This document shows positions 1 to 64,000 of a DNA stretch of 64,000 nucleotides, piece by piece. The position numbers and the translations under genes are program-made. The DNA is from Escherichia coli (lineage in GTDB: Bacteria > Pseudomonadota > Gammaproteobacteria > Enterobacterales > Enterobacteriaceae). Position 1 is the stretch's first letter. Each line of letters begins with the position of its first letter. Location of the stretch: assembly GCF_003018255.1 (NCBI RefSeq), contig NZ_CP027440.1. One strand, given 5' to 3'. The notes beneath the pieces were generated by a model that was not told the origin of the DNA, searched no databases, and saw only the letters and a list, made by a program, of their open reading frames with translations.

Positions 1-96
1 TTTAATCTCTTCAACCTTGTCAACGGAATTTTGTGGCTGTTGCTGATGGTTATCTTTTTAAAAGATAAACAGATGGGAAATTCGCACGAAGGGTAA
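1..96 (+). CDS. mdfA: Multidrug efflux MFS transporter MdfA/Cmr, C-terminal fragment only (gene starts upstream of window)
   Basis: Frame 1 from window start reads [31 protein letters not shown] then TAA at 94-96; matches the remembered MdfA C-terminus and its position next to ybjH. Confidence 0.7.
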
Positions 97-99
97 AAA

Positions 100-130
100 A
101 ATGCCTGATTGCTTTGTGCGATCAGGCATT
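100..130. terminator. Hairpin (AATGCCTGAT...ATCAGGCATT) flanked by A-run and T-rich tail, between convergent mdfA and ybjH; probable bidirectional intrinsic terminator
   Basis: Inverted repeat read directly in sequence. Confidence 0.5.
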
Positions 131-136
131 CTCGAA

Positions 137-421
137 TTAATGGTGATGGTCGTCAATCTGGTGTTCGATAACCATCCCTTCACCTACGCTGGCAAGATGG
201 CGAACATAAGGATGCGGGCGGTAAGCCGGAGCTGGCGCAGGAGCCACATAGACGGTTTGCGGCACAGTCGCGACGCTGACCGCTTGTGGAACGCTGACTG
301 AATCAGGAACCACAACCACTTTGTATCCACTCGGCACATCGACGGTGACACTTTGCGCCATCGCCACACCAGTAAAGCCCATTAAAAGCGCGCCCAACAG
401 TAGACAATTTTTCATAATCAT
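137..421 (-). CDS. ybjH: Small secreted protein YbjH (DUF, 94 aa)
   Basis: ORF-track ORF 137..421 (94 aa) with N-terminal signal-peptide-like segment; position between mdfA and ybjI. Confidence 0.75.
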   Translation of the reverse strand: MIMKNCLLLGALLMGFTGVAMAQSVTVDVPSGYKVVVVPDSVSVPQAVSVATVPQTVYVAPAPAPAYRPHPYVRHLASVGEGMVIEHQIDDHHH

Positions 422-505
422 TTCGCCTGAAATAATGCAGCGGGTTAATTTCCGCGAATTATGCAGCCTTCATTCAGGTATTGTGTTGCCGGGCGTGCTG
501 CCGTT

Positions 506-1321
506 TTATTGGTTAAATGGCGCTTCGTGTTTAAGCACTTTATCGATCACATCCAGTACGCCTTCACGGTTATTGGAGCCTGCCCGGTATTTTGCCGCTG
601 CGACGACCGCGCTGCCGGCATTTTCCATTGCAAAACTAAAGCCTGCCTGACGCAGCATCTCAATATCGTTACCGCCATCGCCAAAGACCACCACTTCGCT
701 GTCGTCTATTCCCCATAATTTCTGCAGTTGGCGAAGGCCATTGGCTTTATGTACGCCGGGGATAATCAGATCGATGCTGCCGTTGCCGGTGTGGACCGGC
801 ACCATAATATCGCCGATGGCCTCATGTAATGCTTTTTGTACTTGTGGAATCAGTTCATCGGAAAGATTCAGACCAAACTTAAAGAAGATATCTTCTAAGT
901 TGTCAAAGTTATCGACGTATTCCAGACGGTGATAATACATTTCCGCCACCGTTTTCATGGCATCGTCATATTTTTTGAGTGTATAGGCGCTATTTTTTCC
1001 GCAGGCAATAATTTCCACTTCCGGGCGCGTCAGCAAATGTTCCACGACAGTAGAAAACGCATCCTTCGACAGCTCGCCATTAAAAACATCTTTGCCTTCG
1101 CTCACTACCCAGCCGCCGTTTTCAGCCACAAAGGCTATTTCATTAGCAATTTCCGGAAAGAAAGAGATCAACTGATAATATTGATTCCCGCTGGCGACCA
1201 CAAAGCGAATGCCTTGTGCTTTCATTTGCTGATACTGAGCCATAAACCGCTCACGGTTATAGGTTTTTTGATCGCTTAAGAAAGTACCATCCATGTCTAC
1301 CGCAATTAATTTAATGCTCAT
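506..1321 (-). CDS. ybjI: HAD-superfamily sugar/FMN phosphatase YbjI (271 aa)
   Basis: ORF 506..1324; N-terminal DxD motif (IAVDMDGTFL) typical of HAD phosphatases; start taken at ATG 1321..1319 (the track's first codon is TTG). Confidence 0.9.
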   Translation of the reverse strand: MSIKLIAVDMDGTFLSDQKTYNRERFMAQYQQMKAQGIRFVVASGNQYYQLISFFPEIANEIAFVAENGGWVVSEGKDVFNGELSKDAFSTVVEHLLTRPEVEIIACGKNSAYTLKKYDDAMKTVAEMYYHRLEYVDNFDNLEDIFFKFGLNLSDELIPQVQKALHEAIGDIMVPVHTGNGSIDLIIPGVHKANGLRQLQKLWGIDDSEVVVFGDGGNDIEMLRQAGFSFAMENAGSAVVAAAKYRAGSNNREGVLDVIDKVLKHEAPFNQ

Positions 1322-2529
1322 CAACTATTCTCCATCGCCGTCTGCGTTTTGGTATCGGGTTTGGCGACGGCTTTCGCGACAATAGCCGCGAGAATAACCA
1401 GCGCCAGTACAACCAGCATTGCACTACGTAATCCATAATGTTCGCCGAGATAGCCCAGCAGTGGCGGCCCGACGAGGAAAGCCAGATAACCGGTCGTAGC
1501 TACCACGCTGACGCGGGTTGGTGCATCGGGGCCGGTATCGCTGGCGGCAGAAATGGTCAGCGGGAAGCCCAACGAGGCACCCAGTCCCCAAAGTACAACA
1601 GACACCCCAGCAACCCAGGCGCTATCGACAAAAATAATCAGCCCAATACCCAACGCCCCCATTAGTGCACTGGCCCGAACCACGGCAACGCGACTGTAAC
1701 GGTCAATGAACCAACCGCCGGTAAAGCGTCCAACGGTCATCCCCAGGGTAAAACCGGCATAAATCAGCGAGCCGGAAGTAGGGCTAAAACCGTGACCGTC
1801 AACCATTAATAAGGGTAACCAGTCGTTGGCAGAACCTTCGGCAAAGGCCATCGCCAGCACCACAACACCAATCAGCAGCAACTGGATATCGCGATAAAAA
1901 GGTACGCCTTTTTCACCATGCTGGGTGCCATCGGCAGCATTTTTGCCCGTACCATCAGGGATTGCCTGAATGGCGATATAAATAGGCGCGATGCCTACCA
2001 GCGCCGCCAATAAAATGTGCACCGTTGCCGGAACGCCAAAGGCCGTTAGTGCCATCCCGACACCAGCGCCTGCCAGCGTGCCCAGGCTATAAAAACCGTG
2101 CATCATCGGCAAAACCGTCTTATTCATTTCTCGCTCAACGGCAGCACCTTCAACGTTTATCGCCACTTCCGCAGAACCAAAACTTGCCCCAAAGACGCCG
2201 AGACCAACCGCGAAGAGCAGGGGCGATGTCAGCCAGAGTGCCAGACTTAGTATCATCATCCCGATCAATGCGCAGGACATCGTGACCAGGATGACATTAC
2301 GCGTCCCAAAGCGTTTCACTAACCACGCCGAGCAGAGAATACCGCTCATTGAACCGATCGACAGACCAAAGAGGACTCCGCCCATTTCAGCGATCGAAAC
2401 AGAAAGAATATCGCGGATAGCAGGCGTACGGGTTGCCCAGGACGCCATTAACAGGCCTGGCAAAAAGAAGAACATAAACAGCGCCCAGGTTCGGCGTTTC
2501 AATGCATTACGTGAAGAATTTACGGTCAT
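1321..2529 (-). CDS. ybjJ: MFS-family inner membrane transporter YbjJ (402 aa)
   Basis: ORF 1321..2529, highly hydrophobic multi-span translation; stop overlaps ybjI start by 1 nt. Confidence 0.85.
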
Positions 2530-2612
2530 AGATCACGTCAAAATAAGAAGAGGGAAGACAACATTAGCAAGGTTGTGTACATTTGTACACAATTGCAGAG
2601 AGAGGAAATGAC

Positions 2613-3149
2613 ATGCGTCGCGCTAACGATCCGCAACGGCGAGAAAAAATTATCCAGGCCACGCTGGAGGCGGTGAAACTTTATGGAATACATGCTGTTA
2701 CGCACCGCAAAATTGCTACCCTTGCCGGGGTACCGTTGGGGTCGATGACCTACTATTTTTCAGGAATTGATGAGTTGTTGCTGGAGGCGTTCAGCAGTTT
2801 TACTGAGATCATGTCCCGGCAATATCAGGCATTTTTTAGCGATGTTAGTGATGCTCCGGGCGCATGCCAGGCTATCACCGATATGATTTACAGCTCACAG
2901 GTTGCAACGCCGGATAACATGGAGCTGATGTACCAGCTCTACGCGCTGGCTAGCCGAAAACCGCTATTAAAAACGGTAATGCAAAACTGGATGCAGCGCA
3001 GTCAGCAAACGCTCGAACAATGGTTTGAACCCGGAACCGCCCGCGCGCTTGATGCGTTTATTGAGGGGATGACGCTGCATTTTGTCACCGACCGTAAGCC
3101 GCTATCGCGCGAGGAGATTTTGAGGATGGTTGAGAGGGTTGCAGGGTAG
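2613..3149 (+). CDS. rcdA: TetR-family transcriptional regulator RcdA (YbjK), 178 aa
   Basis: ORF 2583..3149; start trimmed to ATG 2613 preceded by AGAGAGGAAATGAC Shine-Dalgarno; N-terminal HTH region. Confidence 0.85.
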
Positions 3150-3168
3150 TAGATAAATTTTAGACAAC

Positions 3169-3247
3169 AAAAAACCCACCAACCTTGAACCGAAATGGCG
3201 GGGTTGATGGGCTCCACAAAATGGGGACATCAAAGAAAAGCAGTGGC
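3169..3247 (-). ncRNA. rybB: RybB small regulatory RNA (sigma-E dependent, Hfq-binding)
   Basis: Minus-strand sequence GCCACTGCTTTTCTTTGATGTCCCCATTTTGTGGAGCCCATCAACCCCGCCATTTCGGTTCAAGGTTGGTGGGTTTTTT matches the RybB sequence as I remember it, including 3' terminator hairpin and U-run; lies in the rcdA-ybjL spacer as in K-12. Confidence 0.85.
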
Positions 3248-3249
3248 AC

Positions 3250-3290
3250 TAATTAAGACTGATGCCCTGCGGAAAAGTTCTGCGGTTGTG
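3250..3290 (-). promoter_or_regulatory. Putative sigma-E promoter of rybB (-35 GAACTT, -10 TCTTA-like)
   Basis: Minus strand immediately upstream of rybB 5' end reads cagAACTTttccgcagggcatcaGTCTTAattagt, consistent with sigma-E consensus GGAACTT / TCTGA. Confidence 0.55.
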
Positions 3291-3323
3291 CAAAAAAATT
3301 TCATTTTCAGGGCAACTTCAGTT

Positions 3324-5009
3324 TTATCCTAATCCTGGCCATACCATGACGATGATTGTCCCTGCCAGCGTCAGCAGGACGTTGGCGATTGCGTAAGTGC
3401 CCGCATAGCCCAGTGCCGGGATATTACTGCGAGCTGTATCACTGATGATCTCCATTGCCGGCGCGCAGGTGCGTGCGCCCATCATTGCGCCGAACAACAG
3501 TGCGCGGTTCATTCGCAATACATAAGCACCGAACAAGAAGCAGATAACCACTGGCACCAGACTGACAATCAATCCGGCAATCAACATCTGACCGCCAATC
3601 GCGCCCAGGCCGTTATTAATACCGCTACCAGCGCTCAGACCAACGCCTGCCATAAACACCATCAAGCCGAACTCCTTCACCATGCTTAATGCACCCTGCG
3701 GAATGTAACCGAAGGTCGGGTGGTTAGCACGCATAAAGCCCAGCATAATTCCGGCGAATAACAACCCGGCAGCGTTCCCCATACCGAAACTGAATGTGCT
3801 GAACTGGAAGGTGATCATCCCGATCATCAGCCCAATAACAAAGAAGGCGCAGAATGCCAGCAAGTCAGTGACCTGGCTGTGAATCGAGATAAAGCCGATG
3901 CGATCGGCGATGGTTTTTACCCGGCGGGCATCGCCGCTGACTTGTAAAACGTCACCTTTGTTAAGCACGACGTTGTCATCAATCGGCATCTCAATCTGGC
4001 TACGTATGACGCGGTTAAGGAAGCAACCGTGATCGGTCAACTTCAGTTGTGCCAGGCGTTTGCCAACAGCGTTATGGTTTTTAACGACCACTTCTTCAGT
4101 GACGATACGCATGTCGAGAAGGTCACGATCGAAAACTTCTTTGCCATTACGGAAACTGGGATCGAGTCGGGCGTGGGCGTCAGGATAGCCTACCAACGCT
4201 ATTTCATCGCCCATTTGTAGTACGGCATCACCGTCTGGATTTGCCAGAATCCCGTTACGCCGAATACGTTCAATGTAACAGCCAGTTTGTCGATAAATAC
4301 CCAGTTCACGCAGATTTTTGCCGTCGGTCCAGGCTACCAGCTCCGGGCCGACGCGGTAGGCGCGGATCACCGGCAAATAAACCTTACGGTTGGCATCTGT
4401 GTCCAGGCCACGTTCGCGGGCGATTTGCTGGGCGCTGGTCTGTAAGTCCTGATGCTGCAATTTCGGCAAGTAACGCGCACCAACAATCAAACTCACCAGG
4501 CCGATTAAATAGGTTAAGGCATACCCGAGGCTCAGATTATCCAGTGCCAATGAGAGCTGCCTGCTTTCCATGCCGGAATGACGCAGTGTATCGCCAGCAC
4601 CGACCAGAACCGGTGTTGACGTCATAGAGCCTGCTAACATACCGGCCGTCAGGCCAATATCCCAGCCAAACAGCTTACCTAACCCTAAGGCGATGACCAG
4701 CGCACTGCCAACCATCACCAGTGCTAACATTAGGTAATTTTTCCCATCGCGAAAAAAAATGGAAAAAAAGTTCGGTCCGGCTTCGACCCCGACGCAGAAA
4801 ATAAACAGCATAAAGCCAAGATTAAGCGCGTCGGTGTTAATGCTGAAATGTTGTTGGCCTAATAACAGCGATACGACTAAAACGCCAATGGAATTACCCA
4901 GTTGGATCGAACCAAGTCGTAATTTCCCGAGACATAGCCCAAGCGCGAGGACCACAAATAATAACAGAATGTAATTCCCATTTAACAATTCGGCGACGTT
5001 TATATTCAC
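3324..5009 (-). CDS. ybjL: Putative AAE-family transporter YbjL with two central TrkA-C/RCK_C-like domains (561 aa)
   Basis: ORF 3324..5009 (561 aa); hydrophobic N- and C-terminal halves flanking a soluble central region. Confidence 0.85.
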
Positions 5010-5278
5010 GGAGGCTAACTTCTTGTTTACTAGTAAGCTGTTGAAAGAAATGGTAATTTACGATAATGTTTTTTACCAGAATTCAGGGCGCAGATTCATT
5101 CAGCGCACCTAAACGATAGTAAAGTAACAATATATTTTACTAGTGTAATCACATTAGGTATCAACGGCTATATGAATTGCGTTGGCCTATATTAGCATGG
5201 AATGCGAAGCGGCTTTATCTTACTGAACGCCACACTGGCGAAAAATGTGTTCGATAGACGCAGTGTCAGGAGGAACGA

Positions 5279-5656
5279 GTGAAACATAAACAACGTTGGG
5301 CGGGGGCAATCTGCTGTTTTGTCCTCTTCATTGTGGTGTGTCTTTTTCTGGCGACACACATGAAAGGCGCTTTTCGGGCTGCCGGGCATCCTGAAATCGG
5401 TTTGCTATTTTTCATTCTTCCTGGTGCAGTTGCCAGCTTCTTTTCACATCGTAGAGAAGTCCTGAAACCTCTGTTTGGCGCAATGCTGGCGGCACCCTGT
5501 TCGATGCTCATTATGCGGCTGTTTTTTTCACCGACGCGCTCATTCTGGCAAGAGCTGGCATGGTTATTAAGTGCGGTGTTCTGGTGTGCGCTGGGGGCAT
5601 TGTGTTTCTTATTTATCAGTAGTTTGTTTAAACCACAGCACAGAAAAAATCAATAA
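5279..5656 (+). CDS. ybjM: Inner membrane protein YbjM (125 aa), GTG start
   Basis: ORF 5279..5656; GGAGGAACGA Shine-Dalgarno upstream of GTG; hydrophobic translation. Confidence 0.75.
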   Translation: MKHKQRWAGAICCFVLFIVVCLFLATHMKGAFRAAGHPEIGLLFFILPGAVASFFSHRREVLKPLFGAMLAAPCSMLIMRLFFSPTRSFWQELAWLLSAVFWCALGALCFLFISSLFKPQHRKNQ

Positions 5657-5685
5657 AGCCCTCAACGCGAGGGCTTGTCAGACGA

Positions 5686-5943
5686 TCAGGCGTCCAGATT
5701 CTCTTTCACCCATGCAGCAAAATCGGTATAGCCGCCGATATGTTGCTGATCGACAAAAATCTGCGGCACGGTTTCTACGGGTTTTCCTGCCTTTTGTTGT
5801 AGATCTTCTTTAGTGATCCCTTCCGCACGAATATCTACATACTGATACTGGAAATCATCGCGTTCATTGCTCAATTTCTCAGCCAGATCTTTTGCACGCA
5901 CACAGTAAGGGCAACCCGGACGACCAAAAATAACGGTTTGCAT
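5686..5943 (-). CDS. grxA: Glutaredoxin 1 (85 aa)
   Basis: ORF 5686..5958 trimmed to MQTVIFGRPGCPYC...; CPYC active site visible. Confidence 0.9.
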   Translation of the reverse strand: MQTVIFGRPGCPYCVRAKDLAEKLSNERDDFQYQYVDIRAEGITKEDLQQKAGKPVETVPQIFVDQQHIGGYTDFAAWVKENLDA

Positions 5944-6102
5944 TATTTCTCTCCTCATAGATTTATACCTGTAATGATCACGCTAAAATGTATTCGCTGA
6001 AAGTAGGTTTAACCTGTTGCATTAATTGCTAAAAGCTATAACTGTTAAACACAATACAGTGAAAAGTTTTAGACTGAAGGCTCACTTTGCAGAGGGAAGC
6101 GT

Positions 6103-6390
6103 ATGCGCGCGATCGGTAAATTGCCTAAAAGCGTGTTGATACTGGAATTTATCGGAATGATGTTGCTGGCGGTGGCGCTGCTGTCGGTAAGCGGCTCCCT
6201 GTCGCTGCCTGAGCCATTTTCTCGGCCAGAAGTGCAGATTCTGATGATTTTTCTCGGTGTTTTGCTCATGCTTCCCGCTGCGGTGGTGGTTATTCTTCAG
6301 GTGGCAAAACGTCTTGCCCCACAGCTGATGAACCGTCCACCGCAATATTCACGTTCAGAAAGAGAAAAAGATAATGACGCCAACCATTGA
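6103..6390 (+). CDS. ybjC: Small membrane protein YbjC (95 aa), first gene of ybjC-nfsA-rimK-ybjN cluster
   Basis: ORF 6103..6390; two hydrophobic segments; 17-nt overlap with nfsA start. Confidence 0.7.
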   Translation: MRAIGKLPKSVLILEFIGMMLLAVALLSVSGSLSLPEPFSRPEVQILMIFLGVLLMLPAAVVVILQVAKRLAPQLMNRPPQYSRSEREKDNDANH

Positions 6391-7096
6391 ACTTATTTGT
6401 GGCCATCGCTCCATTCGCCATTTCACTGATGAACCCATTTCCGAAGCGCAGCGTGAGGCGATTATTAACAGCGCCCGTGCGACGTCCAGTTCCAGTTTTT
6501 TGCAGTGCAGTAGCATTATTCGCATTACCGACAAAGCGTTACGTGATGAACTGGTGACGCTGACCGGCGGGCAAAAACACGTAGCGCAAGCGGCGGAGTT
6601 CTGGGTGTTCTGTGCCGACTTTAACCGCCATTTACAGATCTGTCCGGATGCACAACTTGGCCTGGCGGAACAACTGTTGCTCGGTGTCGTTGATACGGCA
6701 ATGATGGCGCAGAATGCATTAACCGCAGCGGAATCGCTGGGATTGGGCGGGGTATATATCGGCGGCCTGCGCAATAATATTGAAGCGGTGACGGAGCTGC
6801 TGAAATTACCGCAGCATGTTCTGCCGCTGTTTGGGCTGTGCCTTGGCTGGCCTGCGGATAATCCGGATCTTAAGCCGCGTTTACCGGCCTCCATTTTGGT
6901 GCATGAAAACAACTATCAACCGCTGGATAAAGACGCACTGGCGCAGTATGACGAACAACTGGCGGAATATTACCTCACCCGTGGCAGCAATAATCGCCGG
7001 GATACCTGGAGCGATCATATCCGCCGAACAATCATTAAAGAAAGCCGCCCATTTATACTGGATTATTTGCACAAACAGGGTTGGGCGACGCGCTAA
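6374..7096 (+). CDS. nfsA: Oxygen-insensitive NADPH nitroreductase NfsA (240 aa)
   Basis: ORF 6374..7096; translation MTPTIELICGHRSIRHFTDEPISEAQREAII recognised as NfsA. Confidence 0.9.
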   Translation: MTPTIELICGHRSIRHFTDEPISEAQREAIINSARATSSSSFLQCSSIIRITDKALRDELVTLTGGQKHVAQAAEFWVFCADFNRHLQICPDAQLGLAEQLLLGVVDTAMMAQNALTAAESLGLGGVYIGGLRNNIEAVTELLKLPQHVLPLFGLCLGWPADNPDLKPRLPASILVHENNYQPLDKDALAQYDEQLAEYYLTRGSNNRRDTWSDHIRRTIIKESRPFILDYLHKQGWATR

Positions 7097-7156
7097 AACC
7101 GCCACGCCGATGTATGATACGCGGGCTTTTGACCAGGTCTGACAGAGAGGTGCAGG

Positions 7157-8059
7157 GTGAAAATTGCCATATTGTCCCGGGATGGAACGCTCTATTCGTG
7201 TAAGCGGCTGCGTGAAGCCGCTATACAGCGCGGTCACCTGGTTGAAATTCTTGATCCGCTTTCTTGCTACATGAACATAAATCCTGCGGCGTCTTCTATT
7301 CACTACAAAGGCCGCAAGTTACCCCATTTTGATGCTGTGATCCCGCGTATTGGTACCGCCATTACCTTTTATGGGACGGCGGCACTGCGCCAGTTCGAGA
7401 TGCTGGGGAGCTATCCGCTCAATGAGTCGGTCGCCATTGCCCGGGCGCGTGACAAATTGCGTTCCATGCAACTGCTGGCGCGTCAGGGCATCGACCTGCC
7501 TGTCACGGGCATTGCGCATTCGCCGGATGATACCAGCGATTTAATCGACATGGTCGGTGGTGCGCCGCTGGTGGTCAAGCTGGTTGAAGGCACGCAGGGA
7601 ATTGGTGTCGTGCTGGCGGAGACGCGCCAGGCGGCGGAAAGCGTGATTGACGCTTTCCGCGGTCTGAACGCGCATATTCTGGTGCAGGAATATATCAAAG
7701 AGGCGCAAGGGTGCGATATCCGCTGTCTGGTTGTTGGCGATGAAGTGGTCGCTGCGATTGAACGGCGGGCGAAAGAGGGCGATTTTCGTTCCAATTTGCA
7801 TCGTGGCGGCGCGGCAAGCGTCGCCAGTATCACACCACAGGAGCGTGAAATCGCGATAAAAGCCGCGCGAACGATGGCGCTGGACGTTGCTGGTGTGGAT
7901 ATTCTGCGTGCTAATCGCGGGCCATTGGTGATGGAGGTGAATGCGTCGCCGGGGCTGGAAGGAATAGAAAAAACCACCGGTATCGACATCGCGGGTAAAA
8001 TGATCCGCTGGATCGAACGCCACGCTACGACGGAATATTGCCTGAAAACGGGTGGTTAG
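7157..8059 (+). CDS. rimK: Ribosomal protein S6 glutamate ligase RimK (ATP-grasp), 300 aa, GTG start
   Basis: ORF 7157..8059; ATP-grasp fold translation; conserved position after nfsA. Confidence 0.9.
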
Positions 8060-8146
8060 TCGCAATCACATTACTGATCATGGTTTTGCCTGCGCTTTTT
8101 GCGTAAGCTGTGCCGGTCTTTTTATCGAAAGAGGTTGTACAAAATT

Positions 8147-8623
8147 ATGACATCGCTGGTCGTTCCTGGTCTGGATACGCTGCGTCAATGGCTCGATGAC
8201 CTGGGGATGAGTTTTTTTGAATGTGATAACTGTCAGGCTCTGCATCTGCCCCATATGCAGAATTTCGACGGTGTCTTTGATGCCAAAATCGATCTGATCG
8301 ATAACACGATCCTGTTTTCTGCCATGGCGGAAGTCCGACCTTCAGCCGTATTGCCGCTGGCGGCGGATTTATCTGCCATCAATGCCAGTTCGCTGACCGT
8401 GAAAGCATTTCTTGATATGCAGGATGATAATCTGCCAAAGCTGGTGGTTTGCCAGTCTTTATCCGTTATGCAGGGCGTAACCTATGAGCAGTTTGCATGG
8501 TTCGTGCGTCAGAGCGAAGAGCAGATTTCGATGGTCATTCTTGAAGCTAATGCCCATCAACTGCTGTTACCGACTGACGATGAAGGGCAAAACAACGTTA
8601 CCGAAAACTATTTCCTCCACTGA
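8147..8623 (+). CDS. ybjN: YbjN (158 aa), putative sensory transduction regulator-like protein
   Basis: ORF 8099..8623 trimmed to ATG 8147 (MTSLVVPGLDTL...). Confidence 0.8.
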   Translation: MTSLVVPGLDTLRQWLDDLGMSFFECDNCQALHLPHMQNFDGVFDAKIDLIDNTILFSAMAEVRPSAVLPLAADLSAINASSLTVKAFLDMQDDNLPKLVVCQSLSVMQGVTYEQFAWFVRQSEEQISMVILEANAHQLLLPTDDEGQNNVTENYFLH

Positions 8624-8898
8624 TAACTCCTTTCGAGTACGCAGTCGCTGCCGCAGTGACTGCGTGCTGCAAAATTATCTGCTATTCTTAACCTTTTCTT
8701 AAAGATTATTTCACTTCTCTTGTGCCGATTTGGCTTTATCACATAGAGCAAATACGCATAAAAATTTGTTAAATACCGTTTTTTAATCCGAGCTATAGTC
8801 TCAAACCCTGGCTAAAGTTATTCTTGCGATGCTTTTATATAGCGAGCAGTGCTGGCCGGGAGAGAGTTCTCTTTTCTTACACCGCGCCGATAAAAAAT

Positions 8899-8915
8899 AT
8901 GCACGTTTATTGCAT
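8899..8915 (+). promoter_or_regulatory. Candidate sigma-54 (-24/-12) promoter element upstream of potF: TGCACGTTTATTGCA
   Basis: Near match to TGGCAC-N5-TTGCA consensus about 60 nt upstream of potF ATG; potFGHI is recalled as nitrogen (NtrC) regulated. Confidence 0.4.
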
Positions 8916-8973
8916 ATCTTTCAGTGTGACAACTTTTGTTCGTTTGTTAACGAACTTTCAGAAGGAAAGAGAT

Positions 8974-10086
8974 ATGACCGCCTTAAATAAAAAATGGCTA
9001 TCGGGTCTGGTTACGGGTGCTCTGATGGCCGTCTCTGTCGGCACGCTCGCGGCTGAACAAAAAACACTTCACATTTATAACTGGTCTGATTATATCGCCC
9101 CGGACACGGTGGCCAATTTTGAAAAAGAAACCGGTATTAAAGTCGTCTACGATGTTTTCGACTCTAACGAAGTACTGGAAGGCAAATTAATGGCGGGTAG
9201 CACCGGCTTTGACCTGGTGGTGCCGTCAGCAAGCTTTCTTGAACGCCAGTTGACTGCGGGAGTTTTCCAGCCGCTGGACAAAAGCAAATTGCCGGAGTGG
9301 AAGAATCTCGATCCGGAGCTGCTGAAGTTAGTTGCCAAACACGATCCCGACAATAAATTTGCTATGCCCTATATGTGGGCGACGACCGGGATTGGCTATA
9401 ACGTTGATAAAGTTAAAGCGGTGCTGGGCGAAAACGCGCCCGTCGATAGCTGGGACTTGATCCTCAAGCCTGAAAATCTGGAAAAACTGAAAAGCTGCGG
9501 CGTCTCTTTCCTTGATGCACCGGAAGAAGTGTTTGCTACCGTGCTGAATTATCTCGGTAAAGATCCCAACAGCACTAAAGCAGATGATTACACCGGACCG
9601 GCAACCGATCTGCTGTTAAAGCTGCGCCCGAACATTCGTTATTTCCATTCATCTCAATACATTAACGACCTGGCAAACGGCGATATCTGCGTCGCTATTG
9701 GCTGGGCGGGCGATGTCTGGCAGGCGTCAAACCGCGCGAAGGAAGCGAAGAATGGCGTTAATGTCTCGTTCTCGATTCCGAAAGAAGGGGCGATGGCGTT
9801 CTTTGATGTCTTCGCCATGCCTGCGGATGCCAAAAATAAAGACGAAGCCTATCAGTTCCTGAATTACCTGCTGCGCCCGGATGTGGTGGCGCATATTTCC
9901 GACCATGTGTTCTATGCTAACGCCAATAAAGCAGCTACGCCGCTGGTGAGTGCGGAAGTCCGTGATAACCCGGGTATTTACCCGCCTGCGGATGTTCGTG
10001 CGAAGCTGTTCACTCTGAAAGTACAGGATCCGAAAATCGACCGTGTGCGCACCCGCGCGTGGACCAAAGTGAAGAGCGGAAAATAA
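8974..10086 (+). CDS. potF: Putrescine ABC transporter periplasmic binding protein PotF (370 aa)
   Basis: ORF 8824..10086 trimmed to ATG 8974 after GGAAAGAGAT SD; signal peptide MTALNKKWLSGLVTGALMAVSVGTLA. Confidence 0.9.
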   Translation: MTALNKKWLSGLVTGALMAVSVGTLAAEQKTLHIYNWSDYIAPDTVANFEKETGIKVVYDVFDSNEVLEGKLMAGSTGFDLVVPSASFLERQLTAGVFQPLDKSKLPEWKNLDPELLKLVAKHDPDNKFAMPYMWATTGIGYNVDKVKAVLGENAPVDSWDLILKPENLEKLKSCGVSFLDAPEEVFATVLNYLGKDPNSTKADDYTGPATDLLLKLRPNIRYFHSSQYINDLANGDICVAIGWAGDVWQASNRAKEAKNGVNVSFSIPKEGAMAFFDVFAMPADAKNKDEAYQFLNYLLRPDVVAHISDHVFYANANKAATPLVSAEVRDNPGIYPPADVRAKLFTLKVQDPKIDRVRTRAWTKVKSGK

Positions 10087-10180
10087 TCCGCAGTCGTAGA
10101 TGCCGGACGGGCGCACCACGCCCGCCGGCAATTCGCACCATTATGGTGCGCTTGCACACATTCAATGCCGGAGAGCAGCC

Positions 10181-11314
10181 GTGAATGACGCTATCCCTCG
10201 CCCGCAGGCGAAAACCCGTAAGGTGCTGACGCCGCTATTAGAAATCCGTAATCTGACTAAATCTTACGATGGTCAGCATGCGGTCGATGATGTCAGCCTG
10301 ACCATCTATAAAGGCGAAATCTTCGCGCTGCTGGGCGCATCCGGCTGTGGCAAGTCCACGCTGCTGCGTATGCTGGCAGGTTTCGAACAACCTTCTGCCG
10401 GACAGATAATGCTTGATGGCGTCGATTTGTCACAGGTTCCGCCTTACCTGCGCCCCATAAATATGATGTTTCAGTCTTACGCGCTGTTTCCGCATATGAC
10501 CGTGGAACAGAACATCGCTTTTGGCCTGAAACAGGACAAACTACCGAAAGCGGAAATTGCCAGCCGGGTCAATGAGATGCTCGGGCTGGTGCATATGCAG
10601 GAGTTCGCCAAACGCAAACCGCATCAGCTTTCCGGCGGTCAGCGACAGCGTGTGGCACTGGCCCGAAGCCTTGCCAAGCGCCCGAAACTATTACTGCTCG
10701 ATGAGCCTATGGGCGCGCTGGATAAAAAGCTGCGTGACCGGATGCAGCTTGAAGTGGTGGATATTCTGGAGCGTGTCGGTGTGACTTGTGTGATGGTCAC
10801 CCACGATCAGGAAGAGGCGATGACCATGGCGGGGCGTATCGCCATTATGAATCGAGGGAAATTTGTCCAGATTGGCGAACCGGAAGAGATCTACGAGCAT
10901 CCGACCACTCGCTACAGCGCCGAATTTATTGGCTCGGTTAATGTCTTTGAAGGTGTACTCAAAGAGCGTCAGGAAGATGGTCTGGTGCTTTATTCGCCGG
11001 GGCTGGTGCATCCACTGAAAGTCGATGTAGATGCTTCGGTGGTCGATAATGTGCCGGTGCATGTGGCGCTGCGCCCGGAAAAAATCATGCTTTGCGAGGA
11101 ACCTCCCGCTGACGGTTTTAACTTTGCGGTAGGTGAGGTGATGCACATTGCCTATCTCGGCGATCTTTCGGTGTATCACGTTCGTCTCAAGAGCGGACAG
11201 ATGATCAGCGCTCAGCTACAAAACGCTCATCGATATCGCAAAGGGTTACCAACCTGGGGCGACGAAGTGCGTTTGTGCTGGGAAGTGGACAGCTGTGTGG
11301 TGCTGACGGTTTAA
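10181..11314 (+). CDS. potG: Putrescine ABC transporter ATPase PotG (377 aa), GTG start
   Basis: ORF 10100..11314 trimmed to GTG 10181; Walker A GASGCGKST, ABC signature LSGGQRQR. Confidence 0.9.
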   Translation: MNDAIPRPQAKTRKVLTPLLEIRNLTKSYDGQHAVDDVSLTIYKGEIFALLGASGCGKSTLLRMLAGFEQPSAGQIMLDGVDLSQVPPYLRPINMMFQSYALFPHMTVEQNIAFGLKQDKLPKAEIASRVNEMLGLVHMQEFAKRKPHQLSGGQRQRVALARSLAKRPKLLLLDEPMGALDKKLRDRMQLEVVDILERVGVTCVMVTHDQEEAMTMAGRIAIMNRGKFVQIGEPEEIYEHPTTRYSAEFIGSVNVFEGVLKERQEDGLVLYSPGLVHPLKVDVDASVVDNVPVHVALRPEKIMLCEEPPADGFNFAVGEVMHIAYLGDLSVYHVRLKSGQMISAQLQNAHRYRKGLPTWGDEVRLCWEVDSCVVLTV

Positions 11315-11323
11315 GGAGCAAAG

Positions 11324-12277
11324 ATGAGTACACTTGAACCTGCTGCCCAGCCCAAACCGCCGGGCGGATTTAAGCTGTGGTTGTCGCAGCTGCAAATGAA
11401 GCATGGGCGCAAACTGGTCATTGCGTTGCCGTATATCTGGTTGATCCTGCTGTTTCTGCTGCCATTTCTGATCGTCTTTAAAATAAGTCTGGCGGAGATG
11501 GCGCGCGCCATTCCGCCTTATACCGAACTGATGGAGTGGGCTGACGGGCAACTGTCCATCACTCTTAATCTCGGTAATTTTCTGCAACTGACTGACGATC
11601 CGCTCTATTTCGATGCTTATCTCCAGTCGCTACAGGTGGCTGCGATTTCGACATTTTGCTGTTTACTGATCGGCTATCCGCTGGCGTGGGCGGTGGCGCA
11701 CAGTAAGCCTTCGACCCGTAATATCTTATTACTACTGGTGATCCTGCCGTCGTGGACCTCGTTTCTGATCCGCGTTTATGCCTGGATGGGAATATTAAAA
11801 AACAACGGTGTGCTGAATAATTTTCTGCTGTGGCTGGGGGTTATCGATCAACCGTTGACCATTCTGCATACCAACCTGGCGGTTTATATCGGCATTGTTT
11901 ACGCCTATGTGCCGTTTATGGTGCTGCCGATCTACACCGCCTTGATTCGTATTGATTATTCGCTGGTGGAAGCGGCACTGGATCTCGGTGCACGACCGCT
12001 GAAAACGTTCTTTACTGTGATCGTGCCGCTGACCAAAGGCGGGATTATTGCCGGATCGATGCTGGTGTTTATCCCGGCTGTGGGCGAGTTTGTGATCCCT
12101 GAACTGCTCGGTGGCCCGGACAGCATCATGATCGGGCGCGTGCTGTGGCAGGAGTTTTTCAATAACCGCGACTGGCCGGTGGCCTCGGCGGTAGCGATCA
12201 TCATGTTGCTGCTGCTAATTGTGCCGATAATGTGGTTTCACAAACACCAGCAAAAAAGCGTGGGAGAACACGGATGA
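11324..12277 (+). CDS. potH: Putrescine ABC transporter permease PotH (317 aa)
   Basis: ORF 11324..12277; multi-span permease. Confidence 0.9.
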   Translation: MSTLEPAAQPKPPGGFKLWLSQLQMKHGRKLVIALPYIWLILLFLLPFLIVFKISLAEMARAIPPYTELMEWADGQLSITLNLGNFLQLTDDPLYFDAYLQSLQVAAISTFCCLLIGYPLAWAVAHSKPSTRNILLLLVILPSWTSFLIRVYAWMGILKNNGVLNNFLLWLGVIDQPLTILHTNLAVYIGIVYAYVPFMVLPIYTALIRIDYSLVEAALDLGARPLKTFFTVIVPLTKGGIIAGSMLVFIPAVGEFVIPELLGGPDSIMIGRVLWQEFFNNRDWPVASAVAIIMLLLLIVPIMWFHKHQQKSVGEHG

Positions 12278-13119
12278 ATAATTTACCGGTTGTTCGTTCG
12301 CCCTGGCGGATTGTGATTTTGCTGCTGGGCTTCACCTTTCTCTACGCGCCAATGCTGATGCTGGTGATCTATTCATTCAACAGCTCGAAACTGGTGACGG
12401 TGTGGGCCGGCTGGTCAACACGCTGGTATGGTGAGTTATTGCGCGATAACGCGATGATGAGTGCGGTTGGTTTAAGCCTGACAATTGCGGCCTGTGCGGC
12501 GACGGCGGCGGCGATCCTCGGGACGATTGCGGCGGTCGTGCTGGTGCGCTTTGGTAGGTTTCGCGGATCAAATGGTTTTGCCTTTATGATCACCGCGCCG
12601 CTGGTGATGCCAGATGTCATCACGGGCTTGTCGCTATTGTTGTTATTCGTCGCGCTTGCTCATGCTATTGGCTGGCCTGCGGACCGCGGTATGCTCACCA
12701 TCTGGCTGGCGCATGTCACTTTCTGTACGGCTTATGTGGCAGTCGTTATTTCGTCGCGTCTGCGGGAACTGGATCGCTCGATAGAAGAAGCCGCGATGGA
12801 TCTCGGTGCGACGCCGCTGAAAGTGTTTTTTGTCATTACGCTACCGATGATCATGCCCGCGATCATTTCTGGCTGGTTACTGGCTTTTACTTTGTCGCTT
12901 GATGATCTGGTGATCGCCAGCTTTGTTTCCGGGCCGGGAGCCACCACTTTACCGATGCTGGTCTTTTCCAGCGTGCGGATGGGGGTGAATCCGGAAATCA
13001 ACGCCCTGGCAACATTGATCCTCGGCGCGGTCGGAATTGTCGGATTTATCGCCTGGTATCTGATGGCGCGCGCAGAAAAACAGCGGATACGCGACATCCA
13101 GCGTGCAAGACGTGGCTGA
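12274..13119 (+). CDS. potI: Putrescine ABC transporter permease PotI (281 aa)
   Basis: ORF 12232..13119 trimmed to ATG 12274 (ATGA overlap with potH stop). Confidence 0.9.
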   Translation: MNNLPVVRSPWRIVILLLGFTFLYAPMLMLVIYSFNSSKLVTVWAGWSTRWYGELLRDNAMMSAVGLSLTIAACAATAAAILGTIAAVVLVRFGRFRGSNGFAFMITAPLVMPDVITGLSLLLLFVALAHAIGWPADRGMLTIWLAHVTFCTAYVAVVISSRLRELDRSIEEAAMDLGATPLKVFFVITLPMIMPAIISGWLLAFTLSLDDLVIASFVSGPGATTLPMLVFSSVRMGVNPEINALATLILGAVGIVGFIAWYLMARAEKQRIRDIQRARRG

Positions 13120-13178
13120 AGACACTAAAATTTGCCAACCTGGCTACATAATGCCGCGCATGTCGCGGCATTGTTTTC

Positions 13179-13667
13179 ATGGAAGACGAAACGTTGGGAT
13201 TTTTTAAGAAAACATCTTCATCTCATGCTCGCCTGAATGTGCCTGCGCTGGTGCAGGTGGCGGCGCTCGCCATTATTATGATCCGTGGCCTCGACGTGCT
13301 GATGATTTTCAATACGCTGGGCGTGCGCGGTATTGGCGAGTTCATTCATCGCAGCGTACAAACCTGGAGTTTAACGCTGGTCTTTTTGAGCAGTCTGGTG
13401 CTGGTTTTCATTGAGATCTGGTGTGCGTTTTCACTGGTGAAAGGGCGTCGCTGGGCGCGCTGGCTGTATCTGTTGACACAAATCACGGCCGCAAGTTACT
13501 TGTGGGCAGCTTCGCTGGGGTATGGTTATCCGGAGCTGTTCAGCATTCCCGGTGAATCAAAACGTGAAATCTTCCATAGCCTGATGCTGCAGAAGCTGCC
13601 GGATATGCTCATCCTGATGCTGCTGTTCGTTCCCTCGACCAGTCGGCGGTTCTTCCAGTTGCAATAA
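13179..13667 (+). CDS. ybjO: Inner membrane protein YbjO (162 aa)
   Basis: ORF 13179..13667; hydrophobic translation. Confidence 0.8.
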   Translation: MEDETLGFFKKTSSSHARLNVPALVQVAALAIIMIRGLDVLMIFNTLGVRGIGEFIHRSVQTWSLTLVFLSSLVLVFIEIWCAFSLVKGRRWARWLYLLTQITAASYLWAASLGYGYPELFSIPGESKREIFHSLMLQKLPDMLILMLLFVPSTSRRFFQLQ

Positions 13668-13707
13668 TGTGTATAATCGTCGCCCCTGATGATGTGAAGG
13701 TCAATGT

Positions 13708-14835
13708 ATGCAGTGCGCACTTTACGACGCGGGTCGCTGTCGTTCCTGTCAGTGGATAACGCAGCCGATTCCAGAGCAACTCTCCGCTAAAACCGCCGAT
13801 CTTAAAAATCTGCTCGCCGACTTTCCGGTTGAGGAATGGTGCGCGCCGGTGTCAGGCCCGGAACAAGGGTTTCGTAATAAAGCCAAAATGGTGGTGAGTG
13901 GTAGCGTTGAAAAACCACTGCTCGGTATGCTGCATCGCGACGGCACGCCGGAAGACCTTTGTGACTGTCCGCTTTATCCTGCCTCATTTGCGCCCGTTTT
14001 TGCGGCGCTAAAACCGTTTATCGCCCGAGCGGGGTTAACGCCCTACAACGTGGCGCGTAAGCGTGGCGAACTGAAATACATTCTGCTGACTGAAAGCCAG
14101 AGCGATGGCGGCATGATGCTGCGCTTTGTACTGCGTTCTGATACCAAGCTGGCGCAACTGCGTAAGGCGCTGCCGTGGTTACAGGAACAACTACCGCAGC
14201 TGAAAGTTATTACCGTCAATATTCAGCCGGTACATATGGCGATTATGGAAGGGGAGACGGAGATTTACCTGACTGAACAACAGGCGCTGGCAGAGCGTTT
14301 TAATGACGTACCGCTGTGGATCCGTCCGCAAAGTTTCTTCCAGACTAATCCGGCGGTCGCCAGCCAGTTGTACGCCACCGCGCGCGACTGGGTACGACAG
14401 CTGCCGGTTAAACATATGTGGGATCTGTTCTGCGGTGTGGGGGGCTTTGGTTTACACTGCGCGATGCCTGACATGCAGTTAACCGGGATCGAAATTGCGC
14501 CAGAGGCCATTGCCTGTGCAAAGCAGTCAGCCGCTGAACTGGGCTTAACGCGTTTGCAATTTCAGGCGCTGGACTCCACTCAGTTTGCCACTGCTCAGGG
14601 GGAGGTGCCGGAGCTGGTGCTGGTTAACCCGCCGCGCCGCGGCATTGGTAAACCGCTGTGTGATTATCTCTCAACGATGGCACCGCGTTTTATTATCTAC
14701 TCCAGCTGTAACGCCCAAACCATGGCGAAAGATATCCGCGAACTGCCAGGTTACTGCATCGAACGGGTACAGCTTTTTGATATGTTCCCGCACACTGCGC
14801 ATTACGAAGTGCTGACACTGCTGGTTAAGCAATAA
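13708..14835 (+). CDS. rlmC: 23S rRNA (uracil747-C5)-methyltransferase RlmC/RumB (375 aa)
   Basis: ORF 13708..14835; N-terminal Cys cluster ([14 protein letters not shown]) and SAM-MTase C-terminal half. Confidence 0.9.
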
Positions 14836-14857
14836 AAAAGCCGCAGGTGCGGCTTTC
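14836..14857. terminator. Bidirectional intrinsic terminator between convergent rlmC and artJ (AAAAAGCCGCAGGTGCGGCTTT)
   Basis: GC-rich hairpin flanked by A-run and T-run. Confidence 0.7.
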
Positions 14858-14863
14858 TGAATC

Positions 14864-15595
14864 TTACTGCGGGAACCACTGGTCATTGATTTTCTGATAT
14901 GTACCGTCAGCTTTAATTGCTGCCAGCGCGTTATTCAGTTTTTCCAGCAGAGCTTTGTTATCCGGACGTACAGCGATACCCAGGCCGGTGCCGAAGTATT
15001 GCGGATCGGTCACTTTTTCAGTCGCAACGCCCAGTTGCGGGTTGGTTTTCAGCCATTCATTAACCACCGCTGTGTCACCAAATACCCCATCAATACGGCC
15101 ATTTTTCAGATCGATAAAGGCATTCTGATAACTGTCATAGGAGACAGTTTTCACTTCCGGGTGCTGATCCTGAATATATTTCTGGTGCGTAGTACCGTTT
15201 TCCATCCCAATACGTTTGCCTTTCAGATCGGCAAACGTTTTGTAGGTATCTTTTTTGGCAATCACGACGGCTGAGTTTTCATAGTAGGGCGTGGTAAACG
15301 ATACCTGTTTGCTACGCTCTGGAGTGATATCCATACCGGAGATTACGGCGTCATATTTTCTGAATTTCAGTGACGGGATCAGGCTGTCGAACGCGTGATT
15401 AGTAAAAGTACATTCTGCCTGCATTTGTTTGCACAAGGCTTTTGCCAGGTCGATATCAAAGCCGACAATCTCATTATTAGCACCTATAGATTCAAAGGGT
15501 GGATAGGTGGCTGAAACGCCAAAATTGATTTTCTCTGCGGCAGAAGCACCGAAAGTAAAGGAAGCAAGTAATGCGGCAAGAACTAACTTTTTCAT
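14864..15595 (-). CDS. artJ: Arginine ABC transporter periplasmic binding protein ArtJ (243 aa)
   Basis: ORF 14864..15646 trimmed to MKKLVLAALLASFTFGASA signal peptide start. Confidence 0.9.
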   Translation of the reverse strand: MKKLVLAALLASFTFGASAAEKINFGVSATYPPFESIGANNEIVGFDIDLAKALCKQMQAECTFTNHAFDSLIPSLKFRKYDAVISGMDITPERSKQVSFTTPYYENSAVVIAKKDTYKTFADLKGKRIGMENGTTHQKYIQDQHPEVKTVSYDSYQNAFIDLKNGRIDGVFGDTAVVNEWLKTNPQLGVATEKVTDPQYFGTGLGIAVRPDNKALLEKLNNALAAIKADGTYQKINDQWFPQ

Positions 15596-15662
15596 GATGG
15601 AACTCCCGTCTGTCAATCTTATGATTTTTGGCCGTGTCTGCGGCATGGGATAACAATGCCAT

Positions 15663-15700
15663 CAAGTGAATTTATATGCAATAAATATGATTAAATAATT
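15663..15700 (-). promoter_or_regulatory. Putative ArgR operator (tandem ARG-box-like AT-rich palindromes) in artJ promoter region
   Basis: Minus strand reads TTTATTGCATATAAATTCACTT, resembling ARG box TnTGAATwwwwATTCAnw; artJ is recalled as ArgR-repressed. Confidence 0.35.
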
Positions 15701-15711
15701 TAAATGAAATA

Positions 15712-15748
15712 AAAAAAGACGGACAACTTAGTGAGTTGTCCGTCTTCA
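15712..15748 (-). terminator. Intrinsic terminator downstream of artM operon (hairpin GACGGACAACT...AGTTGTCCGTC followed by T7 run on minus strand)
   Basis: Perfect 11-bp stem and poly-T read on minus strand. Confidence 0.75.
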
Positions 15749-15767
15749 TTATAAGAATTTATGCACT

Positions 15768-15806
15768 ATGTAGGCCGGATAAGGCGTCCGCGCCGCATCC
15801 GGCATC
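15768..15806. repeat. REP (repetitive extragenic palindrome) element: GCCGGATAAGGCGTCCGCGCCGCATCCGGC
   Basis: Canonical E. coli REP sequence visible between artM and artJ. Confidence 0.8.
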
Positions 15807-15820
15807 AGCACGCAGCCAAA

Positions 15821-16489
15821 TTAATTCCTTCGCTCAAACGCCAGCGCTTTACGCTCGATCAGACGCATCATCAGCGTCAGCAGGCCGTTAACGACCAGAT
15901 AAATAATCCCTGCCGCGCCGAACACCATGACATCGTAGGTGCGTCCGTACAACAACTGGCTGTATCCCATCACTTCCATCAGCGTAATGGTGTAGGCCAG
16001 CGAGGTACTTTTGAACACCAGCACTACTTCGTTGGAATAAGAAGAGAGCGAGCGTTTAAAGGCATACGGCAGCAGGATCGCCAGCGTATCTTTTTTGCTC
16101 ATTCCCAGGGCGCTACAGGACTGCCACTGACCTTCCGGGATCGCACGAATTGCACCGTAAAACAGCTGCGTGGTATACGCCGCACTGTTCAGCGACAACG
16201 CAATCAGCGCACACAGCCACGGTTCTGACAACAAATGCCACAGTGCCGGATACTCCTGCAACGTCGGGAACTGGCCCGGTCCGTAATAAATCAGGAAGAT
16301 CTGCACCAGCAGCGGCGTACCGGTAAACAGCGTGATATAGCCCCGCACCAGCCACACCAGCACCGGCGTTTTCAGCGTCAGGATGATGGTAAAAATCAAT
16401 GCCAGAATCAGTGCCACAATCAGCGAGGCAACGGTTAGCGTCAGGCTGGTGTGCAACCCTTTCATCAGTTCGGGTAAATACTCAAACAT
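15821..16489 (-). CDS. artM: Arginine ABC transporter permease ArtM (222 aa)
   Basis: ORF 15821..16489. Confidence 0.9.
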   Translation of the reverse strand: MFEYLPELMKGLHTSLTLTVASLIVALILALIFTIILTLKTPVLVWLVRGYITLFTGTPLLVQIFLIYYGPGQFPTLQEYPALWHLLSEPWLCALIALSLNSAAYTTQLFYGAIRAIPEGQWQSCSALGMSKKDTLAILLPYAFKRSLSSYSNEVVLVFKSTSLAYTITLMEVMGYSQLLYGRTYDVMVFGAAGIIYLVVNGLLTLMMRLIERKALAFERRN

Positions 16490-17205
16490 TAGCTGGGCCT
16501 CCGCTCAAAACGTGTCGCGCGCAGGTCAATGCGTTTGAGAATGTACTGACTGAGCAGGGTGATCACCAGGTAAATCGCCGCCGCCACAATGTACCAGGTA
16601 AACGGTTCCTGGGTACGGGTAGCGATGCTTTTGGTTTGTAGCATTAAATCATTCACACTAATCAAACTGACCAGCGCGGTATCTTTCAGCAGCACCAGCC
16701 ACTGGTTACCGAGACCCGGCAGCGCATGACGCCACATCTGCGGCATCACCAGACGGAAAAAGATAGCCGATTTCGACAGCCCCAGCGCCTGACCAGATTC
16801 CCACTGGCCCACCGGCACCGCTTTCAACGCGCCGCGCAGCGTTTGCGAGGCATAGGCGGCATACAGCAGTGACAGAGCGATGACACCACAAAGGAACGGG
16901 CTAACGTCGAAGTTCTCAATGTCCATCTGCACCGGGATCTGCACGAACCCAAGATTGATAGTGAAGCCATCCGAAAGCGTCAGCAGCAGCTGCGAGGAGC
17001 CAAAATAGATAAACAGCACCACCAGAATTTCTGGCAGGCCGCGCAGAACCGTCACCAACGCTGAACCTGCCCACGCGACAGGACGCCATTTTGCAGACTC
17101 CCATACCGCAAAGAACATCGCCAGCGCCAGCCCGACAATCAATGCACAAACGGCAAGGCCGACGGTCATCCCGGCGGCGCTTGCTAAAGGAAAAAATTCA
17201 TTCAT
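16489..17205 (-). CDS. artQ: Arginine ABC transporter permease ArtQ (238 aa)
   Basis: ORF 16489..17205; overlaps artM start. Confidence 0.9.
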
Positions 17206-17211
17206 CAGGAA

Positions 17212-17943
17212 TTACTTCTGGAACCATTTGTTGTAGATGGTTTCGTAAGTGCCATCTTTCTTCACTTTTTCCAGCGCAGTGTTGAGTTTCTGCTGCAGTT
17301 CAGTGTTGCCCTGGCGTACTGCGATGCCGAGGCCAGTACCGAAGTAATCTTTATCGGTCACTTTATCGCCCACTGCCGCCAGTTTCGGGTTATCTTTCAG
17401 CCATTCGGTTACCACTGCGGTGTCACCAAATACGCTGTCGATACGACCGTTTTGCAGATCCAGTTTTGCGTTCTGGTAACTGTCATATGGCACGGTAGTG
17501 ATTTCCGGATGCTTATCCATAATGAACTTCTGGTGTGTCGTCCCGTTCTGAACGCCGACTTTTTTGCCTTTCAGCTGATCAACACTGGTGTATTTGCCTT
17601 GCTGACCCACAAACAGGGCAGAGTTGTCATAGTACGGGGTGGTAAACAGCACCTGCTTTTCACGCTCCGGAGTGATATCCATGCCCGCCATCACTGCTTC
17701 TACGCGACGGAATTTCAGGCTTGGGATCAGGCTGTCAAACGCCTGGTTAGAGAAAGTGCAGGTTGCATCAATCTCTTTACACAATGCCTGCGCCAGGTCG
17801 ACATCAAAACCAACGATCTGGTTGTTTGCATCAATCGATTCAAACGGAGGATAGGAGGCTTCGGTGGCAAAACGAATGGTTTCGGCTGCTGTGGCGGAAA
17901 GACTAAAACCTGCAATTAACGCGGCAATCAGAACTTTTTTCAT
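17212..17943 (-). CDS. artI: Arginine ABC transporter periplasmic binding protein ArtI (243 aa)
   Basis: ORF 17212..17943; paralog of ArtJ with signal peptide. Confidence 0.9.
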   Translation of the reverse strand: MKKVLIAALIAGFSLSATAAETIRFATEASYPPFESIDANNQIVGFDVDLAQALCKEIDATCTFSNQAFDSLIPSLKFRRVEAVMAGMDITPEREKQVLFTTPYYDNSALFVGQQGKYTSVDQLKGKKVGVQNGTTHQKFIMDKHPEITTVPYDSYQNAKLDLQNGRIDSVFGDTAVVTEWLKDNPKLAAVGDKVTDKDYFGTGLGIAVRQGNTELQQKLNTALEKVKKDGTYETIYNKWFQK

Positions 17944-17960
17944 TGTTGTTATCCCGAATC

Positions 17961-18689
17961 TTAGTGAGAGAGATAGTTTTTAAATGCTTCGGTTTGCGGC
18001 TCGGTAAAGCAGCTCGCGTCGCCTTGTTCTACGATATGACCGTTTTCCATATACACCACTCGGCTGGCGGTTTTACGCGCCACTTCAACTTCGTGGGTGA
18101 CGATCACCTGGGTAATATTCGTTTCTGCCAGCTCACGAATGATGCTGACGATTTGTGCCGTAATTTCGGGGTCCAGTGCGGCGGTCGGTTCATCGAACAG
18201 CAGTACCTGCGGTTCCATCATCAACGCACGGGCAATAGCAACACGCTGCTGCTGACCTCCAGAAAGATGCAGCGGGTAACGATCGCTATAAGGTTTGAGA
18301 CGCAGACGTTCCAGCAGTTTTTCTGCACGGGCCAGCGCCTGATCTTTACTCAACCCCAGTACACGACAGGGCGCTTCAATCAGGTTTTGCTGCACGGTCA
18401 GATGCGGCCACAGGTTGTATTGCTGAAACACCATGCCAACGTTACGACGCAAATCGCGAATCGCTTTGTCAGAGGGGGTTTTGGTGAAATCGAAATGGTT
18501 GCCTGCAATGTTGAGCGTACCGGAGCGCGGCATCTCAAGCAGATTGAGTACACGCAGCAGCGAGCTTTTACCCGCGCCGCTGGGGCCAAGTAACACCAGC
18601 GTTTCGCCCTGTGGGCAATCCAGCGTGATATCGAACAGCGCCTGATGCGCGCCGTAGAAGCAATTAATGCCGTTTAATTGAATACTCAT
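17961..18689 (-). CDS. artP: Arginine ABC transporter ATPase ArtP (242 aa)
   Basis: ORF 17961..18788 trimmed to [13 protein letters not shown]; Walker [10 protein letters not shown], signature LSGGQQQR. Confidence 0.9.
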
Positions 18690-18906
18690 TGACACTCGTA
18701 TACTGGCAGTCTGATAGCTATTGAGGTCGAAGATAGTACCTTTGACAGAATAATTATGCAATATTTCTGCTTTAAAAGTTAAAAGCAAAGCGCATTATTC
18801 AATAAACATAGCACAAAATAACGGGGGCGGTGGTCGGCGAGCATAAATGTCGGCATTCCTCACGAAATGCCGTACAATTTACGGGGTTTATTGGTTGATC
18901 AAGACG

Positions 18907-19422
18907 TTAGCGATTCTCGATGGACTGACGGAGCGTACCCGCTGTGGCATGAACGCTACCGCCTAAGTAGCGCACATCGTCGATGACCCAACACTGGCCT
19001 TCCTGAATCATTAACACTTCATCCTGCCAGCCCTGGTCACCCTGCTTGAGATCCACGCGCAATGGAATGTTACGGGCATCACGATTAGGGATAGTCGATG
19101 CACTGGCAACGTGGGCGCTGTCTGGCAAGGTGGTTCGACTGGAGAACGGATCGCTGCTTAACAATTCACGATGACTATTATCGCGGCTGGCATCGCTAAG
19201 TAGGGTTGCCAGTTTGTCACTCAAATAGGGGCGCAGAGCGGTAATGTCATTGCCGCGATGTTGAATGCGGTAGTCATAGAACTGTTGAGCCACGCTATCA
19301 GGCCCCCCCTGGACACAGGAACCGGTGCGGGGGCCGTTATCTTTATAAGCTGGCGTGACGGTGGTACAGGCACTGAGTAGCAGTGCGCAAGGGATAAGCA
19401 TGGTCAATTTGCTATAGCGCAT
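18907..19422 (-). CDS. ybjP: Lipoprotein YbjP (171 aa)
   Basis: ORF 18907..19446 trimmed to MRYSKLTMLIPCALLLSAC (lipobox LSAC). Confidence 0.85.
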   Translation of the reverse strand: MRYSKLTMLIPCALLLSACTTVTPAYKDNGPRTGSCVQGGPDSVAQQFYDYRIQHRGNDITALRPYLSDKLATLLSDASRDNSHRELLSSDPFSSRTTLPDSAHVASASTIPNRDARNIPLRVDLKQGDQGWQDEVLMIQEGQCWVIDDVRYLGGSVHATAGTLRQSIENR

Positions 19423-19547
19423 GATGATTTCCTTATAAGCGAACACCTTGAAAGCGTTCTACGATAATAATGATATCCTTTCAATAATAGCGTATCAGTC
19501 CGATAATGCTTTGAAGATCGAAGGCTTAGCAAACAAGGAGATCGATC

Positions 19548-19871
19548 ATGCAATTTTCTACAACCCCAACTCTGGAAGGCCAGACCATCGTCGAATATTG
19601 CGGTGTGGTGACCGGCGAAGCGATTTTAGGTGCCAATATTTTCCGTGATTTCTTTGCCGGTATCCGCGATATCGTTGGCGGACGCTCCGGGGCTTATGAA
19701 AAAGAATTGCGTAAAGCGCGGGAGATCGCCTTTGAGGAGCTCGGCGATCAGGCCCGGGCGCTGGGGGCTGATGCCGTAGTCGGTATTGATATCGACTACG
19801 AAACGGTCGGGCAAAATGGCAGTATGCTGATGGTTAGCGTCAGCGGTACGGCGGTGAAAACGCGTCGATGA
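19548..19871 (+). CDS. ybjQ: YbjQ (UPF0145 family, 107 aa)
   Basis: ORF 19548..19871. Confidence 0.8.
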
Positions 19872-20698
19872 GAAGAGTCTTTTGGCTGGTCGCTGTCGCT
19901 CTGTTACTGGCAGGGTGTGCAGGCGAAAAAGGCATTGTCGAGAAAGAGGGATATCAGCTTGATACCCGACGCCAGGCGCAGGCGGCGTATCCGCGCATTA
20001 AAGTGCTGGTTATCCACTACACCGCAGATGATTTTGATAGCTCGCTGGCGACACTGACCGATAAGCAGGTCAGCTCGCATTATCTGGTCCCTGCGGTACC
20101 ACCGCGATACAACGGTAAACCGCGCATCTGGCAACTGGTGCCGGAACAGGAACTGGCCTGGCATGCGGGGATTAGCGCCTGGCGCGGGGCAACGCGTCTT
20201 AACGACACCTCTATTGGCATTGAGCTGGAAAACCGTGGCTGGCAAAAATCATCCGGAGTGAAATATTTTGCCCCGTTTGAACAGGCACAGATTCAGGCGC
20301 TTATTCCGCTGGCGAAAGATATTATTGCCCGTTATCACATCAAGCCGGAAAACGTAGTGGCGCATGCGGATATTGCGCCGCAGCGCAAAGACGATCCGGG
20401 GCTGTTATTCCCCTGGCAACAACTGGCGCAGCAGGGGATTGGTGCCTGGCCGGATGCGCAGCGGGTGAACTTTTACCTTGCCGGGCGCGCGCCGCACACA
20501 CTGGTAGATACCGCATCATTACTGGAGCTTTTGGCGCGCTACGGTTATGACGTTAAACCTGATATGACACCGCGCGAGCAGCGGCGCGTGATTATGGCGT
20601 TCCAGATGCATTTCCGCCCGACGTTATACAACGGCGAAGCGGATGCAGAAACTCAGGCGATTGCCGAAGCGTTGCTGGAGAAATACGGGCAGGATTAG
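19868..20698 (+). CDS. amiD: N-acetylmuramoyl-L-alanine amidase AmiD (lipoprotein, amidase_2 family), 276 aa
   Basis: ORF 19868..20698; lipobox LLAGCAG; overlaps ybjQ stop. Confidence 0.85.
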
Positions 20699-21708
20699 CG
20701 CGGCAGTTTTCCGTGGTCGCGTAGCCAGGCGGCAGTTTTCTCGATACCTTCATCCAGGGTGATGACCGGCTGATAACCTAACTCTTCCTGCGCGCGCGTA
20801 ATATCCAGCGTAAAGTCAAAATTCAACTTGGAGACGCCGTAGTGGGTCAGCGGCGGCTCTTTTGCTGACTTGCGGCCTAAACGCTCCATGCTGCGGGCGA
20901 TCATATCCAGCATCGGGTAGGGGACGGAACGAATACGACAGTCAATATTCAACTCGTCGATCAGCTTCTGCACGATGCTGCGCAGTGTGCGATGCTCGCC
21001 GTTGGTGATGTTGTACACACGCCCGGAAGGTAGCTTATCGCAGGCTTCCTGGCTTGCCAGCCACATGGCGTGCACGGCATTTTCATAGTAGGTCATATCG
21101 ACCAGCGCACTGCCGCCATGCGGTAACAGAATGCTGCCGTAGTGGTGCATCATATGCGCCAGACGGGGAATAAAGACTTTATCGTGCGGTCCGAACAGAC
21201 TTTGTGGGCGCAGAATAGTAAAGCGCGTTTGTGGATTCGCCTGCGAAAGCATATTGATCACCTCTTCGCTGGCTGCTTTGCTACGGGCAAACTCGTTGGC
21301 GAAGCGGTGAGGGCGAAAATCTTCTTTAATATCGCGATGGTGGTGATAATCGAAGTACAGGGAGGGTGAAGAGATATGAATAAAGTTACGCACACCCCAG
21401 GCGACAGCCCATTCACCCAGGCGGCGAGTGGCGCGAACGTTAGCCAGATCGAAAGCCTGTTGTGTCCCCCAGGGCGAGGTAAAGCTGGAGCAGTGCCACA
21501 GCGTATCAATGCCCGCGAGCATCACTTTAGCTTGTGATGAGACCAGCTCGGTCAGATCCGCCGGAACAAACTCTGCGCCCATTTTTTCCAGCAATTTACC
21601 CATTGCCTCGTTGCGACCGGTCGCTCGCACGCTGATGCCTTTCTGGCATAAAAACTCTACCGCGTTTCGACCTAAGCCGCTGGTGGCGCCGGTAACCAGT
21701 ACCTTCAT
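20695..21708 (-). CDS. ybjS: NAD(P)-dependent epimerase/dehydratase-family protein YbjS (337 aa)
   Basis: ORF 20695..21771 trimmed to [13 protein letters not shown] Rossmann start. Confidence 0.85.
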
Positions 21709-21806
21709 ATCAATCCACTGTTGTTGAGAAAATAACGTGCGCATTCTTCCGTGATTTCCCCCATGATGCAATGGGAAACATGAAAGAATAACGCAGGTTT
21801 TGTCGA

Positions 21807-23237
21807 TTAATCTGTGCTTTGTTCTGCCAGTCTGGCGATTCGTTTTGCCATTCCGCGAAAAATAAACAGATGCGCGGGGATCATCAATAACCAGTAAAAC
21901 AGCCCCGGCATACCGTGCGGATGCCAGAATGCGCGAACATCGATAGTACGATAGTCACCTTTATCTTCCAGGGTAAAACACAGTCGTCCCAGCCCCGGCG
22001 CTTTCATGCCAAATAACAGCGTAAGTTGTTTTTCCGGTTCAACGACAATCACTTTCCAGCTATCCACCGCATCGCCGGTCTGCAAATATTCACGCTCCGG
22101 GCGGCCTTTCGCCAGCTTATGACCGATCGCGCGGTCCATCAACGCCCGTGTCTGCCACAAAATATTGCCAAAGAAATAACGCTCTTTACCGCCGATTTGA
22201 TTCACCACCTGCCATAAAGCCGCAAGGCTGGCGGACGCTTTAACGGTAAACCCCGCCTGTTTGGCGAAATAACCGTACTCCGGTCGCCAGCGGGCAAAGG
22301 CCTGAGCGTCGTAGCCCCAGTCGCTGGAGTTGACCAGCTTTTCTTCTTCTTTCAGGGTGCGACGTACCGCGTCATCGAAAGCGATCAGCCGTTGTGGGAT
22401 GAGTGCACGTAGCGCGGTGTCATCCGCCAGCAGATCATGTTTCAGCCCCTGAATCAACGCCCTGGCGGTGGTGGGCGGTACGGAAGTAATCACATTGAGA
22501 AACCACACCGAAATCCAGCGGGTGGGGAGGGGGATGGGGATCAACCAGCGGCGCTTACCGCTCACCGCCATAAAATGTTCAAACTGTTGCTGATAACTGA
22601 GCACTTCTGGTCCGGCGGCTTCGAAGATGCGATGTTCGCTGGCCGGATGATCTAACAGCGCCACCAGATAGTGCAGCAAGTTTTCCAGCGCGATGGGCGT
22701 GGTGCGTGAACGAACCCAGCGTGGCGGCGTTAACACCGGCAGGTTGTAGACCATATCGCGCATGACTTCGAACGCCGCTGAACCTGCACCAACGATTATT
22801 CCGGCACGTAGTTCGGTCACCGGGACACCCGCTTCACGAAGAATATCCGCCGTAGCCTGACGGGCGCGCAGATGGTCAGACTGCTCATGTGCCGGGGCCT
22901 GCAACGAACTGAGGAAGATTAATTGCTTAACAGGGACTTCGCGTAGCGCATCGCGGACGTTGAGAGCCACCTGGCGCTCCTGAGCGATAAAATCGCCGCC
23001 TTCGCCCATGCTGTGCACCAGAAAATAGACCGTATCGATATCCTGCAACAGGGCCGGAAGGTTATCCGGCCAGCTGAGATCGACTTTATGGCAACTGACG
23101 TTTGCCAGTTGCAGCTTTGCAAGCCTGTCGACATGACGTGCCGCCGCCAGGATCTGATGCCCTTGCTGGCTGAGAGTTCGCACCAGATGCTGACCAATGT
23201 AGCCACTGGCACCGAGAACTAAAATGCGTTGCGGCAC
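21807..23237 (-). CDS. ybjT: NAD(P)-binding protein YbjT (476 aa), GTG start
   Basis: ORF 21807..23312 trimmed to [15 protein letters not shown] Rossmann motif start. Confidence 0.8.
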
Positions 23238-23247
23238 GTCTCTCTCC

Positions 23248-24249
23248 TTAACGCGCCAGGAACGCACGCCAGTGGGCGGCAACTTCCGCCAGTTGTTCAC
23301 GCGAGACGTCAAGATGGGTCACCAGGCGGACAATCGGCGAGGCGTTAATCAGCACGTTTCTCGCTTTCATGTATTCGCCTAACGCGGCAGCATTTTCTTC
23401 CCCGACGCGAACAAACAGCATATTGGTGTCCTGACGCATCACATCCGCGCCTGCTTCACGCAACTGCTCCGCCATCCAGGCGGCGTTATCGTGGTCTTCC
23501 TGCAAACGTGCGACGTTATTTTTCAGGGCATACATCCCGGCGGCAGCCAGAATGCCGGACTGACGCATCCCGCCACCTGTCATTTTCCGCCAGCGAATGG
23601 CACGTTTAATGTAATCACGATTACCGACGAGTAATGAACCGACCGGCGTCCCAAGACCTTTCGACAGGCAAATGGTGAACGAATCACAATATTGCGTGAT
23701 CTCTTTCAGTTCGCAGCCGTAAGCCACCACGGCATTAAAGATGCGCGCACCGTCAACATGCAGCGCCAGATTGCGCTCGCGAGTAAATTCCCATGCTTCT
23801 TTCAGGTATTCCCGCGGCAACACTTTGCCGTTGTGGGTGTTTTCCAGACTGAGTAATTTGGTGCGGGCGAAATGGATATCGTCGGGTTTGATCTTCATCG
23901 CCACTTTATCCAGAGGTAGCGTGCCGTCGGCAGCCGCGTCGATGGGTTGCGGCTGAATACTGCCCAGCACTGCTGCGCCACCGGCTTCAAACAGATAGTT
24001 ATGCGCGGCCTGACCGACGATATACTCTTCGCCGCGTTCGCAGTGACTGAGCAGAGCGACCAGGTTGGCCTGAGTGCCGGTAGGCAGAAAAATGGCGGCT
24101 TCTTTACCGGAAAGCTCTGCTGCATAGTCCTGCAGAGCATTAACGGTAGGGTCGTCTCCGTAAACGTCGTCCCCAACCGGGGCGGCCATCATCGCTTCGA
24201 GCATGGCGCGGCTCGGTCGGGTAACGGTATCACTGCGTAAATCAATCAT
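23248..24249 (-). CDS. ltaE: Low-specificity L-threonine aldolase LtaE (333 aa)
   Basis: ORF 23248..24249; PLP-enzyme translation. Confidence 0.9.
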
Positions 24250-24285
24250 GGCATGTCCTTATTATGACGGGAAATGCCACCCTTT

Positions 24286-26004
24286 TTACCTTAGCCAGTT
24301 CGTTTTCGCCAGCTCGATCACTTCATCGCCGCGTCCGCTGATAATTGCGCGCAGCATATACAGGCTGAAACCTTTGGCCTGTTCGAGTTTGATCTGCGGT
24401 GGAATGGCTAACTCTTCTTTGGCGACCACCACATCCACCAACACCGGACCGTCGATGGAGAAGGCGCGTTGCAGGGCTTCATCGACTTCAGAGGCTTTTT
24501 CTACACGAATACCCGTAATGCCGCACGCTTCGGCAATGCGGGCAAAGTTGGTGTCGTGCAGCTCAGTACCGTCTGTCAGGTAGCCTCCGGCTTTCATCTC
24601 CATCGCCACAAAGCCCAGCACGCTGTTATTAAAGACGATAATTTTCACCGGCAGTTTCATCTGCACTACTGAGAGGAAATCGCCCATCAACATGCTAAAA
24701 CCGCCATCGCCGCACATGGCGACCACCTGACGTTCCGGCTCGGTTGCCTGCGCACCCAGCGCCTGCGGCATGGCGTTAGCCATCGAACCGTGGTTAAACG
24801 AACCTAACAGGCGACGCTTGCCGTTCATTTTTAGATAACGTGCCGCCCACACCGTTGGCGTACCAACGTCACAGGTGAAAATAGCGTCATCGGCGGCAAA
24901 ATGACTAATTTGCTGCGCCAGATATTGCGGGTGAATGGCTTTCTCGCTCGGTTTAGCTAAATCGTCCAGCCCTTTGCGGGCGTCGCGGTAATCTTCCAGC
25001 GCTTTATCCAGAAACTTGCGATCGGCTTTTTCTTCCACCAATGGCAGCAATGCACGCAGAGTCGACTTGATATCGCCGACCAGTGCCATATCAACCTTGC
25101 TGTGAGCGCCGATGCTGGCTGGGTTGATATCAATCTGAATGATTTTGGCATCGGTCGGGTAGAAGGCGCGGTAGGGAAATTGCGTGCCGAGTAGCACTAA
25201 CGTGTCGGCGTTCATCATGGTATGGAAACCTGACGAAAAGCCGATTAACCCGGTCATTCCAACATCATACGGATTATCGTATTCGACATGTTCTTTACCG
25301 CGCAGGGCATGAACTATAGGCGCTTTAATTTTCCCGGCAAACTCAACTAACTCTTTATGCGCCCCCGCGCAGCCGCTGCCACACATCAGGGCGATATTGC
25401 TGGAATAACGCAGCAGTTGCGCCAGTTTGCGTAACTCTTCTTCTTCCGGCGTCACGACTGGTTGTGGCGCATGATACCAGTGCGTGGTTGCCCCTTCTGG
25501 CGCAGGTTTTAACGCCACGTCGCCCGGTAACACGACAACGGAAACGCCACGGTTTAGCACCGCTTTGCGCATGGCAATCGCCAGCACTTGTGGGATTTGC
25601 TCCGGGCTGGAAACCAGCTCGCAATAGTGACTACATTCGCGGAATAACTCTTGTGGGTGGGTTTCCTGGAAATAGCCGCTGCCAATTTCGCTGGAGGGAA
25701 TATGAGCGGCAATCGCCAGTACCGGAACGTGATTGCGGTGGCAATCGAACAGGCCGTTGATTAAGTGCAGGTTGCCGGGGCCGCACGATCCGGCACAGAC
25801 CGCCAGTTCTCCGCTAAGTTGTGCTTCAGCGCCAGCGGCAAACGCCGCCACTTCTTCATGCCGGGTGGACATCCACTCGATGGTGCCCATGCGATTAAGA
25901 CTGTCACTAAGACCGTTCAGAGAGTCGCCCGTGACTCCCCAGATGCGTTTCACGCCTGCCGATTCGAGTGTTTTGGCGATATAAGCTGCAACCGTTTGTT
26001 TCAT
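24286..26004 (-). CDS. poxB: Pyruvate oxidase (ubiquinone) PoxB, TPP/FAD enzyme (572 aa)
   Basis: ORF 24286..26004; TPP-binding GDGGF motif. Confidence 0.9.
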
Positions 26005-26136
26005 GGTTCTCCATCTCCTGAATGTGATAACGGTTACAAGTTTAGTTCATCTGACGGAGGGGGAAGGGATGGGAGAAAAAGGAGGCACTAACGGTTAAAT
26101 AGCCCGATGAAAGGAATATCATCGGGCATCAGGCGA

Positions 26137-27105
26137 TTATGCGAGAACCAAATCCCCCTGCGGATGGCAGGAGCAGGCCAGTACGTAACCTTCAGCGATT
26201 TCGGCGTCGGTCAGCGTCATTGTGCTGCTCACCGTATATTCACCGGAAACCACTTTCGTCTTACAGCAGCCGCAAACACCTGCGCGGCAGGCGGCGACAA
26301 CCGGAACGTTATTGCTTTCCAGCGCCTCCAGTAGCGTGGTGCCAACCGGGGCGTAAAATTCTCGTGCCGGTTGCAGTTTGGTGAATTTCAGACCGCTGGT
26401 CGCCGCTTCCGCTACTGGGGTGAAGAATTTCTCTTTAAAGAAACGCGTCACGCCGAGCGCTTTCACTTCCTGCTCTACCCAATCCATATATGGAGCAGGG
26501 CCACAGGTCATCACGGTACGTGAGGCTAAATCAGGGACACCTGCCAGCAGTTCGCGAGTGAGACGACCAGCGATAAAGCCTTCGGTAACGTTATTTTCCG
26601 CCACCAGCGTTACCGGATAGTTACGCCACTCATCGGCGAAAATCACATCCTGCGGCGTACGCACGTTGTAGATCACCTGCACATCGGCCTGTGGACGGTT
26701 CTTCGCCAGCCAGCGACGCATCGACATAATCGGCGTAACGCCGCAGCCTGCCGCCAGCAACAGGAATTTATCTTCTGCTTTATCATCGCAGGTAAATTCC
26801 CCCATCGCGTCCGAAAGCCAGAGATAATCACCGCGTTTTACATCGCGCGTCAGCCACCGGGAGCCGACACCGTCATCAATCCGCCGCACAGTCAGGGTGA
26901 TGTATTCACTCACGCCTGGCGTGGAGGAAATGGTGTAAGCACGCAGCGTTTCCGCTGAGTTACGCACGCTGACCAGTGCATATTGCCCGGCGCGATATGG
27001 GTAGTAATCGTGGCAAATCAGGGAAATCGTCCACACATCCGGCGTTTCTTGCGTAATGTGATGAACCTGCATCCGCCACGGGCATTGATTCGTTGGCATC
27101 GTCAT
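26137..27105 (-). CDS. hcr: NADH oxidoreductase Hcr (FNR-like flavin domain + C-terminal 2Fe-2S), 322 aa
   Basis: ORF 26137..27111 trimmed to MTMPTNQ; C-terminal CRAGVCGCC cluster. Confidence 0.9.
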   Translation of the reverse strand: MTMPTNQCPWRMQVHHITQETPDVWTISLICHDYYPYRAGQYALVSVRNSAETLRAYTISSTPGVSEYITLTVRRIDDGVGSRWLTRDVKRGDYLWLSDAMGEFTCDDKAEDKFLLLAAGCGVTPIMSMRRWLAKNRPQADVQVIYNVRTPQDVIFADEWRNYPVTLVAENNVTEGFIAGRLTRELLAGVPDLASRTVMTCGPAPYMDWVEQEVKALGVTRFFKEKFFTPVAEAATSGLKFTKLQPAREFYAPVGTTLLEALESNNVPVVAACRAGVCGCCKTKVVSGEYTVSSTMTLTDAEIAEGYVLACSCHPQGDLVLA

Positions 27106-27116
27106 CGACAAACTCC

Positions 27117-28769
27117 TTACGCGCTCAACAGTTGCTTCATGTCTTCTTCAACAGTGGTGATAGAACGCAGGCCGAATTTCTCGTTCAGCACCGCCAGCAG
27201 GTCTGGTGTCAGGAAACCAGGTGCAGTCGGGCCGGTGACGATATTTTTCACACCCAGAGAAAGCAGCGTCAGCAGAATGACAATCGCTTTCTGTTCAAAC
27301 CAGGAGAGCACCAGCGACAGCGGCAGATCGTTGACTCCGCAGCCCAGTTTCTCTGCCAGCGTTACCGCCAGAATAATTGCTGAGTAAGCATCGTTACACT
27401 GACCAGCATCTACCAGACGCGGCAGACCTTCGATATCGCCAAACTCAAGTTTATTAAAGCGATATTTACCGCAAGCGAGGGTCAGGATCAGGCAGTCATC
27501 CGGCACGCTGGTGGCGAAATCGGTGAAGTAGTGACGCTCGCCGCGTGCGCCGTCACAGCCGCCAAGCAGGAAGATATGACGCAGTTTTTCACGGCTCACC
27601 AGATCAATCAGCGTATCGGCTGCGCCAAGCAGTGTCTGGCGACCAAAGCCCACGGTGATCAGGTGCGGAATTTCGCTGTACGGGAAGCCCGCCATCTGTT
27701 GCGCCTGGGCGATGACCGCAGAGAAATCTTCGCCATCCAGATGACGCACACCCGGCCAGCCAACGATGCTGCGGGTCCAGATACGATCGTCATAAGCGCC
27801 TACGGTTGGGTCGATGATGCAGTTCGAGGTCATCACGATGGGGCCAGGGAAACGAGCGAACTCCACTTGCTGATTCTGCCAGCCGCTGCCGTAGTTACCG
27901 ACCAGATGCTTGAATTTACGCAGCTCCGGGTAGCCATGCGCAGGCAGCATTTCACCGTGGGTGTAGACATTAACGCCCGTGCCTTCGGTCTGTTCCAGCA
28001 GGTTGTAGAGATCTTTGAGATCGTGACCGGAAATCAGAATGCATTTACCTGCCGTCGCTTTGACGTTGACCTGGGTTGGGGTCGGGTGACCGTATTTACT
28101 GGTTTCGCCTGCATCCAGAATGCTCATCACTTTGAAGTTCATCTGGCCGATTTCCATTGAACACTCAAGAAGCGCGTTCATATCGGCAGGCCAGGTCCCC
28201 AGCCACGCCATGATTTTATGGTACTGGGCATAAATATCGTTGTCGTATTGACCGAGAACATGCGCGTGTTCCATATAGGCCGCCGCACCTTTCAGGCCAT
28301 ACAGGCACAGTAGACGCAGGCCGAGAATGTTTTCGCCAATCGCCGCTTTATCTTTGTTAGGGGTAAATTCTGCTGCCTGACGTTGCAGCTCGCCGAGATC
28401 GTCGCTCACCAGTTGCAGGTCAGCCATCGGGTTATCGACGCGGGCGTTGGCATCTACAGCCAGGCATTGTGCTTTCAGCGCCTCGCGCAGGGCAATCGCT
28501 TCACGAGCGTAGCCGACAATACGCGGAGAATCGAAGTTAACGTTGGTCAGGGTTGAGAAAAAGGCACGTGGCGCAAAGCTGTCTACATCGTGGTTGATGA
28601 TGCCGTATTCACGTGCTTTCACTGCCCAGGCCGAAAGCCCTTGCAGCGCCGCGATGAGTAAATCCTGAAGGTCAGAGGTTTCCGCCGTTTTACCACACAT
28701 CCCCTGCGCGTATGAGCAGCCGTTTCCTGCCGGAGTACGGATAGTTTGTTCACATTGCACACAAAACAT
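27117..28769 (-). CDS. hcp: Hybrid-cluster protein Hcp (hydroxylamine reductase), 550 aa
   Basis: ORF 27117..28775 trimmed to MFCVQCEQT; N-terminal Cys cluster. Confidence 0.9.
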
Positions 28770-28912
28770 GATCACACCTTTTAAAGTTATATTTAATATA
28801 CATGTTTAAGGTTAAGACGCTTAACGCGGGGATAAAAGAGATTTTTAATGCAACTTTAAGGGAGATTGATTTAGCGCAATTTTGGCGGCAGAGATCTACC
28901 GCCAGAGAGGTA

Positions 28913-29812
28913 TTATGCAGAGAAAAAGGCGATGAGAATCGGCACTAACAGACTAAGAATAAAACCGTGAACAATCGCCGCCGGGACCATATCCAGCCCG
29001 CCTGTACGTTGAAGAACGGGCAGGGTGAAATCCATCGACGTCGCACCGCATAAGCCCAGTGCAGTAGAGCGGCTACGGCGAATCAGCCCAGGGATTAACA
29101 TAATAGCAATCAGCTCACGGGCCAGATCATTAAAAAACGCCGCGCTCCCGATTACCGGACCAAAAGATTCGGTCAATAAAATACCGGAAAGAGAATACCA
29201 GCCGAAACCGGAGGCCATTGCCAGCGCGGTATTGATGGGAAGATCAAGAATAAAGGCGTTAATTAAACCACCAATTAATGAACTGGCAACCACCACCACG
29301 GCGACAATCATTCCCCGGCGATTAAGGACAATCTGCTTTAAGGTCATGCCATTATTGCGCAACTGAATACCGACGAGGAAAAGTAGCAGAATTAAGGTGT
29401 ATTCACTGGCTTCGGTCGCGTGTTGTAAGAAAGCCAGTCCACTCAGACCAATGGCAAAACCAATCACTACTACGCCGCACAGTTTTAGCGACTCCAGCGC
29501 CATCGCAATACGCGACGGGAGTTTTTCTTGATGATGGTGGTTGCGCCATGGCAGGCCGCGCTCCAGCCACATCAGGGCGGCAATATTACACAGTAAAATA
29601 ACGGTAATACTGACGGCAGAATAATGCAGAATTGCCAACAAGTTACTGGCGAGGTTATCGAGAAACGCCAGACTGATACCCATAAAAAAGAGAATAAGGT
29701 AAACCATCCAACTTAATAGCTGATTAATAACTCTTAATGCAGCTTTTTGGCGAAGCGGAATGAGGTAACCCACAATCAGGGGAACCAGAATGATTAACAG
29801 CCCAGAAAACAT
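28913..29812 (-). CDS. lysO: L-lysine exporter LysO (YbjE), 299 aa
   Basis: ORF 28913..29857 trimmed to MFSGLLIILV; multi-span membrane protein. Confidence 0.8.
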   Translation of the reverse strand: MFSGLLIILVPLIVGYLIPLRQKAALRVINQLLSWMVYLILFFMGISLAFLDNLASNLLAILHYSAVSITVILLCNIAALMWLERGLPWRNHHHQEKLPSRIAMALESLKLCGVVVIGFAIGLSGLAFLQHATEASEYTLILLLFLVGIQLRNNGMTLKQIVLNRRGMIVAVVVVASSLIGGLINAFILDLPINTALAMASGFGWYSLSGILLTESFGPVIGSAAFFNDLARELIAIMLIPGLIRRSRSTALGLCGATSMDFTLPVLQRTGGLDMVPAAIVHGFILSLLVPILIAFFSA

Positions 29813-29993
29813 GAAAAACCAGTCCTTGCAAAGAAGATTCGAAATGCGCGATGACACACTACTGAAAGCGGAAGGACGAGTAAAGTTGCAATTAAAAGGA
29901 AATGTTATGCATCAGAGGGGGATTTTTAATTCTATATGAGTGTTTAGCATTGTTGCGCTCCTTTCATGTGCAATGCCATATAAAGCCACTGGC

Positions 29994-30040
29994 GCAGGGA
30001 GCGGCCAGTTGCCGCCGCTCCCTGCCCCCCCGGCCTTCGG
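29994..30040 (-). terminator. GC-rich hairpin pair (12-bp stem GCAGGGAGCGGC/GCCGCTCCCTGC, then CCCCG-N5-CGGGG) about 100 nt downstream of aqpZ; possible terminator or structured spacer element
   Basis: Inverted repeats read directly; no strong U-run follows on minus strand, so intrinsic-terminator assignment is tentative. Confidence 0.35.
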
Positions 30041-30132
30041 GGAACGCCTCGGCGATTTTAACGCCACCAACACCCGTGCGGTTTGTAACGTCGAAGATAA
30101 AACCACCAGGGCAGACAACATGCCAATGCTAA

Positions 30133-30828
30133 TTAATCGCGTTTTTCCAGTAGAGTCCGGTAAATCAGACCACCGATAATACCGCCGACAATTGGCACCA
30201 CCCAGAAGAACCACAGTTGTTCTAATGCCCAGCCGCCCTGGAAGATAGCAACCGCAGTACTGCGCGCCGGGTTAACGGAAGTGTTAGTCACCGGAATACT
30301 GATTAAGTGAATCAGGGTTAAGGCCAGACCAATGGCAATTGGCGCAAAACCAGCAGGAGCGAATTTGTCAGTTGCGCCGTGGATCACCAACAGGAAACCT
30401 GCACTCAATACCAGTTCAACTACCAGCGCGGAAAGCATGGAATAACCGCCTGGTGAATGCTCGCCATAACCGTTAGAAGCAAAACCGCTGGCTGCCGCGT
30501 CAAAACCCGTTTTACCACTGGCAATTAAATACAGCAGCGCCGCCGCAACAATACCGCCGACAACCTGGGCAATTACGTAGCCAACGACTTCTTTTGCCGG
30601 GAAACGTCCGCCAGCCCATAAACCAATAGTGACCGCCGGGTTAAAATGACCACCAGAAATATGACCAACAGCAAAGGCCATTGTCAGAACGGTCAGACCG
30701 AACGCCAACGCCACGCCGGCAAAACCAATGCCTAATTCCGGGAAGCCTGCGGCCAGTACGGCACTACCACAGCCGCCAAAAACAAGCCAGAAAGTACCAA
30801 AACATTCAGCTGCTAATTTTCTGAACAT
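30133..30828 (-). CDS. aqpZ: Aquaporin Z (231 aa)
   Basis: ORF 30133..30834 trimmed to [11 protein letters not shown]; two NPA motifs ([14 protein letters not shown]). Confidence 0.9.
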
Positions 30829-31253
30829 ATCCACCTCAATTAAAAATTGACCCTGTGAAAAATATGGTCGTTTTATAGGGTCGTCGTAAAAAAGTGACGA
30901 CGGAAATAATGCGCGGCTATTTTAAAAACGAAGGCAAGTCATTCACCAGATAAATAAATCCAGTAAATTTGATTTAAGGCAACAGCGGGTTGCCCCATAT
31001 AGTCATTTGTCTGATTGACAGTGTAGTGCAAGCGAAAGATTTAATCCTTTAGGCGTAATAAAAAATAATTTATCATGCTAATTATTTGATTTTGTTGTTT
31101 TTGCAGACTTATCAGCAAGAGGGAGTATAACGCGATTATTCGCTCATTTTTCAGACATTTGCCATGCTTAAATGTGATGTCATCACGTATTAGCATGGCC
31201 TTTCCCGTTATACTGCCAGCGTAAAGGATAAGTCACATATTTCTGGAGGGGAT

Positions 31254-32912
31254 ATGATTCTTGAGCGCGTTGAAATTGTGGGTTTTCGCGGTATCAACCG
31301 TTTGTCGTTGATGCTGGAACAAAACAACGTCCTGATTGGGGAGAACGCGTGGGGTAAATCCAGCTTGCTGGACGCCTTAACCCTGCTGCTATCGCCAGAA
31401 TCAGATCTCTACCATTTTGAGCGCGACGATTTCTGGTTCCCGCCGGGAGATATCAACGGGCGAGAACATCATCTGCATATTATTTTGACCTTCCGCGAAT
31501 CGCTGCCAGGCCGACATCGGGTTCGCCGCTATCGGCCGCTGGAAGCGTGCTGGACGCCATGCACCGATGGTTATCACCGTATTTTTTATCGTCTGGAAGG
31601 GGAGAGTGCGGAAGACGGCAGCGTGATGACACTGCGCAGTTTTCTCGATAAAGACGGACATCCGATTGATGTTGAGGATATTAACGATCAGGCTCGTCAT
31701 CTGGTGCGTTTAATGCCGGTGCTGCGCTTGCGTGATGCCCGTTTTATGCGCCGTATTCGTAACGGCACGGTGCCAAATGTCCCCAATGTGGAAGTCACCG
31801 CGCGCCAGCTCGATTTCCTCGCCCGTGAATTATCCTCACATCCGCAAAATCTCTCTGATGGGCAGATTCGTCAGGGACTTTCCGCAATGGTGCAACTTCT
31901 TGAGCATTATTTTTCTGAGCAGGGAGCTGGACAGGCGCGATATCGTTTAATGCGGCGGCGAGCCAGCAATGAGCAACGAAGCTGGCGCTATCTGGATATC
32001 ATCAACCGGATGATTGACCGACCTGGAGGGCGCTCGTATCGGGTTATTTTGCTCGGCCTGTTTGCTACTTTATTGCAGGCAAAAGGCACATTGCGACTGG
32101 ATAAAGACGCCCGTCCATTGTTGCTGATCGAAGATCCAGAAACCCGTTTACACCCCATTATGCTTTCAGTTGCCTGGCATCTGTTGAATCTTCTGCCCTT
32201 GCAGCGCATTGCCACCACCAACTCGGGTGAGTTACTTTCGTTAACGCCGGTAGAGCATGTTTGCCGACTGGTACGTGAGTCCTCGCGCGTTGCCGCCTGG
32301 CGTCTGGGGCCGAGTGGCTTGAGTACCGAAGATAGCCGACGCATATCCTTTCACATTCGTTTTAACCGTCCGTCATCGCTGTTTGCTCGCTGCTGGCTGC
32401 TGGTGGAAGGGGAAACGGAAACCTGGGTTATCAATGAACTGGCGCGTCAGTGCGGACATCATTTTGATGCCGAAGGAATCAAGGTCATTGAGTTTGCCCA
32501 GTCCGGGCTAAAGCCACTGGTTAAATTTGCCCGCCGAATGGGGATTGAATGGCATGTACTGGTCGATGGCGATGAAGCAGGGAAGAAATATGCCGCTACG
32601 GTACGCAGCCTGTTGAATAACGATCGGGAAGCCGAACGAGAACATTTAACGGCGTTACCGGCGCTGGATATGGAACATTTTATGTATCGCCAGGGATTTT
32701 CCGATGTGTTCCACCGCGTGGCGCAAATCCCGGAAAATATACCGATGAATCTGCGCAAAGTTATCTCGAAAGCGATCCATCGCTCTTCCAAACCCGATCT
32801 TGCCATTGAAGTGGCAATGGAGGCCGGACGTCGTGGTGTGGACTCCGTACCGACGCTGCTGAAAAAAATGTTCTCACGCGTGCTGTGGCTGGCGCGCGGT
32901 CGCGCGGATTAA
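31254..32912 (+). CDS. ybjD: OLD-family ATP-dependent endonuclease-like protein YbjD (N-terminal ABC-type ATPase, C-terminal TOPRIM), 552 aa
   Basis: ORF 31254..32912; Walker A GENAWGKSS at residues ~29-37; C-terminal acidic TOPRIM-like motifs LLVEGETE and VLVDGDEAGK. Confidence 0.85.
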   Translation: MILERVEIVGFRGINRLSLMLEQNNVLIGENAWGKSSLLDALTLLLSPESDLYHFERDDFWFPPGDINGREHHLHIILTFRESLPGRHRVRRYRPLEACWTPCTDGYHRIFYRLEGESAEDGSVMTLRSFLDKDGHPIDVEDINDQARHLVRLMPVLRLRDARFMRRIRNGTVPNVPNVEVTARQLDFLARELSSHPQNLSDGQIRQGLSAMVQLLEHYFSEQGAGQARYRLMRRRASNEQRSWRYLDIINRMIDRPGGRSYRVILLGLFATLLQAKGTLRLDKDARPLLLIEDPETRLHPIMLSVAWHLLNLLPLQRIATTNSGELLSLTPVEHVCRLVRESSRVAAWRLGPSGLSTEDSRRISFHIRFNRPSSLFARCWLLVEGETETWVINELARQCGHHFDAEGIKVIEFAQSGLKPLVKFARRMGIEWHVLVDGDEAGKKYAATVRSLLNNDREAEREHLTALPALDMEHFMYRQGFSDVFHRVAQIPENIPMNLRKVISKAIHRSSKPDLAIEVAMEAGRRGVDSVPTLLKKMFSRVLWLARGRAD

Positions 32913-33901
32913 CCGCGAAACATCGTGGCCATTTGTGGCTGAATAGCGTCGAGCATCTCATAGCGCCGACGGTATTCAGCCCGTTTTTTACTGGCGATTT
33001 CGGCAATCTCTTTTCGTGCTATCTGTGCCGGAAGGCGGTAATGGCGTTCAGCATCACATACGCCGCCAACCGACTCCCAGAACGCGTTGTAATCGGCATG
33101 GATCTTGCCTTCTTTATCACGATAACGCAGGCTGCGGTAAATATGCGTTTCATTGCTGACGGCAATAATCTGCTCTACCTGCAAACGTTGGGCAAACAGA
33201 CAGGCCGCTTCCATCACAAGGCGTTTGGGAAATAGCCCGTGGCAGGCTTTCGTCGCATTCTGGATTTCCTGATGTGGAATTTCCCATTTTGCGCCTTGCA
33301 GTCCGCCAATAAACATTGTTCTTTTCCCCTTATATTCACACAGGGTAAACGTGATCTCTGCCAGAGGAATACCTTCGCTGTTGCGGAACAGGATTGTGCT
33401 GTCACCTTCTTTATCCATTGAGATCATCATGGTCAGCTCAAGCGTGAACTGCTCGCCGTTTTTGCCTTCCAGTTTAGCCAGTTGCAGCCCGGGGGTATTC
33501 AAATATAAGCTGAATTCTTCCGCCGACATACACCCGCGGAGTAACGCATAATGGTAACGTAACGCCTCCAGCAATTGCTTACGGCTAAGATTCGCCGCAA
33601 GGTAAGGGCGATGCAGACGCACAGGCAGTCGCGGCTGGCGCGTTAACAACACATTGAGATTGGGCCAGTGGGAAAGTTCGTTCATCCACTCAACGCTTAA
33701 ACGCGGCATAATCAACGAGCGCAGCAAAAATTTCTGGCGAAAACTACGGCGATGCCAGAATTTACCCGGCCGACACTGTCCACGTGCCAGGCTAAGAAAA
33801 AGTGACAGGCTGCTGAGAGATTCAGATGGCGTAAAGGTCCGTTCAGTTAGCTGCGACATATTCATGAAATCAATGGTTATACATGTCGTCGATTTCACCA
33901 T
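32909..33901 (-). CDS. ybjX: YbjX (DUF535, VirK-like), 330 aa
   Basis: ORF 32909..33901; 4-nt convergent overlap with ybjD stop. Confidence 0.8.
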   Translation of the reverse strand: MVKSTTCITIDFMNMSQLTERTFTPSESLSSLSLFLSLARGQCRPGKFWHRRSFRQKFLLRSLIMPRLSVEWMNELSHWPNLNVLLTRQPRLPVRLHRPYLAANLSRKQLLEALRYHYALLRGCMSAEEFSLYLNTPGLQLAKLEGKNGEQFTLELTMMISMDKEGDSTILFRNSEGIPLAEITFTLCEYKGKRTMFIGGLQGAKWEIPHQEIQNATKACHGLFPKRLVMEAACLFAQRLQVEQIIAVSNETHIYRSLRYRDKEGKIHADYNAFWESVGGVCDAERHYRLPAQIARKEIAEIASKKRAEYRRRYEMLDAIQPQMATMFRG

Positions 33902-34015
33902 TGCGTATCTTAACCAAACATCAATAGTGTGATTACTAATGTAAATTTTAGGGTTTTGTTGATATTTCGTTGAAGTTAATGACCCAGATTGGCATATGGA
34001 GTATTCAGAATATTT

Positions 34016-35131
34016 ATGAAAAAGCGGAAAACCGTGAAGAAGCGTTACGTTATTGCGCTGGTGATAATCATCGTCGGGCTGATTACGTTATGGAGAATTC
34101 TTAACGCACCCGTGCCGACTTATCAGACGCTGATTGTGCGCCCCGGTGATTTACAGCAAAGCGTGCTGGCGACCGGAAAGCTGGACGCGCTGCGTAAGGT
34201 TGATGTGGGCGCGCAGGTCAGCGGTCAGTTGAAAACGCTGTCGGTGGCGATTGGCGATAAAGTAAAAAAAGACCAGCTTTTAGGGGTTATTGATCCTGAA
34301 CAGGCTGAAAACCAGATTAAGGAGGTGGAAGCAACGCTGATGGAGCTACGCGCGCAGCGGCAGCAGGCGGAAGCGGAGCTGAAACTGGCGCGGGTGACGT
34401 ATTCCCGTCAGCAACGTCTTGCACAAACGCAAGCGGTTTCACAGCAGGATCTCGATAACGCCGCGACGGAGATGGCTGTGAAACAGGCGCAAATTGGCAC
34501 CATTGACGCGCAAATCAAGCGCAATCAGGCCTCTCTCGATACGGCTAAAACCAATCTCGATTACACCCGCATCGTTGCCCCGATGGCCGGGGAAGTCACG
34601 CAAATCACCACTCTGCAAGGCCAGACGGTGATTGCCGCACAACAAGCACCGAACATTCTGACGCTGGCAGATATGAGCACCATGCTGGTAAAAGCGCAGG
34701 TTTCTGAAGCGGATGTAATCCACCTGAAGCCGGGGCAAAAAGCCTGGTTTACGGTGCTTGGCGATCCGCTGACGCGCTATGAGGGGCAAATCAAGGATGT
34801 GCTACCGACGCCGGAAAAGGTTAACGACGCTATTTTCTATTACGCCCGTTTTGAAGTCCCCAACCCCAATGGTTTGCTGCGGCTGGATATGACCGCGCAA
34901 GTGCATATTCAGCTCACCGATGTGAAAAATGTGCTGACGATCCCTCTGTCGGCATTAGGCGATCCGGTTGGCGATAATCGTTATAAAGTCAAATTGTTGC
35001 GTAATGGTGAAACACGCGAGCGTGAAGTGACGATTGGCGCACGTAACGATACCGATGTTGAGATTGTCAAAGGGCTGGAAGCGGGCGATGAAGTGGTGAT
35101 TGGTGAGGCCAAACCAGGAGCTGTACAATGA
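34016..35131 (+). CDS. macA: Macrolide efflux periplasmic adaptor (membrane fusion protein) MacA, 371 aa
   Basis: ORF 33989..35131 trimmed to [10 protein letters not shown]; N-terminal TM anchor, coiled-coil region. Confidence 0.85.
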
Positions 35132-37074
35132 CGCCCTTGCTCGAATTAAAGGATATTCGTCGCAGCTATCCTGCCGGTGATGAGCAGGTTGAGGTGCTGA
35201 AGGGCATCAGCCTCGATATTTATGCCGGTGAGATGGTGGCGATTGTTGGCGCTTCGGGTTCCGGTAAATCGACCCTGATGAATATTCTCGGCTGTCTGGA
35301 TAAGGCCACCAGCGGCACCTATCGCGTCGCCGGTCAGGATGTTGCCACGCTGGACGCCGATGCGCTGGCGCAACTGCGCCGCGAGCATTTCGGCTTTATT
35401 TTCCAGCGTTACCATTTGCTTTCGCATTTAACCGCCGAGCAGAACGTTGAAGTACCCGCCGTCTATGCCGGTCTTGAGCGGAAACAGCGGCTGCTTCGCG
35501 CCCAGGAGTTACTGCAACGACTGGGGCTGGAAGACCGTACAGAGTATTACCCGGCACAGCTTTCGGGTGGCCAGCAACAGCGCGTCAGCATCGCGCGGGC
35601 ATTGATGAACGGCGGTCAGGTAATTCTTGCCGATGAACCGACCGGCGCACTGGACAGCCATTCTGGCGAAGAGGTGATGGCGATCCTGCATCAGCTGCGC
35701 GATCGCGGGCATACGGTGATTATCGTCACCCACGATCCGCAGGTTGCTGCTCAGGCCGAGCGGGTGATCGAAATTCGCGACGGCGAAATTGTGCGCAATC
35801 CTCCCGCCATTGAAAAAGTGAATGTTGCTGGCGGGACGGAACCTGTTGTCAACACGGCGTCTGGCTGGCGGCAGTTTGTCAGCGGTTTTAACGAGGCGCT
35901 GACGATGGCATGGCGGGCGCTGGCAGCGAATAAAATGCGTACTTTACTGACCATGCTGGGGATTATTATCGGTATTGCGTCGGTGGTTTCCATTGTCGTG
36001 GTGGGTGACGCCGCCAAACAAATGGTGCTGGCGGATATTCGTTCTATTGGTACGAATACTATTGATGTCTATCCCGGGAAAGATTTTGGCGATGACGATC
36101 CGCAATATCAGCAGGCGCTGAAGTACGACGACTTAATCGCCATCCAAAAACAACCGTGGGTCGCTTCAGCCACACCTGCCGTCTCGCAAAACCTGCGCCT
36201 GCGTTATAACAATGTTGATGTTGCTGCCAGTGCCAATGGCGTGAGCGGCGATTATTTTAATGTCTATGGCATGACCTTCAGTGAAGGAAACACCTTTAAT
36301 CAGGAGCAGCTGAACGGTCGTGCGCAGGTGGTGGTGCTCGACAGTAATACTCGCCGCCAGCTTTTCCCCCATAAAGCAGATGTGGTTGGCGAGGTGATTC
36401 TGGTCGGCAATATGCCCGCCAGAGTCATTGGTGTGGCGGAAGAAAAACAGTCGATGTTTGGTAGCAGTAAAGTGCTGCGTGTCTGGCTACCTTACAGCAC
36501 GATGTCCGGGCGAGTTATGGGCCAGTCGTGGCTGAACTCCATTACTGTCAGGGTGAAAGAAGGATTTGACAGCGCTGAGGCGGAACAGCAACTCACGCGT
36601 TTACTTTCACTGCGCCACGGTAAGAAGGATTTCTTTACCTGGAACATGGACGGCGTCTTGAAAACCGTTGAAAAGACCACACGTACTTTACAACTGTTTC
36701 TGACGCTGGTGGCGGTGATTTCGCTGGTGGTGGGCGGTATTGGTGTAATGAATATTATGCTGGTGTCAGTGACCGAGCGGACGCGGGAAATTGGCATTCG
36801 CATGGCTGTAGGTGCGCGAGCAAGCGATGTTTTGCAACAGTTCCTGATCGAAGCCGTACTGGTTTGCCTGGTCGGTGGCGCGTTGGGAATAACACTGTCA
36901 CTGTTAATTGCTTTCACCTTACAGCTTTTCTTACCCGGCTGGGAGATTGGTTTTTCACCGTTGGCGCTGCTGCTGGCGTTTCTCTGCTCGACGGTCACCG
37001 GGATTTTATTTGGCTGGTTACCCGCACGAAATGCGGCACGACTGGATCCAGTAGATGCTCTGGCACGAGAGTAA
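35128..37074 (+). CDS. macB: Macrolide/toxin efflux ABC transporter MacB (N-terminal ATPase fused to FtsX-like permease), 648 aa
   Basis: ORF 35128..37074; Walker [10 protein letters not shown], signature LSGGQQQR, C-terminal TM helices; ATGA overlap with macA. Confidence 0.9.
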
Positions 37075-37085
37075 TTTTTGAGATA

Positions 37086-37114
37086 AAAATGCCAGCCGAT
37101 CGGGCTGGCATTTT
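37086..37114. terminator. Bidirectional intrinsic terminator between convergent macB and cspD (AAAATGCCAGCC-GATC-GGGCTGGCATTTT)
   Basis: Perfect 12-bp palindrome flanked by A/T runs. Confidence 0.75.
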
Positions 37115-37146
37115 GCCTTTAGGATGTACACAATGAGACAGAAGAG

Positions 37147-37371
37147 CTATGCGACTGCCGCTTCTACTTCGACGGGCACAATAACACTGGCGTGATTGCC
37201 TTTTGGCCCCTGGTGGACATCAAACTGAACGGATTGTCCAGCTTTTAGCGTTCTGTAACCATCCATCTGAATGGTGGAATAATGAGCGAAAATATCTTCG
37301 CCGCCGCCTTCAGGGCAGATGAAACCAAACCCTTTGGCATTGTTGAACCACTTAACAGTACCCTTTTCCAT
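37147..37371 (-). CDS. cspD: Stationary-phase cold-shock-domain protein CspD (74 aa)
   Basis: ORF 37147..37401 trimmed to MEKGTVKWFNNAKGFGFI cold-shock domain start. Confidence 0.9.
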   Translation of the reverse strand: MEKGTVKWFNNAKGFGFICPEGGGEDIFAHYSTIQMDGYRTLKAGQSVQFDVHQGPKGNHASVIVPVEVEAAVA

Positions 37372-37693
37372 GCTTCGACATCCTTCGCAAATCTTATACA
37401 AGTAAGATGGAATAAACCGGGGTCAGAGAGGGGGCTGTTCAAAACCTCGCCAACTCTAGAAATACAATTTAGAGAATTAGGGCGAGCCGTCAAGCATTTG
37501 ACAGGGGCCAGGGGGCAGGTATGAATCAAAAATTTGAAGCAGTTAACGCTATTGACAGGAATGTGACAGATGTCGCTGATGCCAACGATAGATGATAGTT
37601 ATCTATCATGTGGAGTAGATTGGTCAGGCAAATAAGCTCTTGTCAGCGGCAGGGCGTTCTGCCGATAACCGTAACCGAAGATGATAACTGACA

Positions 37694-38014
37694 ATGGGTA
37701 AAACGAACGACTGGCTGGACTTTGATCAACTGGCGGAAGAAAAAGTTCGCGACGCGCTAAAACCGCCATCTATGTATAAAGTGATATTAGTCAATGATGA
37801 TTATACTCCGATGGAGTTTGTTATTGACGTGTTACAAAAATTCTTTTCTTATGATGTAGAACGTGCAACGCAATTGATGCTCGCTGTTCACTACCAGGGG
37901 AAGGCCATTTGCGGAGTCTTTACCGCTGAGGTTGCAGAAACCAAAGTGGCGATGGTGAACAAGTACGCGAGGGAGAATGAGCATCCATTGCTGTGTACGC
38001 TAGAAAAAGCCTGA
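37694..38014 (+). CDS. clpS: ClpS, ClpAP adaptor / N-recognin (106 aa)
   Basis: ORF 37694..38014; directly upstream of clpA. Confidence 0.9.
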
Positions 38015-38044
38015 ATGCAGGCATAAAAATTGGGGGAGGTGCCT

Positions 38045-40321
38045 ATGCTCAATCAAGAACTGGAACTCAGTTTAAATATGGCTTTCGCCAGAGCGCGCGA
38101 GCACCGTCATGAGTTTATGACCGTCGAGCACTTGTTACTGGCGCTGCTCAGTAACCCATCTGCCCGGGAGGCGCTGGAAGCGTGCTCTGTGGATTTGGTT
38201 GCGCTCCGTCAGGAACTGGAAGCCTTTATTGAACAAACCACACCCGTTCTGCCTGCCAGTGAAGAGGAGCGCGACACACAGCCGACGCTGAGTTTTCAGC
38301 GTGTACTGCAACGTGCGGTCTTCCATGTCCAGTCCTCCGGTCGCAATGAGGTTACCGGTGCAAACGTTCTGGTCGCTATCTTTAGCGAACAGGAGTCGCA
38401 GGCGGCATATCTGTTGCGCAAACATGAAGTCAGCCGTCTCGATGTGGTGAACTTTATCTCTCATGGCACGCGTAAAGACGAGCCGACACAGTCTTCTGAT
38501 CCTGGCAGCCAGCCAAACAGCGAAGAACAAGCTGGTGGGGAGGAACGTATGGAGAATTTCACGACGAACCTGAATCAGCTTGCGCGAGTGGGCGGAATCG
38601 ACCCACTGATTGGTCGTGAGAAGGAGCTGGAGCGTGCTATTCAGGTTCTCTGCCGTCGCCGTAAAAACAACCCGCTGCTGGTGGGGGAATCTGGTGTCGG
38701 TAAAACCGCGATTGCGGAGGGGCTTGCATGGCGAATTGTTCAGGGCGATGTGCCGGAAGTGATGGCTGACTGTACGATTTACTCTCTCGATATCGGTTCT
38801 CTGTTAGCGGGCACAAAATATCGCGGCGACTTTGAAAAACGTTTTAAAGCGTTGCTCAAGCAGCTGGAGCAAGACACTAACAGCATCCTGTTTATTGATG
38901 AGATCCACACCATTATCGGTGCGGGTGCAGCGTCTGGTGGCCAGGTCGATGCAGCTAACCTGATCAAACCGTTGCTCTCCAGCGGTAAAATTCGCGTAAT
39001 TGGTTCGACAACCTATCAGGAGTTCAGCAACATTTTCGAGAAAGACCGTGCTCTGGCGCGTCGCTTCCAGAAAATTGATATTACTGAACCGTCAATCGAA
39101 GAAACTGTTCAAATCATCAATGGCCTGAAACCGAAGTATGAAGCGCACCACGACGTGCGTTATACCGCAAAAGCGGTGCGTGCAGCGGTAGAGCTGGCGG
39201 TGAAATACATTAACGATCGTCATCTGCCGGATAAAGCCATTGACGTTATCGACGAAGCGGGCGCTCGCGCACGCCTGATGCCGGTAAGCAAACGCAAGAA
39301 AACCGTTAATGTGGCGGATATTGAGTCCGTGGTGGCCCGTATTGCGCGCATTCCAGAGAAGAGTGTTTCGCAGAGTGACCGCGATACCCTGAAAAACCTC
39401 GGCGATCGCCTGAAAATGCTGGTCTTCGGTCAGGATAAAGCCATTGAGGCGCTGACTGAAGCCATTAAGATGGCGCGTGCAGGTTTAGGTCACGAACATA
39501 AACCGGTCGGTTCGTTCCTGTTTGCCGGTCCTACCGGGGTCGGGAAAACAGAGGTGACGGTACAGCTTTCGAAAGCGTTGGGCATTGAGCTTCTGCGCTT
39601 TGATATGTCCGAGTATATGGAACGCCATACCGTCAGCCGTCTGATTGGTGCGCCTCCGGGATACGTTGGTTTTGATCAGGGCGGTTTGCTGACTGATGCG
39701 GTCATCAAGCATCCACATGCGGTGCTGCTGCTGGACGAAATCGAGAAAGCGCACCCGGACGTGTTCAATATTCTGTTGCAGGTGATGGACAACGGTACGC
39801 TGACCGATAACAACGGACGCAAAGCGGACTTCCGTAACGTGGTATTGGTGATGACCACCAACGCTGGGGTACGAGAAACTGAGCGTAAATCGATTGGTCT
39901 TATCCACCAGGACAACAGTACCGATGCGATGGAAGAGATCAAGAAGATCTTTACGCCGGAGTTTCGTAACCGTCTCGACAACATTATCTGGTTCGATCAT
40001 CTCTCCACCGACGTGATCCATCAGGTAGTGGATAAATTCATCGTCGAGTTGCAGGTTCAGCTGGATCAGAAAGGTGTTTCTCTGGAAGTGAGCCAGGAAG
40101 CGCGTAACTGGCTGGCCGAGAAAGGTTACGACCGGGCAATGGGCGCACGTCCGATGGCGCGTGTCATCCAGGACAACCTGAAAAAACCGCTCGCCAACGA
40201 ACTGTTGTTTGGTTCGCTGGTGGACGGCGGTCAGGTGACGGTTGCGCTGGATAAAGAGAAAAATGAGCTGACTTATGGATTCCAGAGTGCACAAAAGCAC
40301 AAGGCGGAAGCAGCGCATTAA
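38045..40321 (+). CDS. clpA: ClpA, ATP-dependent Clp protease ATPase/unfoldase (two AAA+ modules), 758 aa
   Basis: ORF 38030..40321 trimmed to [14 protein letters not shown]; Walker A motifs GESGVGKT and GPTGVGKT. Confidence 0.9.
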
Positions 40322-40560
40322 TCTAATTGTTAGGTAGGTTGGTGAAGTCCGTAATCTCGAAAGAGGTTACGGACTTTTTGTTTATGGGGTGGAGGAGGTT
40401 CTGACCCTTTTTTTGATGATGATGGTAATTTGTTGATAATTAGTGCTGCGGGAAGGTAAGGATAAAAAAGGGTGGTAGCAGGAAAATGAGATGGTTTTGC
40501 TTTATTAACAACGGGCTAGACGTGTAGTATTTGAGTTCACTGCCGTACAGGCAGATAAAA

Positions 40561-40964
40561 TGCGAAAAAAAGCTCGTACTTTCGTACGAGCTCTTCTTTG
40601 AATATGGCGGTGAGGGGGGGATTGACTCGCTTCGCTCGCCCTGCGGGCAGCCCACTCACTGTGTTCGTGGTCTGTCCAACTGGCTGCGCCAGTTGTCGAA
40701 CCCCGGTCGGGGCTTCTCATCCCCCCTGGAGTGCAATATGCGAAAAAAAAGCTCGCACTTTCGTACGAGCTCTTCTTTGAATATGGCGGTGAGGGGGGGG
40801 ATTGACTCGCTTCGCTCGCCCTGCGGGCAGCCCACTCACTGTGTTCGTGGTCTGTCCAACTGGCTGCGCCAGTTGTCGAACCCCGGTCGGGGCTTCTCAT
40901 CCCCCCTGGAGTGCAATATGCGAAAAAAAAAGCTCGCACTTTCGTACGAGCTCTTCTTTGAATA
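40561..40964. repeat. Tandem array (~2.25 copies, period 178-180 bp) adjoining serW; each unit contains the 3'-terminal ~19 nt of tRNA-Ser plus the serW terminator hairpin and a ~115-bp GC-rich structured segment
   Basis: Unit starts at 40561, 40739 and 40919 (TGCGAAAAAAAGCTCG..., near-identical copies); TGGCGGTGAGGGGGGGATT (reverse complement of tRNA 3' end) recurs at ~40605, ~40785 and 40965. Confidence 0.85.
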
Positions 40965-41052
40965 TGGCGGTGAGGGGGGGATTCGAACCCCCGATACGTT
41001 GCCGTATACACACTTTCCAGGCGTGCTCCTTCAGCCACTCGGACACCTCACC
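40965..41052 (-). tRNA. serW: tRNA-Ser (anticodon GGA), 88 nt, encoded CCA end
   Basis: Minus strand reads GGTGAGGTGTCCGAGTGGCTGAAGGAGCACGCCTGGAAAGTGTGTATACGGCAACGTATCGGGGGTTCGAATCCCCCCCTCACCGCCA; long variable arm typical of tRNA-Ser; followed by hairpin + T9 terminator. Confidence 0.9.
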
Positions 41053-41095
41053 AAATTGTTTTGCTACCAAACCTCATGGGTGGCAACGGGGCGCT

Positions 41096-41124
41096 ACTAT
41101 AGGGAGTTGGAGTAAAACGGTCAA
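41096..41124 (-). promoter_or_regulatory. Sigma-70 promoter of serW (-35 TTGACC, 17-bp spacer, -10 TATAGT)
   Basis: Read on minus strand ~40-70 nt upstream of mature tRNA 5' end. Confidence 0.6.
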
Positions 41125-41305
41125 GAAGAATTTTAATGATAATTATTGTTTGCTCATACTGTAAACAAGTTGTGCAGTATATCTACATCGAGACAAGTTA
41201 TGGACTTATACTTCCAAAGTACTTCATACATATCACAAAATAAAAAGGCCGGCTAAACCGACCTTTTACTCGTTCTTTCTCTTCGCCCATCAGGCGGTAA
41301 AACAA

Positions 41306-41527
<222 letters not shown>

Positions 41528-41808
41528 ATCCTCTGGGGTATCACTACCGTAATTTGAACCGGCAAGATAATGCCGAAGTTCTGTAAATAAGTAAAGATTT
41601 GCGCGCTAAATCGCAACAAACAGGTTCGGCACATTACTCCGAAAACACACGGCTAAGCCGCACCAAAAGCGCAACGTATAAGGGAGCGGTGAGATAAACG
41701 ATGGGCGTTACCTGACGCGAAAAATTCCTTATCGGCAGCGGGGTAATGAGCGTAACCAACTCTGCGACCGCAATTATAACACTCTGGGGAGAAATGTGCC
41801 GAAAACAT

Positions 41809-42513
41809 TCATTCTTGTGGTGAAAACAAGCACCGTGGTACCCAGAAATTATTCGGCAATCGTCCGAGGCGCATTTGATTGAGATAATTGAGGTAATCCC
41901 GGCGGGGAATTTCGCAGGCACCAAGCGACGCTGTGTGATCGTTAAGGACCTGGCAGTCGATAAGTTTACCGCCATGACCAATAAATTCCTCACAGAATAC
42001 CAGAAGCGCCGTTTTAGACGCATTTTCCATCCGGCTGAACATGGACTCGCCACAAAATAGCGTTCCCTGGGCCACGCCGTACATACCGCCGACAAGCTCA
42101 TCTTCACGCCAGACTTCAATAGAGTGGGCATGACCGAGTTCGTGAAGGCGATGGTAGGCTTCGACCACGCCACGCGTGATCCAGGTTCCTTCTTCGCGAT
42201 CGCTGGCACAGCCTTCAATGACCTGACCAAAAGCGTAATTCATCGTGACTCGATAGGGCGAGCGTTTATGAAATCGCTTCATACTACGGCTGATATGCAG
42301 TGATTCAGGCCAAAGCACCGCGCGGGGATCGGGCGACCACCAGAGGATGGGGTCACCTGGAGAAAACCACGGAAAAATACCACGCTGGTAAGCCATTAAC
42401 AGGCGCGCAGGGCTAAGATCGCCTCCCAGTGCCAGCAGGCCGTTAGGCTCACGTAATGCGCCTTCCGGGGAAGGGAAGGCTATTGAATGGCGAGAAAGCT
42501 GAACCAGGCGCAT
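41809..42513 (-). CDS. aat: Leucyl/phenylalanyl-tRNA--protein transferase Aat (234 aa)
   Basis: ORF 41809..42513; conserved position between infA and cydC. Confidence 0.9.
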
Positions 42514-42554
42514 GACCGCAAAACTCCACGCAAGTCGGATCGTTCAATAATAGC

Positions 42555-44276
42555 TTACAAACCCTGCTTAAACTGGTAATAACGCCCCTGTCTGGCAAGC
42601 AGTTCTGCGTGAGTACCTTGCTCAATAATTTGCCCGTTGTCCATCACTATTATTTGTTGGAAACGAGAGAGTCCGCGAAGTCGATGGGTGACCATTAACA
42701 CCGTTTTCTCATGCATCATTTCTGCAAGCAATTCAAGGATCTGACTTTCGGTTGTGGCATCTAAGCCTTCTGTAGGTTCATCCAGCAATACCAGCGGCGC
42801 ATTATGTAACAGCGCACGGGCGATAGCCAGACGGCGTAGTTCACCACCGGAGAGCTGGCGTCCGCCTTCACCCAACCAACTGTTGAGACCTGCATCCTCG
42901 AGCAGCTTCTCCAGACCAACGCGACGTAAGATCTCCGCCAGAGCCTCATCACTACTGCCAGGCGAGGCGAGTAACAGATTATCACGCAGCGTGGCGCTAA
43001 ACAGATGCACTCGCTGAGGAACAACGCTGATGGTCTGTCGTAGAGTCGCTTCATTCAGGCTGGCTATGGGGCTACCGTTAAGCAAAATCTCGCCCTGTTG
43101 CGGGTCCCATGCGCGGGTCAGCAGTTGTAACAGTGTTGATTTGCCGCATCCGGTTCGCCCGAGAATCGCTATATGTTCCCCGGCGTTTACCTGAAGAGAA
43201 ATCCCTTTAAGTGCCTGTTGGGATTGCTCCGGATAATTGAATTGAACATCCCGTAACGTCAGCGAAACGCGATCGGCAACACGAGTTTGGGTATCAGGGA
43301 AGGTGACTTCCGGTTTTTGATCCGTTAAGTCAGTGATCCGTACGGCAGAGGCAATGACTTGCCCCAGATGCTGAAATGCACCCGTTACTGGTGCCAGTGC
43401 TTCAAACGCGGCTAACGCGCAGAAGACAAACAGGGCAATTAACGCGCCGGGTTGAGCATTGCCGCCAACGCCGCCAGACGCCATCCACAGCATCAGGATC
43501 ACCGCTAACGCGCCAATGAGCAGCATTATCGCTTGCGACAATGCGGTGAGTTCAGATTGACGACGTTGCGCTTCCAGCCACTGAATTTCTGTATTCTCTA
43601 ATTGCGTGCGATAACGATCGCTGGCACCAAAGATGGTCAGCTCAGCTTGCCCTTGCAGCCAGGCCGTCAGTTGTTGGCGATACTGCCCGCGAAGATGAGT
43701 CAGATTTTGCCCGGTGCTTTTTCCCGCACGATAAAACAGTGGTGGCATAAGGAAAAGCGTCAGTAACATAATGCCGCCCAGCGTAAAGGCGAGGGTGAAA
43801 TCAAGGAAACTTAACCCGATTGTCACCACCATAATCACCACAAAAGCGCCCACCAGCGGCGAGATAACGCGCAGGTAAAGATGATCGAGCGTATCAACAT
43901 CCGCCACCACGCGGTTGAGCAATTCGCCCTGACGATAGCGCGCCAGTCCGGCAGGGGAGAGGGGCAGCAATTTGCTGAAGGTATAAATGCGCAGATGCTG
44001 CAACACGCGGAAAGTCGCGTCGTGACTTACCAGACGTTCAAAATAGCGCCCGGCAGTACGGGTGATTGCTGCACCACGCACGCCCGCAGCGGGTAGCATA
44101 TAGTTGAAGCTGTACAGTCCGGCAACCCCCGCTACCGCTGAGGCCGAGAGGAACCAGCCGGAAAGTGTCAACAGACCGATACTGGCGAGCAGCGTGACAA
44201 TTGCCAGCACAATACCAAGACTTAACATCCATTTATGACGTTTATACAGTGCCAGATAGGGTAGCAAAGCGCGCAT
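42555..44276 (-). CDS. cydC: Cysteine/glutathione ABC exporter subunit CydC (573 aa)
   Basis: ORF 42555..44276; N-terminal TM domain, Walker A GRTGCGKST, signature LSGGELRR. Confidence 0.9.
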   Translation of the reverse strand: MRALLPYLALYKRHKWMLSLGIVLAIVTLLASIGLLTLSGWFLSASAVAGVAGLYSFNYMLPAAGVRGAAITRTAGRYFERLVSHDATFRVLQHLRIYTFSKLLPLSPAGLARYRQGELLNRVVADVDTLDHLYLRVISPLVGAFVVIMVVTIGLSFLDFTLAFTLGGIMLLTLFLMPPLFYRAGKSTGQNLTHLRGQYRQQLTAWLQGQAELTIFGASDRYRTQLENTEIQWLEAQRRQSELTALSQAIMLLIGALAVILMLWMASGGVGGNAQPGALIALFVFCALAAFEALAPVTGAFQHLGQVIASAVRITDLTDQKPEVTFPDTQTRVADRVSLTLRDVQFNYPEQSQQALKGISLQVNAGEHIAILGRTGCGKSTLLQLLTRAWDPQQGEILLNGSPIASLNEATLRQTISVVPQRVHLFSATLRDNLLLASPGSSDEALAEILRRVGLEKLLEDAGLNSWLGEGGRQLSGGELRRLAIARALLHNAPLVLLDEPTEGLDATTESQILELLAEMMHEKTVLMVTHRLRGLSRFQQIIVMDNGQIIEQGTHAELLARQGRYYQFKQGL

Positions 44277-46043
44277 TTAAATCTCCTCCTGACGATGGGC
44301 CAGTAATGTGGCGAATGGGCCGCCAGCCACACTTAATTCCGCGTAACGTCCTTGCTCAATAATCTGACCATCCTGCATTACCCAAATGACATCCCAGTCA
44401 GCAAGATCTTCTAACTGGTGGGTGACCATTAACGTTGTCTGGCGCAGAGAGGCGGCATTCAGCGCCTCCATTACGCGCTGTTCACTGTGAGCATCAAGGC
44501 TGGCAGCGGGTTCATCCAACAGTAATAGCGAACAGGGATTTAGTAACGCACGGGCCACCGCCACGCGCTGCGCCTGCCCCACGGAAAGGCGGGCAGCCTG
44601 GTCGCCAACAGGCGTATCAACGCCTTGTGGCAGGAGCGGTAGAAACTCACTGACCCAGGCGTTATCCAGCGCTGTTTGTAACTCGTGTTCGCTGGCATCA
44701 GGTCGTGCCAGTAGTACGTTATCCCGTAGTGTTGCTGCCGGTAATTGTGGGTTTTGCCCAACCCAGGAGAGATGCTTACGCCATGATTCCGGTGATAAAT
44801 CGCGTAATTCTATCCCGTTGATTCGTAGCGATCCCTGATATGAGAGAAAACCAGAAAGCGCGTTCAGCAGTGAGCTTTTACCTGAACCGCTGCGACCAAC
44901 CAACACTGCACGTTGGCCTGCTGGCAAAGTAAAGTTCAGCGGTCCAGCCAGCGTTTTACCTTCTGGTGATGTAATAAACAGATCCTCGGCTTCAATGGTC
45001 ACCGGATCGGTTGATGCTAATTCCGCCTCACCACGTTGCGGATGGGCTAGCGGGGTTTCCATAAACGTTTTCAGACTGTCAGCTGCGCCAACAGCCTGGG
45101 CTTTAGCATGATAAAACGTACCGAGATCGCGTAATGGCTGGAAAAACTCCGGCGCAAGGATCAGGGCCAGAAAACCCGCAGCCAGCGTCACGCCAGTATC
45201 ATAGTGACCAAAATCCAGCTCGCCGAGATAGGAAAAACCAAAGTAGACCGCCACCAGAGCAATTGACAGCGAGGTAAAAAATTCGAGAATGCCGGAGGAT
45301 AAAAACGCCAGCCGTAGCACTTCCATTGTCCGTTGGCGGAAATCTTCCGAAGCAGAACGAATACTTTCAATTTCAGCTTCACCACGACCAAAAATACGCA
45401 ATGTTTCCATGCCGCGCAGGCGATCGAGGAAATGCCCACTTAAGCGAGCAAGAGCGAGAAAGTTACGTCGGTTAGCATCGGCAGCCCCCATTCCAACCAG
45501 CGCCATAAACAACGGAATTAACGGTGCAGTGCCCAGCAGAATAAGCGCCGCAGCCCAGTTAGACGGGAAGATCGCCACCACAATCAGCAAAGGCACGGAC
45601 ACTGCCAGCGCCATTTGCGGCAGGTAGCGTGCATAGTAATCATGCATATCGTCAATTTGCTCGAGTACCAGCGTCGCCCAGCTCCCCGCCGGTTTACCCT
45701 GAATCCACGCTGGCCCTGCTTGTTGCAGACGGTCGAGAACCTGACGGCGGATGGCAAAGCGGATATGCTGCCCGGCGTGATAACCCACCCGTTCGCGTAA
45801 CCAGACCACCCATGCGCGCAGTACAAAGGTCAGAACCAGTAACGTAAAGGGAAGCAGCAGGGCTTCACGGGGAATATTCTCCATAATCATATGTTGCAGA
45901 ATTCGCGCCATGAACCAGGCCTGGGCAATGATCAATATGCCGCTCACAAAGCCCAGCAGACGAGAAATATTCAGCCAACGTTGGGAGATGACGCTTTGCT
46001 GTTTTAACCAGCGGGTTAACTCTTTTTGACGGGATTTATTCAT
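44277..46043 (-). CDS. cydD: Cysteine/glutathione ABC exporter subunit CydD (588 aa)
   Basis: ORF 44277..46043; Walker A GRSGSGKSS; abuts cydC start. Confidence 0.9.
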   Translation of the reverse strand: MNKSRQKELTRWLKQQSVISQRWLNISRLLGFVSGILIIAQAWFMARILQHMIMENIPREALLLPFTLLVLTFVLRAWVVWLRERVGYHAGQHIRFAIRRQVLDRLQQAGPAWIQGKPAGSWATLVLEQIDDMHDYYARYLPQMALAVSVPLLIVVAIFPSNWAAALILLGTAPLIPLFMALVGMGAADANRRNFLALARLSGHFLDRLRGMETLRIFGRGEAEIESIRSASEDFRQRTMEVLRLAFLSSGILEFFTSLSIALVAVYFGFSYLGELDFGHYDTGVTLAAGFLALILAPEFFQPLRDLGTFYHAKAQAVGAADSLKTFMETPLAHPQRGEAELASTDPVTIEAEDLFITSPEGKTLAGPLNFTLPAGQRAVLVGRSGSGKSSLLNALSGFLSYQGSLRINGIELRDLSPESWRKHLSWVGQNPQLPAATLRDNVLLARPDASEHELQTALDNAWVSEFLPLLPQGVDTPVGDQAARLSVGQAQRVAVARALLNPCSLLLLDEPAASLDAHSEQRVMEALNAASLRQTTLMVTHQLEDLADWDVIWVMQDGQIIEQGRYAELSVAGGPFATLLAHRQEEI

Positions 46044-46165
46044 TGCACGCTTAGCAGGTGAGTTATCAGAATTATTTGCAGAGCAATGTTACAACGAGGA
46101 AAAAATAAAGGCGACCCATAGTCGCATGGTGTCGCCTTCTTTACTTTTGTTACTGATTTGTAAAA

Positions 46166-47248
<1,083 letters not shown>

Positions 47249-47674
47249 TCAAATTCTCCCGTCATTATCACCTCTGCTACTTAAATTTCCCGCTTTATAA
47301 GCCGATTAAATGATGAATAAACGCCCCTGTTAATGAATATCTGGCATGTTGTACTAAAAATCGATGTTTTGCTTTGACAATCCCCTGGTGTTTTGCGAAA
47401 ACATTCGAGGAAGAAAAAAACAGTATTCTTATATGCGCATAACCATGCATGTAAATACCATGTTTACCGTGCTAGTGAAATCTACGTATGGCGTGGACAG
47501 ACGCCATTCGTGATGTCGATAGCTGCCACAAGGCAACGGTCTTCTCACCGTAGACCCAGGCATTGCGCGCCGTGAATCTTCATGATTTCGGTCTATCGTG
47601 ACGGGTAGCGACTCTGAACAGTGATGTTTCAGGGTCAGACAGGAGTAGGGAAGGAATACAGAGAGACAATAATA

Positions 47675-48169
47675 ATGGTAGATAGCAAGAAGCGCCCTGG
47701 CAAAGATCTCGACCGTATCGATCGTAACATTCTTAATGAGTTGCAAAAGGATGGGCGTATTTCTAACGTCGAGCTTTCTAAACGTGTGGGACTTTCCCCA
47801 ACGCCGTGCCTTGAGCGTGTGCGTCGGCTGGAAAGACAAGGGTTTATTCAGGGCTATACGGCGCTGCTGAACCCCCATTATCTGGATGCATCACTTCTGG
47901 TATTCGTTGAGATTACTCTGAATCGTGGCGCACCGGATGTGTTTGAACAATTCAATACCGCTGTACAAAAACTTGAAGAAATTCAGGAGTGTCATTTAGT
48001 ATCCGGTGATTTCGACTACCTGTTGAAAACACGCGTGCCGGATATGTCAGCTTACCGTAAGTTGCTGGGGGAAACCCTGCTGCGTCTGCCTGGCGTCAAT
48101 GACACACGGACATACGTTGTTATGGAAGAAGTCAAGCAGAGTAATCGTCTGGTTATTAAGACGCGCTAA
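47675..48169 (+). CDS. lrp: Leucine-responsive regulatory protein Lrp (164 aa)
   Basis: ORF 47621..48169 trimmed to MVDSKKRPGKDLDRIDRNILNELQKDGRISNVELSKRVGLSPTPC (HTH). Confidence 0.9.
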   Translation: MVDSKKRPGKDLDRIDRNILNELQKDGRISNVELSKRVGLSPTPCLERVRRLERQGFIQGYTALLNPHYLDASLLVFVEITLNRGAPDVFEQFNTAVQKLEEIQECHLVSGDFDYLLKTRVPDMSAYRKLLGETLLRLPGVNDTRTYVVMEEVKQSNRLVIKTR

Positions 48170-48209
48170 CACGGAACAGGTGCAAAATCGGCGTATTTTG
48201 ATTACACTC

Positions 48210-48225
48210 CTGTTAATCCATACAG
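48210..48225 (+). promoter_or_regulatory. LexA (SOS) box CTGT-N8-ACAG upstream of ftsK (dinH promoter)
   Basis: Sequence CTGTTAATCCATACAG ~80 nt upstream of ftsK start; ftsK is recalled to have an SOS-inducible promoter. Confidence 0.55.
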
Positions 48226-48303
48226 CAACAGTACTGGGGTAACCTGGTACTGTTGTCCGTTTTAGCATCGGGCAGGAAAAGCCTGTAACCTGGAGAGCCT
48301 TTC

Positions 48304-51300
48304 TTGAGCCAGGAATACACTGAAGACAAAGAAGTCACATTGACAAAGTTAAGTAGCGGCCGCCGCCTTCTGGAGGCGTTGCTGATCCTTATTGTCCTGT
48401 TTGCCGTCTGGTTGATGGCTGCCTTACTAAGCTTTAACCCTTCGGACCCCAGCTGGTCGCAAACGGCCTGGCATGAACCTATCCATAATTTAGGTGGGAT
48501 GCCCGGTGCGTGGTTGGCGGATACGCTGTTCTTTATTTTTGGCGTGATGGCTTACACCATTCCCGTCATTATTGTCGGCGGTTGTTGGTTTGCCTGGCGT
48601 CATCAGTCCAGCGACGAATACATTGATTATTTTGCCGTTTCGCTACGCATCATTGGCGTTTTGGCGCTCATCCTTACCTCCTGTGGTCTGGCGGCAATCA
48701 ACGCTGACGATATCTGGTATTTTGCCTCCGGTGGCGTCATTGGCAGCTTACTAAGCACTACGCTACAACCACTGCTACACAGTAGCGGGGGAACTATTGC
48801 GCTGCTCTGCGTTTGGGCAGCGGGCCTGACGCTGTTCACCGGTTGGTCATGGGTGACCATTGCTGAAAAACTCGGCGGCTGGATTTTAAACATTCTCACC
48901 TTCGCCAGTAATCGTACCCGTCGCGATGATACGTGGGTCGATGAAGATGAGTATGAAGACGACGAAGAGTATGAAGATGAAAATCACGGCAAACAGCATG
49001 AATCACGCCGTGCCCGTATTCTTCGCGGCGCGCTAGCGCGTCGTAAACGGTTGGCGGAAAAATTCATTAATCCGATGGGGCGGCAAACAGACGCTGCGTT
49101 GTTCTCCGGTAAGCGGATGGATGATGACGAAGAGATTACCTACACTGCACGCGGTGTGGCTGCCGACCCTGACGACGTCCTCTTTTCGGGCAATCGTGCA
49201 ACGCAGCCAGAATATGACGAGTACGATCCATTATTAAACGGTGCGCCAATTACCGAACCTGTTGCTGTAGCAGCTGCTGCTACCACGGCGACGCAAAGCT
49301 GGGCTGCACCGGTTGAACCTGTGACTCAGACGCCACCTGTTGCCTCTGTTGATGTTCCACCTGCGCAACCTACAGTAGCCTGGCAGCCTGTACCGGGGCC
49401 GCAAACGGGAGAACCGGTTATTGCTCCTGCACCGGAAGGTTACCCACAGCAGCCACAATATGCGCAGCCTGCAGTGCAATATAATGAGCCGCTGCAACAA
49501 CCAGTACAGCCACAGCAGCCGTATTATGCACCTGCAGCTGAACAACCTGCGCAACAACCTTACTACGCTCCTGCGGCGGAACAACCTGTTCAGCAACCGT
49601 ATTACTCCCCTGCGCCAGAACAACCGGTGGCAGGTAACGCCTGGCAAGCCGAAGAGCTGCAATCCACTTTTGCTCCACAGTCTACATACCAGACTGAGCA
49701 AACTTATCAGCAGCCAGCCGCTCAGGAACCGTTGTACCAACAGCCGCAACCTGTTGAACAGCAGCCTGTTGTGGAGCCTGAACCCGTTGTAGAAGAGACA
49801 AAACCCGCGCGTCCGCCGCTTTACTACTTTGAAGAAGTGGAAGAGAAGCGAGCCCGTGAACGTGAACAACTTGCGGCCTGGTATCAACCGATTCCAGAAC
49901 CGGTTAAAGAACCAGAACCGATCAAATCTTCGCTAAAAGCACCTTCTGTTGCAGCAGTACCTCCAGTGGAAGCCGCTGCCGCCGTTTCTCCGCTGGCATC
50001 TGGCGTGAAAAAAGCGACACTGGCGACGGGGGCTGCCGCAACCGTTGCCGCGCCAGTCTTCAGTCTGGCAAATAGCGCTGGACCGCGTCCGCAGGTCAAA
50101 GAGGGGATTGGCCCCCAGTTGCCACGACCGAAACGCATCCGCGTGCCAACTCGTCGTGAACTGGCGTCTTACGGTATTAAGCTGCCCTCACAGCGTGCGG
50201 CAGAAGAAAAAGCCCGTGAAGCCCAGCGCAATCAGTATGATTCTGGCGATCAGTATAACGATGATGAAATTGATGCGATGCAGCAGGATGAACTGGCGCG
50301 TCAATTCGCCCAGACACAGCAGCAACGCTACGGCGAACAGTATCAACATGATGTGCCCGTGAACGCAGAAGATGCAGATGCTGCGGCAGAGGCTGAACTG
50401 GCTCGTCAGTTTGCTCAAACTCAACAACAACGTTATTCCGGCGAACAACCGGCTGGGGCGAATCCGTTCTCGCTGGATGATTTTGAATTTTCGCCAATGA
50501 AAGCGTTGCTGGATGATGGTCCACACGAACCGCTGTTTACGCCAATTGTTGAACCTGTACAGCAGCCGCAACAACCGATTGCACCGCAGCAACAGTATCA
50601 GCAGCCGCAGCAACCAGTTGCGCCGCAGCAGCAATATCAGCAGCCGCAACAGCCGGTTGCGCCGCAGCCGCAGTATCAGCAGCCACAACAGCCGGTTGCA
50701 CAGCAGCCGCAACAACCGGTTGCACCGCAGCAGCAATATCAGCAGCCACAACAGCCGGTTACACAGCAGCCGCAGTATCAGCAGCCGCAACAGCCAGTTG
50801 CGCCACAGCCGCAGGATACCCTGCTTCATCCGCTGTTGATGCGTAATGGCGACAGCCGTCCGTTGCATAAACCGACGACGCCACTGCCTTCTCTGGATTT
50901 GCTGACACCGCCGCCGAGCGAAGTGGAGCCGGTAGATACCTTTGCGCTTGAACAAATGGCGCGCCTGGTAGAAGCGCGTCTGGCTGATTTCCGTATTAAA
51001 GCCGATGTTGTCAATTACTCTCCGGGGCCAGTTATCACTCGCTTTGAACTTAACCTGGCACCGGGCGTAAAAGCGGCGCGCATTTCTAACTTGTCACGGG
51101 ACCTTGCCCGTTCACTTTCGACGGTGGCGGTGCGTGTCGTTGAAGTTATTCCTGGCAAACCCTATGTAGGTCTGGAGTTACCGAATAAAAAACGACAAAC
51201 CGTTTATCTGCGCGAAGTTTTGGATAACGCCAAATTCCGCGATAATCCGTCGCCATTAACCGTGGTGCTGGGTAAAGATATCGCCGGTGAGCCGGTGGTT

Positions 51301-52356
51301 GCCGATCTGGCGAAAATGCCGCACTTGTTGGTTGCGGGGACTACCGGTTCCGGTAAGTCTGTCGGTGTGAACGCGATGATCCTGAGCATGCTTTATAAAG
51401 CACAGCCAGAAGATGTGCGTTTCATCATGATCGACCCGAAAATGCTGGAGCTTTCGGTTTATGAAGGCATTCCGCATCTGTTAACGGAAGTCGTTACTGA
51501 TATGAAAGATGCCGCCAACGCGCTGCGCTGGTGTGTTAACGAGATGGAGCGTCGTTATAAACTGATGTCTGCGCTGGGTGTGCGTAATCTGGCGGGTTAT
51601 AACGAAAAAATTGCTGAAGCCGATCGCATGATGCGTCCGATTCCAGACCCGTACTGGAAGCCGGGTGATAGTATGGATGCGCAGCATCCGGTGCTGAAAA
51701 AAGAACCGTACATAGTGGTGTTGGTGGACGAATTTGCCGACCTGATGATGACGGTAGGTAAAAAAGTGGAAGAGCTGATAGCACGTCTGGCGCAAAAAGC
51801 CCGTGCCGCGGGTATCCACCTCGTACTGGCAACGCAGCGTCCATCGGTTGATGTTATTACTGGTCTGATTAAAGCGAATATTCCGACCCGTATCGCCTTT
51901 ACCGTATCCAGTAAGATTGACTCACGTACCATTCTTGATCAGGCTGGCGCGGAATCACTGCTGGGTATGGGGGATATGCTCTACTCTGGGCCGAACTCCA
52001 CGTTGCCGGTACGTGTCCATGGTGCTTTTGTTCGCGATCAGGAAGTTCATGCCGTGGTGCAGGACTGGAAAGCGCGTGGTCGCCCACAGTATGTTGATGG
52101 CATCACCTCCGACAGCGAAAGCGAAGGTGGTGCGGGTGGTTTCGATGGCGCTGAAGAACTGGATCCGTTGTTCGATCAGGCGGTGCAGTTTGTCACTGAA
52201 AAACGCAAAGCGTCAATTTCAGGCGTACAGCGTCAGTTCCGCATTGGTTATAACCGTGCAGCGCGTATTATCGAACAGATGGAAGCGCAAGGGATTGTCA
52301 GCGAACAGGGGCACAACGGTAATCGTGAAGTGCTGGCCCCACCGCCGTTTGACTAA
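48304..52356 (+). CDS. ftsK: DNA translocase FtsK (N-terminal membrane domain, long Pro/Gln-rich linker, C-terminal RecA-like motor + gamma domain), 1350 aa, TTG start
   Basis: ORF 48304..52356; [24 protein letters not shown]-terminus; Walker A GTTGSGKS in C-terminal motor. Confidence 0.9.
50560..50820 (+). repeat. In-frame 39-bp tandem repeats encoding ([13 protein letters not shown])n within the FtsK linker
   Basis: About 6-7 near-identical CAGCAGCCGCAACAGCCGGTTGCGCCGCAG... units; additional 36-bp repeats ([12 protein letters not shown]) at ~49510-49620. Confidence 0.85.
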
Positions 52357-52367
52357 TTAATGCATCG

Positions 52368-52405
52368 TAGGCCGGATAAGGCGCGGTAGCGTCGCATCCG
52401 GCACT
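52368..52405. repeat. REP element (GCCGGATAAGGCGCGGTAGCGTCGCATCCGGC) downstream of ftsK
   Basis: Canonical REP palindrome read in sequence. Confidence 0.8.
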
Positions 52406-52514
52406 CTAACAACTGAAAATTCAGTATTTTCTTCTTTCCTCAAGCTGATTATTAGCCTGGAATAGAGAGTAGAGGGAACTCCCGATCGGGAGTGACGTAA
52501 TTTGAGGAATAATG

Positions 52515-53126
52515 ATGAAAAAAATTGCCATCACCTGTGCATTACTCTCAAGCTTAGTAGCAAGCAGCGTTTGGGCTGATGCCGCAAGCGATCTTAAAAG
52601 CCGCCTGGATAAAGTCAGCAGCTTCCACGCCAGCTTCACACAAAAAGTGACTGACGGTAGCGGCGCGGCGGTGCAGGAAGGCCAGGGCGATCTGTGGGTG
52701 AAACGTCCAAATTTATTCAACTGGCATATGACTCAACCTGATGAAAGCATTCTGGTTTCTGACGGTAAAACACTGTGGTTCTATAACCCGTTCGTTGAGC
52801 AAGCTACGGCAACCTGGCTGAAAGATGCCACCGGTAATACGCCGTTTATGCTGATTGCCCGCAACCAGTCCAGCGACTGGCAGCAGTACAATATCAAACA
52901 GAATGGCGATGACTTTGTCCTGACGCCGAAAGCCAGCAATGGCAATCTGAAGCAGTTCACCATTAACGTGGGACGTGATGGCACAATCCATCAGTTTAGC
53001 GCGGTGGAGCAGGACGATCAGCGCAGCAGTTATCAGCTGAAATCCCAGCAAAATGGGGTTGTGGATGCAGCGAAATTTACCTTCACCCCGCCGCAAGGCG
53101 TCACGGTAGATGATCAACGTAAGTAG
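52515..53126 (+). CDS. lolA: Periplasmic lipoprotein chaperone LolA (203 aa)
   Basis: ORF 52512..53126; signal peptide [21 protein letters not shown]. Confidence 0.9.
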
Positions 53127-53136
53127 AGGCACCTGA

Positions 53137-54480
53137 GTGAGCAATCTGTCGCTCGATTTTTCGGATAATACTTTTCAACCTCTGGCCGCGCGTATGCGGC
53201 CAGAAAATTTAGCACAGTATATCGGCCAGCAACATTTGCTGGCTGCGGGGAAGCCGTTGCCGCGCGCTATCGAAGCCGGGCATTTGCATTCTATGATCCT
53301 CTGGGGGCCACCGGGTACCGGCAAAACAACCCTCGCTGAAGTGATTGCCCGCTATGCGAACGCTGATGTGGAACGTATTTCTGCTGTCACCTCTGGCGTG
53401 AAAGAGATTCGCGAGGCGATTGAGCGCGCTCGGCAAAACCGCAATGCAGGTCGCCGCACTATTCTTTTTGTTGACGAAGTTCACCGTTTCAACAAAAGCC
53501 AGCAGGATGCATTTCTGCCACATATTGAAGACGGCACCATCACTTTTATTGGCGCAACCACTGAAAACCCGTCGTTTGAGCTTAATTCGGCACTGCTTTC
53601 CCGTGCCCGTGTCTATCTGCTGAAATCCCTGAGTACAGAGGATATTGAGCAGGTGCTTACTCAGGCGATGGAAGACAAAACCCGTGGCTATGGTGGTCAG
53701 GATATTGTTCTGCCAGATGAAACACGACGTGCCATTGCTGAACTGGTGAATGGCGACGCGCGCCGGGCGTTAAATACGCTGGAAATGATGGCGGATATGG
53801 CCGAAGTCGATGATAGCGGTAAGCGGGTCCTGAAGCCTGAATTACTGACCGAAATCGCCGGTGAACGTAGCGCCCGCTTTGATAACAAAGGAGATCGCTT
53901 TTACGATCTGATTTCCGCACTGCATAAGTCGGTACGTGGTAGCGCACCCGATGCGGCGCTGTACTGGTATGCGCGAATTATTACCGCTGGTGGCGATCCG
54001 TTATATGTCGCGCGTCGCTGTCTGGCGATTGCGTCTGAAGACGTCGGTAATGCCGATCCACGGGCGATGCAGGTGGCAATTGCGGCCTGGGATTGCTTTA
54101 CTCGCGTTGGCCCGGCGGAAGGTGAACGCGCCATTGCTCAGGCGATTGTTTACCTGGCTTGCGCGCCAAAAAGCAACGCTGTCTACACTGCGTTTAAAGC
54201 CGCGCTGGCGGATGCACGCGAACGTCCGGATTATGACGTGCCGGTTCATTTGCGTAATGCGCCGACGAAATTAATGAAGGAAATGGGCTACGGGCAGGAA
54301 TATCGTTACGCTCATGATGAAGCAAACGCTTATGCTGCCGGTGAGGTTTATTTCCCGCCGGAAATAGCACAAACACGCTATTATTTCCCGACAAACAGGG
54401 GCCTTGAAGGCAAGATTGGCGAAAAGCTCGCCTGGCTGGCTGAACAGGATCAAAATAGCCCCATAAAACGCTACCGTTAA
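53137..54480 (+). CDS. rarA: Replication-associated recombination protein A RarA/MgsA (AAA+ ATPase), 447 aa
   Basis: ORF 53137..54480; Walker [10 protein letters not shown]. Confidence 0.9.
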
Positions 54481-54549
54481 TGTTATCGTTGCGGTAATGT
54501 TGTTACTGTATCCCTGTGGTCGCAGGCTGTGGCCACATCTCCCATTTAA

Positions 54550-55863
<1,314 letters not shown>

Positions 55864-55883
55864 TACCCAATTTTTCTGAATCT

Positions 55884-55909
55884 AAAAAGCGCCTGCGGGC
55901 GCTTTTTTT
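55884..55909 (+). terminator. Intrinsic terminator of serS (AAAAAGCGCCTGCGGGCGCTTTTTTTG)
   Basis: GC hairpin followed by T7 run. Confidence 0.8.
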
Positions 55910-56101
55910 GTCTCCCTTTGATACCGAACAATAATTACTCCTCACTTACACGTAATACTACTTTCGAGTGAAAATCTACCTATCTCTTTGATTTTCAAAT
56001 TATTCGATGTATACAAGCCTATATAGCGAACTGCTATAGAAATAATTACACAATACGGTTTGTTACTGGAATCAATCGTGAGCAAGCTTGAGTGAGCCAT
56101 T

Positions 56102-58546
56102 ATGAAAACGAAAATCCCTGATGCGGTATTGGCTGCTGAGGTGAGTCGCCGTGGTTTGGTAAAAACGACAGCGATCGGCGGCCTGGCAATGGCAAGCAGC
56201 GCGTTAACATTACCTTTTAGTCGGATTGCGCACGCTGTTGATAGTGCCCTTCCGGCAAAATCAGACGAAAAGGTTATCTGGAGCGCCTGTACAGTTAACT
56301 GTGGTAGTCGCTGCCCGCTACGTATGCACGTTGTGGACGGTGAAATTAAATATGTTGAAACGGATAATACCGGCGATGACAACTATGACGGCCTGCACCA
56401 GGTGCGCGCCTGTCTGCGTGGTCGTTCCATGCGTCGCCGTGTCTACAATCCGGACCGCCTGAAATATCCGATGAAACGAGTCGGGGCGCGCGGTGAAGGC
56501 AAATTCGAGCGCATTAGCTGGGAAGAAGCCTACGACATCATCGCGACCAATATGCAGCGCCTGATCAAAGAGTACGGCAACGAGTCTATCTATCTGAACT
56601 ATGGTACCGGAACGCTGGGCGGCACCATGACCCGCTCCTGGCCGCCGGGAAATACCCTGGTCGCTCGCCTGATGAACTGCTGCGGCGGTTATCTGAACCA
56701 TTACGGTGACTACTCTTCCGCGCAAATTGCGGAAGGTTTGAACTATACCTACGGCGGCTGGGCAGATGGTAACAGCCCGTCGGATATCGAAAACAGTAAA
56801 CTGGTAGTGCTGTTTGGTAATAACCCTGGCGAAACGCGAATGAGTGGCGGTGGGGTGACTTACTATCTTGAACAGGCGCGCCAGAAATCTAATGCTCGCA
56901 TGATCATCATCGATCCGCGCTATACCGACACCGGTGCCGGGCGCGAAGATGAGTGGATCCCTATTCGTCCGGGAACAGATGCCGCACTGGTTAACGGTCT
57001 GGCGTATGTCATGATCACCGAAAACCTGGTGGATCAGGCATTCCTCGATAAATATTGCGTTGGCTACGACGAGAAAACACTGCCAGCCAGTGCGCCGAAA
57101 AATGGTCACTATAAAGCTTATATTCTGGGTGAAGGGCCAGATGGCGTGGCTAAAACGCCGGAATGGGCCTCGCAAATCACTGGTGTTCCGGCAGACAAAA
57201 TCATCAAACTGGCTCGTGAAATCGGTAGTACCAAACCGGCGTTTATCAGCCAGGGATGGGGCCCGCAGCGTCACGCTAACGGTGAAATCGCAACCCGTGC
57301 TATCTCGATGCTGGCGATTCTGACCGGTAACGTTGGTATTAACGGAGGCAACAGCGGCGCGCGTGAAGGTTCATACAGCTTACCGTTTGTCCGTATGCCG
57401 ACCCTCGAAAACCCGATCCAGACCAGCATTTCGATGTTTATGTGGACCGATGCCATTGAACGTGGCCCGGAAATGACAGCGCTGCGTGATGGTGTGCGCG
57501 GGAAAGATAAGCTGGATGTGCCGATCAAAATGATCTGGAACTATGCCGGTAACTGCCTGATTAATCAGCATTCTGAAATCAACCGTACCCATGAAATCCT
57601 TCAGGATGATAAGAAGTGCGAGCTGATTGTGGTTATCGACTGCCACATGACCTCATCGGCGAAATATGCTGACATCCTGCTGCCTGACTGCACCGCTTCA
57701 GAACAGATGGACTTTGCACTGGATGCATCCTGCGGGAATATGTCTTACGTGATTTTCAACGATCAGGTGATTAAACCGCGCTTTGAATGTAAGACCATCT
57801 ATGAAATGACCAGCGAACTGGCAAAACGTCTTGGCGTTGAGCAACAGTTTACTGAGGGCCGTACCCAGGAAGAGTGGATGCGGCATCTGTATGCCCAGTC
57901 GCGGGAAGCGATTCCTGAACTGCCAACGTTTGAAGAGTTCCGTAAGCAGGGGATCTTTAAAAAGCGCGACCCACAAGGGCATCACGTTGCTTATAAAGCT
58001 TTCCGTGAAGATCCGCAGGCAAATCCACTGACCACGCCATCGGGGAAAATTGAGATTTATTCGCAGGCGCTGGCTGACATTGCCGCTACCTGGGAATTGC
58101 CAGAAGGTGATGTGATCGATCCACTGCCGATCTACACGCCGGGCTTTGAAAGTTATCAGGATCCGCTGAACAAACAGTATCCGCTGCAGCTTACGGGTTT
58201 CCACTATAAATCTCGCGTTCACTCAACTTACGGCAACGTTGATGTGCTGAAAGCAGCTTGCCGTCAGGAAATGTGGATCAACCCGCTTGATGCGCAAAAA
58301 CGCGGTATCAACAACGGCGATAAAGTCAGGATCTTTAACGATCGTGGTGAGGTTCATATTGAGGCGAAAGTGACGCCACGAATGATGCCGGGTGTGGTCG
58401 CACTGGGTGAAGGTGCCTGGTATGACCCGGATACAAAACGTGTCGATAAGGGCGGTTGTATCAACGTACTGACCACTCAACGTCCGTCTCCTCTCGCTAA
58501 GGGGAATCCGTCACATACAAACCTGGTTCAGGTTGAAAAGGTGTAA
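56102..58546 (+). CDS. dmsA: Anaerobic DMSO reductase catalytic subunit DmsA (molybdopterin, Tat-exported), 814 aa
   Basis: ORF 56102..58546; twin-arginine signal SRRGLVKT; N-terminal Cys cluster CTVNCGSRCPLRMH. Confidence 0.9.
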   Translation: MKTKIPDAVLAAEVSRRGLVKTTAIGGLAMASSALTLPFSRIAHAVDSALPAKSDEKVIWSACTVNCGSRCPLRMHVVDGEIKYVETDNTGDDNYDGLHQVRACLRGRSMRRRVYNPDRLKYPMKRVGARGEGKFERISWEEAYDIIATNMQRLIKEYGNESIYLNYGTGTLGGTMTRSWPPGNTLVARLMNCCGGYLNHYGDYSSAQIAEGLNYTYGGWADGNSPSDIENSKLVVLFGNNPGETRMSGGGVTYYLEQARQKSNARMIIIDPRYTDTGAGREDEWIPIRPGTDAALVNGLAYVMITENLVDQAFLDKYCVGYDEKTLPASAPKNGHYKAYILGEGPDGVAKTPEWASQITGVPADKIIKLAREIGSTKPAFISQGWGPQRHANGEIATRAISMLAILTGNVGINGGNSGAREGSYSLPFVRMPTLENPIQTSISMFMWTDAIERGPEMTALRDGVRGKDKLDVPIKMIWNYAGNCLINQHSEINRTHEILQDDKKCELIVVIDCHMTSSAKYADILLPDCTASEQMDFALDASCGNMSYVIFNDQVIKPRFECKTIYEMTSELAKRLGVEQQFTEGRTQEEWMRHLYAQSREAIPELPTFEEFRKQGIFKKRDPQGHHVAYKAFREDPQANPLTTPSGKIEIYSQALADIAATWELPEGDVIDPLPIYTPGFESYQDPLNKQYPLQLTGFHYKSRVHSTYGNVDVLKAACRQEMWINPLDAQKRGINNGDKVRIFNDRGEVHIEAKVTPRMMPGVVALGEGAWYDPDTKRVDKGGCINVLTTQRPSPLAKGNPSHTNLVQVEKV

Positions 58547-58556
58547 GGAGTAACCG

Positions 58557-59174
58557 ATGACAACCCAGTATGGATTTTTTATTGATTCCAGCCGTTGCAC
58601 CGGTTGCAAAACCTGCGAGCTGGCTTGTAAAGACTACAAAGATTTGACGCCAGAAGTCAGTTTCCGCCGCATTTATGAATATGCTGGCGGCGACTGGCAG
58701 GAAGATAACGGTGTCTGGCACCAGAACGTGTTTGCCTACTATCTGTCGATTTCATGTAACCACTGCGAAGATCCGGCTTGTACTAAAGTCTGCCCGAGCG
58801 GTGCGATGCATAAACGTGAAGATGGTTTTGTTGTGGTCGATGAAGATGTGTGCATTGGCTGCCGTTACTGCCATATGGCTTGCCCGTACGGCGCACCGCA
58901 ATATAACGAAACGAAAGGCCATATGACCAAATGCGATGGTTGTTATGACCGTGTTGCGGAGGGGAAAAAGCCGATCTGTGTTGAATCTTGCCCGCTGCGG
59001 GCGCTGGATTTCGGCCCTATCGACGAGCTGCGTAAAAAACATGGCGATCTGGCGGCCGTTGCGCCGTTGCCGCGAGCTCACTTTACCAAACCGAATATTG
59101 TGATCAAACCCAATGCCAACAGCCGCCCGACCGGGGATACCACTGGCTATCTGGCAAACCCGAAGGAGGTGTGA
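58557..59174 (+). CDS. dmsB: DMSO reductase iron-sulfur subunit DmsB (4x [4Fe-4S]), 205 aa
   Basis: ORF 58557..59174; multiple CxxCxxCxxxCP ferredoxin motifs. Confidence 0.9.
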   Translation: MTTQYGFFIDSSRCTGCKTCELACKDYKDLTPEVSFRRIYEYAGGDWQEDNGVWHQNVFAYYLSISCNHCEDPACTKVCPSGAMHKREDGFVVVDEDVCIGCRYCHMACPYGAPQYNETKGHMTKCDGCYDRVAEGKKPICVESCPLRALDFGPIDELRKKHGDLAAVAPLPRAHFTKPNIVIKPNANSRPTGDTTGYLANPKEV

Positions 59175-59175
59175 G

Positions 59176-60039
59176 ATGGGAAGTGGATGGCATGAATGGC
59201 CGCTGATGATCTTCACGGTCTTCGGGCAATGTGTAGCGGGTGGTTTTATCGTTCTGGCTTTGGCGCTGCTCAAAGGCGACCTGCGAGCAGAAGCCCAGCA
59301 GCGTGTTATTGCCTGCATGTTTGGTTTATGGGTGCTGATGGGCATTGGCTTTATCGCCTCTATGCTTCATCTTGGTTCACCGATGCGCGCCTTTAACTCG
59401 CTCAACCGGGTAGGGGCTTCAGCACTCAGTAACGAAATCGCCAGCGGTTCGATCTTTTTTGCTGTTGGTGGCATCGGCTGGTTGCTGGCAATGCTGAAAA
59501 AGCTGTCACCGGCATTGCGTACGCTGTGGCTGATAGTGACGATGGTTCTTGGCGTCATCTTTGTCTGGATGATGGTGCGTGTGTATAACAGCATTGATAC
59601 CGTTCCGACCTGGTACAGCATCTGGACGCCGATGGGCTTCTTCCTGACGATGTTCATGGGCGGCCCGTTACTGGGTTACCTGTTGCTGAGTCTGGCTGGC
59701 GTCGATGGCTGGGCGATGCGTCTGCTGCCAGCCATTTCTGTACTGGCACTGGTAGTGAGTGGCGTGATGTCAGTGATGCAGGGCGCAGAGCTGGCGACTA
59801 TTCATAGCTCTGTGCAGCAGGCCGCAGCGCTGGTGCCGGACTATGGCGCGCTGATGTCCTGGCGGATCGTGCTTTTGGCTGTTGCCCTGTGCTTGTGGAT
59901 TGCACCACAGCTAAAAGGTTATCAGCCTGCGGTTCCGCTACTTTCTGTATCATTCATTCTGCTTCTGGCAGGGGAATTAATCGGTCGTGGCGTATTCTAT
60001 GGTTTGCATATGACCGTGGGGATGGCTGTCGCAAGTTAA
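59176..60039 (+). CDS. dmsC: DMSO reductase membrane anchor subunit DmsC (287 aa)
   Basis: ORF 59113..60039 trimmed to ATG 59176 after AGGAGG SD; multi-span membrane protein. Confidence 0.85.
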   Translation: MGSGWHEWPLMIFTVFGQCVAGGFIVLALALLKGDLRAEAQQRVIACMFGLWVLMGIGFIASMLHLGSPMRAFNSLNRVGASALSNEIASGSIFFAVGGIGWLLAMLKKLSPALRTLWLIVTMVLGVIFVWMMVRVYNSIDTVPTWYSIWTPMGFFLTMFMGGPLLGYLLLSLAGVDGWAMRLLPAISVLALVVSGVMSVMQGAELATIHSSVQQAAALVPDYGALMSWRIVLLAVALCLWIAPQLKGYQPAVPLLSVSFILLLAGELIGRGVFYGLHMTVGMAVAS

Positions 60040-60045
60040 TCAGTA

Positions 60046-60072
60046 ACAACCGGGGTTTCGGCCCCGGTTCGC
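60046..60072. terminator. Bidirectional intrinsic terminator between convergent dmsC and ycaC (AACCGGGGTTTCGGCCCCGGTT)
   Basis: Palindrome followed by T-rich run. Confidence 0.7.
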
Positions 60073-60074
60073 TT

Positions 60075-60701
60075 TTATTTCTGCTTCGTTAACGTGTCAT
60101 AACTGGTCATCAAGTTACGATAATCAGGAATGTGGTTAGAGAACAACGTCGCCAGTCCTTCAATATCATTACGCCAGTCGCGATGCAGCTCGCATGCCAC
60201 GCCGAACCATGTCATCAATTGCGCACCAGCTTGCGACATGCGATCCCATGCCGAATGCCGGGTAATTTCATTAAAGGTCCCTGACGCGTCAGTCACGACA
60301 AAGACGTCAAACCCTTCTTCAATGGCTGAAAGCGCCGGGAATGCCACGCAAACTTCGGTTACCACACCGGCAATAATTAACTGTTTTTTACCTGTCGCTT
60401 TGACAGCTTTTACAAAATCTTCGTTATCCCAGGCGTTAATATTTCCCGGGCGAGCAATGTAAGGTGCATCGGGGAATTGTGCTTTCAGTTCTGGAACTAA
60501 TGGGCCGTTAGGACCGGTTTCAAAACTGGTGGTAAGAATAGTTGGTAAGTTGAAATACTTAGCCAGGTCACCCAGCGCCAGCACGTTATTTTTAAACTTA
60601 TCGGGTTCGATATCCCGTACAAGGGAAAGTAAACCAGCCTGGTGATCAACAAGCAAAACGGCAGCATCATTTTTATCAAGACGAACATACGGTTTGGTCA
60701 T
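60075..60701 (-). CDS. ycaC: Isochorismatase-family hydrolase YcaC (208 aa)
   Basis: ORF 60075..60800 trimmed to MTKPYVRLDKNDAAVLLVDHQ. Confidence 0.85.
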   Translation of the reverse strand: MTKPYVRLDKNDAAVLLVDHQAGLLSLVRDIEPDKFKNNVLALGDLAKYFNLPTILTTSFETGPNGPLVPELKAQFPDAPYIARPGNINAWDNEDFVKAVKATGKKQLIIAGVVTEVCVAFPALSAIEEGFDVFVVTDASGTFNEITRHSAWDRMSQAGAQLMTWFGVACELHRDWRNDIEGLATLFSNHIPDYRNLMTSYDTLTKQK

Positions 60702-61014
60702 CCTCTTCTCCTTTCGAGAGTCAGTGGTACGTCTAAATCGGTCAGACGCGATGCATTGCTCTGAAAGCATAGACGGGAAATATGAGTTTGCTGTGACCAT
60801 GAAATTTTTCGACTGAACGAAGCGTATGAAATTTGTGTTAGATCAATAAAAACAATCAGATGAGATTAATCGTCTCTTCAGCATTGGCGTTATGAATGAG
60901 TAATATAAATCGATAATACCGCCGCTGCGATATGCGCGTATTTTCACCCATTGACAATGTTTTTGGCGGTGGCATGATGCGCATGAAATTTGAACTTCCT
61001 CACGGTTTTAATTC

Positions 61015-62163
61015 ATGTCCACGTATACCCGGCCTGTCATGCTTTTGCTGTCTGGCCTGCTTTTGTTGACTCTGGCGATCGCAGTGTTAAATACACTCGT
61101 GCCGCTTTGGCTCGCCCAGGAACACATGTCCACATGGCAGGTAGGCGTTGTCAGCTCATCCTATTTTACCGGCAACCTGGTCGGTACATTGCTGACAGGG
61201 TATGTCATTAAACGCATTGGCTTTAACCGCAGCTATTATCTGGCCTCCTTCATTTTTGCCGCTGGCTGTGCCGGCCTTGGCCTGATGATTGGATTCTGGA
61301 GCTGGTTGGCTTGGCGTTTTGTCGCCGGCGTCGGCTGTGCCATGATTTGGGTGGTTGTTGAGAGCGCGCTGATGTGCAGTGGGACGTCACGTAACCGTGG
61401 GCGTTTGCTTGCTGCGTATATGATGGTTTATTACGTGGGAACGTTTTTAGGCCAGTTACTGGTCAGCAAAGTTTCAACCGAGCTGATGTCCGTATTGCCG
61501 TGGGTTACAGGTTTGACGTTGGCAGGGATCTTACCGCTGTTGTTTACGCGTGTGCTGAATCAGCAGGCTGAAAACCATGATGCGACGTCAATTACGTCAA
61601 TGCTAAAACTCCGTCAGGCGCGGCTTGGCGTGAATGGCTGCATTATCTCAGGAATCGTTCTGGGATCTCTATATGGCCTGATGCCGCTGTACCTCAATCA
61701 CAAAGGGGTGAGCAATGCCAGCATTGGTTTCTGGATGGCGGTACTGGTCAGTGCGGGTATCCTTGGACAATGGCCGATCGGACGTCTGGCGGATAAGTTT
61801 GGTCGACTGCTGGTGTTGCGTGTTCAGGTCTTTGTCGTCATTCTCGGCAGTATCGCGATGCTTAGCCAGGCGGCGATGGCCCCAGCGTTATTCATCCTCG
61901 GTGCCGCTGGCTTTACGCTATATCCGGTGGCGATGGCCTGGGCTTGTGAGAAAGTTGAACATCATCAACTGGTGGCGATGAACCAGGCCTTACTGTTGAG
62001 CTATACCGTGGGAAGTCTGCTTGGCCCGTCATTTACCGCTATGCTAATGCAGAATTTCTCCGATAATTTATTGTTTATCATGATCGCCAGCGTATCGTTT
62101 ATCTATTTGCTGATGCTGCTTCGCAACGCCGGTCATACGCCGAAACCCGTTGCTCACGTGTAA
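61015..62163 (+). CDS. ycaD: MFS transporter YcaD (382 aa)
   Basis: ORF 61015..62163; 12-TM-type translation. Confidence 0.85.
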
Positions 62164-62172
62164 ATGAATTCA

Positions 62173-62212
62173 AGCAGAGTGTGAACTTACTGTTTCACAC
62201 TCTGCTTTTTTG
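62173..62212 (+). terminator. Intrinsic terminator of ycaD (AGCAGAGTGTGAA...TTCACACTCTGCT + T6)
   Basis: 13-bp perfect stem followed by TTTTTTG. Confidence 0.8.
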
Positions 62213-62372
62213 TTTCTTCTATCTGACTTGCTTTATTCCAAATTTTATTCGTTTAAAAATAAAATGTGCAGCAGGTTATAATTTTGCATTTCGCTATTTC
62301 CGCACTTCTTATTTGCCGCGCATAATCCCTCGTTTTACAGATGCCCCTTTAATTTTGGCGAAGGATTTGTCT

Positions 62373-63803
62373 ATGGCTGGGAATGTTCAGGAAAAACAGC
62401 TGCGATGGTACAACATTGCGCTGATGTCTTTTATCACTGTCTGGGGTTTTGGCAACGTTGTTAATAACTACGCCAACCAGGGGCTGGTGGTTGTTTTTTC
62501 ATGGGTGTTTATCTTTGCGCTCTATTTCACACCTTATGCGCTAATTGTTGGTCAGTTAGGCTCGACCTTCAAAGATGGGAAGGGCGGGGTCAGTACCTGG
62601 ATTAAACACACGATGGGACCCGGACTGGCTTACCTCGCCGCGTGGACCTACTGGGTAGTGCATATTCCCTATCTGGCACAAAAACCCCAGGCAATACTGA
62701 TTGCGCTCGGTTGGGCGATGAAAGGCGACGGTTCGTTAATCAAAGAATATTCAGTCGTAGCGTTACAGGGGTTAACGCTGGTGCTGTTTATCTTCTTTAT
62801 GTGGGTTGCTTCACGCGGTATGAAATCGCTGAAAATCGTCGGTTCTGTGGCAGGGATTGCGATGTTTGTTATGTCGCTCCTGTATGTGGCGATGGCGGTA
62901 ACCGCGCCTGCAATTACTGAAGTGCATATTGCGACCACAAACATTACCTGGGAAACGTTCATTCCTCATATCGACTTTACCTACATTACCACTATTTCAA
63001 TGCTGGTTTTCGCGGTTGGCGGAGCAGAGAAGATTTCTCCTTACGTTAATCAAACGCGCAACCCAGGAAAAGAATTTCCAAAAGGGATGTTATGCCTGGC
63101 GGTGATGGTTGCGGTTTGTGCCATTCTGGGTTCACTGGCGATGGGGATGATGTTTGACTCGCGTAATATCCCGGATGACTTAATGACTAACGGTCAGTAT
63201 TACGCCTTTCAGAAGCTGGGCGAGTATTACAACATGGGTAATACTTTAATGGTGATTTACGCCATTGCGAATACCCTGGGACAAGTAGCTGCGCTGGTAT
63301 TCTCGATTGATGCCCCGCTTAAAGTGCTATTAGGCGATGCTGACAGCAAATATATTCCAGCCAGTTTATGTCGTACCAACGCTTCTGGTACGCCCGTTAA
63401 TGGCTATTTTCTGACCCTGGTGCTGGTGGCGATCCTGATAATGCTACCGACTCTCGGCATTGGTGATATGAACAATCTCTATAAATGGCTGTTGAATCTT
63501 AACTCGGTAGTGATGCCGCTGCGTTATTTATGGGTATTTGTTGCATTTATTGCAGTTGTTCGCCTGGCGCAGAAATATAAGCCGGAATATGTCTTTATTC
63601 GTAATAAGCCGCTGGCAATGACCGTCGGAATTTGGTGTTTTGCCTTTACCGCTTTTGCCTGCCTGACTGGTATTTTCCCGAAAATGGAAGCCTTCACCGC
63701 AGAGTGGACATTCCAGTTGGCGCTGAATGTTGCAACGCCGTTTGTGCTGGTAGGATTAGGGCTGATATTCCCGCTGCTGGCGCGTAAAGCGAATAGCAAA
63801 TAA
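62373..63803 (+). CDS. ycaM: APC-family amino acid transporter YcaM (476 aa)
   Basis: ORF 62181..63803 trimmed to ATG 62373 (MAGNVQEKQLRWYNIALMSF); multi-span permease. Confidence 0.8.
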   Translation: MAGNVQEKQLRWYNIALMSFITVWGFGNVVNNYANQGLVVVFSWVFIFALYFTPYALIVGQLGSTFKDGKGGVSTWIKHTMGPGLAYLAAWTYWVVHIPYLAQKPQAILIALGWAMKGDGSLIKEYSVVALQGLTLVLFIFFMWVASRGMKSLKIVGSVAGIAMFVMSLLYVAMAVTAPAITEVHIATTNITWETFIPHIDFTYITTISMLVFAVGGAEKISPYVNQTRNPGKEFPKGMLCLAVMVAVCAILGSLAMGMMFDSRNIPDDLMTNGQYYAFQKLGEYYNMGNTLMVIYAIANTLGQVAALVFSIDAPLKVLLGDADSKYIPASLCRTNASGTPVNGYFLTLVLVAILIMLPTLGIGDMNNLYKWLLNLNSVVMPLRYLWVFVAFIAVVRLAQKYKPEYVFIRNKPLAMTVGIWCFAFTAFACLTGIFPKMEAFTAEWTFQLALNVATPFVLVGLGLIFPLLARKANSK

Positions 63804-63970
63804 TTATTGTGGTCGGTGACGCTGACTCTGGCAGATCTGACCCGTTTTTACATAATCGAGAAATGCGCGCAAGCCGCAGGACATATACTGGCGGTTTGGG
63901 TAATACATTTGGAAGCTGTGCTGTAAGGGCGTTAGAAATAGAGCTCTGAATTATTTATGCAGCGCGGAAT

Positions 63971-64000
63971 AAAAAAGCGGCAACTCAAAAAAGTTGCCGC
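63971..64000. terminator. Hairpin GCGGCAACT-CAAAAA-AGTTGCCGC at window edge; T-run on minus strand suggests terminator for a minus-strand gene lying beyond the window
   Basis: Inverted repeat with A6 before and (on minus strand) T6 after; truncated by window end. Confidence 0.5.

Follow-up and report, generated by a model that had tools for sequence, protein, structure and literature searches.

The repeat array beside serW of Escherichia coli as a probable pair of tandem RtT-class tRNA-linked repeats

The repeated units downstream of tyrT in Escherichia coli were reportedly described by Egan and Landy in 1978, and the rtT RNA is said to have been described by Bosl and Kersten in 1991. At tyrT, it is one repeat unit that yields rtT RNA. 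The family of tRNA-linked repeats (TLRs) was first seen at this locus in 1978 (Stenum et al. 2021, PMC8144298) and, in the catalogue of Rudd (1999) as far as it is summarized in the same source, comprises 22 copies at ten loci of strain K-12, with one to five copies per locus. According to that source, a TLR lies downstream of a tRNA or rRNA gene and its last 18-19 bp are identical to the 3' end of that gene (PMC8144298). The authors describe TLRs as elements without known function, and the only phenotype reported for rtT RNA, a starvation phenotype, was later retracted (PMC8144298).

The TLRs of rRNA operons lie between terminators T1 and T2 and are transcribed when polymerase reads through T1, where 87% of transcripts stop; an RNase E site 3 nt after the 5S rRNA forms their 5' end, and their 3' end falls 3 nt after the repeated 5S end (PMC8144298). 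The other 19 TLRs of K-12, which are linked to tRNAs, have scores as CsrA binders below 0.01 (PMC8144298). The sole function that has been put forward for the rrn TLRs is therefore probably not shared by the tRNA TLRs. A tRNA trailer, 3'ETS-leuZ, is described as acting as a small-RNA sponge (Lalaouna et al. 2015, as cited in PMC8144298).

We analyzed a window of E. coli DNA (64,000 nucleotides from contig NZ_CP027440.1, assembly GCF_003018255.1) in which an earlier note, made from the sequence alone, had pointed to an array of tandem repeats between clpA and serW. With a probability of roughly 85%, this array consists of two tandem RtT-class TLRs at serW, with units that would be transcribed by read-through, processed and turned over as proposed below.

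The array at serW and its family

The tRNA-Ser(GGA) gene serW, the sole tRNA gene that ARAGORN found in the whole window, is followed on the minus strand by two full units (181 and 179 nt) and by a third copy of the trailer and terminator. The substructures are given here in the direction of transcription of the tRNA.

41096-41124, minus strand: promoter-like site for serW, TTGACC-17 nt-TATAGT (consensus match).
40965-41052, minus strand: serW, tRNA-Ser(GGA) (ARAGORN; Rfam tRNA model, 53.8 bits).
40784-40964, minus strand: unit A, 181 nt, from CCA end to next CCA end.
40923-40964, minus strand: trailer and intrinsic terminator T1, GAGCTCGTACGAAAGTGCGAGC then T9, first part of unit A (from the sequence; the equivalent in unit B folds as predicted).
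40804-40922, minus strand: core of unit A (Rfam RtT model, 41.4 bits over 40784-40920; covariation in the Ser-type alignment A1).
40784-40803, minus strand: copy of the tRNA-Ser 3' end closing unit A, AATCCCCCCCCTCACCGCCA, with one extra C; holds a 14-bp attachment (att) core.
40605-40783, minus strand: unit B, 179 nt.
40743-40783, minus strand: second trailer and terminator copy, T2 (T8), first part of unit B.
40624-40742, minus strand: core of unit B, identical to that of unit A (Rfam RtT model, 45.1 bits over 40605-40741).
40605-40623, minus strand: copy of the last 19 nt of tRNA-Ser closing unit B; holds the 14-bp att core.
40560-40604, minus strand: third trailer and terminator copy, T3 (perfect stem, T7), plus CGCAT (terminator scan; comparison with the K-12 locus).
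40535-40562, plus strand: degenerate type I-F (CRISPR4) repeat, GTTCACTGCCGTACAGGCAGATAAAATG, at the outer border of the array and outside the repeat unit (Rfam CRISPR-DR4 model).

Tandem Repeats Finder places a single array at 40560-40983, with a period of 180, 2.4 copies, 97% matches and a score of 816; it reaches 19 nt into serW, to 40983. The tandem periodicity of about 180 bp that had been claimed earlier is confirmed, and the claimed unit starts at 40561, 40739 and 40919 agree with ours within 1-2 nt. Each unit begins with the serW trailer and its intrinsic terminator (TATTCAAAGAAGAGCTCGTACGAAAGTGCGAGC then T8-9), continues with a core of about 119 nt and closes with the last 19 nt of tRNA-Ser, which are AATCCCCCCCTCACCGCCA in unit B and carry the extra C in unit A. 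The sole differences between units A and B are a T run of 9 versus 8 and a C run of 8 versus 7. In the core of unit A, segment S1 (GGGGGGAT) is followed by GAGAAG, S2 (CCCC), GACC, S3 (GGGGTTCGA) and hairpins P3 to P6, in that order. The terminator scan places T3 at 40598-40565, within a trailer and terminator copy that occupies 40604-40565 and is followed by CGCAT at 40564-40560. T2 is predicted to fold as a 16-bp hairpin followed by U8, and T1 has the same stem followed by T9; T1, T2 and T3 all combine a G+C-rich hairpin with a T run, as intrinsic terminators do. On either side of each core stands a 66-bp repeat, which combines tRNA end, trailer and terminator. The description given in the earlier note, including the terminator, the internal hairpins and the re-creation of the tRNA-Ser 3' end in each unit, proved correct wherever we checked it.

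On the tRNA strand, the promoter-like site at 41096-41124 is the one closest to serW; a second lies farther upstream, at 41136-41165, and the consensus scan of this strand found no promoter-like site inside the array. Toward clpA, the array passes directly into the lone degenerate CRISPR repeat, the single CRISPR-DR4 match in the window, which at 29.7 bits falls short of the gathering score of 35. The CRISPR-III locus of E. coli is known to occupy the clpA-infA interval, and a short remnant of it is kept in strains without cas-F genes (PMC3903273). At the same place K-12 has two CRISPR repeats and one spacer, which adjoin the serW terminator directly and therefore leave no repeat unit at K-12 serW. 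The stretch 40560-40604 of the window corresponds to the one that adjoins the tRNA directly in K-12, and the window differs from K-12 by a clean gain of two units. Strain 20Ec-P-124 carries two units at serW together with two CRISPR repeats and one spacer.

The Rfam model RF00391 (RtT), with a gathering score of 45, matches both units over their full length, unit B at 45.1 bits and unit A, below this threshold, at 41.4 bits; within the match, the one extra C is the sole difference between them. All three sequence features of TLRs are found: on the minus strand the first base of unit A directly follows the CCA of serW, the units end in the 18-19 bp of the 3' end of the upstream gene, and two full units plus one partial unit fall within the one to five recorded per locus. 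Furthermore, the NCBI annotation pipeline places an 'RtT sRNA' between clpA and serW in other E. coli. We regard the assignment of the serW units to the tRNA-linked repeats of the RtT class as nearly certain. The resemblance to the 178-bp repeats of tyrT that was suspected earlier is true homology, as the match of the RtT model to both units indicates. The array is already known in kind, since its family is described, modelled in Rfam and annotated by the pipeline at the same locus. To call it the main unexplained structure of the window was therefore an overstatement, except with regard to function, where the statement holds.

A unit beside serX, which the earlier note had proposed to look for, is indeed found in K-12, where serX, the second gene for this tRNA, is followed by four copies with a 181-bp period, annotated as 'RtT sRNA' by the NCBI pipeline. 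When they are aligned with the units of the window over 181-183 positions, 169 are identical, or about 93%. Units are near-identical within an array and arrays differ by about 7%.

The core is present in 3679 of 5426 complete E. coli genomes. In 1031 genomes it has at least 95% identity to the core of the window, and in 2503 the best copy has 90-95% identity; judging by sequence, we take the first class as the serW type and the second as the K-12-like serX type. At least 80% of the segment 40400-41200 is covered in 930 of the 5426 genomes, which implies at least one unit at serW. Overall, units would be present at serW in roughly 17-19% of complete E. coli genomes (930-1031 of 5426). By direct inspection, K-12 has no unit at serW, ST70 and E1648 have one, and the window and 20Ec-P-124 have two, so that the variation in copy number anticipated earlier does exist between strains. 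The serW array is dispensable, because most E. coli have no units there. Note that one further serX locus was seen without any units, an observation that is silent on islands at serW.

Relatives in other species were sought by scanning one genome per species for GATGAGAANCNNNGANNNNNGTTCGA, which gave at least 120 loci. The pattern fixed GTTCGA and GATGAGAA and therefore misses divergent units, while the T-stem positions were left free (N). Among the matches listed, the first unit motif lies 61-66 nt after the tRNA and on the same strand at enterobacterial tRNA-Ser and tRNA-Tyr loci of many genera. Units also follow tRNA-Tyr in Marinobacterium, tRNA-Asp in Kangiella, tRNA-Arg in Thiohalobacter and tRNA-Ser(CGA) in Stenotrophomonas. 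The loci of Kangiella and Marinobacterium run from the tRNA through a terminator and the core to a copied tRNA 3' end and a further terminator; the tRNA-Arg locus of Thiohalobacter has the same order, with a first hairpin that has no T run. The rrnB T1-T2 spacer follows the same plan, with the 5S 3' end replacing the tRNA end. It is the enterobacterial tyrT units that are the odd ones, because they have no intervening terminator. Matches in Microbacterium, Mycobacterium, Hyphomicrobium and other organisms outside the Gammaproteobacteria had no upstream tRNA in the stretch fetched and were taken as chance.

Conserved fold and matching to the upstream tRNA

Among the matches listed, 35 distinct Ser-type units from many genera (alignment A1) keep a six-helix structure, in which 94.0% of cells are standard pairs. 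Fourteen pairs are changed on both sides in these units, compared with 5.0 +/- 1.3 in shuffles, and none of 500 shuffles reaches 14, a contrast that is inflated by the kinship of the 35 sequences. When pairing partners were slid by 1-3 columns, pairing fell to 32-54%, a control that favors the six-helix structure because the structure was derived from the same sequences. The earlier note had proposed that the GC-rich segment be examined for covariance, and it is in this segment that a conserved fold with compensatory changes appears.

The double changes occur mostly in helices P3 and P4, and those in P3, P4 and P6 are hard to explain without selection on pairing. The closing helix, helix 1, is paired in 88% of cases, has two pairs changed on both sides and is also recovered in the single-sequence fold. 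Here the 5' G-rich segment pairs with the tRNA-derived ATCC... segment, as in RtT, and the copy of the tRNA end provides one strand of the helix. The predicted fold of unit B has an energy of -77.1 kcal/mol, compared with -55.9 +/- 4.5 for shuffles (z-score of -4.75). Note that the six-helix structure was written by hand; the RNAalifold consensus, affected by the misalignment of three divergent units, lacked helix P3, and it also placed one closing pair out of register. In the paired columns there are 12 G-U pairs versus 23 A-C mismatches, which is compatible with folding of either strand and at the RNA or the DNA level.

A likeness to the hammerhead ribozyme was considered and rejected: GAUGAG, a stem and CGA are alike, but GAAA is missing and the base after CGA varies. 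A search of the array against the ribozyme families of Rfam gave no match at E-values up to 1.

Four segments of the unit relate to the T-arm of the upstream tRNA. S1 is complementary to S4 and S2 to S3; S3 copies the 5' strand of the T-stem and the T-loop up to A58, and S4 (AATCCCCCCC...CCA) corresponds to the remainder of the tRNA from the T-loop onward. The matching to the T-stem follows the identity of the tRNA, as the following counts among the matches listed indicate; they use S1 and S3, since the pairing register of Tyr-type units differs at S2.

tRNA-Ser (T-stem GGGGG): S1 matches in 67 of 68 units, S3 in 65 of 68.
Enterobacterial tRNA-Tyr (T-stem GAAGG): S1 matches in 54 of 55 units, S3 in 53 of 55.
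Marinobacterium tRNA-Tyr (T-stem GGTGG): S1 matches in 4 of 5 units, S3 in 5 of 5.

At one Escherichia whittamii locus (L102) the tRNA reads CCGGGG...CCCCGCC and the units carry GGCGGGGAT and GCCCGGACCCGGG; as read from these sequences, the change is compensated on both partners. Since the T-stem positions were free in the search pattern, the matching was not built in by the search. The TLR definition in the available part of PMC8144298 gives the 3' identity of 18-19 bp only and makes no mention there of internal T-stem matching. It is possible, though doubtful enough that we propose it tentatively, that TLR cores across the Gammaproteobacteria are one class of structured RNA, in which the closing helix and one internal hairpin are adjusted to the T-stem of the stable RNA that precedes them (here tRNA-Ser, tRNA-Tyr, tRNA-Asp and tRNA-Arg) and the fold presents a tRNA-like 3' end after read-through. 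If true, this would imply that the cores have a role under selection, such as one in 3' processing or as a report of how much polymerase escapes the first terminator.

Transcription, turnover and alternative readings

The way in which serW units would be transcribed and processed can be proposed by analogy with the rrn TLRs (RrA, RrB and RrF) and with rtT RNA, and we find the resulting scheme somewhat probable. Transcripts of serW would start at the promoter-like site at 41124-41096 and most would end at T1, so that units would be transcribed only via read-through of the preceding terminator. Read-through transcripts would include unit A and stop at T2, or continue through unit B to T3. The repeated tRNA 3' end and trailer would then direct the same cleavage and trimming as in tRNA maturation. 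Since the same AU-rich UAUUCAAAG follows each CCA, the cleavages of tRNA 3'-end maturation would release each unit. The released product would be a structured RNA of about 180 nt that ends in CCA, with a single-stranded CUCACCGCCA tail. Given the strong terminator before every core, serW unit RNA may be very scarce. With regard to turnover, the number of units may rise and fall through unequal recombination or slippage between the 66-bp stretches on either side of each core, and the near-identity of units within arrays together with the divergence of about 7% between arrays fits unequal recombination between these repeats.

That same pattern is one of concerted evolution, and it is also what would be seen if the array were neutral or selfish repeated DNA that persists and changes in number by recombination alone, with hairpins that matter at most at the DNA level and no role as RNA. 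We judge this account unlikely. It is compatible with the fact that roughly four in five E. coli have no units at serW, with the terminator that stands ahead of each core, with the counts of G-U pairs and A-C mismatches (12 versus 23), which fit folding of either strand, and with the description of tRNA TLRs as having no known function (PMC8144298). However, the compensatory changes in six helices across many genera imply selection on the fold, and the orientation of the units and their spacing of 61-66 nt from the tRNA at enterobacterial tRNA-Ser and tRNA-Tyr loci fit co-transcription. Moreover, rtT RNA and RrB are detectable processed RNAs.

Two further readings start from the fact that serW and serX are real sites of island integration. 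Islands OI-43 and OI-48 of strain EDL933 are flanked by perfect 14-bp repeats, TGGCGGTGAGGGGG, which are the last 14 bp of serW and serX (PMC3064760). In the window this 14-mer occurs exactly three times, at 40605, 40784 and 40965, that is, in the tRNA and in each unit, and in none of 100 shuffles. The units could consequently be imagined as additional attachment sites, which would offer the integrase spare targets and spare the tRNA, or as units that the integrase reshuffles: the integrase of OI-43 and OI-48 uses this core, and each of its three exact copies is followed by the same trailer. This reading is quite improbable, given that at Sakai serX, the one junction examined, it is the copy in the tRNA that was used, with no units present, and that TLRs also follow 5S rRNA and further tRNAs.

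We find it very improbable that the array is, as the earlier note had suggested, a scar of integration and excision, in which a P4-family integrase, acting on an island once present at serW, would have left the copies of the tRNA end behind as att sites. The presence of three copies of the att core of OI-43 and OI-48 supplies the direct repeats that such a scar should have, but the DNA between them is not derived from an island. It consists of trailer, terminator and TLR core only, and no integrase gene or island remnant was found near the array in the window, which agrees with the earlier statement that no mobile element is present now. The structured core between the copies is instead common to tRNA-Tyr, tRNA-Asp, tRNA-Arg and 5S loci of Gammaproteobacteria. 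Real junctions look different. In Sakai, the 86-kb island SpLE1 directly adjoins serX, with the tRNA followed by island DNA on one side and, at the far end, island DNA followed by CCCCCTCACCGCCA and then by the normal serX trailer and terminator. Island DNA therefore stands directly against a bare 14-bp repeat, which indicates that integration duplicates 14 bp and makes no core. The duplicated stretch at serW is 66 bp, includes a chromosomal terminator and extends far beyond the length of the att core. The comparison with island attL and attR sites that the earlier note had proposed thus goes against its own reading, since the junctions of Sakai SpLE1 and of EDL933 are bare 14-bp repeats unlike the array. 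In the P4-family sites of OI-43, OI-48, SpLE1 and SRL-PAI, 14 bp of the tRNA 3' end are repeated, as they are here; their 14-bp repeats, however, flank tens of kb, whereas the 66-bp repeats of the serW array flank a conserved core of 114 nt.

Finally, a gene for a Tpr-like small basic protein, beginning at the ATG within the conserved GGATGAGAAG where K-12 tpr starts in the tyrT units, is hardly credible, because the frame, although open through the whole unit in the window, does not stay in register beyond about 11 codons across the 35 Ser-type units in the matches listed and meets early stops in several, including K-12 serX, while insertions and deletions of 1-2 nt fall in hairpin loops and substitutions preserve pairs; the reading frame is not conserved among homologues and the array is, as stated earlier, not coding.

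We therefore return to the reading of the array as tandem RtT-class TLRs. The compensatory changes in the fold and the tracking of the T-stem argue for selection on the family and against its being junk. Our analysis removes the false lead of an island scar and identifies serW as a TLR locus absent from K-12, whose natural alleles with zero, one and two units provide near-isogenic material for the study of TLR function, to which the tracking of the T-stem by the core may also contribute. Its value as a discovery is small, given a repeat family known since 1978, catalogued in K-12 in 1999, modelled in Rfam and annotated at serW.

Comparison with known systems

The processing proposed for serW units has a parallel in 3'ETS-leuZ, an RNA that RNase E releases from the 3' trailer of a tRNA transcript (Lalaouna et al. 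2015, again as cited in PMC8144298). Its sequence is unrelated to that of the serW units, it is unrepeated and it contains no copy of the tRNA end.

The RNAs RrA, RrB and RrF of rrnA, rrnB and rrnD are closer. Like the serW units, they lie between two terminators and end in a copy of the 3' end of the upstream stable RNA, and they share the core motif, a GTTGC hairpin, GGCCCGGAGGGTG and a further hairpin. The order of terminator, core, tRNA end and terminator at serW is thus one held in common with the well-known rrnB T1-T2 spacer. These RNAs differ in that they follow 5S rRNA, are single-copy and bind Hfq and CsrA (PMC8144298).

The rtT/RttR repeats of tyrT-tyrV (RF00391) are likewise tandem, with units of about 178 bp, and have a homologous core with GATGAGAA, GGTTCGA, CCCG-NA-GGGCG and GAGTNAATCC. 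Their T-stem sequences are those of tRNA-Tyr, and the tRNA end leads to the core with no intrinsic terminator in between. The Ser units barely reach the threshold of the Rfam RtT model and do not keep the tpr reading frame.

The TLRs of K-12 serX lie in the ghrA-ycdU interval (clpA-infA in the window), in four copies versus two, and have diverged by about 7%. They follow the same tRNA-Ser(GGA) sequence and are built on the same plan as the units of serW: trailer, terminator, core and the 19-nt end of the tRNA.

Surroundings of the array

Four features of the window were recorded outside the repeat units:

40413-40440, plus strand: promoter-like site (TTGATG, 16 nt, GATAAT) between clpA and the CRISPR4 repeat
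40535-40562, plus strand: single degenerate type I-F CRISPR4 repeat, adjoining the array
3166-3244, minus strand: RybB small RNA (Rfam, 104 bits)
55877-56011, minus strand: STnc130 small RNA (Rfam, 140 bits)

At the place of the CRISPR4 repeat, both K-12 and 20Ec-P-124 carry two repeats and one 32-nt spacer, which differs between these genomes. The window repeat starts as the first K-12 repeat does and ends as the second does, and thus looks, from its sequence, as if recombination between two repeats had produced it with loss of the spacer. The promoter-like site is directed at this repeat and the array, and its position might be that expected of a remnant of the CRISPR4 leader. If the site were active, RNA antisense to the repeat units would result. 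Besides serW and the array, RybB and STnc130 were the only Rfam matches over threshold in the window, and both are ordinary.

Traces at serX and on a plasmid

At serX, the second gene for the same tRNA-Ser, the first ~20 nt of the unit core (CGTATATTGCACACACCGGG) are kept past the last terminator (comparison loci L132, 1750-1820, and L003, 2700-2745). This stub accompanies the four units of K-12 and is present in Sakai, beyond the SpLE1 island, where there are no units; the zero-unit serX allele therefore still has a piece of core. On the 105-kb plasmid NZ_AP027855.1 (database match H30), 97 bp at 29534-29630, annotated as 'tRNA-OTHER', are 94.8% identical to the 3' half of the tRNA together with the serW terminator. 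An element targeting serW or serX may have this segment as its attachment site.

Unusual units in other Enterobacteriaceae

Some units after tRNA-Ser in Enterobacter, Citrobacter and Pluralibacter (L089, L090, L121, L025) contain an additional insert of ~75 nt, CAAAAATGCC.GGAGC.TTTTTGAACAACGC...GGCCCCGAAGGGGCGAGGCCCAGGGATGGGCCGAGT. Because this insert repeats the motif CCCGAAGGGGCGAG, these units look like composites, judging by sequence. Several Enterobacter and Pseudenterobacter units (L030, L034, L094, L105, L106, L114, L119) end in AATCCCCCCCGG[T/A/C]GC... and not in a tRNA 3' end, most of them sharing the continuation ...CAGCTCGGTGCGGCC.GAGCCCCTCACCCT; this ending may mark either an alternative terminus of the array or the point where another element joins it.

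Possible relation to sX4, and the rrnB terminator spacer

The Rfam model of sX4, a Xanthomonas small RNA, weakly matches serW and the start of unit A (40895-41071, minus strand; 33.5 bits versus a gathering score of 70). The model seems to depict a tRNA-Ser followed by the start of a tRNA-linked repeat, GGGGGGUGAGA, and in Stenotrophomonas such a repeat lies downstream of tRNA-Ser(CGA) (L115, about 5900-6400). For these two reasons, sX4 may be a tRNA-linked repeat region.

A further relative lies in K-12, and many cloning vectors also contain it:

L127 207-372: rrnB T1-T2 terminator spacer, downstream of the 5S rRNA gene rrfB

This spacer is itself a tRNA-linked repeat. It has the core motif of the serW and tyrT units, consisting of a GTTGC hairpin, GGCCCGGAGGGTG and a further hairpin, and its terminal copy is of the 5S 3' end.

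Follow-up and report, generated by a model that had tools for sequence, protein, structure and literature searches.

Between clpA and infA of Escherichia coli, around 40.3-41.3 kb of the 64,000-nt stretch of DNA analyzed here (the window), a repeat array adjoins the tRNA gene serW, and four open reading frames (ORFs) run through it on both strands. Is any of these frames a gene? A preliminary description had taken them for probable artefacts, with one reservation: a small protamine-like protein, Tpr, is encoded within analogous repeats of the tyrT operon. Tpr was reportedly presented as a gene product by Altman et al. in 1981 (in Cell 26:299). We therefore asked what the serW repeats are, why long frames stay open in them, and whether the parallel with Tpr makes translation of any of these frames more credible.

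Organization of the clpA-serW-infA interval

The features of the interval are collected in Table 1. The hairpins of the clpA terminator (40344-40377, +) and of the infA terminator (41243-41267, -) form the ordinary bounds of the intergenic region. Judged by its position alone, about 44 nt 5' of the tRNA start, the candidate promoter is probably that of serW; a second promoter-like site, likewise with 10 of 12 consensus matches, lies upstream of serW at 41136-41165 (-).

Table 1. Features of the clpA-serW-infA interval (positions refer to the window; ATGs are those at the position of the Tpr start).
Feature	Position	Strand	Evidence or remark
clpA	ends 40321	+	
ORF, 177 aa	40505..41038	-	GTG start at 41038 within serW; crosses all three terminators; judged non-coding
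ORF, 194 aa	40531..41115	+	TTG start; antisense to array and tRNA; judged non-coding
Degenerate orphan type I-F CRISPR repeat	40535..40562	+	Rfam CRISPR-DR4, 29.7 bits (gathering score 35)
Intrinsic terminator 3, forming the partial end unit (0.4 copy)	40565..40598	-	Terminator scan; fold -20.6 kcal/mol
ORF, 60 aa	40598..40780	+	TTG start; judged non-coding
RtT element, unit 2	40605..40741	-	Rfam RF00391, 45.1 bits (gathering score 45), E = 3e-7
ATG in the GGAUGAGAA motif, unit 2	40718..40720	-	Opens 71 codons (MRSPDRGSTTGAASW...)
Intrinsic terminator 2	40743..40778	-	Same hairpin as terminator 1, U8; fold -21.4 kcal/mol
RtT element, unit 1	40784..40920	-	Rfam RF00391, 41.4 bits, E = 2.5e-6, model 1-130
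ORF, 120 aa	40802..41164	+	TTG start; antisense through the tRNA; judged non-coding
ATG in the GGAUGAGAA motif, unit 1	40898..40900	-	Opens 131 codons, part of the 177-aa ORF
Intrinsic terminator 1, adjoining the tRNA 3' end	40924..40959	-	Direct reading; fold -21.4 kcal/mol
serW, tRNA-Ser (anticodon GGA)	40965..41052	-	ARAGORN; Rfam tRNA, 53.8 bits; tRNA-Ser in RefSeq genomes
Candidate serW promoter	41096..41124	-	Consensus scan: TTGACC-17-TATAGT, 10/12 consensus matches
infA	41306-41524	-	

Tandem Repeats Finder reported a single array, at 40560-40983 (period 180, 2.4 copies, 97% matches). On the tRNA strand the order is tRNA, terminator, element, terminator, element and a third terminator. 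Terminator 1 consists of a hairpin of 16 bp, in which part of the U tract is engaged in A-U pairs, and a U-rich tail (U9). Of the three minus-strand hairpins a terminator scan listed terminator 3 alone, but folding revealed that all three are equally strong (about -21 kcal/mol), and a U-rich tract follows each of them. The elements in between are GC-rich, approximately 137 nt long and end in AAUCCCCCCCUCACCGCCA, which are the last 19 nt of the tRNA including CCA. In unit 2 these 19 nt (40605-40623) are identical to the tRNA 3' end, while the last 20 nt of unit 1 (40784-40803, AATCCCCCCCCTCACCGCCA) correspond to the tRNA 3' end plus one extra C, and because of this C the exact 3'-terminal run common to unit 1 and the tRNA is only 16 nt long.

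Both elements match the RtT RNA model of Rfam over its full length (1-130), unit 2 reaching the gathering score of 45 and unit 1 staying just under it. Scores are borderline in the same way for the serX copies of K-12 (46.3 and 36 bits), and RefSeq (PGAP) annotates an "RtT sRNA" at the equivalent serW site in other strains. Tandem units that adjoin a tRNA gene and end in about 19 nt of the tRNA 3' end are found here, and the K-12 tyrT and serX arrays are laid out alike. The serW array is thus a tRNA-Ser variant of the known RtT RNA family, and an already known kind of repeat. The RtT RNA of the E. coli tyrT operon (rttR) was reportedly described by Bosl and Kersten in 1991. In the literature consulted, rtT RNA is described as a processing product of the tyrT transcript that may modulate the stringent response (10.1101/2024.07.17.603846; references in PMC11623569). 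Matches to sX4 (33.5 bits against a gathering score of 70), Thr_leader, MicC and other Rfam families below threshold were judged to be chance or tRNA-derived and set aside.

RtT elements resemble the T-arm and acceptor 3' strand of their cognate tRNA, split in the T loop by a structured insert of about 80 nt. The left part reads ...CGGGGTTCGA (Ser) or AAGGTTCGA (Tyr) and the right part reads AATCC...CCA (window units; loci L005, L006 and L015-L134). A 5' segment of the elements is complementary to both T-stem strands, and the insert is missing from one E. coli copy (L055, 7757-7783), which reads as an intact T-arm.

On its far side the array is abutted by the degenerate CRISPR repeat, at whose edge the 194-aa ORF begins. 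Upstream of this repeat lies an AT-rich stretch (40400-40530). Other strains carry more CRISPR repeats at the same site, some of them at full score (50.1 bits), and these extra repeats result in 60-bp length steps between strains. The clpA-infA CRISPR-III (CRISPR4) locus has been described before (PMC3903273).

Repetition of a stop-poor unit explains the open frames

The four ORFs were recovered in the ORF list exactly as first described, with the same coordinates, strands and lengths, and the overlap with the tRNA and with its terminators, now resolved as three hairpins, was confirmed. Their translations had been called internally repetitive and rich in Arg, Cys and Pro. They are indeed repetitive, and Arg makes up 6.7-13%, Cys 2.3-6.7% and Pro 6.7-10% of the residues, compared to 6.0, 1.1 and 4.8% in a set of 30 long window ORFs. 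Beyond this bias, Ser is raised in three of the four array ORFs, and Gly or Ala in some. The statement that convincing Shine-Dalgarno (SD) sequences are missing needs to be divided. It holds for the 194-aa and 60-aa ORFs (anti-SD duplexes of -2.1 and -2.2 kcal/mol), but not for the 177-aa and 120-aa ORFs, which are preceded by SD-like purine runs (-7.7 and -11.8 kcal/mol). The run in front of the 177-aa ORF consists of the tRNA nucleotides GGUGAGGUG, the tRNA's own 5' acceptor strand, and that in front of the 120-aa ORF is the complement of the tRNA-like 3' end. Both runs are tRNA-derived sequence and therefore a consequence of the RNA sequence.

That the frames are held open mainly by repetition was supported by shuffling. 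When the whole 660-nt region was shuffled with dinucleotides preserved, none of 1000 sequences reached 177 aa (maximum 174). Shuffling one unit first and then repeating it at the original period gave ORFs of 194 aa or more in 2.9% and of 177 aa or more in 11% of the trials. The observed lengths are in the upper tail, not beyond, of what repetition of a GC-rich unit gives. This upper-tail position of the two longest ORFs even in repeat-aware shuffles counts against the explanation as artefacts, as do the SD-like runs before two ORFs and the 1981 Tpr report. The G+C content is 57% in the array and 65% in the Rfam-matched RtT elements, and due to this high G+C content there are only about two stops per strand and unit outside the two open frames. 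A stop-poor unit that is repeated is an adequate explanation of the open frames.

Variation follows the RNA structure and not a reading frame

Codon log-odds, trained on 33 long ORFs of the window, were -0.08 to -0.33 for the array ORFs, with the 194-aa ORF at -0.08. Real genes scored 0.32 +/- 0.06 (infA 0.40), while 109 shadow ORFs scored -0.21 +/- 0.20. Codon usage of the array ORFs is within the shadow-ORF distribution and far from that of genes. Searches of Pfam and NCBIfam returned no significant match for any array ORF, nor for Tpr or YchS, the latter annotated antisense to the tyrT repeats. RefSeq/PGAP annotates no CDS in the array in the 12 serW and two serX loci that were fetched, nor in the best 60 further matches. 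Matches to gene-caller output would in any case not be evidence of translation.

We then compared 33 non-redundant, diverse Ser-type elements in one alignment. Variation among them had no 3-base periodicity (phase entropy 0.45, 0.44 and 0.475; permutation p = 0.95), in a test that covers all six frames. Relative to the window copy, 65 of the 71 indels are not multiples of three. No reading frame is under protein-level selection.

The frames also differ between single loci. Among 13 serW and two serX loci the units are 177, 178, 179, 180 or 181 nt long, depending on the T run that ends the terminator hairpin and on the runs of G and C in helix 1. As a result of this homopolymer length variation, every one of these loci has its own set of ORFs. 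The two window units measure 181 and 179 nt, and the 194-aa ORF therefore passes from one frame to another between successive units. Elsewhere it is 214, 154, 150, 149, 134, 102 or 63 aa long from the equivalent start, or the start is missing. The 177-aa ORF is 180, 120, 86 or 66 aa long in other strains, or absent.

In contrast, the RNA structure is retained. The window element folds into five helices with -55.9 kcal/mol (z = -2.0). In the MAFFT alignment the variable hairpins were misaligned, so that an RNAalifold consensus came out poor (-17.5 kcal/mol, 20 pairs) and was set aside. Instead, we mapped the minimum free energy structure of the window element onto the alignment of the 33 sequences and counted pairs, a procedure in which the structure derives from the window sequence itself. 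Standard pairs were found in 91.2% of the cells, compared to 31-51% when the 3' partners were slid by one to three columns. Nine pairs have changes on both sides, four of eight in helix 3 and five of six in helix 4, and the covariation score was 0.108 versus 0.018-0.041 when slid. The outer helices read GGGGGG/CCCCCC and CCCC/GGGG in Ser-type elements and GGAAGG/CCUUCC and CUU/AAG in Tyr-type elements; these changes between subtypes are compensatory and in step with the T-stem of the cognate tRNA. These data show that selection acts on the RNA structure and not on any frame.

The initial suspicion that the ORFs are artefacts is therefore borne out by frames that vary between strains and copies, by non-genic codon usage and by the lack of periodicity, family matches and CDS annotation. 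We consider the ORFs non-coding by-products of the tandem RtT-type array behind serW and almost certainly not genes (probability roughly 0.9).

Low-level translation and the Tpr and YchS precedents

Translation could still occur in the form of pervasive, low-level synthesis of non-functional "proto-gene" products whose sequence is not selected. The SD-like runs upstream of two of the ORFs would fit such translation, and we know of no terminator with zero read-through, which also counts in its favor. However, terminators and stable structure make the array transcript a poor template, and we regard this reading as very unlikely.

A more specific possibility is that a Tpr-like peptide starts at one of the motif ATGs (40900 or 40720, -) on read-through transcripts and functions as claimed for Tpr. 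The parallel with tyrT indeed holds, and more strongly than first proposed, since both sets of repeats are RtT elements and Tpr (MRSFDQGSTRAPARERCRRQRPEGRSAQR) starts at an ATG inside GGAUGAGAA, the most conserved RtT motif. The serW peptide and Tpr are thus alike in having a homologous start position in a homologous RNA element, on the tRNA strand, and in their first 13 residues, eight of which are identical; moreover, the frames from both motif ATGs, each beginning MRSPDRGSTTGAASW..., remain open in the window. Compared at the level of sequence, the parallel is best described as true DNA-level homology. However, the BLASTP match covers residues 1-13 only and stops where the RNA-conserved motif ends, and the common residues are encoded by this motif, AUGAGAAGCnnCGAnnnnGGUUCGA. 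Past it the serW peptide has no similarity to Tpr, and it is not protamine-like: its first 29 residues include four Arg+Lys and four Asp+Glu (Arg 14%), compared to nine Arg+Lys and three Asp+Glu in Tpr (Arg 31%). A short (29-33 aa), basic and Arg-rich product is not what the serW frames of 71 and 131 codons would give. The ATG itself is replaced by GTG in units of three strains (L002, L010 and L011). The G run in front of it abuts the ATG directly, without a spacer, and is paired in helix 1, and both motif ATGs lie downstream of one or two strong terminators.

The length of the frame is equally erratic. Across 217 elements the frame from the motif ATG has between 5 and at least 131 codons, and between 17 and at least 131 in Ser-type elements; all three serX copies of K-12 stop after 18 codons. 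In the K-12 tyrT array (locus L005, copies at 1021, 1199, 1377 and 1674) the Tpr frame is intact in copy 1 of the four only, the others reading MRSFD*, MRSFDQGST* and VRTFD*, and in 52 of 74 Tyr-type elements of other species a stop is reached after five codons. Because the Tpr frame is not conserved itself, the Tpr precedent does not rescue the serW ORFs. A text search of the literature returned no usable experimental evidence on translation of Tpr, on ychS or on ycdV, hence the status of Tpr as a detected protein rests on citation alone. A functional Tpr-like peptide from serW is, in our view, highly improbable. On the sequence comparison, tpr and the antisense ychS rather look like lineage-specific accidents of the same kind as the serW frames.

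The 194-aa ORF resembles YchS (b1228, "putative uncharacterized protein") in being antisense to RtT repeats and internally repetitive, and both contain an antisense reading of the conserved motif (SNLGRSFSS and SNPGRGFSS). Otherwise the two have no similarity (E = 0.09), and YchS is a legacy annotation in K-12 for which serW and serX have no annotated counterpart. That the 194-aa ORF or a shorter ORF nested in it is a real YchS-like protein, expressed from an orphan CRISPR leader promoter, has next to no probability: the persisting ychS annotation, a weak promoter-like site at 40413-40440 (+) and the shared SN(L/P)GR(S/G)FSS stretch speak for it, but this stretch is the same conserved RNA motif read in antisense, and the ORF has a TTG start without an SD sequence and a codon score below those of genes, changes frame between the window units, differs in length or start in other strains, lacks family matches and was never called by PGAP in the loci examined.

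Distribution of serW repeats and related arrays

Of 5,426 complete E. coli genomes, no fewer than 411-412 have one or more units at serW. This count is a minimum, since loci into which type I-F cas genes are inserted did not enter it. The copy number is 0, 1 or 2 among 13 serW loci. K-12 has no repeat at serW, and its serW terminator is directly joined to the CRISPR relic; we infer that this junction is the product expected of recombination between repeated tRNA-end and terminator segments. In E. coli ETEC4068 and ETEC1701 (L012 and L014) a patch of about 35 nt is identical to the serX type (GTACGGGC...GCACACACC) within otherwise serW-type units. Such patches suggest that the arrays at serW and serX undergo gene conversion with each other.

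When one genome per species was scanned with GGATGAGAANNNNCGANNNNGGTTCGA, 120 loci were returned, mostly from Enterobacteriaceae, with a few distant relatives in Marinobacterium and Kangiella. Among the Ser-type arrays of other genera, linkage to ghrA (the serX locus) prevails, and Tyr-type arrays are linked to purU/narI; in Citrobacter sp. R56, Citrobacter sp. Awk 4 and C. amalonaticus Ser-type arrays are linked to clpA/infA. Outside Enterobacterales the RtT core motif was seen in Marinobacterium (L025, L047, L080 and L098), Kangiella (L100) and Oceanospirillaceae (L128); a further scan locus is from Neiella (L070). The elements from outside Enterobacterales carry compensatory helix changes, for example GGGUGGAU...AUCCACC, and a CCACCA-like 3' end was seen in the two Marinobacterium loci that were read (L025 and L080). 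In light of the motif in these genera, the RtT family seems wider than the enterobacterial tyrT and serX cases. A third Ser-like group (L039, L040, L113 (11491), L123 (12195), L129 and L130) ends in AATCCCCCCCGGTGC or ...GGAGC, not in a tRNA 3' end. These may be terminal, truncated copies of arrays or elements behind another gene.

How the frames may arise, and implications

We propose that the ORFs follow from the build of the repeat. Each unit of about 180 nt on the tRNA strand comprises an intrinsic terminator and an RtT element of approximately 137 nt, closed by the last 19 nt of tRNA-Ser including CCA. With about 65% G+C and a mostly helical structure, the element offers few stops in any frame, and a period near a multiple of three strings the open stretches together on both strands. 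The copy number (0, 1 or 2) likely shifts when the repeated tRNA-end and terminator segments recombine, and likely also through gene conversion with the sister array at serX. With a strong terminator placed right after the tRNA and ahead of the first RtT copy, expression would depend on read-through and may be low; RtT copies would be transcribed only when terminator 1 is read through. By analogy with the rtT RNA of tyrT, they might then be freed by tRNA-processing enzymes.

Several points follow from this explanation of the ORFs as by-products. Long ORFs on either strand of RtT arrays should not be called genes, and the evidence also undermines the legacy K-12 entries tpr and ychS. The copy-number polymorphism of serW RtT elements and the probable exchange with serX provide natural presence/absence strains in which the role of RtT RNA can be tested. 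A bolder thought is that arrays mimicking tRNA ends are not just passive repeats but decoys or sensors for enzymes or factors that act on tRNA 3' ends. Candidates would be processing nucleases, the CCA-adding enzyme or the stringent-response machinery; the serW copy-number polymorphism would then tune that activity, and any short peptide made from the motif ATG would add little to it. We hold such a role to be unlikely.

Comparison with the tyrT and serX arrays

In K-12 the tyrT/tyrV array, of a diverged type, has 3.1 copies of a 178-bp unit, with annotated rttR, tpr (b1229, on the tRNA strand) and ychS (antisense). Like this array, the serW array is built of tandem units of about 180 bp that follow a tRNA gene and repeat its 3'-terminal 19 nt at the end of each unit, and it shares the conserved GGAUGAGAA...GGUUCGA motif, the overall fold and the full-length match to the model. 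It differs in lying behind tRNA-Ser(GGA) instead of tRNA-Tyr, in its scores of 41-45 bits compared to 133-138 bits, and in that every unit has its own strong intrinsic terminator. Furthermore, its helix sequences are altered to match the T-arm of tRNA-Ser, and only a fraction of complete E. coli genomes, about 8% or more, possess the array at serW.

Another close relative is the K-12 serX array between ycdU and ghrA, which has the same tRNA-Ser (GGA) and the same unit type (181 bp, 3.4 copies). In strain NT1F34 the identity with serX reaches 93.8% over about 495 bp of array and tRNA, and serX-like patches occur in some serW units. The two arrays differ in their locus, in a 1-nt loop insertion (GCGACAGCC versus GCGCAGCC) and in several compensated stem changes. 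The insertion and stem changes shift all frames, and consequently the same motif ATG opens 18 codons at serX but 71 and 131 codons at serW.

Follow-up and report, generated by a model that had tools for sequence, protein, structure and literature searches.

The LexA operator upstream of ftsK in Escherichia coli: position on the dinH promoter, adjoining lrp terminator and conservation in the Enterobacterales

Introduction

The DNA translocase FtsK resolves dimeric chromosomes and removes DNA from the septum as it closes. In front of its gene, on the + strand at positions 48210-48225 of the DNA analysed here, lies the short palindrome CTGTTAATCCATACAG, and the question raised by this locus is whether the palindrome acts as an operator (SOS box) for LexA, or whether its likeness to one is fortuitous or a by-product of other demands on the same bases. 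The DNA in question (referred to as the window) is a 64,000-nt segment of an E. coli chromosome with the gene order trxB-lrp-ftsK-lolA. A dinH/ftsK LexA operator of E. coli K-12 was reportedly described by Lewis et al. in 1994 and by Dorazi & Dewar in 2000, and is annotated in EcoCyc/RegulonDB. Analysis of the window and of homologous loci in other species indicates that CTGTTAATCCATACAG is almost certainly a real and functional LexA operator belonging to the proximal, essential ftsK promoter (dinH). The feature is already known, and the work presented here is a confirmation and not a discovery; what is added is the placement of the operator, at base level, on the mapped transcription start, its conservation across an order, with a sharp taxonomic limit, and the location of an essential promoter in front of a terminator that works but leaks.

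The locus and the published dinH operator

The features of the locus are collected in Table 1. Published coordinates were converted as window position = NC_000913.3 position - 884,920, a mapping verified by alignment. The spacer between lrp and ftsK is 134 nt long and aligns with that of K-12 MG1655 at 100% identity. Identity of the spacer is 99% or more in 5425 of 5426 E. coli genomes, and the same level is reached over the 1.1 kb surrounding the box in 5424 of the 5426 matching records, which come from complete E. coli genomes. The ftsK SOS box printed among those of UV-induced genes in Table 4 of PMC3009722 is the 25-mer ACTCCTGTTAATCCATACAGCAACA, which is letter-for-letter the same as the window, and ftsK is also among the genes with a known SOS box in PMC6590174. 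The proximal ftsK promoter is essential and, according to PMC4080785 (which cites Dorazi & Dewar 2000 and Wang & Lutkenhaus 1998), is identical with the SOS promoter dinH.

The first-pass annotation of this DNA had proposed an SOS box in front of ftsK, and the identity with the published box, in a spacer fully matching that of K-12, bears this out; together with the reviews that equate the proximal promoter with dinH, it also upholds the reading of the region as an SOS-inducible dinH promoter. The distance of about 80 nt that had been given to the TTG start of the gene is correct (78 nt separate the end of the box from the TTG), and the downstream gene is indeed ftsK with a TTG start, as judged from the RefSeq start at 48304 and the score of 3093 bits against the FtsK model. 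Comparison with the known dinH/ftsK promoter, which had been suggested as a check, returned the same sequence at the same position as in K-12, with a regulatory region free of any difference.

Relative to K-12, the ftsK gene of this strain differs in its coding region only (I6T; 1350 vs 1329 aa): residue 6 is Thr here and Ile in K-12, and the protein of the best-matching strain, 14EC033, has ~1368 aa. These differences in length are presumably due to variation in the Pro/Gln-rich linker.

Table 1. Features of the lrp-ftsK region, in window coordinates
Feature	Position	Strand	Remarks
trxB	46166-47227 (listed ORF)	minus	Annotated gene shorter than the listed ORF
lrp	47675-48169		Flanks CTGTTAATCCATACAG on the upstream side
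Distal ftsK start (P1)	48009..48010	+	Inside the lrp reading frame; LexA box not overlapping
Inferred -35 hexamer, GTGCAA	48180..48185	+	-35 to -30; 17-nt spacer to the -10
Inferred -10 hexamer, TACACT	48203..48208	+	-12 to -7; invariant in 28/28 genera; ends 7 nt 5' of the transcription start
LexA operator (SOS box), 20-mer frame TCCTGTTAATCCATACAGCA	48208..48227		16-bp core CTGT-N8-ACAG at 48210-48225; based on matrix, published box and conservation
Proximal ftsK (dinH) transcription start	48214..48215	+	Inside the LexA box; two published 5'-end maps
Stem-loop, leaky intrinsic lrp terminator	48225..48256	+	14-bp stem with GUAA loop; -21.9 kcal/mol; CCGUUUUAG follows
Shine-Dalgarno GGAG and ftsK TTG	48292-48295 and 48304-48306	+	Inside conserved block CCTGGAGAGCCTTTCTTGAGCCAGGAA; RefSeq start
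ftsK coding sequence	48304..52356	+	1350 aa; the regulated gene; NCBIfam NF007615 DNA translocase FtsK, 3093 bits, full length

Match to the LexA consensus

The core of the box agrees exactly with CTGT-N8-ACAG, as the first-pass annotation had stated, and sits inside the 20-bp frame TACTG(TA)5CAGTA, from which its flanks deviate (TC...CA). The bare CTGT-N8-ACAG pattern is by itself weak evidence: the window holds two matches against 0.57 expected, and two or more were found in 12 of 100 shuffles. The other exact match, CTGTCATAGGAGACAG at 15132-15147, scores 6.3 bits only with the matrix described below and was dismissed as a chance palindrome.

Scoring with a LexA matrix, which had been named in advance as a check, was performed with a symmetrised matrix built from the 17 other published operators (Table 4, PMC3009722), the ftsK operator being left out (leave-one-out). 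The ftsK box obtained 16.35 bits, with a heterology index (HI) of ~10.3 on the 17-operator training set. This score falls inside the range of validated operators, ranking 14th of the 18 published ones (above uvrD, dinG, dinB and polB; below ruvA, lexA and sulA), so that the low score that would have spoken against the site was not observed. The box is the top-scoring 20-mer of the 64 kb window. A score of 16.35 bits has a probability of 1.06e-6 per position, equivalent to 0.068 expected occurrences per 64 kb window, ~5 per genome and 1.2e-4 per 134-nt spacer, and was attained in 11 of 200 windows simulated with a first-order Markov model. From sequence alone, the window-wide chance probability is thus ~0.05-0.07, which is suggestive; it is the placement of the box before ftsK that turns a suggestive score into a convincing one. 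The second-best matrix match, TTCTGTAGGTTCATCCAGCA at 42768-42787 (14.3 bits), lies within a 573-aa minus-strand ORF (cydC by K-12 position) and was treated as probably a chance occurrence, ~0.28 such matches being expected per window.

Position of the operator on the promoter

Two independent published 5'-end maps place the proximal start of ftsK transcription inside the box: the Cappable-seq start at U00096.2 932358 corresponds to window position 48215 (PMC4782308 supplement), and the SMRT-Cappable-seq start of ftsK (b0890) at NC_000913.3 933134 corresponds to 48214 (PMC6131387 supplement). The hexamers of the promoter were assigned from this start, TACACT being taken as the -10 by geometry and conservation, and GTGCAA as the -35 by its spacing to the mapped start. 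GTGCAA is part of a conserved block, caggTGCAaAa (48177-48187), in which TGCA is invariant and the flanks nearly so across 28 genera. With A48215 taken as +1, the LexA operator spans -7 to +13 and overlaps both the -10 hexamer and the start site, the last base of TACACT being the first base of the LexA 20-mer. A scan for consensus promoters between 47900 and 48400 called no sigma-70 promoter; the scanner missed dinH because its hexamers match only 7 of 12 consensus positions, and the empty scan is therefore uninformative with regard to this promoter.

A second, distal ftsK promoter (P1) has its start at U00096.2 932152 (PMC3415461) or 932153 (PMC4782308) and is dispensable (PMC4080785). Its start lies 295 nt 5' of the ftsK TTG, and P1 transcripts must traverse both the LexA box and the lrp terminator.

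The lrp terminator in the ftsK leader

A conserved, covarying stem-loop followed by CCGTTTTAG (48225-48265) directly adjoins the SOS box. The stem-loop stands out on folding (z = -4.3) and on covariation among 24 genera, in which 98.3% of cells are paired and 10 of 10 core pairs show compensatory changes; this level of pairing was matched by none of 500 shuffles, and slid controls were 33-59% paired. Published data locate 3' ends at its foot. A Term-seq end at 933176 (window 48256) is bicyclomycin-insensitive and not Rho-dependent (PMC7815308), and the SMRT-Cappable-seq termination site of lrp is at 933177, or window 48257 (PMC6131387). Among the reads that begin at the lrp promoter (n=367), 147 end at the hairpin, 49 end no more than 50 bp past it and 158 continue beyond it, by a median of 1297 nt (PMC6131387). 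A terminator scan did not call the hairpin, the T-run having 4 T vs a rule of 5 T. The structure shows the characteristics of an intrinsic terminator (a G+C-rich stem and Rho-independent 3' ends) with a short U-tract, CCGUUUUAG, and is passed by roughly half of the reads; it is a leaky Rho-independent terminator of lrp.

The stop codon and the terminator of lrp enclose the dinH promoter together with its operator, an arrangement kept across the Enterobacterales. Because the dinH start (48215) is upstream of the hairpin, dinH transcripts contain the entire stem-loop (+11 to +42).

A second, small hairpin, GGGCAGGAAAAGCCTG, is found in the ftsK leader at 48270-48285. It explains why the spacer measures 134 nt in Escherichia, Citrobacter and one Enterobacter MAG, compared with ~120 nt in most other Enterobacteriaceae, and it looks like a 14-nt insertion specific to this lineage. 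Further downstream, the block CCTGGAGAGCCTTTCTTGAGCCAGGAA, with the Shine-Dalgarno sequence and the TTG of ftsK, is kept across the Enterobacterales.

Conservation of the operator

The distribution of the site was surveyed in one scan of species-representative genomes with a degenerate pattern for the Lrp C-terminus, which gave 120 loci (121 with the window); 112 of the 121 sequences have ftsK downstream of lrp in the same orientation, and a site was counted at 12 bits or more, a score expected at ~1.2e-5 per position. In the Enterobacterales, 49 of 50 spacers (32 genera) carry such a site at the same position, 35-56 nt past the lrp stop (Moellerella excepted). No site of at least 12 bits was detected in the lrp-ftsK spacer of Vibrionales (0/22), Alteromonadales sensu lato (0/25) or Aeromonadales (0/4), nor between -400 and +30 of ftsK in any of the 62 non-Enterobacterales loci, which comprise Vibrionales, Alteromonadales, Aeromonadales, Pasteurellales and unclassified members, all of which keep the lrp-ftsK synteny. 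In eight Pasteurellales loci (L006, L013, L016, L035, L045, L069, L091 and L099), the ftsK start is estimated from tblastn to lie 13-22 nt before the lrp stop; lrp and ftsK thus overlap or abut, and there is no space for an intergenic promoter or operator. SOS control of ftsK appears, from these comparisons, to be an acquisition specific to the Enterobacterales despite the synteny kept elsewhere. Literature searches on a comparative LexA regulon that includes ftsK, and on ftsKp1/ftsKp2, yielded nothing relevant.

Within the order, families beyond the Enterobacteriaceae have boxes nearer to the consensus than that of E. coli, and those of Yersinia, Serratia, Hafnia, Edwardsiella, Proteus, Morganella, Photorhabdus and Xenorhabdus score 19-21 bits (e.g., TCCTGTTTATTCATACAGTT). 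A footprint anchored on the box, with one sequence for each of 28 genera, has TGCA (of the -35 block), TACACTCCTG, a central AT and ATACAG as invariant elements, while neighbouring columns of the spacer vary.

Two loci depart from this arrangement. Pantoea sp. Nvir (L067), a genome-reduced stink-bug symbiont, is the sole Enterobacterales locus without a remaining LexA-like site; its spacer has a decayed box (TTTCCTAAATTCGTACAAG / TACACTTTCCTAAATTCGTACAAG) and a degraded hairpin, with TACACT and the TTG start persisting, a pattern that fits a relaxation of SOS control in a reduced genome. In Moellerella wisconsensis (L119), the spacer is AT-rich and 919 nt long, and a degenerate box (CCTGTGTAATGCACTGCAG) and the hairpin stay beside lrp, far from ftsK, which has an ATG start.

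Published evidence for SOS regulation

Several published observations bear on whether the operator is used. The gene is among those induced by UV, with exactly the same box (PMC3009722), and its expression increases during SOS (PMC4080785, citing Wang & Lutkenhaus 1998). Ciprofloxacin causes a transient rise in ftsK mRNA with a maximum log2FC of 0.94 (PMC11002266), and induction by DNA damage is weak (~2-fold or less). According to a Reg-Seq study, the annotated LexA site in the ftsK promoter shows a repressor footprint when glucose medium is used, and this footprint disappears upon addition of H2O2 (PMC12133099). The first-pass annotation had named absence of LexA occupancy as an observation that would refute the site; the reported footprint points the other way.

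Alternative explanations

The simplest alternative is that the box is a chance match to a short palindrome, without regulatory role, with ftsK downstream by accident. Such a reading can draw on the counts given above for the core pattern (two matches vs 0.57 expected; 12 of 100 shuffles) and for the matrix score (11 of 200 simulated windows), as well as on the position of the ftsK site among the weaker operators. It would, however, leave unexplained a site held at a fixed position in 49 of 50 spacers and 32 genera, with better variants in distant families, when sites of at least 12 bits are expected at only ~1.2e-5 per position; a mapped transcription start inside the box and the published induction and footprint data also speak against it, and the probability of coincidence is considered vanishingly small. 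More demanding is the proposal that the bases are conserved as core promoter, initially transcribed region and foot of the terminator, so that the likeness to a LexA site is incidental and control by LexA negligible in vivo. The box does overlap the -10, the +1 and the first base of the hairpin, dinH is required in normal growth, and the induction of ftsK by DNA damage is small and transient. Yet the conservation is dyad-symmetric (CTGt...ATACAG) around a variable centre, which is the pattern of LexA and not of a promoter, and distant genera drift towards the LexA consensus (e.g., ...ATACAGTT, and TTTAT centres). In addition, the reported Reg-Seq footprint is that of a repressor and is lost with H2O2, and in the Pantoea symbiont the box has decayed while TACACT and the TTG persist. 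Conservation for promoter and terminator functions only is accordingly judged highly improbable, although the -10, the start site and the base of the hairpin, with which the box overlaps, could account for part of its conservation.

A LexA operator could also be combined with a different promoter geometry, consisting of a -35 TTGATT (48199-204), a -10 TACAGC (48221-26) and a start at ~48233 within the hairpin's left arm. In that case LexA would cover the spacer together with the -10; SOS transcripts, made without the 5' arm of the terminator, would so escape it. The 17-nt spacing and a -35 that matches at 4 of 6 positions in E. coli favor this arrangement, which would moreover explain how dinH transcripts avoid the terminator. 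Both cap-enrichment maps, however, put the start at 48214/48215, and neither lists one at 48230-48240 (K-12 933150-933159; U00096.2 932370-932379), while the -35 is variable across genera (TTGATT, TTTGGT, TTCGGT, TTAGGT, TCAGCT) and GTGCAA and TACACT are invariant. On the strength of the published starts and the lack of conservation of its -35, the TTGATT/TACAGC promoter was rejected; that it is the geometry in use is very unlikely, and the escape of SOS transcripts from the terminator by this route has equally little probability.

Proposed mechanism and comparison with other SOS operators

With the GTGCAA/TACACT promoter and the mapped start, a LexA dimer bound at 48208-48227 is predicted to extend from the end of the -10 hexamer across the start point to the thirteenth transcribed base, and LexA at -7 to +13 would, by this geometry, exclude RNA polymerase or compete with it. 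Upon DNA damage, RecA-stimulated self-cleavage of LexA would be expected to free the operator and raise the transcription of ftsK. To judge by its flanks (TC...CA instead of TA...TA) and by the G/C contained in its centre, the operator is a weak one. The left flank is TC and not TA because the overlapping -10 hexamer fixes those bases, and weakness of the operator fits an essential ftsK promoter that needs partial activity in undamaged cells. The small size of the induction is attributed to this weakness and, in addition, to transcription that starts independently of LexA at the lrp promoter and at P1 and continues past the leaky lrp terminator into ftsK.

The sulA (sfiA) operator, TACTGTACATCCATACAGTA, offers an instructive comparison, since its core (CTGTACATCCATACAG) shares 14 of 16 positions with CTGTTAATCCATACAG (2 differ) and both genes place cell-division functions under SOS. 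The sulA operator has the consensus flanks TA...TA and scores 20.4 bits, compared with 16.4 bits for that of ftsK; sulA is tightly repressed and strongly induced, whereas ftsK is leaky, essential and weakly induced. More comparable to ftsK are the weak, high-heterology operators of uvrD, dinG, dinB and polB (6.8-16.2 bits in the same leave-one-out test), which, like that of ftsK, belong to genes with substantial basal expression. Unlike operators of this type, the ftsK operator lies between the stop codon of the upstream gene and its terminator, and competes with read-through transcription from upstream promoters.

Implications

The nesting of dinH within the end of the lrp transcription unit invites a broader proposal, namely that the output of dinH is set by attenuation at the hairpin, that LexA acts as a roadblock to read-through transcription and that SOS control of ftsK is specific to the Enterobacterales. 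As a whole, this proposal is speculative and considered rather unlikely. If it were true, the output of ftsK from its essential promoter would be governed by promoter-proximal attenuation or read-through, a 42-nt leader RNA may be released from dinH transcripts, and LexA bound just before the terminator could make the 'LexA-independent' transcripts that begin at the lrp promoter or at P1 partly SOS-sensitive as well.

The SOS site of ftsK ties the DNA-damage response to chromosome segregation and closure of the septum. Because FtsK acts on chromosome dimers and on DNA at the closing septum, a modest SOS boost in its expression is sensible after recombinational repair.
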